DNA of 35,441 bases. It comes from a virus. Its lineage: Duplodnaviria > Caudoviricetes. The DNA is taken from IMG/VR virus record IMGVR_UViG_3300005805_000243, positions 1 to 35,441 of that record. One strand, written 5' to 3'. Positions 1-35,441 of the stretch are shown piece after piece; position 1 is the first letter of the stretch, and every line of letters starts with the position of its first letter. A program made the translations under genes and the position numbers. The notes beneath the pieces are model-generated. The model was given only the letters and a program-made list of their open reading frames with translations, was not told the origin of the DNA and searched no databases.

Positions 1-6013
<6,013 letters not shown>

Positions 6014-6038
6014 GGATTAAACTCCTCGCTAGAATGCG

Positions 6039-6067
6039 TTGACATTTATAAATAGATGTAATAAAAT
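6039..6067 (+). promoter_or_regulatory. sigma70-type promoter upstream of the glycosyltransferase, with a nested T4 late promoter
   Basis: TTGACA (6039-6044), 17-nt spacer, TAAAAT (6062-6067). TATAAATA at 6047-6054 lies inside the spacer. Confidence 0.7.
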
Positions 6068-6075
6068 TATTTATT
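6043..6075 (-). promoter_or_regulatory. Late-promoter-like motifs for the collagen-like gene
   Basis: The - strand reads AATAAATA (6075-6068) and TATAAATG (6050-6043); each is one mismatch from TATAAATA. Confidence 0.5.
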
Positions 6076-6092
6076 ATATTGGAGTATTTATA

Positions 6093-9000
6093 ATGACGAC
6101 CATTGCGATCATAGACATAATCGGCTTAACTTATGATGGAACAACTCTTTCAAAAAGAGGATTAGGTGGTTCTGAATCCGCTGTAATTTTAATCTCAAAA
6201 GAACTCCAAAAACAAGGATTTGATGTAACTGTCTTCAATAATTGCATTAACGATGATTCATCTGAAGGTATTTATGATGGCGTAAATTACATAGATCTTT
6301 TGAGATTAAAAAATAATAGAAATTACAATTTTGACATTGTTATCTCATCGAGAACTGTTATTCCATTTGTTGCTGAAAAACATTGGCCAACTTTTGGGCA
6401 AGATATCGCTGCTCATAATTACCCTCATCCACATTATTTTAAACATATAAAAGATAATGCTAAACTAAAAGTAGTTTGGATGCATGATACCTTTTGCAGA
6501 GGTGATCATTTAATAGAAGAAATGTTGCTTGAAGGTGATATTGATGAGCTTTTCACGCTTTCTGATTTTCACACATCGTATGTCACAAATTGTGATCATG
6601 GAAGAAAAAGAAATTTTGAGGTACTAAAAAATAAAATTTTCATAACAAGAAATGGAATTCAAAAGCATAAGCCCTATGTAGATATATCTCAAAAAGATCC
6701 AGATCTATTTGTTTATAATTCTTCAGTAACAAAAGGCATGGTACCTCTTGTTGAAAATATTTGGGAAAAAATTAAGACAAATATTCCTTCTGCCAAACTA
6801 AAAGTAATTGGTGGTTTCTATAGATTTAAAAATAGTCAGCCAGACGAACAAGAAAAAAAGTGGAGACAAATGATCTCCGAACCAAAATATAAAAATTTGG
6901 ATATAGATTTTACTGGCATCATTCGCCAAGATGAAATCGCTGAGATTTTATCAAAGGCATCATTCATGATATATCCTCCAGCATTTCCAGAAACTTTTGG
7001 TATATCGAGTTTGGAGTCTCTTTATTACAACACACCTTTAATTTCATCCAGATTTGGTGCTTTAGAAGAAATTGCGGTTGAACAAGCATGCTGGCTAATG
7101 AATTATCCAATAGAGCCAAATGGTTTATTTCCATTTATAAATTCTGAAGAACAGGAAGCCAAATTTATTGAACTTGTTCTTCGTGCTCATAAAGACAAAT
7201 ATTTACATCAACAAAAGATGTATTATTGCAATACAATTAAAGAATTTTGTGGTTGGGATTCAGTTGCATTACAATGGAAACAGCATCTTTTGAAAAAGGT
7301 CGGTGAGTATCTTCCAGTAGATGATTACAGAAAGATATCTTACATAAATGATAGAATACACACAATCTTTGGAAGAAGATTCTCAAATAGAGAAGAATGG
7401 AACACATTTAAAACTCAAGAACAACCTATATCAATAATTTCTACTTTTTATAATTGTGAAAAATACATACAAAAATGTATTGATTCTGTTATATCGCAAG
7501 ACTATGAAAACTATAAACTCTACTTAATCGATGACTATTCTACCGATAATACGGTAGAAATTGTTAAGATGAAATTATCTTCTTTTGCACCAAAAATAAA
7601 AGAAAAAATAATTTTCATCACCAATGATGAAAATAGAGGTGCGGTTAGAAATCAAATTGAAATTATTAAAAATTGTGTTGACAATGAAGATATTGTCATA
7701 TTATTAGATGGTGATGACAGTTTTGTGAATGATAATAATATATTGAACTATTTCAATAATCTATATCAAGACGGGCAAACAGAATTTACTTATGGCTCTT
7801 GCTGGTCGATGTGTGATAATATTCCTCTTGTTTCACAGCCTTATCCAGAAGAAATTAAAAACAATCGTGATTACAGAAAATACAGATTCAATTGGATATT
7901 ACCCTATACTCATACGAGAACTTTTAAAGCTAAATTGGTGAAAAATATTCATGATAATAACTTTAAAGACTCAAAAGGAGATTGGTATAAAGCAGGAGGT
8001 GATGGTGCGGTATTCTATTCCGTAATAGAACAGGCTGATCCTGAAAAAATCAAAGTGGTTCAGGATATATTCTACAATTATAATGATATGAATTCTCTGA
8101 ACGATTATAAAATAAATTCTGAACTACAAAATAAAAACGCCAGAGAAATTTCTAACAGAACCCCTTCATTAAATTATTTTACTATAATAATACCAACAAT
8201 GTGGAGATGCCAAGAAATTTTTCTTAGAGGTTTGACCAATTACATAAATCATCCTCTTATCAATGACATTATTATTATCAACAATGATGTGAACAAAACG
8301 CCAGATTGGAACATATTAAATCATGAAAAAATTCGTGTCATAAATCAAAAAGAAAACATTTACGTCAATAAAGCATTCAACATAGGCGTAGAGTTGAGTA
8401 AAAACGAAAAACTCTGTTTTGCTAATGATGATATCGTATTTGATATGAGATTAATGAATAAGTTATATAACAGAATTATTCCAGAAAATGGTGCACATGG
8501 AATAATCACGGGGGAGGCTAAGTTTGGTCATCCTCCAACGACTGATGGTGCTATAAATTTCTTAGAATGGCGACCTGGTTATATAATTCATGGTTTTGGT
8601 CAAATAATGATTATGCACAAGAAAAATTGGATTCCAATCATTGATGACCTGAATTTATATTTTGGTGATGATTATATTTTTCATATGAATCTGATGAAAG
8701 GTGTGAAAAATTATCTGATATACAACATCTTTCATGAAGCATTAATGGCGCAAACGACAAAAGATCCCGCTATTAGTGAAGGCATGTATGAAAAAGAAAA
8801 GCCACATTGGGAAAAATGGTTCTTTGAAAATCCACTTCCTTCTGTAAAAGAAGAAGTAAAACAAATTGCACCAATTAAAGAAAAGAAAAAAATATTAATT
8901 GCTATTCCCACTGCAAAGTATATTGAATCCGAGACATTTAAATCGATTTATGATTTAGAAGTTCCTGATGGATATGAAACTAATTTTCAATTTTTCTATG

Positions 9001-9476
9001 GATATAACATTGCACAAATAAGAAATTTGATAGCACATTGGGCTGAAAGATACGATTATCTTTTCTCCGTAGACAGTGATATTGTCTTTGAAAAAGATAC
9101 GCTGAAAAAATTATTGAGTCATGATAAGGATGTGGTGAGCGGTCTATACGTTCAAAGAAAAGAAGAAAAGGTTCTAGAAATTTATCGTATAAACAAAAGA
9201 GGTGGAGTTTCTAATGTAACTTATGAAGATTTGTCTAAAGAATCTTTGGCGAGGATTTCAGCTTGTGGCTTTGGTTGTGTTCTGATAAAATCAAAAGTAA
9301 TAAGAAAGATTGGTTATCCACAATTTATATATCGCGAAGCTCTAGATCACAAGCACACCGTTTCAGAAGATGTTCATTTCTGTGCAAGAGCTATTGAAGA
9401 AGGTTTTGATATATGGGCAGACACCACAATCCTATGCGAACACATAGGAAATAAAAAATATAAAGTTATCGGGTAA
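6093..9476 (+). CDS. Multidomain glycosyltransferase: N-terminal GT-B (GT4-like) plus three GT-A (GT2-like) domains
   Basis: The start is more likely ATG 6093 (GGAG at 6081-6084) than 6039. GT4 part: GLGGSE and ETFGISSLE (E-x7-E). GT2a (from ~7428): ISIISTFYNCEKYIQKCIDSVISQDY...IDDYSTD...LLDGDD. GT2b (from ~8174): FTIIIPT...ANDDIV...FGDD. GT2c (from ~8889): ILIAIPT...SVDSDIV...GFGCVLIK...SEDVHFC. Confidence 0.92.
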   Translation: MTTIAIIDIIGLTYDGTTLSKRGLGGSESAVILISKELQKQGFDVTVFNNCINDDSSEGIYDGVNYIDLLRLKNNRNYNFDIVISSRTVIPFVAEKHWPTFGQDIAAHNYPHPHYFKHIKDNAKLKVVWMHDTFCRGDHLIEEMLLEGDIDELFTLSDFHTSYVTNCDHGRKRNFEVLKNKIFITRNGIQKHKPYVDISQKDPDLFVYNSSVTKGMVPLVENIWEKIKTNIPSAKLKVIGGFYRFKNSQPDEQEKKWRQMISEPKYKNLDIDFTGIIRQDEIAEILSKASFMIYPPAFPETFGISSLESLYYNTPLISSRFGALEEIAVEQACWLMNYPIEPNGLFPFINSEEQEAKFIELVLRAHKDKYLHQQKMYYCNTIKEFCGWDSVALQWKQHLLKKVGEYLPVDDYRKISYINDRIHTIFGRRFSNREEWNTFKTQEQPISIISTFYNCEKYIQKCIDSVISQDYENYKLYLIDDYSTDNTVEIVKMKLSSFAPKIKEKIIFITNDENRGAVRNQIEIIKNCVDNEDIVILLDGDDSFVNDNNILNYFNNLYQDGQTEFTYGSCWSMCDNIPLVSQPYPEEIKNNRDYRKYRFNWILPYTHTRTFKAKLVKNIHDNNFKDSKGDWYKAGGDGAVFYSVIEQADPEKIKVVQDIFYNYNDMNSLNDYKINSELQNKNAREISNRTPSLNYFTIIIPTMWRCQEIFLRGLTNYINHPLINDIIIINNDVNKTPDWNILNHEKIRVINQKENIYVNKAFNIGVELSKNEKLCFANDDIVFDMRLMNKLYNRIIPENGAHGIITGEAKFGHPPTTDGAINFLEWRPGYIIHGFGQIMIMHKKNWIPIIDDLNLYFGDDYIFHMNLMKGVKNYLIYNIFHEALMAQTTKDPAISEGMYEKEKPHWEKWFFENPLPSVKEEVKQIAPIKEKKKILIAIPTAKYIESETFKSIYDLEVPDGYETNFQFFYGYNIAQIRNLIAHWAERYDYLFSVDSDIVFEKDTLKKLLSHDKDVVSGLYVQRKEEKVLEIYRINKRGGVSNVTYEDLSKESLARISACGFGCVLIKSKVIRKIGYPQFIYREALDHKHTVSEDVHFCARAIEEGFDIWADTTILCEHIGNKKYKVIG

Positions 9477-9804
9477 CTTGAGGAGTCACTATCGCCACAC
9501 CTTGAAGAATTCTAGTAACTTCAGTTGTGGCGGTTTCTTCTATTTCTAAATCATAAACATATCTACCAGGTTTTAAATTGGCAGTATTTGATGCTGTCAT
9601 AGACATAGAAATGTTTCCATTTGCTGCGTCTTGAATAGATACGGTAAAATTATTTGAAGTTGTTGAATCGTAATTTTTTCTTATTTGTGATCTAGCTGTA
9701 TAACCAACCAAGTTAATAGACTCATTTGTGAAATAATCTTTCAGTTCTATGGTCGCAGCAAAGGTTGCACCTTGATCTATGGTTATTTCATAGTAGTTAG
9801 ACAT
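9466..9804 (-). CDS. BppU-N-like small Ig-fold virion adaptor protein
   Basis: ITIDQGATF...INLVGYTARSQIRK...LKPGRYVYDLEI...RILQGVAIVTPQVTR, a pattern typical of this family in phage fibre regions. The 3' end overlaps the GT gene by 11 bp. Confidence 0.75.
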   Translation of the reverse strand: MSNYYEITIDQGATFAATIELKDYFTNESINLVGYTARSQIRKNYDSTTSNNFTVSIQDAANGNISMSMTASNTANLKPGRYVYDLEIEETATTEVTRILQGVAIVTPQVTR

Positions 9805-10288
9805 TTATTTGCCCGTCATCTGTATTGATTACTTCTTTTGATACCTTTAACTGTTCTAATTCTTCAACAATTTTTGTATTTAACACTTGATAGTCATCAT
9901 CACTAGTAATAGCTCGAACAATAAGTCTTGAATTTTTATTCAATTCATTGATGTGATCATCATTTTTGCTTATACCACTTTGAATAACTTCTATTGATTT
10001 TTCTAATTCGACTGAGGTTTTATCTATTCCTTTTGAAGTTTCTTTAAGAATAACAATAGACTCATCTAGTTTTTTGTTGTTTTTATCCAAGGCGTCAACC
10101 ATTTCTCGTTGAAGCTCTACAGATATTTTCATAGTTTGAAGAATATTTCTGAGTTCTGCGGCCACCGTACAGAATTGTTCTGCAATTGCTACATCGGAAA
10201 CTCCTCTAGGAGTTTGAGAAGAATAATTAGGAACGACAGTTTGTTGTCCTTGATTTATTGATATAGGTTGAATATCTATTTCTTTCAT
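9797..10288 (-). CDS. Hypothetical coiled-coil protein (163 aa)
   Basis: AAGGA RBS; heptad-like stretch LDKNNKKLDESIVILKETSKGIDKTSVELEKSIEVIQSGISKN; overlaps the start of the next gene. Confidence 0.75.
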   Translation of the reverse strand: MKEIDIQPISINQGQQTVVPNYSSQTPRGVSDVAIAEQFCTVAAELRNILQTMKISVELQREMVDALDKNNKKLDESIVILKETSKGIDKTSVELEKSIEVIQSGISKNDDHINELNKNSRLIVRAITSDDDYQVLNTKIVEELEQLKVSKEVINTDDGQINV

Positions 10289-10306
10289 TTAAGTTCCTTT
10301 TCAATT

Positions 10307-10786
10307 TTATTCTGGCGGAGGATCTAATACAGTAACAGTATAAGACTTTCTTTCTGCAAAAACTCTTTCATCTATCAATTCAAAAATATAAATTCCAGCC
10401 TGTGTTGGATTAAGAAAAAGCATTTCGTCAAATTTTAACATTGCTTCTTGTCCATTAATTGTTATTTTATATTCATTATCTTTAAGTTGTTCATATTCTG
10501 AGTCTGTTGTATCATTCGATCTTGTTAACCATAAACAAATTTTACTATTTAGCCCAATTTGATACGTTGAATTTGGTACAACGACAAAATGCAATTCAAG
10601 AAGTTTTATTAATTCTGGCTCATTATATCTATATTCTCGATATTCCGATCCAATGAATCTAGTCTCTTCTATCGTAAGTTTTCTTATAGAATTATCATTA
10701 GTTAATTCTGGCTCTTGATTGCAGTATGAATGACCTACATACATTCCATTCTGTGGATTATATTCGACAAAAACAAAATTGGCCAT
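10307..10786 (-). CDS. Hypothetical late protein (159 aa), possibly a fibre chaperone/accessory protein
   Basis: GGAG RBS and upstream CATAAATA; located downstream of the tail fibre. The function is a guess. Confidence 0.7.
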   Translation of the reverse strand: MANFVFVEYNPQNGMYVGHSYCNQEPELTNDNSIRKLTIEETRFIGSEYREYRYNEPELIKLLELHFVVVPNSTYQIGLNSKICLWLTRSNDTTDSEYEQLKDNEYKITINGQEAMLKFDEMLFLNPTQAGIYIFELIDERVFAERKSYTVTVLDPPPE

Positions 10787-10805
10787 CTAAATCTCCCGTT
10801 TTTCT

Positions 10806-10813
10806 TATTTATG
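10806..10813 (-). promoter_or_regulatory. T4-like late promoter (CATAAATA)
   Basis: The + strand reads tatttatg in the 10787-10818 intergenic gap. Confidence 0.55.
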
Positions 10814-10818
10814 CTTTA

Positions 10819-12132
10819 TCAATTTATTTCTAACAGATATTGCTCTAGTTTAGTCATGAAGAGATCAATATCCTTTCCATCATATACTCTATGGTCCATT
10901 AAAATCATAATATTAGTTGTCCAAAAATCATCTATCTTTTTTCTGGGAGGTCCGATCCAAACACAAATTGGAATACCTTCAATTTCATTGACAACTCCCC
11001 ATCCCCAATAAGGGGTGTCCGATGGCTCGGCGAATCCTACAAAACTAACAGCCACCGAACATTGACTAGGTGGAAGTAAATCTTTGATATGATCTATCTC
11101 AGGAATTTTGTCGTATGCCTTAGCTCTAATTTTTTTCGTCTTTGCAATTATTCTCTTAAGGACGGTTTTATATCCATGTCTAGGATCCAACAAAACCGTA
11201 GAGAGATGATCTTCGTCCCACGGAACTCTGACCGCAACCATAGGAGATTTTGTTCTGAAAATTTTATCGTCCCTTGTCACATTTCGAAAATGTGGATACA
11301 CCTTGTATATTTTAGCTATGGCTTCAATAACTTTGGATTGAGCTATTAAATTATTTTTAGAACTTATTTTTAATTCTTTTATAGAAGTCATAGAAGCGGT
11401 ATTTTTCCATATTTTTAATTTATTGTGCTGCCAATTATTAATTTCAATTTCTTCTGGATAATTTTTTGATCCTTGAATCGTAGACCGACACATTTTTTTA
11501 ACATCTCTAGTGTCAGATGTTACTTTCATATGCTCACATGCTCTTTTGTGACTTTCTATCATTTCTAAACCCATTAGTCCAACATTTCGCATTCCTAATA
11601 GATATATCATTGGAATAATAAAGTTTGGGCTTTGAATTATTTTGAAAAGTAAATTTTCTAAATTTCTTACAATAGGAGCTAATTCTTGAGAATTGGGTAT
11701 TTCATAACTCAAGGCGTAACCATTGTGCCTATTCTCATCATCACCAATACTATCAAAAAGTTTAGGACAAAGTGAACTTAATCCTTTGAAAACACAACTT
11801 AACCATCCTTCAGCTACAAGATTTAATGCAGCAATAGAATTGTTACCTTGCAAATTCTGAAGATAATCAATTAAATTTTGAGTGTATTCACACGGGTCTT
11901 CATACCCACCACACAGATTGGCTAATTGTCTAAAGCACTCTCTATGAACATATTCGTCTTCTAATTGATTTTCAACTCCCGCTCCTCTTTCAGCAGCAAG
12001 AACTGCAATTTGTTCTAGCGCACAGAGAGTAGAAAAAAGATAGCGATATGCTAATTTTTTATTTTTATGTCTTGGAACATTAAATAATGGTATAAGTTTT
12101 TCTACTCTCTTTTGTATCTTAATTTTTTTCAT
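10819..12132 (-). CDS. Fusion of a ferritin-like di-iron domain and a 2-oxoacid-dehydrogenase E2/CAT-like acyltransferase domain
   Basis: Di-iron ligand pattern E40, E60-x-x-H63, E108, E133-x-x-H136. C-terminal D413-H-R-V-Y-D-G419 matches the E2 catalytic DHRxxDG. Upstream segments EAIAKIYKVYPHFRN, VAVRVP and SVAVSFVG parallel E2 conserved blocks. Confidence 0.78.
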   Translation of the reverse strand: MKKIKIQKRVEKLIPLFNVPRHKNKKLAYRYLFSTLCALEQIAVLAAERGAGVENQLEDEYVHRECFRQLANLCGGYEDPCEYTQNLIDYLQNLQGNNSIAALNLVAEGWLSCVFKGLSSLCPKLFDSIGDDENRHNGYALSYEIPNSQELAPIVRNLENLLFKIIQSPNFIIPMIYLLGMRNVGLMGLEMIESHKRACEHMKVTSDTRDVKKMCRSTIQGSKNYPEEIEINNWQHNKLKIWKNTASMTSIKELKISSKNNLIAQSKVIEAIAKIYKVYPHFRNVTRDDKIFRTKSPMVAVRVPWDEDHLSTVLLDPRHGYKTVLKRIIAKTKKIRAKAYDKIPEIDHIKDLLPPSQCSVAVSFVGFAEPSDTPYWGWGVVNEIEGIPICVWIGPPRKKIDDFWTTNIMILMDHRVYDGKDIDLFMTKLEQYLLEIN

Positions 12133-12149
12133 AAAAATTTTTCATAATA

Positions 12150-14105
12150 TTAAGTTCGATAACCGACTAGATTTATTACTCTTCTTTTGATTACAAGTCT
12201 AGGAATTGTATTTCCATCGTCTATTGTATAAGAAGCATTGGTGCCTATAGGAACAGTAGAAATTGTGCATCTTAAATGTTGTGGATAAATTATCTCTGCT
12301 ATTGGATAATAGGCTCCATTCACAACAATAAATGCCCTAGGACTTAAATATGTTTGAAAATTTACTCCACTGCCTACTATATCCCAATAATTAAGAGTGG
12401 ATATAACACCTGCGCGTGCTTCTGGAATATCTTGTGCATTTCTCCATTGTGCTTCTACTGTATATGTTGAAGATGATCCGTTGGTTATTGGTGCCGTATC
12501 TCTTATGGTATTTAACAGGGCAAAAAATGAACCTGGTGTAGAAAGTTGAGTCCATTCTGATGTATAAAAAACGTTGCCATTTCTCAATACTCTGTATCTA
12601 AAATCTGGCGAACCGGCACCTGCTCCCCCATCTGCACCTAAGACTAATCCTAAAGTTCCTGTATTATTAAAAGTTCCAGTACCACCACTCGTTCCAAAAC
12701 TACCAGATACACTTATTGCTCCACCAACATAGTTGACATATGAATAACCTCCTACACCAATACTTTCTATTAAAATGGATGCAGAAAAAGAAATATCAAC
12801 GGTGTCTATTCCTGTTGGAATTGTTGCCGTTATAGACATTCCTGTCGAAACCCAACCACCGCCATCTTGCGTTACTCTTCCTATTGTGCGGCTACCATCT
12901 GAATATCCATAATAGTTGCCACCACTAGTGACACCTGGGACTCCAAAAAATATTCTGGTGTCTTGGTTAGAAACATCGCTCGAAGCTATAAAATTGACAT
13001 TTGTCAGGCCTGAAGCGTCACCAGTTATAATACCGGATACGTCTAAATCACCAGTTATAACCGCTTTTGAAGAACTTATATTCAAGCGTGGAGTTTCGTC
13101 TACTTCTAAGGATAAATGTCTAACTAAAGAATTATGTCCGACCCTCATCGCAGAACCATCTAGAGTGGCATATCCAGTATAATCCGTTCCTATTAATTTG
13201 ACAAAACCATTGCCGAGTGGTCCTGGAGAAATATTTTTCGCTTGTCTGATTATAAGATTTCCAGTATCTACATTTAAATCACCCAAGACCGAACCTGTGA
13301 CTATGAGGTTTCTTGTATTAACCACCCCAGATACAATAACATTGCCGCCAGTAATATTTGTGGTGGACTGTGTAACAATATTTGAAGTTACGGTTAAGTT
13401 TGTAACGGTTAGATTATTGGTGATAATTAGATTGCTGGCATTTATAGTGCCTGTAATATTTACGTTTCCAGAAACATTTACATAGCTGCCAACATTTAAA
13501 GTTGAAACGTTTAATGATGTTATATTAGCGGTTGTTCCAAAAATTCTCGACGCTACTAAATTTTGACCCACCACCACATTTGATGTTACAGAAACATTTT
13601 TTGAGAATATAACATTTCCTGAAGCGGCTAAAGAAATTTCTGTGTTGTTTAAATTTAATCTTCCCGCAAAAGAAGAAGTTTGCGGTCCTGTTTGAACTAT
13701 ATTAGCTCCCACACTCAAATTAGCTGCTACGTTTGCATATCCTGGAAGAATTAAGTTTGTAAAAGTTGGAACATCAATATTAACAGCACCACGTACAACA
13801 AGGTTGCCTATACTTACGTTTCCAGTTACAAATACATTTCCTCCAACATTAGCTGAATTTGCTACATTTAACGCCTCACCAGAACCCGTTACGTTAATGA
13901 ATCTAACGTTTGCCGTATTTGATAATAACGTATTAATTATTGCTGTATTAAGAACATTTAAAACGCCAGTTCCCGAAATAACTATTGTAGAGTTTGTATT
14001 AAAAAAACCGTTATCAGTTAAAGTGTTTGCTATCGTAATTAATTGAGATGTTACTGTTACCCATTGACCAAAGGTATTCCCAGCATTAATTTGATTAATC
14101 GGCAT
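12150..14105 (-). CDS. Tail fibre / receptor-binding protein (651 aa)
   Basis: N-terminal NTFGQW anchor motif common in fibres of aquatic T4-like phages; long N/V/T/G-rich beta-repeat shaft (ANVGGNVFVTGNV); distinct C-terminal head. Confidence 0.75.
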   Translation of the reverse strand: MPINQINAGNTFGQWVTVTSQLITIANTLTDNGFFNTNSTIVISGTGVLNVLNTAIINTLLSNTANVRFINVTGSGEALNVANSANVGGNVFVTGNVSIGNLVVRGAVNIDVPTFTNLILPGYANVAANLSVGANIVQTGPQTSSFAGRLNLNNTEISLAASGNVIFSKNVSVTSNVVVGQNLVASRIFGTTANITSLNVSTLNVGSYVNVSGNVNITGTINASNLIITNNLTVTNLTVTSNIVTQSTTNITGGNVIVSGVVNTRNLIVTGSVLGDLNVDTGNLIIRQAKNISPGPLGNGFVKLIGTDYTGYATLDGSAMRVGHNSLVRHLSLEVDETPRLNISSSKAVITGDLDVSGIITGDASGLTNVNFIASSDVSNQDTRIFFGVPGVTSGGNYYGYSDGSRTIGRVTQDGGGWVSTGMSITATIPTGIDTVDISFSASILIESIGVGGYSYVNYVGGAISVSGSFGTSGGTGTFNNTGTLGLVLGADGGAGAGSPDFRYRVLRNGNVFYTSEWTQLSTPGSFFALLNTIRDTAPITNGSSSTYTVEAQWRNAQDIPEARAGVISTLNYWDIVGSGVNFQTYLSPRAFIVVNGAYYPIAEIIYPQHLRCTISTVPIGTNASYTIDDGNTIPRLVIKRRVINLVGYRT

Positions 14106-14340
14106 TTATTTTTCCTGCTTTTAATATATTCATTAACAATTCTTTTATTTCGGAAATGTCATTCTCTATTTTATCCACTCGATTGTACAATTTACTTTTT
14201 TCTATGGCTTCCTGATCTCGAATTTTCTTTTTCAATTTATAATCGTTATACTCGTTAATATCAGTATTTAGTATTGCGCCAGTTGTTGTGTCGCGAACTA
14301 ACTTTGTTCCTTTTACTGGAATGTATCTAGGAGTATTCAT
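14095..14340 (-). CDS. Small conserved T4-like phage protein (81 aa) with a C-terminal coiled coil
   Basis: VKGTKLVRDTTTGAILNTD...Y motif, as in the small gene that commonly follows the DUF4815 protein in cyanophage-like genomes. Confidence 0.75.
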   Translation of the reverse strand: MNTPRYIPVKGTKLVRDTTTGAILNTDINEYNDYKLKKKIRDQEAIEKSKLYNRVDKIENDISEIKELLMNILKAGKINAD

Positions 14341-14344
14341 AATA

Positions 14345-17300
14345 TTAAATTGCTGGCATTGCTATTGCTCTAAAATCTTTAATTCTTGGAACATCTACGG
14401 TATTTGTTCCAGTCATAACGATCTTTATAGCAAAAGAATTAAAATCATAAAATTTTCCAGAAGTTGCTGAAGTATATTCTACTGAATCACTGGCTTTGTT
14501 ATTTGTTCCTGGAGCAAAAACCAATTCTGTAAAATCTTCAAAAGAGGTTGATACATAAGCTGGTTGTTCAATTTGAGTCATTAGTTGCCAATTTCTATCA
14601 GTCCATTGTTGTGCATCTCCAGCGGCTAATATTTTATAATAAACTAAAATATTAGAACCTGCTGGTTTATGCACAGTAAGATATACACGAAGATCACCAG
14701 AATTGAATCCATCAGCAAGAGTTATTTTTTTGGTGACATAACGACAAAGTGCATTCCCATTTCTTCTATCAGTTTCTCCAGTAACATAAGCTGTTGCGGC
14801 GTATCCGCCTACTATAGCGCCACCACTAATTGTTACGGTAGGCGTTGATGTGTATCCAGAACCAGGATTTGTTATGTTAATTTTATCGATATATCTTCTG
14901 TTCGCTACACCACCAATTGTAGCCCCTGAAACGAGATTTGCTGTTCCAGTTGCTCTAACTCCGCCTGCTGGAGGTGCACTAATTGTTACTGTAGGAACTG
15001 TTGCTGAAGAATAATTTCCAACATTTGACATAAAAATGTTGCTATTGCTAATTCCTAAATTATTAATAATATTTTCTACAGGAAGTATAAAATATCTATC
15101 AACATCCAACACAGGGCTAATATCAGCATTTCTTGTTCTCATCGTAGCTTTGACTTTAAAGCTATCAACAGAAGTTGGTTCGATCACTCTTGAACCCGCT
15201 GTGTCCAACATTAAAGTTGTCATATTAGGAATTATTTGAACATATCCAGTAGATTGCCCAGATTTAGTTTTGGAAGTAAATGTGTGCTGCAAGAATGTAT
15301 TTGCAAAATTTATATCTTGTGTTTTAAGTACCATTACATCAACATTTGCATTTGCTGTCAATTTAAATTGAGGGTCAGCCCAATCTAAAGTAAAAATAGC
15401 TTCTGCTTGTTGTGTTGTGTCCCATTCATATTTGTATAATCTAAACATTAAATCGGTGTCTTGATCTGCTGTCCAAGTTGAGCTATTTTGCGATTTAAAG
15501 AAAGAACCAGCATAAGGCTGTTGCCCAACCGCATTACCAGTATTTACATCCTTTTCGTCTTTTATAGCGGTCCAAATAAAATAATTATTTGAATTAGATA
15601 GAACAACAAGAGCATGTTCTCCTGGCAACAAATGTACTGGAGACTCAAAAACAAATTCAGTGTATTTGGATGAATCTTCAAAATTTGGAAAATCAGAAGT
15701 CTTAACTTTATCTGGTGTTAAAACTACATCACTAAAAGGCACAGATTCTAATGCTGATGGATAACCATTTACACTGGGTCTTATTTGTATTCTGACAGGA
15801 AGTTGTTCATCCCTTGATTGAAAACATAATCTCACTTTAGATAAGAAAATTCCATCTGGATGTGCAACACCATCAACCAAAAATGTTTCAGCAACAGGGT
15901 CAACCCAAACTGTAGTGCCTTGAACTCTATCTTCTCTTTGACCGACTTGAATTCTTCTATCCTGTATAGCCGTATCAATTACTTGTCTGGGAGATATAGA
16001 AGATATAATTCTTTCTTGTTTTGTTTGTAGCGTGCCTTGAGCATAAAAAGTTTCAATTGCTCTCGAAAATGGATATTGCACAGAACCATCAACTTGATTA
16101 GATAATTTAAAGTTCTTTAATCCTGTAGTGAACAGTCCTCCTGGAATATGAAAAGTTCCAGCGAGACAGCCGTGTCTATCCATTTTCATATTACCAATTT
16201 GAACTATAGAATTTGCGCCTGGAGCCACTGCAAACGGTGGAGAAACCGTCATCAATCTAGTGCCTGAAGCATAACCTGTTATAATAGATTGCTGGCCAGC
16301 ACCAGTACCTTTAACAATTCTTATAGGAGTTTCATTTAAAGTATAAGTTATGGAGGCACCGTTAGCATCGGGTGCTAACGTAAACGTTGTGGTTGTAGGA
16401 GCTACAGAAGTATTTACAAAACACGAGTTCAAATTATATGACACCACTTGAGCATTGAAAGACGAAGTGTTGCCTTGAACGAAAATTCCTGTTGACCAGC
16501 TAGTTAATGGACTAACGGACAGACTCACATTGGCAACGTATAGCTGAGTATTTGACACTAATACAGCATCAGCGTTACCTATGATTGTTCCTCCATTTTT
16601 TATCAAAACTCTTTCTGGCATTGCATTGTTTGCATAATAACCTAATGCTCCAGTGTTAAAGGTGAAAACATTTTTAATTGATACATTATTAGAAATACTG
16701 GTGTCATCAAAGAAAGGATAAGCGACTTCAAATGGGCGCATTCCTTGTAATGTGAATCCGAGATCAAGTGCTCTCATATAAGGAATAACAGAAGTATCAA
16801 TTACAGTTTCACCTAAGCTAGTCAAAACGGTTTCTGGAACAAAATACGTTAATGTGCCACTCCTTCTTTGATCTTCCATGATTGATACTGGAGTGACTGT
16901 ATCCGTTCTCCACCATCTACGTCCACTAAGCGTTTCTGTGCGAGTTGGACCGCGAATTTCTACAAGATTGCCGACTCTTGACCAAGATTCCCATTCCCAT
17001 TCTGCCCAAGATGAAACTTCATTAATATAATCAATCATGTTTTCATTTCCAGCATCTTGAATGATTAAATCTGGAAGGGTAACTGTATCGATCCAAACAT
17101 CGGATTTTGGATTAAGTTTTAATGCACCAACAAAAAATTGCACATTGAATGGGTTAACACTCATTGCTGTAGTGGCATAAGGTTGATCAACAAAAATGAC
17201 ACTATCATTTGCATTCATATACACGAGTGAACCATCTCTTCTTGCATTGATTAATGAAGTAGTGCCGTTTTCTGGAGGATTCAATTTAAAATAAGATTCA

Positions 17301-20300
17301 GTTGTTCTAGTTTTTGTTGTTAATTCTTTCGTTTGACGATTAATTCCTGCGTTAAATTCGCCATTAATTAAATCAGCAACATTGAAGCCCGTAAAGCTAT
17401 CAGTTATGATGCCGTTCTTGCTTCTTCCATAAAGTGAAGTGTCAGATTTACTTAAAGCGTCATTTTCCAATAAAGAAAGTGCTGTGTAATATTCTATAGC
17501 TCTCAGACGATTTTCAATTTTGCCTATATCTGCCATTGTATATCGTCTATTTTCATACATTTTAAATTTAACGTCTCTTACGTTTTCTGTATATGCGGGG
17601 ATTTCAATATCACAAATTGATACTGAATTATCTTTCTCTGTTGGAATTCTTCTATCTAATGAGGGAGTACCACTAGAAATGTCATATATACCATTTTGTG
17701 CTAGGTGCAGTCTATCTACTCTTGGTAAATAGTGATCAAATGATACTCGAAGTTCTGCTTGGCGCTTTGGTATTTTGGCTCCTAATGTTCCAATGGTTCC
17801 ATAATTTCCCTCTATAGACCCTGGTGCTCCATCGGCTCTTGATGGCCTAAAATCCAAACAATCTCGTAAATCATACCCTTGAGAACCATTCTTAGAAAAA
17901 TATACTTCAATGTTATCATACCGATTTGCTGGATAAGATTCTACGGTAAATGCTCCACCTATGAGAGGCGCATGCTGATATCTATCAAAACAAATTACTA
18001 TAGCACCAACTGGGGCGGGTTGCCCTGCTTTTAACCTAATATAAGAATGTCGATATTCACTATCGGTTTGATTATTGACTAGGACATATCTACTGGTAAC
18101 ATCAGTGGCGGTTGCCAAATTAGTTTCATCGTTTATAACTCCGCTGCTGATTTGAAAAACTTTTGCTAGTCTTATAACATCTGCTACATAAAGCGACAAA
18201 TTTCTTTCTGCAATACGAGTTCCTGCGGTATTTGCATAGTGTACTTGTCCCATAGAACTGATTAAATTGGCTCCACTAGTAACGGTTGTAACAGTTGTTG
18301 TTGTTAAATCGATGTGTGTTGTATTTGCTTGTATAAATGTTTTTGTTCTTTGTGCTGCGGTTTGTAAAGTCGCAACCAAATCTATTTGCATATTATTTCC
18401 GCCAGTTACGGCAACTGTAACTGATGTAGTTCCATGACCAGTAATAGTAATAGCATTAGTTGGAATTATTTGCCCAGCGATATAAGAAGATGTTCCTTGA
18501 TCCACACAATATACAACATAGTTATTTCTAATTTCATCAGTTGTTGGTGTTGCAGACATAGCTGCAAAAGTGTCTGATGAACTTGAAGCTATAACGACAC
18601 TGCCGCTTGTCATAGTTCCAGAAAATCTTGCTTGATAAAAATAACTTCCTAATTTAAACGTGCCTTGATAAACATTACTTTGTCCGACATTAAATATTAA
18701 TTCTTCATTTAAATTATCAAAAAGTATTGCATTGTTTGTTGTGCCGAGTGTCGTTGGTTCTATTCCTAATCTTGTTGAAATGTCAGCAGAAGCATCTCTG
18801 GTTGTTCCTGTAAATGTAGCTAGACTCTCAACGTCTTTTGTATTAAAATTTATCTCAAAAACACTAGCTGTTGTTGGTATGGTGGCAAAAGGTGGTGATA
18901 CAGTAACGGTTCTAGTGGAACCATCATAATCAGCTATAATTTTATCTGTTTCGACAGCACCTGAACCAGAAGATATTCTAAAAAATGCGCCTGTATAAGC
19001 ATCATTCACGGGAGAAAATGTAGGAGGTAAAGTTATTTTTATGCCATCAGAAGTTACTGAAACAACATTTCCATTTAAACTTCCGATATTTGCATTAAAA
19101 ATTTCTGTAGCAAAAACAAATTGACTTGTGCATGCCGTCGCTGCTGGATCGGGAGAACTTACAAATTCACAAGATTTTATCTGTGCGGTTCCAATTTTTG
19201 TATTTTGAATTGTTTGAGTCGAAGTTGTATCAATTAGTGCAGCAGGAACACAGTGTAAATCTACAGATAGTAGACTATTAATATCAAATGTTTTAAAATG
19301 ATTGGAGGTATAAAAAAAGTTTCCATAATTCGCTCGAATTATTCGATCGGTTACATTAGCTGTAGTTCTTGCTTTGTTTACAGAAATAGTTTCCGGATAT
19401 TTTATATTAACTCTATATCCATTTACATATGCTGTTCCAGGGCTAACGATAACATCAAATTTTGAAGAATCGCTTGTGTTTGCTTTTGCTCTAACTTTAA
19501 ATGGATTTAAAACATAATTTCCCGATTCTTCAAACGTTCTCTTGGCCATTTCGTCGCCAAGTTTACTGTAAATCGTTGTTTTTTTTGTGTTTTGATATTT
19601 TCCCGAAACAAACTGTGCTAGTTGAATAAAATTAACTAAATCGTCAGTAGCATCGAGATCTCTTGTTGTTAAAGTCAATTCTACTTTATAGCGATCTGCG
19701 CCGGGAGCTTGATAGTTTGTTGCTTCTTGTGCGGGATCGATTAAAGATGAATCATCTGAGGCTTTGATAAAATATTCATTTATTTCCAAACCGACTCTTA
19801 CTGAAGCTGAAGTTGTGTCATATTTGCTTATGGCAACTGATTGTTGATCGACCTTTATAAAATAACCATTGTAGTATATAATGCCTTCATCTATACTAAA
19901 TGCTTGTCCTTCTCCTACAGCAGTAGTTTCTCCCCTAATTTCCGCAATAAATTGAGGTGTTCCAGTGGTTCTTATTTCTTCTCCAGGAACAAATGGATCA
20001 CCAAAAACTTGTTGTATTAAAAGTGTGGGCGGTTCATCTAGCCCCAAGTCTTCTGGAATAGCAACAACAACTTTAGCTCTTTTTGTGTTGCTTGCATTGG
20101 TAATTATTTTATTTTCAAAATTAGTTATATCTATTGGAGCGCCAGCACGAGTAGTATTTAATTTCAAAAACGCACAAATCTGTTTAGTGTAAGAACATCC
20201 TAAAATGGGACTCCCATTTACAAAAATAGAATTTCCAAATCTTTCTATTTGTTTTTGTATTTGAGTTTGAAGTTGAGTTAATTCCCTTGCTTGAACCGCA

Positions 20301-20392
20301 TAACCTGGCTTAAAGAGAATTCTAAGAAACTTTTTATTTTCATCATAATCGTCATAGTAAGGATTAAAATTAAAGTTATTAGTGAGTGCCAT
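14345..20392 (-). CDS. Large virion structural protein, DUF4815/VrlC-like (2015 aa)
   Basis: N-terminus NPYYDDYDENKKFLRILFKPGYAVQARELTQLQ, APGADRYK, DPVAETFLV, GSFFKSQNSSTWT and C-terminal FAIKIVM...VPRIKDFRAIA; located after gp8. Confidence 0.85.
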   Translation of the reverse strand: MALTNNFNFNPYYDDYDENKKFLRILFKPGYAVQARELTQLQTQIQKQIERFGNSIFVNGSPILGCSYTKQICAFLKLNTTRAGAPIDITNFENKIITNASNTKRAKVVVAIPEDLGLDEPPTLLIQQVFGDPFVPGEEIRTTGTPQFIAEIRGETTAVGEGQAFSIDEGIIYYNGYFIKVDQQSVAISKYDTTSASVRVGLEINEYFIKASDDSSLIDPAQEATNYQAPGADRYKVELTLTTRDLDATDDLVNFIQLAQFVSGKYQNTKKTTIYSKLGDEMAKRTFEESGNYVLNPFKVRAKANTSDSSKFDVIVSPGTAYVNGYRVNIKYPETISVNKARTTANVTDRIIRANYGNFFYTSNHFKTFDINSLLSVDLHCVPAALIDTTSTQTIQNTKIGTAQIKSCEFVSSPDPAATACTSQFVFATEIFNANIGSLNGNVVSVTSDGIKITLPPTFSPVNDAYTGAFFRISSGSGAVETDKIIADYDGSTRTVTVSPPFATIPTTASVFEINFNTKDVESLATFTGTTRDASADISTRLGIEPTTLGTTNNAILFDNLNEELIFNVGQSNVYQGTFKLGSYFYQARFSGTMTSGSVVIASSSSDTFAAMSATPTTDEIRNNYVVYCVDQGTSSYIAGQIIPTNAITITGHGTTSVTVAVTGGNNMQIDLVATLQTAAQRTKTFIQANTTHIDLTTTTVTTVTSGANLISSMGQVHYANTAGTRIAERNLSLYVADVIRLAKVFQISSGVINDETNLATATDVTSRYVLVNNQTDSEYRHSYIRLKAGQPAPVGAIVICFDRYQHAPLIGGAFTVESYPANRYDNIEVYFSKNGSQGYDLRDCLDFRPSRADGAPGSIEGNYGTIGTLGAKIPKRQAELRVSFDHYLPRVDRLHLAQNGIYDISSGTPSLDRRIPTEKDNSVSICDIEIPAYTENVRDVKFKMYENRRYTMADIGKIENRLRAIEYYTALSLLENDALSKSDTSLYGRSKNGIITDSFTGFNVADLINGEFNAGINRQTKELTTKTRTTESYFKLNPPENGTTSLINARRDGSLVYMNANDSVIFVDQPYATTAMSVNPFNVQFFVGALKLNPKSDVWIDTVTLPDLIIQDAGNENMIDYINEVSSWAEWEWESWSRVGNLVEIRGPTRTETLSGRRWWRTDTVTPVSIMEDQRRSGTLTYFVPETVLTSLGETVIDTSVIPYMRALDLGFTLQGMRPFEVAYPFFDDTSISNNVSIKNVFTFNTGALGYYANNAMPERVLIKNGGTIIGNADAVLVSNTQLYVANVSLSVSPLTSWSTGIFVQGNTSSFNAQVVSYNLNSCFVNTSVAPTTTTFTLAPDANGASITYTLNETPIRIVKGTGAGQQSIITGYASGTRLMTVSPPFAVAPGANSIVQIGNMKMDRHGCLAGTFHIPGGLFTTGLKNFKLSNQVDGSVQYPFSRAIETFYAQGTLQTKQERIISSISPRQVIDTAIQDRRIQVGQREDRVQGTTVWVDPVAETFLVDGVAHPDGIFLSKVRLCFQSRDEQLPVRIQIRPSVNGYPSALESVPFSDVVLTPDKVKTSDFPNFEDSSKYTEFVFESPVHLLPGEHALVVLSNSNNYFIWTAIKDEKDVNTGNAVGQQPYAGSFFKSQNSSTWTADQDTDLMFRLYKYEWDTTQQAEAIFTLDWADPQFKLTANANVDVMVLKTQDINFANTFLQHTFTSKTKSGQSTGYVQIIPNMTTLMLDTAGSRVIEPTSVDSFKVKATMRTRNADISPVLDVDRYFILPVENIINNLGISNSNIFMSNVGNYSSATVPTVTISAPPAGGVRATGTANLVSGATIGGVANRRYIDKINITNPGSGYTSTPTVTISGGAIVGGYAATAYVTGETDRRNGNALCRYVTKKITLADGFNSGDLRVYLTVHKPAGSNILVYYKILAAGDAQQWTDRNWQLMTQIEQPAYVSTSFEDFTELVFAPGTNNKASDSVEYTSATSGKFYDFNSFAIKIVMTGTNTVDVPRIKDFRAIAMPAI

Positions 20393-20401
20393 GGTTATCC
20401 T

Positions 20402-21964
20402 TTAAAATGTTAAAACAAATCTTAATAATTCTGCTTGGTTAGTTTTTCGTTCTACAGGGTTTATATTTTCTGTGTATAAAATATCTCCTGTATAGGGTTG
20501 AAATTCTGGATAAGTAATTTTAATAGCATTTCTTCTTCGAGTTGAAGTTGCTCCAAATAATATTCCACCCAAAGTAAACGTTCCTTTAACTTTTGATAAT
20601 TTTATATTAGTTACTGTTTGCGAATTGACATATCCAGAAAATGTCGGGTTCGCAAGTGTTCCTTGATATACAAATTCATTAATTGTATATGAATCACCAG
20701 TTGTTAAAGTAATGTCATATAGCTGCGATATTGCGGTATTTGCTGTTGTGCTATTAACTGGTGTTGTACTACCGTATTTATGTGGATCTCTTAGAAATCC
20801 ATATTGTCTAAATTTCATATCTGAAGAAATAATGCCGCCTTGTGTAGCATCACCCTCTCCTATTTTTACAGCAATCATTACTGAACTAGCGCCAAGCTCT
20901 TTAGCGGGATTATAACCATGACCGAATTTAGGTGATAATACTGGTCTAATAACTGCACCCGTTCCAGCAGAATATATCACAACATTCGCTTCTGTATATC
21001 CAGCACCAAAGGAAGACATTTCTGCTTTTGTAATAACGTTAGCAGTTGACAATGCTAACTGAAGCGTACCACTTCCCGGAACGGCTCCAGTTCCATTTCC
21101 CTCTATTACTATTCTGGGTGTAAACGTTAAATTATTCGTAACACCAGCATAAGTTCCTGTTCCAGCCGGTACTGTGTTTTGTGAAAGAATGACTTGATTT
21201 TGCCCGGGATTCAATGATTGCACTATTGTTCCAGTTGATACGTTGGTGCCAGAAACATGCATTCCGACAGCAACACCAGTCAAATTTTGTAGAGTTATGG
21301 TATTTTTATTGGCACCGAAATCAATCGATGATTTTGTCACTCTAGCATAACCGCTACCTCCATTTACCACCACCAAATTGTATATGGCACCTTGATCCAA
21401 ATAGGAATATGAAGTTCCGTATCCAGAAACATTTGAGCTTAAAGGCACGGGAACATAATCTAATGATATAAATTTACTTCCAGCTGGATAAGTGAACATG
21501 TATTTCCATAAATATCTATCGGTCGGTCTAACTACACCTTTATTTGCGGCTGTTGGGTTTATAGATGGAAGAACTGTTGAGCGAGCACCATTATTGTTAA
21601 ACAAACATTTCCACACTCTTCTTGTTGCTCTATCAACCACATAATAATTTTTTGTTGACATATCTTGTGTATCATCATATTGATCATAAACAGTATTGAT
21701 AGTCCAATCAACCACAGGAAGAACTATGTTTATGTCTGAACCTGTAATTCTTTTGGCTGCAATCATATTATTCCATACATCTATTTCATCTTTCCAATCA
21801 TCAGATATTTCTGGAATTTGTGGAGTTGTTGTATCATCGACATACGGAACATGATTACCAATAAAGACATAGCCTATGGAAGTTGGTTCTGGTTCATAAA
21901 AACTTTCATTGAATTGTTCGGCTAAGAACAAAGATAATTTATTTGATGTATAATTTGTTGGCAT
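20402..21964 (-). CDS. gp8: Baseplate wedge subunit gp8-like
   Basis: YVFIG, WNNMIAAKRI, YYVV...VWKCLFNN, DRYLWKYMFT, FRQYG, GDILYTEN; follows gp7. Confidence 0.85.
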   Translation of the reverse strand: MPTNYTSNKLSLFLAEQFNESFYEPEPTSIGYVFIGNHVPYVDDTTTPQIPEISDDWKDEIDVWNNMIAAKRITGSDINIVLPVVDWTINTVYDQYDDTQDMSTKNYYVVDRATRRVWKCLFNNNGARSTVLPSINPTAANKGVVRPTDRYLWKYMFTYPAGSKFISLDYVPVPLSSNVSGYGTSYSYLDQGAIYNLVVVNGGSGYARVTKSSIDFGANKNTITLQNLTGVAVGMHVSGTNVSTGTIVQSLNPGQNQVILSQNTVPAGTGTYAGVTNNLTFTPRIVIEGNGTGAVPGSGTLQLALSTANVITKAEMSSFGAGYTEANVVIYSAGTGAVIRPVLSPKFGHGYNPAKELGASSVMIAVKIGEGDATQGGIISSDMKFRQYGFLRDPHKYGSTTPVNSTTANTAISQLYDITLTTGDSYTINEFVYQGTLANPTFSGYVNSQTVTNIKLSKVKGTFTLGGILFGATSTRRRNAIKITYPEFQPYTGDILYTENINPVERKTNQAELLRFVLTF

Positions 21965-21969
21965 AAAAC

Positions 21970-21977
21970 TATTTATC
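21970..21977 (-). promoter_or_regulatory. Late-promoter-like GATAAATA upstream of gp8
   Basis: Motif 5 nt upstream of ATG 21964. Confidence 0.5.
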
Positions 21978-21984
21978 TATCTGT

Positions 21985-24900
21985 TTAAGGTGTTGTTACT
22001 TCAATACCTGTAGAAACTATTTTTTGAGTTGTATCTTCATTAAATACGACAGATTCAGTTGGAGTATATTCATTAAAAACCACAGTTCCAGACGGGTGTA
22101 AAAGTTTCAAAAATGATTCTTTGAATTTTGAAAATTGTTGTTTAGTTCTCAAAATGTAAGAACCTGTATTGAATAACGTACTGTCCTGTAATTTTTTATC
22201 GCTTGATAAAAGGCTACTATTGTCCAAATACCTTCCATCATATTCAAAATATGAATCATTTATAACTGCTTGTAAATTGGCCGTTCCATCACCAGAATTG
22301 GTCATTATTATTGCGGGTGCAACTCTATATCCTACTCCCTTATCAAAAATTTGTATTTCTTCAATTCCTCCAGCTTTTTTGGTAGACGAAAGGGATATAG
22401 ATTCTGAATCGCCCATTAAAGCTGTGACAGTTAATACTGCGCCGGTTCCAGTAGAAGATTGAACATTTATTGTTGGCAATCTATGATTATCATATCCATA
22501 TCCTCCAATTGGGAAAGAATTATATAACCCTATTTCTGTATTTTGTTTGGACGTAGTAAAAGCAGAAGTTACATTTATTTGCGTATTTGACACTATTTGT
22601 GATATGGTTCTTCTTTGATTAAAAACCATCACATCTCTTCCAACTCCAAATCCATCGACTAAAAATGTGGAACCATAGCCAGTTATTGTATTACTTCCAG
22701 CAACTATTCCTACATTAAAACAATTGCCTGATGGTGGATGTGGTTGAAATTGTATAGAGGTTATTCCGCCCGAAGCGTCAACTTTATCTACGGCCGCCGA
22801 ACAACCAGAACCATGCGTTCTTCCTGGAATGGGAATAAATCTTAACTTGTCTCCAACTTGATAACCACTTCCCTTATTATTTATTTCTACTCTTCCTATT
22901 GAACCCATGCTATCTACTGCGAAAGGAAAGCCTTGTGAAGTTCTATTGGATACTATTATTGTGTTTGGTGAAAGCGCGTCGGTTAAATAAAATTGTAAAT
23001 TTGGAGAATTTAAATTACTGTCCAAAATTATGCCAGAAGTGATGGGTCCCAATTCTGTAAATGTGGAAAAAGAAAAGGCGTCTATCAATCTTGTCAATGA
23101 ATTTGGTGATACTATTGCAGAATTACTAAAACCTAATGATGTTTTATAATTAGCTGCATCGACTTTCGTGGTGGCCAATTCTATAATTAAATCGGTATTG
23201 TAAGTATAAGTATTAGGTGATAAAACTCCACTTTTTTCTACATCAACAATTGCGCCATTGGCTGTTGCTTCTCCGGCAGTTAATGTAAAAGTAAAGGTGG
23301 CTCCGTTTGCCCCTCCACTGAGTGCTGTAATTCCTGTTGGTGGTGAGGTATAAACACCAGCTCTTATAAGTTGTATGTTTGCAATTGGTCCACCAGTGGC
23401 GGCGACGGTCGAGGCAAAAACACGAGCATTGGCAGTAAAATCTGGACTTAAAGCTGTTCCGCCAGTAAACGTTAAAAAGGTATTAGCATTAACAAAAGCT
23501 CCAACATTTGCTGTTATTGAACCTATGCCAAAAAGACGATTGTCATATACCTTAATTCCATCTCCAGCCCTAAATCCTGAACCACCATAATTTATTATGA
23601 GTTGATTTAATAAACCAGAAAAAACTTTGGACACTATTGCATTTGCTGGCTCAATAAATTGTCCGCCAATCATTATAATAGGGTCTCCCACATTATACGA
23701 TGACCCTTCATTTATAACATTTATTGTTTGTAACCCAGAATATCCTGGTAAATATAAGTCAATTAAATTATCCTCTTTATTCAAAACCGTTGTCTTGAAG
23801 TCTTCACCATTAATAAAATTGTCTCGGGTGGTTCTATCACTTATTTCAAATTCTAAAATATCTGTGCCTTCATTATTATAAGAAAGATATGTTTCAATAA
23901 TACCGGTTGCGCCAGAAGTGTTTCCTGTTATTTTTCTATTGTTTAATAACGCTGGATCAAAATTGTTGTAAGAAATTTTTATTTCACTTCCATTTGATAC
24001 GGATTTTGAAAAAACTATCTTTTTATATTCTTTCTGAATATAGTAATCAGGAGGTAAGTCGAATTGATAGATTGTATCGGTGCCTATGCCACCATAATAT
24101 ATTACATCACCCTCTGGCTTAACAGTGAGCATGTAAGAGGTTCCTTCACCAACCGAGGGGGTAAATGTTATATCAGTTGTTGCGCTAACAATATTCCACG
24201 CTTCACTCATACTAAAAGAGCGAATCGTGTCTGTGTTATATCCGATCAAATAAAATAGAGTTCCATCAGGCTTAAAGTGTATACCTGTAGCGCCGACCTC
24301 TCCAGTAGTTGTTCTTTGTCCAAAATATGCCGCGGTATTAACTTGCCAAGGCGTACTTAGAGTAAATTGGTATATTCTATCTGTTGTTTCATTTACAACA
24401 TAAACGTTAGCACCAGAAGTGTCAAATTTAACATCTCTTAAACCAGCTGCAGGAACAACGGTCGGTAAGGCGGTAGCAAGAATAGATGTAACATTTACAT
24501 TATATGTAAATTGTGAAGATAAAGTGCTTAAATTCCATGGTTCTTGAAATTCACACTGTATTATTCGATTATTTCCATCAGTGGATTGACAAAAATACAA
24601 TTGACTTCCATCGGGTCTAAAATCTAATCCTACAACATCTGTGGTCGAACCAAAAGTAGTCAATGCTGCGCTTTGTTGAATAGCACTTGTGGATGCACTT
24701 TGAATATTCCATGCCTCAGAAAGGGAGTGTTTATGAATACTGTTTGTGGTGTTATCAATAACAAATAGTTCTGTGCCATCAGGTTTAAATTTTATTTGTG
24801 CTGGATTAAGATAGGGAAACTTAAATTTTTTACCGGTATAAATCGCATTATCTAGTTGCCAAAAATTAACTGTCTGTAAAACCCCATTAACATAGACAGA

Positions 24901-25443
24901 AACATCATTAACTGTTGCTTCTTGCGGTAAATAAAAAGTTGTATTCGATGCAACACCATTAAATTTATCAACACCAGAAATATACCTTGCATAAACTTGA
25001 GGAAGACACCGAACGACTTTTGATATTTTCCAATTTCCTCCTGATGCTAGTAAAACATCATTTCTTGGAATCGTGACATTTACCTCTTCATTAAATAAAG
25101 CTCTAAAAAAATATTTAATCGACCTTTCATTTCCTTTTGATAGATAAAGAGGTATTGAATTTTTTATTAAGAGACTTTTAGAAGCTAAAGTGTCTCTAGG
25201 AAATAATTCCAAAAATGTTTTGAAAAAATATTCTTCAAACTCGTCTAGATTTTGATCTATATCCGAAATGGTGTAAAACTTTTTTGCCTTATAATTTAGA
25301 TCGTTTTTTTGTGTTCCTAATTTATTTTCTAAAAATTCATAATATGCCTCCATAAAACGAATGAAGGTTGGATAATCCTCTTTAACAAAATCAGGAAATT
25401 GATTTTCAACAACTAGAGATTGTTTATTATCAGTATAACTCAT
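21985..25443 (-). CDS. gp7: Baseplate wedge initiator gp7-like with an inserted beta-propeller
   Basis: QFPDFVKEDYPTFIRFMEAYYEFLE, LYLSKGNERSIKYFFRALFNE and C-terminal KLQDS...SY...LLHPSG; between gp6 and gp8. Confidence 0.8.
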   Translation of the reverse strand: MSYTDNKQSLVVENQFPDFVKEDYPTFIRFMEAYYEFLENKLGTQKNDLNYKAKKFYTISDIDQNLDEFEEYFFKTFLELFPRDTLASKSLLIKNSIPLYLSKGNERSIKYFFRALFNEEVNVTIPRNDVLLASGGNWKISKVVRCLPQVYARYISGVDKFNGVASNTTFYLPQEATVNDVSVYVNGVLQTVNFWQLDNAIYTGKKFKFPYLNPAQIKFKPDGTELFVIDNTTNSIHKHSLSEAWNIQSASTSAIQQSAALTTFGSTTDVVGLDFRPDGSQLYFCQSTDGNNRIIQCEFQEPWNLSTLSSQFTYNVNVTSILATALPTVVPAAGLRDVKFDTSGANVYVVNETTDRIYQFTLSTPWQVNTAAYFGQRTTTGEVGATGIHFKPDGTLFYLIGYNTDTIRSFSMSEAWNIVSATTDITFTPSVGEGTSYMLTVKPEGDVIYYGGIGTDTIYQFDLPPDYYIQKEYKKIVFSKSVSNGSEIKISYNNFDPALLNNRKITGNTSGATGIIETYLSYNNEGTDILEFEISDRTTRDNFINGEDFKTTVLNKEDNLIDLYLPGYSGLQTINVINEGSSYNVGDPIIMIGGQFIEPANAIVSKVFSGLLNQLIINYGGSGFRAGDGIKVYDNRLFGIGSITANVGAFVNANTFLTFTGGTALSPDFTANARVFASTVAATGGPIANIQLIRAGVYTSPPTGITALSGGANGATFTFTLTAGEATANGAIVDVEKSGVLSPNTYTYNTDLIIELATTKVDAANYKTSLGFSNSAIVSPNSLTRLIDAFSFSTFTELGPITSGIILDSNLNSPNLQFYLTDALSPNTIIVSNRTSQGFPFAVDSMGSIGRVEINNKGSGYQVGDKLRFIPIPGRTHGSGCSAAVDKVDASGGITSIQFQPHPPSGNCFNVGIVAGSNTITGYGSTFLVDGFGVGRDVMVFNQRRTISQIVSNTQINVTSAFTTSKQNTEIGLYNSFPIGGYGYDNHRLPTINVQSSTGTGAVLTVTALMGDSESISLSSTKKAGGIEEIQIFDKGVGYRVAPAIIMTNSGDGTANLQAVINDSYFEYDGRYLDNSSLLSSDKKLQDSTLFNTGSYILRTKQQFSKFKESFLKLLHPSGTVVFNEYTPTESVVFNEDTTQKIVSTGIEVTTP

Positions 25444-27482
25444 ATGATGGGAACCAACTCAACTGTTATAGAATCAGAAGCTGAAGGATCAATCAAAACT
25501 ATTAAATTTCTTTTTGAAGAAATTACATTGTCATTAGCGTATGCAGTAAATCTTAATTGTTCACCTAAATCGGAAAGTGATAATATAAAAAGTTCTTTAA
25601 GCTCTAATAAACCTTTTTGATAGTAGATGGTTCCTGCATCCGGAATTACAACTCTAGCTGTAGAATCAGTATCATAATAGACTACTCTGACTTTTCCAAT
25701 ATTTCCTTGAGTGATAGCTGTTGCTGAACCTGAAACTCCATCTCCTCCAGTAAGTGTTACTGAGGCGCTAGTATAATTTCTACCACGATTAGTTACAATT
25801 ATTTCTGACAGTAAACCATTTTTTATTATAGCCTTTGCTTTTGCTCCGGTACCGTCTCCAGAAATTGTAACTGTAGGTGCAGATTTATAACCAAATCCAG
25901 GATTTAAAATTTGTATACTTTCTATTCCACTAAAAGAATATGGTATTTCTTCGATTAAAACCGTTCTTCTAACACCTTGTGAATCAAAGATATCAAATCC
26001 TTTTGAAATTAATTTATTGAACAATCCGCCTCTAACCAATTCAACACCAAAATCTACTGTATATTGTTTGTATTCATTTAGTGTCACAAAAACTCTTTTT
26101 TGCATTTTTGTTTCAATTACACTACCAATAAACGACGGATCAGAATTATCAATGTCGTCTTGCAATCTTGACTGAACATATCTTGAATTAAATGTTTCTA
26201 GATAATTATCGTTATATAAATTGACCGTTGAAATAACTTTATTTTTTAAATCATTTGATGAAAGATTTGTTTTTGATGGATCATACTTTACCTTTCCGTT
26301 TACTAAGATGTAAAGATAATCTGGCTCTAAAATTTCAGCCTCAGTGGTGATGATTGCTTTTGGTCTTATAATTTCTTCAACTATTCTTTTCTTTTCTAAT
26401 TCTGAAATAAAATAACCATCTTTCAATTTTAAAGAAATGAATGTTTTGTTATAGACCACTGGTGTCTGTTCTTCTCCACCCCAGACTGAAATTGATTGTA
26501 TTCCAGGATACACAGATTTTAAGTAAGATGAATAATCGTTGGCAGTAACTAATCTATTTTGTGTAGCATATCTTTGTGGAGCTGAAAATTTAATTGATTG
26601 TACTGATTCTTTTTCTGAACCTCCAGAAGCAGAACTTGTAGTGGTAACCAATATGTCAGTATATCCTCCTATTGATTGTAATGCGACAAATGAATTGGCT
26701 TTATTTGCTGCTGTTCCATTCGTCACTAGATAGCTTACTGTAATAATTGCTCCATCTGGTAATTTTTTACTAATAAAATCATCTCCAAAAAATATTTCAT
26801 AAAATCCATTTCTTCCTTCTTGTAGAAAAAATGCCTTTGAAGAAGAATTTAAATCTAAAATATCTTTAGACAATATATAAGTATCAGTTGTTGAACTTGC
26901 TTGATTTTCTTTTACCGAAACTTTAATTGTTCTAGTATCAACACTTATGTCAGGAATTACAAATATTTGATTAGGGTTAGCCAAATTATTTTGTGTGAAA
27001 TTTATGACATTAAGTATTCCTTCATATAATTCTACGTTTTCAAACATGTATTTTGTGTTTGATTTTGTGACCGTATAATTTTCTATCGTGACAAAATTAT
27101 AGTTGAAGTCGCCTATTATTTCTGAAGAAAACTTGGTGCCTCTAGGTATTGTGAACGTGTCTATTTCCGTTGTTCCAGTTTCAACGTCAATATTGACAAG
27201 TGCGATTGGTGCATTTTTTGATGCTGGTGTATATGCTAATAGTTTAGCATGAGAGACAACCGAATCGCGCAATAAAGCTGTATCTAAAAATGATTCATTG
27301 GCTATCATATTCAAATAGTAAGCATTATAGTGTGTATTATATGCTAGTAAGTCTATCAGAATACTTAGAGATGAACCGTCAAAATTATAATCACTAAACT
27401 CTTCTTGTTGATTTAAGAATTGCTTTAGATTAGTTTTTATGGTATCAAAATCTAAATCCGTTACTTTAAGTCTTGAAGCCAT
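25440..27482 (-). CDS. gp6: Baseplate wedge subunit gp6
   Basis: LDFDTIKTNLKQFL, DYNFDGSSLSILIDLLAYNTHYNAYY, ANESFLDTA, QNRLVTANDY, VWGGEE. Confidence 0.93.
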   Translation of the reverse strand: MASRLKVTDLDFDTIKTNLKQFLNQQEEFSDYNFDGSSLSILIDLLAYNTHYNAYYLNMIANESFLDTALLRDSVVSHAKLLAYTPASKNAPIALVNIDVETGTTEIDTFTIPRGTKFSSEIIGDFNYNFVTIENYTVTKSNTKYMFENVELYEGILNVINFTQNNLANPNQIFVIPDISVDTRTIKVSVKENQASSTTDTYILSKDILDLNSSSKAFFLQEGRNGFYEIFFGDDFISKKLPDGAIITVSYLVTNGTAANKANSFVALQSIGGYTDILVTTTSSASGGSEKESVQSIKFSAPQRYATQNRLVTANDYSSYLKSVYPGIQSISVWGGEEQTPVVYNKTFISLKLKDGYFISELEKKRIVEEIIRPKAIITTEAEILEPDYLYILVNGKVKYDPSKTNLSSNDLKNKVISTVNLYNDNYLETFNSRYVQSRLQDDIDNSDPSFIGSVIETKMQKRVFVTLNEYKQYTVDFGVELVRGGLFNKLISKGFDIFDSQGVRRTVLIEEIPYSFSGIESIQILNPGFGYKSAPTVTISGDGTGAKAKAIIKNGLLSEIIVTNRGRNYTSASVTLTGGDGVSGSATAITQGNIGKVRVVYYDTDSTARVVIPDAGTIYYQKGLLELKELFILSLSDLGEQLRFTAYANDNVISSKRNLIVLIDPSASDSITVELVPII

Positions 27483-27893
27483 TTATCGTACTCTTTCTAA
27501 GAAGAAGTTTATTGTTATTGGTGCCAAAGTATTTAATGGTTGAAATTCTAAAGTTACCTGAAATGCATTTTTCTCTAACTGGGGAGAAACTCGAATAGAT
27601 ATTACTTGCACTCTAGGTTCAAAATTTTGAAGAACCGTTTTAATTTCTATTTCTAATGACCTGGCAACAAGCGCATCTAGAGGTTCAAACAATAATTTTC
27701 TGATATTTGATCCCAGATGTGGTTGAAAAGGTCTTTCATAGTGATTGGTCAATAAAAGATTTTTTATTGAGTTGATTATAGCCTTTTCACCAACGATCTT
27801 GTTAATATCTTTTTTGATTGGATGAATTATAAAATTCATATCCAAATCTTTATATTCTCTAAGTTGATTAGATGAAGTTGTTGTAGTTGTCAT
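27483..27893 (-). CDS. gp25: Baseplate wedge subunit gp25
   Basis: YKDLDMNF, AIINSIKNLLLTNHYERPFQPHLGS, NFEPRV. Confidence 0.93.
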   Translation of the reverse strand: MTTTTTSSNQLREYKDLDMNFIIHPIKKDINKIVGEKAIINSIKNLLLTNHYERPFQPHLGSNIRKLLFEPLDALVARSLEIEIKTVLQNFEPRVQVISIRVSPQLEKNAFQVTLEFQPLNTLAPITINFFLERVR

Positions 27894-27898
27894 TTAAT

Positions 27899-27906
27899 TA
27901 TTTATA
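27899..27906 (-). promoter_or_regulatory. T4 late promoter TATAAATA upstream of gp25
   Basis: Exact consensus 5 nt upstream of ATG 27893. Confidence 0.75.
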
Positions 27907-29053
27907 ATAGGTTTTTTAGTTTATCTGTGCCTATTAAGTCTCTTAAAAGAATTATTGCTGCTGGAGATTGTATATTTGTCAATGATAATATTTTGGTATA
28001 TTCACTCAAAACTACTGTGCTTTTTTGAAAAAAGTTCTTATCATGCAATCTTCTCGTGTCAACCAAAGACGTTATTGTACTAATTGTTTGTGTTAAATTA
28101 GAGGAATCATTTGCTGTAAAAAGCAAAACACCTACGTTAGCTCCGGTATTTGCGGTAAAATAATTCGAGTTTGACCAAACGCTTGGGTCTATTGAATAAC
28201 CTTTTTCACCTTTCAAAGTATCTAAATTATTTAGATAGACTACCATTTCATCTTTTATAAAAAGACTCGTAAATGAACCTAAAATTGGAGAAAAGTCACT
28301 AATTCCGTCAATTGAATTTGCATAATATGCTATTGTTGTTCCTATGGTAATCGCTTTTTGATAGTCTGGATCTTCTGAATCAGATATAGTCACTCCAGAT
28401 ATTCTGTCGGTATGAGATTTAAATTGAGTTAAAGATGCAATTAAAGTATTGGATGTTGACACTAATATTTGCAGAACATTTGCATTTGCTTTTTCTTGTG
28501 GTATTTCTGCACCGTCTATTTTTGTGGGTGGTGTAAATAAATTTCCACCAACATATTTTGGTGTATTTGCAACTATGACTTGTCTTGCAACATTTCTTAT
28601 TTTTATTATTTGATTTTTTAAATCTGTTATTGTTTCATCTAATGGGTTTTGATAATAACCTGTATAGTCGCTCGTTTTTATTAATTCCTTTTGCCAAGGT
28701 TTGAGTTTATATGGATTCCCTTTATAGAAAGAATTAGAAAGCCCATTCACAGTAAGCGCATCACCGAATTTGTTTACATTAAAATCAAACCCCAATCTAT
28801 CCATAAAACTTGGACCAGAATAAACTACAGGTGATTCACCTTCAGCCGTCACTCCAGTTATTACTATTTCATCACCGGATGCTGCGGGAGAAGTTAATTC
28901 TACAAAAATTCCACTAGTGACTATAACGTCTGTATTCGCGGTTAATTTTATTCCGTTTCGATATACATTCAAATTTATGGGAGAATATTCTTTTGAAGTT
29001 TCAAAAGTAGTCTGCCCATCTTCGGCTACAAAAAAATCAGTAAATAAAGCCAT
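27902..29053 (-). CDS. Hypothetical virion protein (383 aa) with an N-terminal small beta-sandwich module
   Basis: AEDGQTTF...LNVYRNGIKL...D...VELTSPAASGDEIVI module typical of phage virion proteins, followed by a helical region; embedded in the baseplate operon. Confidence 0.75.
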   Translation of the reverse strand: MALFTDFFVAEDGQTTFETSKEYSPINLNVYRNGIKLTANTDVIVTSGIFVELTSPAASGDEIVITGVTAEGESPVVYSGPSFMDRLGFDFNVNKFGDALTVNGLSNSFYKGNPYKLKPWQKELIKTSDYTGYYQNPLDETITDLKNQIIKIRNVARQVIVANTPKYVGGNLFTPPTKIDGAEIPQEKANANVLQILVSTSNTLIASLTQFKSHTDRISGVTISDSEDPDYQKAITIGTTIAYYANSIDGISDFSPILGSFTSLFIKDEMVVYLNNLDTLKGEKGYSIDPSVWSNSNYFTANTGANVGVLLFTANDSSNLTQTISTITSLVDTRRLHDKNFFQKSTVVLSEYTKILSLTNIQSPAAIILLRDLIGTDKLKNLL

Positions 29054-29057
29054 ATTA

Positions 29058-29360
29058 TTATCCTATTAAAATTTTAGCCCAGCCACTTGCCACAAAAGTC
29101 GGAGGAAACCCTGGATGTATTGCTGGCATAAACATAGTGATTGCGGGAATTCCATTCATTAAAACATTAGGCCATCCAAAACAAACAATATCTGGTGCAG
29201 GAAAGGCAACAATTGATTCAGGTGGAGGGTGTGGAATATTCATTGAGCCTATCATCAAAGCTGGAATGCCATTTTGAAAAATATTTGGATGAAAAGGAAA
29301 CAAAAATGGTAAAGCCCAGTGAAATGAAACTGATATGCCTACTGATGCTGCTGGTAACAT
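29058..29360 (-). CDS. Divergent PAAR-repeat spike-tip protein (gp5.4-like)
   Basis: 100 aa directly after gp5; three degenerate PAAR motifs (LPAASVG, NGIPALMIG, NGIPAITM) and terminal ASGWAKILIG. Confidence 0.75.
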   Translation of the reverse strand: MLPAASVGISVSFHWALPFLFPFHPNIFQNGIPALMIGSMNIPHPPPESIVAFPAPDIVCFGWPNVLMNGIPAITMFMPAIHPGFPPTFVASGWAKILIG

Positions 29361-29363
29361 AAC

Positions 29364-31532
29364 TTACGCCGTTGAATCGATTAGATTTAAAAAGGTTATG
29401 GGTGAATTTCTCATTTCTTCCTGTACAGAATTCATATAAGTTGAGTTCATATAATTTTGAAGTCCTGAAGCTATCTCCGAGTTATTTAATCCATTTTCTT
29501 TTCCAGTTTTGACCATATTTACTATAGAAAATTTAAAGTTGTCGTCGGTAGATAATGTATTCGATACTCTATTTAACACTGATGATAATCCATCAACGCT
29601 TGGCATAGAATCAAAAACCGCTTGTTGAGCAACATCTAAGAATGAATTAAATAATGGTTCTATAGAACCTATGGCTGAGTTTGTTGAATTGATATTCAGG
29701 TTTAAAGCACTCTGAATATCATTAAACGTTTGACCTATAAGGCTAGAACCGCTATTCAAAAAATCATTTGCAGCAAATGCTGCTTCTTTTAATCCATCAA
29801 GAAATCCACCAGATCCTTGACTGAAAATATCAGCGGCTCCACCTAAACTGGATAAAGCACCAAGAGGATCATTAACTATAGAAATGCCAGTTTGATATAA
29901 ATCTTTTGCAATATTAAACCCCTCTTTTAAAGAATCAAAACTAAATCCGCCTCCTAATCCATCACTTCCAAAAGAAAAATCACCCATGAAATTAGAAAAG
30001 GATTCTCCTAGTCCATCAGCAAGATCTCCCATGACAGTTGAGAATGCATCAGAATTTAATATGGTTCCCAAAGGATCACTAATAGCATCTTTTACCGTTC
30101 CTATGACATCCATTAAACTTCCTGAACTGAGAGACTCAGTTATTGAAGAAAATGCATCTGATAATCCACTAAAAGATGTTAGCCCACTAAAAGCATCTCC
30201 TAAACCAGTAGTCAATTCACCTAATATTCCTCCTTGACTCAAAGTGTCTGAAAGCCCACCAAAAAAATCTGCACCAGAAAAACCAGCTAGATCGGATAAA
30301 CCTCCAGCCAAACCCTCAGTAAATCCTCCTAATGATTCAAAAGTGCTGGAAAAGAAAGACCCAGCAGTTTCAGAAATTGCTCCCGCTGTAGCTTCTCCTA
30401 TTTTATCGAGTAATGATTTATCCATAGATTCTAAAGCGGTATCACCAACTTCACCTAGTGCTGCTCCACCACCCTTTCCAATTAAAACCATGGGACCAAA
30501 CAAAGAAGACACTGCTTTAGATTCTAATAGTAATGCGCCATCTGATGAAAATGTTCCTAGTCCTTTTGCAGAAAGACTCATATCTCCTACTTTGGCACTG
30601 AGGTCCATATTTCCAGCTTTGGAAATAAGTGCCATATCGATCTGCGCGCTTCCAGTAATATTTTTCTTTGCTGAAATTCCTACATCTTCTTTAGCAGATA
30701 GACTCGCTGATTTTCCAGCAGACATTCCTATAGCTTCTTTAGCAGAAAGACTAAAATTTTTACAACTAATAGAAAAGTCACCATCAACTTGATAATTTGC
30801 ATTTCCTTTAACTATAACAGTTAAATTTTCTCCTACATATAATGTACTGCCAGCTCTAACTGTTTCGCTTTTTTTAGCTTGCACTTTTTCAGTAACAGAA
30901 CCGTCCGCAGCGTATTCAAAATAGGAACCTGATCTGTGAAACAACTGTATTCTTTCATCTTTAGGAGTGTCGTCCATCTCAAAAAGATGCCCAGACTCAG
31001 ATTCATATACATTGTTATAAGGGTAAACGGTTTTTGGTTTTTTTGGAGCTTCTGGAGAACCTGAAATAACATTGTTCATTTTTTGCTTGAATTGAGATTT
31101 ATCCATACTCTCATTTCTAGCTGCTCTCGGTGTTGTGGGTTCATCAATTGCCCTAGGATATTTTGAAAGTGATTCTCCAAAAACTTCAGGCTTAACTGGT
31201 GCTGTGTTCAACTGTGCAGCAGTTCTTGGATCATTGAATCCTAAAGTTTCGTTCGCCTTTCTCACTGGTATTCCAGATAAGACGCCCATCATGATTGGAA
31301 ATTGAGCATCTTCACCATCCATGAAAAAACCTGTTACAGTTTCACCTTCTTTTGGTGCATATGGATTTGGATTATTCAAAGGCAAAACGGGATGAGCCCA
31401 AGGTAAATCTTCTGTCTTGAGTTCCTGTTTATTTTCTGTATGGTGCCCAAAAATTCTAACTTGGCATCTACCCAACTTAAGTGGATCTATTCGATTTTCA
31501 ACTACGCCTACCCACCAAACAGAGTTAATCAT
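29364..31532 (-). CDS. gp5: Baseplate central spike gp5-like (OB fold + beta-helix, no lysozyme domain, long C-terminal extension)
   Basis: WWVGVVENRIDPLKLGRCQVRIFGHH...DLPWA...GFFMDG; YPYNNVYESESGHLFEMDDTP...HRSGS; ~8-residue beta-helix repeats. Confidence 0.9.
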   Translation of the reverse strand: MINSVWWVGVVENRIDPLKLGRCQVRIFGHHTENKQELKTEDLPWAHPVLPLNNPNPYAPKEGETVTGFFMDGEDAQFPIMMGVLSGIPVRKANETLGFNDPRTAAQLNTAPVKPEVFGESLSKYPRAIDEPTTPRAARNESMDKSQFKQKMNNVISGSPEAPKKPKTVYPYNNVYESESGHLFEMDDTPKDERIQLFHRSGSYFEYAADGSVTEKVQAKKSETVRAGSTLYVGENLTVIVKGNANYQVDGDFSISCKNFSLSAKEAIGMSAGKSASLSAKEDVGISAKKNITGSAQIDMALISKAGNMDLSAKVGDMSLSAKGLGTFSSDGALLLESKAVSSLFGPMVLIGKGGGAALGEVGDTALESMDKSLLDKIGEATAGAISETAGSFFSSTFESLGGFTEGLAGGLSDLAGFSGADFFGGLSDTLSQGGILGELTTGLGDAFSGLTSFSGLSDAFSSITESLSSGSLMDVIGTVKDAISDPLGTILNSDAFSTVMGDLADGLGESFSNFMGDFSFGSDGLGGGFSFDSLKEGFNIAKDLYQTGISIVNDPLGALSSLGGAADIFSQGSGGFLDGLKEAAFAANDFLNSGSSLIGQTFNDIQSALNLNINSTNSAIGSIEPLFNSFLDVAQQAVFDSMPSVDGLSSVLNRVSNTLSTDDNFKFSIVNMVKTGKENGLNNSEIASGLQNYMNSTYMNSVQEEMRNSPITFLNLIDSTA

Positions 31533-31544
31533 TTTTACACTCCA

Positions 31545-32822
31545 TCAATCTGAATCAATGTCTGAATCTGACGCCACCTCTAAAACCGTATCATGTTGTG
31601 TGGGTCTTATAATTTGACGAACCGCTATTATCATGCTTCTACCTGAAAAAGACGAATCCAATTCATCTCCTTCTCTTAAATTTCCTCTTTTTGGATATTT
31701 TAAATCCAATATCATTCCTATAGTAAGATTAAAATTTCCTGGAAGCATCAGTTTCATTTTTTTAGTATTTAAAAAAGACATTATAGAAGAACGATGACCA
31801 AAAGAAAATTCTGGTGAATGTAATTTTACTGATGGATAATTTTTTTTAGCATAATTGCTATTGAAAAATTGTGAATCCGTTACCAATACAGTTCTTTTCG
31901 CGTCATACGCTTCGTTAGCAAAAGTTCCTTTTTTATTTGAAACAAATGGAACAATTGGTTTGTTATTTAATCTTGTTGCCTTATCGTAATACTCTGCTTT
32001 TATATCTTGCTTAAAAAATGTTCTAGTAACTAGATCAAAACCATAAATTGAACCCGAATAACTTCCTTTTTTAATCGATTCAATGAGATTGAATTGTTTC
32101 GTTATTTGACTAGTTTTGGCTCCAAAAAGCTCCGACTTTTGGTCTTCTCCTTCTGCCACATTCTTTACAGAAAAATTTATAGGCACGCTATCTTGTGAAA
32201 AAAGATCTGTCAAACTAATAAAATTAAAACCGTTTTTATTTTCAAAAAATAAAAAATCTGGAATATTTTTTTGGTTGACTGCTCTACTCGCACACCAAAA
32301 TAATGAGTCGAGTGGTTTAAGTGAGGGAATAACTATATTTTTTATTCCATTGGTTTCACTAATAATGACTTTATCATCTTCTACACTTAAAAAATCAGTC
32401 AAAATATTTTTTGCAATATTTGTATAAGTATCCTTATATCCTCTTGATACTCTAGTTTGCTCAGATAAAATTAATTCTTCTGAACAAAAATATATGACGG
32501 ATAATTCAGAATTAGGTGTTGATGCCTTTCTTTTCTCTTGTTTATAAATTCTAACAGTTTTTTCAAAAAGAAAATCATCGTTACCAGTTTTTGATAATTT
32601 TATTTTTAAAAAACATGAACCAGTTCTTAATAGTTTAGCTATGTTAAAAGTATCTGTGAACAGCAAAGACCCAGTGATAACGGGTGAAACTATGCTCTCG
32701 GTGATTTCTAGTTGTTCAACTAGACCTTTAACATTTAATACTTTTTGTCTTCCAGATTCCTCACAAATAATAGAAAGGTCATCTATAGAAAATGTGCTAA
32801 ATTCTTGATCTAATGATGCCAT
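31545..32822 (-). CDS. Probable baseplate hub protein (gp27-like)
   Basis: Position between gp53 and gp5; motifs ITESIVSPVITGSL, FLFFENKNGFNFISL, LPGNFNLTIG, SGRSMIIAVRQ. Confidence 0.65.
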   Translation of the reverse strand: MASLDQEFSTFSIDDLSIICEESGRQKVLNVKGLVEQLEITESIVSPVITGSLLFTDTFNIAKLLRTGSCFLKIKLSKTGNDDFLFEKTVRIYKQEKRKASTPNSELSVIYFCSEELILSEQTRVSRGYKDTYTNIAKNILTDFLSVEDDKVIISETNGIKNIVIPSLKPLDSLFWCASRAVNQKNIPDFLFFENKNGFNFISLTDLFSQDSVPINFSVKNVAEGEDQKSELFGAKTSQITKQFNLIESIKKGSYSGSIYGFDLVTRTFFKQDIKAEYYDKATRLNNKPIVPFVSNKKGTFANEAYDAKRTVLVTDSQFFNSNYAKKNYPSVKLHSPEFSFGHRSSIMSFLNTKKMKLMLPGNFNLTIGMILDLKYPKRGNLREGDELDSSFSGRSMIIAVRQIIRPTQHDTVLEVASDSDIDSD

Positions 32823-33454
32823 TATAAACTAGCGAGTTTTTTAAACTCTTCTTCTATTCTAGAAATATATTCTTTTTTAACGATTTTAATCGATCTTCTC
32901 TTTTCGTTTTCTTCTGTTTCATACTCAAATATCGTTTGAGTGAATTTTGAGGTAGTTATAGTCACCTCAAAGTTGTTAGAATTTGCCAAAACCAATGTTC
33001 TGGTTTCTGGAATAAAATTAGTGTATTCTGTTTCATCAGTTTCTCTGTCCTCTGTTATTGTTTTTTCACCATCATAAAAATTTATAGTTCTCTGCTCTCG
33101 AATCACATATTTTTTAATAGTGTTCATAGCGTAAGACATTCCGCCAAGTGAAGAATATTTTTCAATTATGTAATGATTAAAAAGATAGTAGTCTTTATAC
33201 CAATCAAATTGTGGATCGATAATTTCATTAAATAATAAAATAATCCAATGTCTTTCTACGGATCCATAAAATTTATACGCTAATGTTTCAGGAGTCTCTC
33301 CAGAAATATTATCGTATGAAAAATACGCAGAAGCAATATTTTTAATTTCATTAATAAACTTAAATCTAGTGATGATATTCGTGACAAAATCTAGTCCACT
33401 ATGATCATCTATAAAATATGGAGTTTTTGGAAAAAAATTAAAATATTTTGCCAT
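32822..33454 (-). CDS. gp53: Baseplate wedge subunit gp53
   Basis: MAKYFNFFP, GETPETLAYKFYGS..HWIILLFN.IIDPQFDW, FEYETEENEKRRSIK. Confidence 0.9.
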   Translation of the reverse strand: MAKYFNFFPKTPYFIDDHSGLDFVTNIITRFKFINEIKNIASAYFSYDNISGETPETLAYKFYGSVERHWIILLFNEIIDPQFDWYKDYYLFNHYIIEKYSSLGGMSYAMNTIKKYVIREQRTINFYDGEKTITEDRETDETEYTNFIPETRTLVLANSNNFEVTITTSKFTQTIFEYETEENEKRRSIKIVKKEYISRIEEEFKKLASL

Positions 33455-34743
33455 TAGAATGAAGCTCCTCTAGCATCTAGATTTCCCTCATTCAAAGTTG
33501 TTGAGAACGAACCAGCACTTCTTAACAATTCTTTTGTTATCATGGTCATTTCTTTGAATCTTAGTTGTAAACGAATTCCGACTGGCATACCTGTTCCTCC
33601 CAAGAAAGGTGTATTTTGACCTTGAACTTCATAGGCAGACCAACCGTTTGGAGCATAGTCTACAGAAACGTTTTCGCAAACACAGGTAGAAATTCTTGGA
33701 AGATTTACGTTTCTTTTTCCATTATAAAAGAAACCAATATCAAAAGCTGATGGAGCTAAAAGATATCTTCCTCCTCCTCCAGCAATTATTTCTGGAGCAG
33801 CATGAAATTTAAATGCTGATATTATATTTTGAACCTGCGTCGCTTCTCCCTCATCTCTTGGATAAAACATGAAATCGAATTGAAAATTTCTTAACGATGT
33901 TGCTTGATACACCACTTCAAATTGAGGATTTATTGCAAACCCTAAAGCTGCCTGACCAAGTTCTGCTGCCGGTGCAGTTGCAGGAATCGAACTCAAAATA
34001 TCAACAAGAAATGGTGATAGTCCCTTTAATTTTCCTCCAGCCATATTAGCTGCTGCTGCAACTCTCTGTGTTGCAGAAATTATGGGATTTTCACTTAAAC
34101 TTAAATCTTTGTATGAATGATTATAATCAAAATTTAATGTGTCTGGCATATAGAGGGCTATCATATCTGTAGCCCTCTTCAATGTATTGAAAGCATTTTT
34201 AGCATCATTAGAAAGTTGCTCAAATGCACGATTTGCTAATCCAGAAGCTCGCGTTCTCGCTCTTGTCGCATATGCTGAATTAGGACCACCAAACAACTCA
34301 TTTATACTTGTTAATTCAGTATCGGCACGATTTGCAATATCAGAACTTGAACCACCAAACAAATTGTTGATACTTGTTAATGGATCTGAAAAATTGCTAG
34401 AAGCTGATTGAATCGAATTTATCACTTGAGAGCCTAAAGAAGTATCAGCTAGAGAATTTAATGTTGCTGATACAGAACCACCGCCTCTTGTTTGCGATAG
34501 AGCTTTTCTGATTATATAATCGGTAGGGCTTCCTGAACGAGTTTCCACACCAAAATCAGGATTTATGTTTTCACGAACGTAAATATCAAAAAGCATATAG
34601 TGTCCGTATTGACCATTACCTAAGGACGATGGATATCGATAAGTATTTAAGTCAAATCTAGAACTTGCTGTGGGATCAACAAACGAATTTGGTTGATCGG
34701 AGCCAAAAACTATTTCGTTTAGATTGAAAAGTGAGCCAGGCAT
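33454..34743 (-). CDS. gp48: Baseplate tail-tube cap gp48-like
   Basis: RYP, IALYMPD, INPQFEVVY..LRNFQFDFMFYPR, CVCENVSVDYAPNG, MPVGIRLQLRFKE. Confidence 0.82.
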   Translation of the reverse strand: MPGSLFNLNEIVFGSDQPNSFVDPTASSRFDLNTYRYPSSLGNGQYGHYMLFDIYVRENINPDFGVETRSGSPTDYIIRKALSQTRGGGSVSATLNSLADTSLGSQVINSIQSASSNFSDPLTSINNLFGGSSSDIANRADTELTSINELFGGPNSAYATRARTRASGLANRAFEQLSNDAKNAFNTLKRATDMIALYMPDTLNFDYNHSYKDLSLSENPIISATQRVAAAANMAGGKLKGLSPFLVDILSSIPATAPAAELGQAALGFAINPQFEVVYQATSLRNFQFDFMFYPRDEGEATQVQNIISAFKFHAAPEIIAGGGGRYLLAPSAFDIGFFYNGKRNVNLPRISTCVCENVSVDYAPNGWSAYEVQGQNTPFLGGTGMPVGIRLQLRFKEMTMITKELLRSAGSFSTTLNEGNLDARGASF

Positions 34744-34754
34744 TATCTTTCCTT

Positions 34755-34775
34755 ATTAAATATATACTATTTATA
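34755..34775. promoter_or_regulatory. Divergent late promoters between gp48 and gp4
   Basis: TATAAATA on - (34775-34768) toward gp48; ATTAAATA on + (34755-34762) toward gp4. Confidence 0.7.
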
Positions 34776-35224
34776 TGAGTTATAAAGGCAAATTTAAACC
34801 ACAAAATCCTGAGAAGTATAAGGGTAATCCAAATAATATAATCTATAGATCTTCTTGGGAATTAAAAGCTATGCGATATTTTGACATAAATCCAAATATC
34901 ATATCTTGGGCATCAGAGGAACTTATTATACCATATTTATCACCGATTGATGGAAAGCAGCACCGTTATTTTCCAGATTTTATTATTGAAATATTGAAAA
35001 GGGATGGGCAAAAAGAAGTCTATATTTTAGAAGTTAAACCATTCAAAGAAACGCAGCCTCCAAAGAAAAGAGGAAAAAATAACTCTAGATTTTTGAGTGA
35101 AACTGTCACTTATGCAAAAAATCAGGCTAAATGGAAAGCTGCTGATATATTTTGCCAAACAAAAGGTTGGAAGTTTATGTTAATTACTGAACATGAACTT
35201 GGCTTAAAGAGTGCTCATAAATAG
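34775..35224 (+). CDS. gp4: Head completion protein gp4 (TnsA-like nuclease fold)
   Basis: MSYKGKFKPQNPEKYKG, IIYRSSWE, WASEE..IPY.SP.DGK.HRYFPDF, EVKP, NQAKWKAA, ITE.EL. Confidence 0.93.
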   Translation: MSYKGKFKPQNPEKYKGNPNNIIYRSSWELKAMRYFDINPNIISWASEELIIPYLSPIDGKQHRYFPDFIIEILKRDGQKEVYILEVKPFKETQPPKKRGKNNSRFLSETVTYAKNQAKWKAADIFCQTKGWKFMLITEHELGLKSAHK

Positions 35225-35235
35225 ACTTATGAGCA
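35212..35235 (+). promoter_or_regulatory. Late promoter CATAAATA embedded in a 9-bp inverted repeat covering the gp2 start codon
   Basis: TGCTCATAA-atagac-TTATGAGCA; CATAAATA at 35216-35223; ATG at 35229. Confidence 0.6.
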
Positions 35236-35441
35236 ACATTCTTCAAAAAATCAATCGAGAAATGAGCCTTCAAGGGCATGCAGTTGGTGGAAGAAGTGGC
35301 AGAGTTTGGTTGAATAAAAAGCTAAAAGAACTGAGGGTCAAGCCCAGATCTTTAATGCAGGACGTTCAAAACTTAAGAGAAAACCCATTTGTGGGTAAAA
35401 TGTATTTTTATTTTTATGATCCAAAACTAAAATATGAATTA
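35229..35441 (+). CDS. gp2: DNA end protector protein gp2 (5' part, truncated by the window)
   Basis: Manual translation MSNILQKINREM...WLNKKLKEL...FVGKMYFYFYDPKLKYEL; the YDPK motif and the position after gp4 fit gp2. Confidence 0.85.
   Translation, partial: MSNILQKINREMSLQGHAVGGRSGRVWLNKKLKELRVKPRSLMQDVQNLRENPFVGKMYFYFYDPKLKYEL

What the first reader, a model, noticed from the sequence alone, without database searches (positions are those of the whole stretch)
10819..12132. Ferritin-like di-iron domain fused to an E2/CAT-type acyltransferase, directly behind the tail fibre
Seen: a complete four-helix di-iron ligand set (E40; E60xxH63; E108; E133xxH136) in the N-half and DHRVYDG (nt 10876-10896) 18 aa from the C-terminus, with no recognisable lipoyl or E3-binding domain. 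Known: DHRxxDG is the catalytic motif of 2-oxoacid dehydrogenase E2 and is related to chloramphenicol acetyltransferase; ferritin-like di-iron proteins include desaturases, hydroxylases (MiaE, Coq7), N-oxygenases (AurF) and radical-generating RNR R2. I do not recall this fusion being described. Inference: a two-step oxidise-then-acylate enzyme acting on a virion protein, on the glycan made by the neighbouring GT, or on a host receptor.
Basis: partly seen in the sequence, partly recalled or inferred. Interest (0 to 1): 0.85.

Follow-up and report, generated by a model that had tools for sequence, protein, structure and literature searches.

The report
Phage tail-tip oxidase-acyltransferase module
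This phage gene encodes a two-part protein, a predicted iron-binding oxidase domain joined to a predicted acyl-transfer domain, that sits with the same three partner parts at the tail-tip genes of unrelated uncultured phages and likely attaches an oxidised fatty chain to one of them, which would be an undescribed way of finishing a virus tail.

Summary
Observation confirmed. The 437-aa ORF holds E40, E60xxH63, E108, E133xxH136 and DHRVYDG. All six ligands are kept in 83 of 86 aligned relatives, and 82 of 86 also keep the catalytic His. A confident model (pLDDT 91) matches aldehyde-deformylating oxygenase in the N-half (Z 18.4) and the E2/CAT core in the C-half (Z 17.6).

The gene (C) is one part of a four-part module: a fibre-tip domain D, an Ig-like protein A, a coiled-coil protein B and C. 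A and B lie beside C in 18 of 21 related contigs (T4-like, jumbo, J-type sipho, podo-like); the other three are cut short. B's only conserved residue is a Cys outside the coil core (16 of 18).

Best reading (0.4): C oxidises a long acyl chain and transfers it to that Cys. One B clade lacks the Cys, and no binding or activity was shown. The glycosyltransferase link fails (3 of 21). Longer relatives occur across Legionella, annotated only as E2-like. No match in cultured phages, and no description in 10 literature searches. This scan noted the same family three times before on other DNA.

The parts
10819..12132 (-). C: fused enzyme, 437 aa
   Evidence: 40 and 86 relatives
11473..12132 (-). C, N-domain (about residues 1-220): ferritin-like bundle with a 2-His/4-Glu di-metal site (E40, E60, H63, E108, E133, H136), closest in fold to aldehyde-deformylating oxygenase
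   Evidence: VIA Z 18.4, rmsd 2.8-2.9, 190-192 aligned; ligands in register with an AurF-family ferritin-like protein, HH probability 93.8%
10819..11472 (-). C, C-domain (about residues 221-437): E2/CAT-type acyltransferase core with S363, D413-H414-R415, D418-G419, and family-specific R302 and E385
   Evidence: Foldseek E 9e-9 to 3mae; Z 17.6 to 7b9k; profile E 2.8e-11; conservation
12150..12932 (-). D: C-terminal tip domain (about 260 aa) of the 651-aa fibre-like protein (12150..14105), shared with the C-termini of J-type central tail fibres in other loci
   Evidence: leave-one-out 16 of 17
10307..10786 (-). A: 159-aa partner, small N-terminal domain plus Ig-like beta-sandwich
   Evidence: model pLDDT 93; Ig-like matches Z up to 7.6, a common-fold level; leave-one-out 17 of 17
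9797..10288 (-). B: 163-aa predicted coiled coil with a polar leader and one conserved Cys (C40) outside the coil core; candidate acyl acceptor

Best explanation
The gene encodes a two-domain protein, predicted to be a di-iron oxidase joined to an E2-type acyltransferase, that belongs to a four-part tail-tip module and likely works inside the infected cell, where it would oxidise a long acyl chain and likely transfer it from coenzyme A to the conserved cysteine of its coiled-coil partner B. Shown by calls: the two folds (predicted models), the conserved catalytic residue sets, and the linkage D-A-B-C across unrelated phages. Inferred: (1) the N-domain binds two irons and activates O2 with host electrons; (2) its substrate is a long acyl chain, because the nearest fold is the fatty-aldehyde enzyme ADO; (3) the C-domain forms an E2/CAT-like trimer and moves the acyl group thiol to thiol, the chemistry E2 performs (established knowledge); (4) B's exposed Cys behind a flexible leader stands in for the lipoyl arm as acceptor; (5) lipidated B is mounted with the Ig-like A on fibre tip D and helps the tip engage the host outer membrane or a lipid-binding receptor.
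For: Both active sites are kept over 24-92% identity: six ligands in 83 of 86, His414 as well in 82 of 86, Ser/Thr363 in 66 of 76 short and 10 of 10 long forms. N-domain best match ADO, Z 18.4, above methane monooxygenase 14.8 and R2 13.0. C-domain matches E2 and CAT. A and B lie within 1.3 kb of C in 18 of 21 contigs, and the 3 misses are contigs of 1.6-2.8 kb that end in or beside C. Profiles from the first loci found A in 7 of 7 and B in 6 of 6 held-out loci. B's Cys column is filled in 16 of 18, with Ser in one more, against 3 other Cys in 2629 residues. The Cys is flanked by core positions that are hydrophobic in 18 of 18, so it faces outward. Acyl-CoA and reducing equivalents exist in the cytoplasm, not outside the cell (established knowledge).
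Against: The L005-type B has no Cys at all (1 of 18 loci rows; 6 of 19 hits), yet the L005 enzyme keeps both sites. The long Legionella-type relatives keep both sites, and the one Legionella neighbourhood I could see has no phage partners and holds only the N-domain, so the family need not act on B. A fold match to ADO at 12-15% identity does not fix the substrate. No activity, metal, oligomer or virion location has been measured. Several loci are close kin (L006/L007/L009, L012/L013, L038/L040, L004/L035, L037/L039), so 21 contigs are fewer independent cases.
Confidence: 0.4

Rival explanations
1. C is itself a virion part: a trimeric enzyme head carried on the B stalk and the A adaptor at fibre tip D, which deacylates, transacylates or oxidises a host surface molecule during adsorption, in the manner of tailspike esterases.
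For: Strict linkage to the tip genes. E2 and CAT cores are trimers like fibres (established knowledge). A has an Ig-like fold and carries a carbohydrate-binding insertion in L005 (Pfam CBM_5_12, E 0.008).
Against: An O2-activating di-iron site needs electrons and an E2 core needs CoA thioesters, both scarce outside cells (established knowledge). It does not explain the conserved Cys of B.
Confidence: 0.2
2. C makes or alters a small lipid or metabolite (for example a hydroxylated or desaturated acyl ester, or a changed host envelope lipid) that the D-A-B device binds or needs; no protein is acylated.
For: Longer relatives are widespread in Legionella chromosomes, and the one neighbourhood seen has no phage partner. 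The Cys-less B clade exists with an intact C. The nearest folds act on small molecules.
Against: The phage-type short forms are a separate clade (98 rows, SH-aLRT 100) with their own invariant R302 and E385 (76 of 76), and were seen beside A and B wherever the contig allowed.
Confidence: 0.17
3. C cross-links the module: the di-iron site makes a radical or the E2 core makes a thioester or amide that joins B's Cys to A or D, without a lipid.
For: The exposed conserved Cys; D keeps conserved aromatic residues, with a Tyr column filled in 17 of 17; R2-like ligand-binding oxidase, which self-cross-links (recalled), is among the fold matches at Z 13.4.
Against: ADO scores well above the R2 group. 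A has no conserved Lys, Cys, His, Tyr, Trp, Ser or Thr column at 60%.
Confidence: 0.1
4. C N-hydroxylates and then acylates an amine on the tip proteins to build hydroxamates, giving an iron-binding tip that mimics a siderophore (the Ferrojan idea).
For: Oxidase-plus-acyltransferase is the logic of hydroxamate synthesis (established knowledge). The N-domain aligns with an AurF-family protein. The Ferrojan hypothesis is in print (10.1101/674382, PMC11705849; listings and abstract starts only).
Against: AurF's third His (His223, four before Glu227; PMC11775713) is Ile/Val/Leu/Phe in 86 of 86. No Lys column reaches 60% in D, A or B.
Confidence: 0.05
5. C modifies the glycan made by the neighbouring glycosyltransferase.
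For: The 1145-aa multi-domain glycosyltransferase lies 1.3 kb away.
Against: Its homologue is present in only 3 of 21 related contigs, all T4-like relatives of this phage, and it lies on the opposite strand.
Confidence: 0.03

Closest known systems
Catalytic core of 2-oxoacid dehydrogenase E2 (Pfam PF00198; PDB 3mae, 7b9k, 1dpc)
   Same: Fold over about 175 residues (Z 17.0-17.6, rmsd about 3.1-3.2 for 7b9k and 1dpc), DHRxxDG with the catalytic His, and a Ser/Thr at the position of the E2 transition-state residue.
   Different: No lipoyl or E3-binding domain, no E1 or E3 gene among the window's ORFs, a di-iron domain in their place, score under the Pfam cut-off (13.8 of 23 bits), 14-20% identity.
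Cyanobacterial aldehyde-deformylating oxygenase, ADO (PDB 4rc5, 4rc7, 5ux2, 4kvq)
   Same: Best structural match of the N-domain, Z 17.7-18.4, rmsd 2.8-3.0 over about 190 residues; same 2-His/4-carboxylate motif spacing.
   Different: 12-15% identity, no sequence-family hit, fused to an acyltransferase, no acyl-ACP reductase gene recognised among the window's ORFs; substrate untested.
Chloramphenicol acetyltransferase, type A (PF00302; PDB 1pd5, 3cla, 2i9d)
   Same: Same fold, TM about 0.66 by target, Z 14.9-15.4.
   Different: 11-14% identity; the profile is far closer to E2 (E 3e-11) than to CAT (E 0.024). One source's label 'chloramphenicol O-acetyltransferase' for P0007 rests on no test that I found.
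Arylamine N-oxygenases AurF and CmlI (PF11583)
   Same: Ferritin-like di-iron scaffold; six ligands in register with an AurF-family protein.
   Different: Lacks the third His ligand in 86 of 86.
Legionella 'putative CoA-dependent acyltransferase / 2-oxo acid dehydrogenase subunit E2' (e.g. WP_058449396.1, WP_058482664.1)
   Same: Same fused architecture and ligand set; atlas model TM 0.75 over 431 residues.
   Different: About 590-700 aa with N- and C-terminal extensions, a separate clade, chromosomal, 20-25% identity; no study of it was found.

Membership tests
2-oxoacid dehydrogenase E2 | CAT-like catalytic core with DHRxxDG His and the Ser/Thr of the transition state | tested here: met
2-oxoacid dehydrogenase E2 | Lipoyl domain and E1/E3-binding domain | tested here: not met
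   No such Pfam hit in 86 of 86 members; the model's N-half is an all-helical ferritin-like bundle
2-oxoacid dehydrogenase E2 | Trimer and cubic or dodecahedral core; acyl transfer between dihydrolipoamide and CoA | not testable with these tools
   needs purified protein
Ferritin-like di-iron carboxylate proteins | Four-helix bundle with E, ExxH, E, ExxH ligands | tested here: met
   83 of 86; Z 18.4; register
Ferritin-like di-iron carboxylate proteins | Bound metal is iron and activates O2 | not testable with these tools
   needs metal analysis and spectroscopy
Aldehyde-deformylating oxygenase | Sequence-family membership | tested here: not met
   No ADO family hit in Pfam or NCBIfam for 86 members; no ADO chain among 59 PDB profile hits
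Aldehyde-deformylating oxygenase | Hydrophobic tunnel for a fatty aldehyde and deformylation to alkane | not testable with these tools
   no coordinates returned; activity needs assay
AurF/CmlI N-oxygenases | Third His ligand four residues before the last ExxH Glu | tested here: not met
   Position 129 is I/V/L/F in 86 of 86; AurF ligands from PMC11775713
Type A chloramphenicol acetyltransferase | PF00302 or CatA family membership | tested here: not met
   2 of 41 members hit PF00302 weakly, best E 9e-4; none of 86 at E 0.01
Tail-fibre adhesin or assembly-chaperone systems (gp38, Tfa, gp57A types; recalled) | A or B homologous to a known adhesin or chaperone family | tested here: inconclusive
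   No family shared by more than one member in Pfam or PHROGs; only generic Ig-like matches for A

The most novel reading that the evidence does not exclude
Unrelated tailed phages share a portable tail-tip module in which a phage-encoded di-iron oxidase/acyltransferase tailors a fatty acyl chain and attaches it to a coiled-coil tip protein, giving non-enveloped virions a lipid-tipped adsorption or penetration device and defining a new class of protein S-acyltransferase derived from the E2 core.
Probability: 0.3. Interest if true: 0.92.

Novelty: categorically new. Interest (0 to 1): 0.76.

Why it matters
Both folds are known, but I found no described system that fuses them or that ties such an enzyme to a phage tail tip (10 full-text searches of the held library; supplements and most subscription papers not covered). 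The module is exchanged between T4-like, jumbo, J-type sipho and podo-like phages of 28-69% GC, yet five queries found no match in 50,697 cultured-phage records, so it marks a host-recognition strategy that culture collections may have missed. If B is acylated, phage tails carry a dedicated lipid modification and the E2 core has been repurposed as a protein acyltransferase. All four parts are small and predicted soluble, so the question can be tested without the phage. The result would also bear on an uncharacterised protein family found in many Legionella species that databases label as an E2 subunit.

Tried and rejected
Single-sequence search of the PDB: no hit. PHROGs, NCBIfam and BFVD hold no family for C. 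Cultured phages: no match for C, D (two versions), A or the L005 enzyme. GTDB scan: 1 locus, a 7.7-kb contig with phage genes in a Myxococcales bin; 300 further genomes of that phylum gave no full-length match, only two E2-domain hits. Complex prediction of two C chains with two B fragments (residues 24-84): no verdict. No RNA holder was listed for the module. Promoter and terminator scans were at or below shuffle level. Attempts to learn whether A or B occur without C were too insensitive: the B scan returned only two contigs already known, and the A scan returned none. The chromosomal context of the full-length Legionella form could not be fetched; the viral scan with it was empty. Papers: PMC13061610 (six passages read) concerns a stand-alone di-iron oxidase, Dob3, not this fusion; PMC11775713 (five passages) gave the AurF ligands; all other papers were seen as listings or abstract starts only. 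Rejected readings: true E2 subunit, CAT resistance gene, AurF-type N-oxygenase, partner of the glycosyltransferase, and cross-linker of the GYTGS collagen-like fibre (such a protein is present in 1 of 21 related contigs within the flanks held). A Cys3 metal site on the coil axis was rejected because the Cys falls outside the core.

Full report
Observation. The window is a 35.4-kb fragment of a virus record, 21% complete, holding a T4-like baseplate operon on the minus strand (gp48-, gp53-, gp5-, gp25-, gp6-, gp7- and gp8-like genes). It follows a 651-aa fibre-like gene by 17 nt and precedes genes of 159 and 163 aa by 32 and 18 nt. In 5000 shuffles a loose di-iron pattern arose 90 times and DHRxxDG never.

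Family. A word search found 40 relatives among 4127 candidates, and a full scan of 1.84 billion representatives found 86. In 41 close sequences the six ligands are invariant. In a wider alignment of 86 full-length sequences chosen from those two lists (fragments and near-duplicates left out), 83 keep all six and 82 also keep His414. The exceptions are P0090, P0093, P0114 and P0120. Position 363 is Ser or Thr in 66 of 76 short and 10 of 10 long forms; it aligns with the Thr of the E2 motif that precedes N-x-G, which I recall as the transition-state residue. R302 and E385 are invariant in the 76 short forms only. The longest hit in the unrestricted scan was 701 aa, so no fusion to a long fibre was seen.

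Structure. The model has mean pLDDT 91 and pTM 0.88. Residues 18-214 match aldehyde-deformylating oxygenase best (Z 18.4, rmsd 2.8-2.9, 190-192 aligned), then an Arthrobacter ferritin-like protein (15.5), a Kitasatospora ADO-like protein (14.9), methane monooxygenase (14.8) and R2 proteins (13.4 and below). Residues 242-437 match E2 cores (Z 16-17.6) and CAT (14.9-15.4), and Foldseek gives E 9e-9 to 3mae. At sequence level the profile reaches E2 at E 2.8e-11, and the N-domain aligns with an AurF-family protein of G001 with all six ligands in register (probability 93.8%). AurF's third His lies four residues before Glu227 (PMC11775713, passages read); that position is I, V, L or F in 86 of 86. 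The site is therefore of the 2-His/4-carboxylate type, not the AurF type. Helical-bundle Z values can be inflated, and a fold shows no function.

The module. Scans of viral, metagenome and genome collections gave 21 distinct contigs once repeats of the same contig were dropped. They include T4-like phages, a 328-kb phage (L003), phages with a J-type central fibre (L004, L005, L030), a podo-like contig (L017) and GC from 28% to 69%. A (150-165 aa, small domain plus Ig-like sandwich) and B (coiled coil, 103-221 aa) lie within 1.3 kb of C in 18 of 21. The three misses are contigs of 1.6-2.8 kb that end in or beside C. The order is D-A-B-C in 15, D-C-A-B in 2 and in the window, and C-A-B in one contig cut upstream. 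Profiles built from the first loci found A in 7 of 7 and B in 6 of 6 held-out loci. Leave-one-out recovery was 16 of 17 for D (L017 fails, L005 weak), 17 of 17 for A and 18 of 18 for B, the weakest at E 0.02 and 0.047. Several loci are close kin, so the independent cases are fewer than 21. Whether D, A or B occur without C could not be settled.

The Cys of B. B has one conserved residue: a Cys in 16 of 18 rows, Ser in L011 (which has a Cys four residues earlier) and Gly in L005, with only 3 other Cys in 2629 residues. Positions -1 and +2 are hydrophobic in 18 of 18 and +6 in 16 of 18, so the Cys sits beside the coil core and faces outward. The leader before it is polar, not a lipoprotein signal, so the host's lipoprotein machinery is an unlikely modifier (inference). 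Against a universal role: the L005 clade has no Cys (6 of 19 hits; several of the 13 Cys-bearing hits repeat training sequences), though it keeps a Thr at -4, and the L005 enzyme retains both sites.

Cellular relatives. Longer forms (530-701 aa) make a separate clade from the 98 short forms (SH-aLRT 100, quick tree, midpoint root). A profile of them found 246 proteins, and the named ones among the 120 listed are Legionella or Legionellaceae proteins called E2 subunit, putative CoA-dependent acyltransferase or hypothetical. The one Legionella neighbourhood seen holds only a 278-aa N-domain, between a Dam methylase and amino-acid transporters. The GTDB scan with the short form gave one locus, which carries phage genes. 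The short form thus looks phage-borne; the direction of transfer was not tested.

Mechanism. E2 moves acyl groups between thiols, ADO handles long fatty chains, and both acyl-CoA and electrons are cytoplasmic (established knowledge). A partner with one exposed Cys behind a flexible leader is the simplest acceptor. I put oxidise-and-S-acylate B at 0.40, a virion-borne tip enzyme at 0.20, a small-molecule or lipid product at 0.17, cross-linking at 0.10, hydroxamate building at 0.05 and the glycan at 0.03. The order of the two reactions, the chain and the purpose of the product are all inferred.

Novelty. C has no family in PHROGs or NCBIfam, only a sub-threshold Pfam hit, and no viral structural match. 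Five queries found nothing in 50,697 cultured-phage records. Ten full-text searches found no description of the fusion or the module. I read passages of two papers and saw the rest as listings; supplementary tables and papers outside the library may mention it. Three earlier notes of this scan describe the same family on other DNA; they are not independent support. It is not a member of the E2, ADO, AurF or CAT families. It works like an E2 core fed by an ADO-like oxidase, if the inferences hold. Verdict: real, conserved, undescribed in what I could search, substrate unproven; interest 0.76.

Noticed in passing
window 2..6013 (-), open at the window end: A collagen-like protein of over 2004 aa with 162 GYTGS units and repeated globular inserts (Pfam collagen E 1e-212); very Tyr-rich. 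A relative lies in L001.
   Followed up: partly
window 6039..9476 (+): A 1145-aa glycosyltransferase with a GT1/GT4-type domain and GT2-type domains, between the collagen-like gene and an LtfC-like gene; it may glycosylate the collagen-like fibre (inference). Shared with L001, L006 and L007 only.
   Followed up: partly
window 29364..31532 (-) and 29058..29360 (-): The gp5-like hub has the OB domain but no lysozyme hit, and ends in about 360 Gly/Ser-rich low-complexity residues; a PAAR-like gene follows.
   Followed up: no
window 21985..25443 (-): The gp7-like wedge protein carries a beta-propeller insertion (Pfam lactonase/SGL hits).
   Followed up: no
L005:8803-9627: Partner A carries an insertion of about 120 residues with a CBM5/12-like carbohydrate-binding hit (E 0.008); the same locus has the Cys-less B, a tip domain without the inner insert, and an integrase.
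   Followed up: partly
L029:9965-10801: Legionella adelaidensis holds only the 278-aa di-iron N-domain at this place, without the acyltransferase half.
   Followed up: no
proteins P0114 and P0120: Two long cellular-type forms have each lost one catalytic residue (His to Ser in the acyltransferase motif; Glu to Lys in the first ExxH), so single-activity versions may exist.
   Followed up: no
L040:7510-7902: This B ends in a hydrophobic stretch (19-residue hydropathy 1.75), which could be a membrane anchor; the other B rows lack one as strong.
   Followed up: no
L003:8700-9954: In the 328-kb phage three unrelated ORFs are inserted between B and C, and a short ORF between A and B.
   Followed up: no
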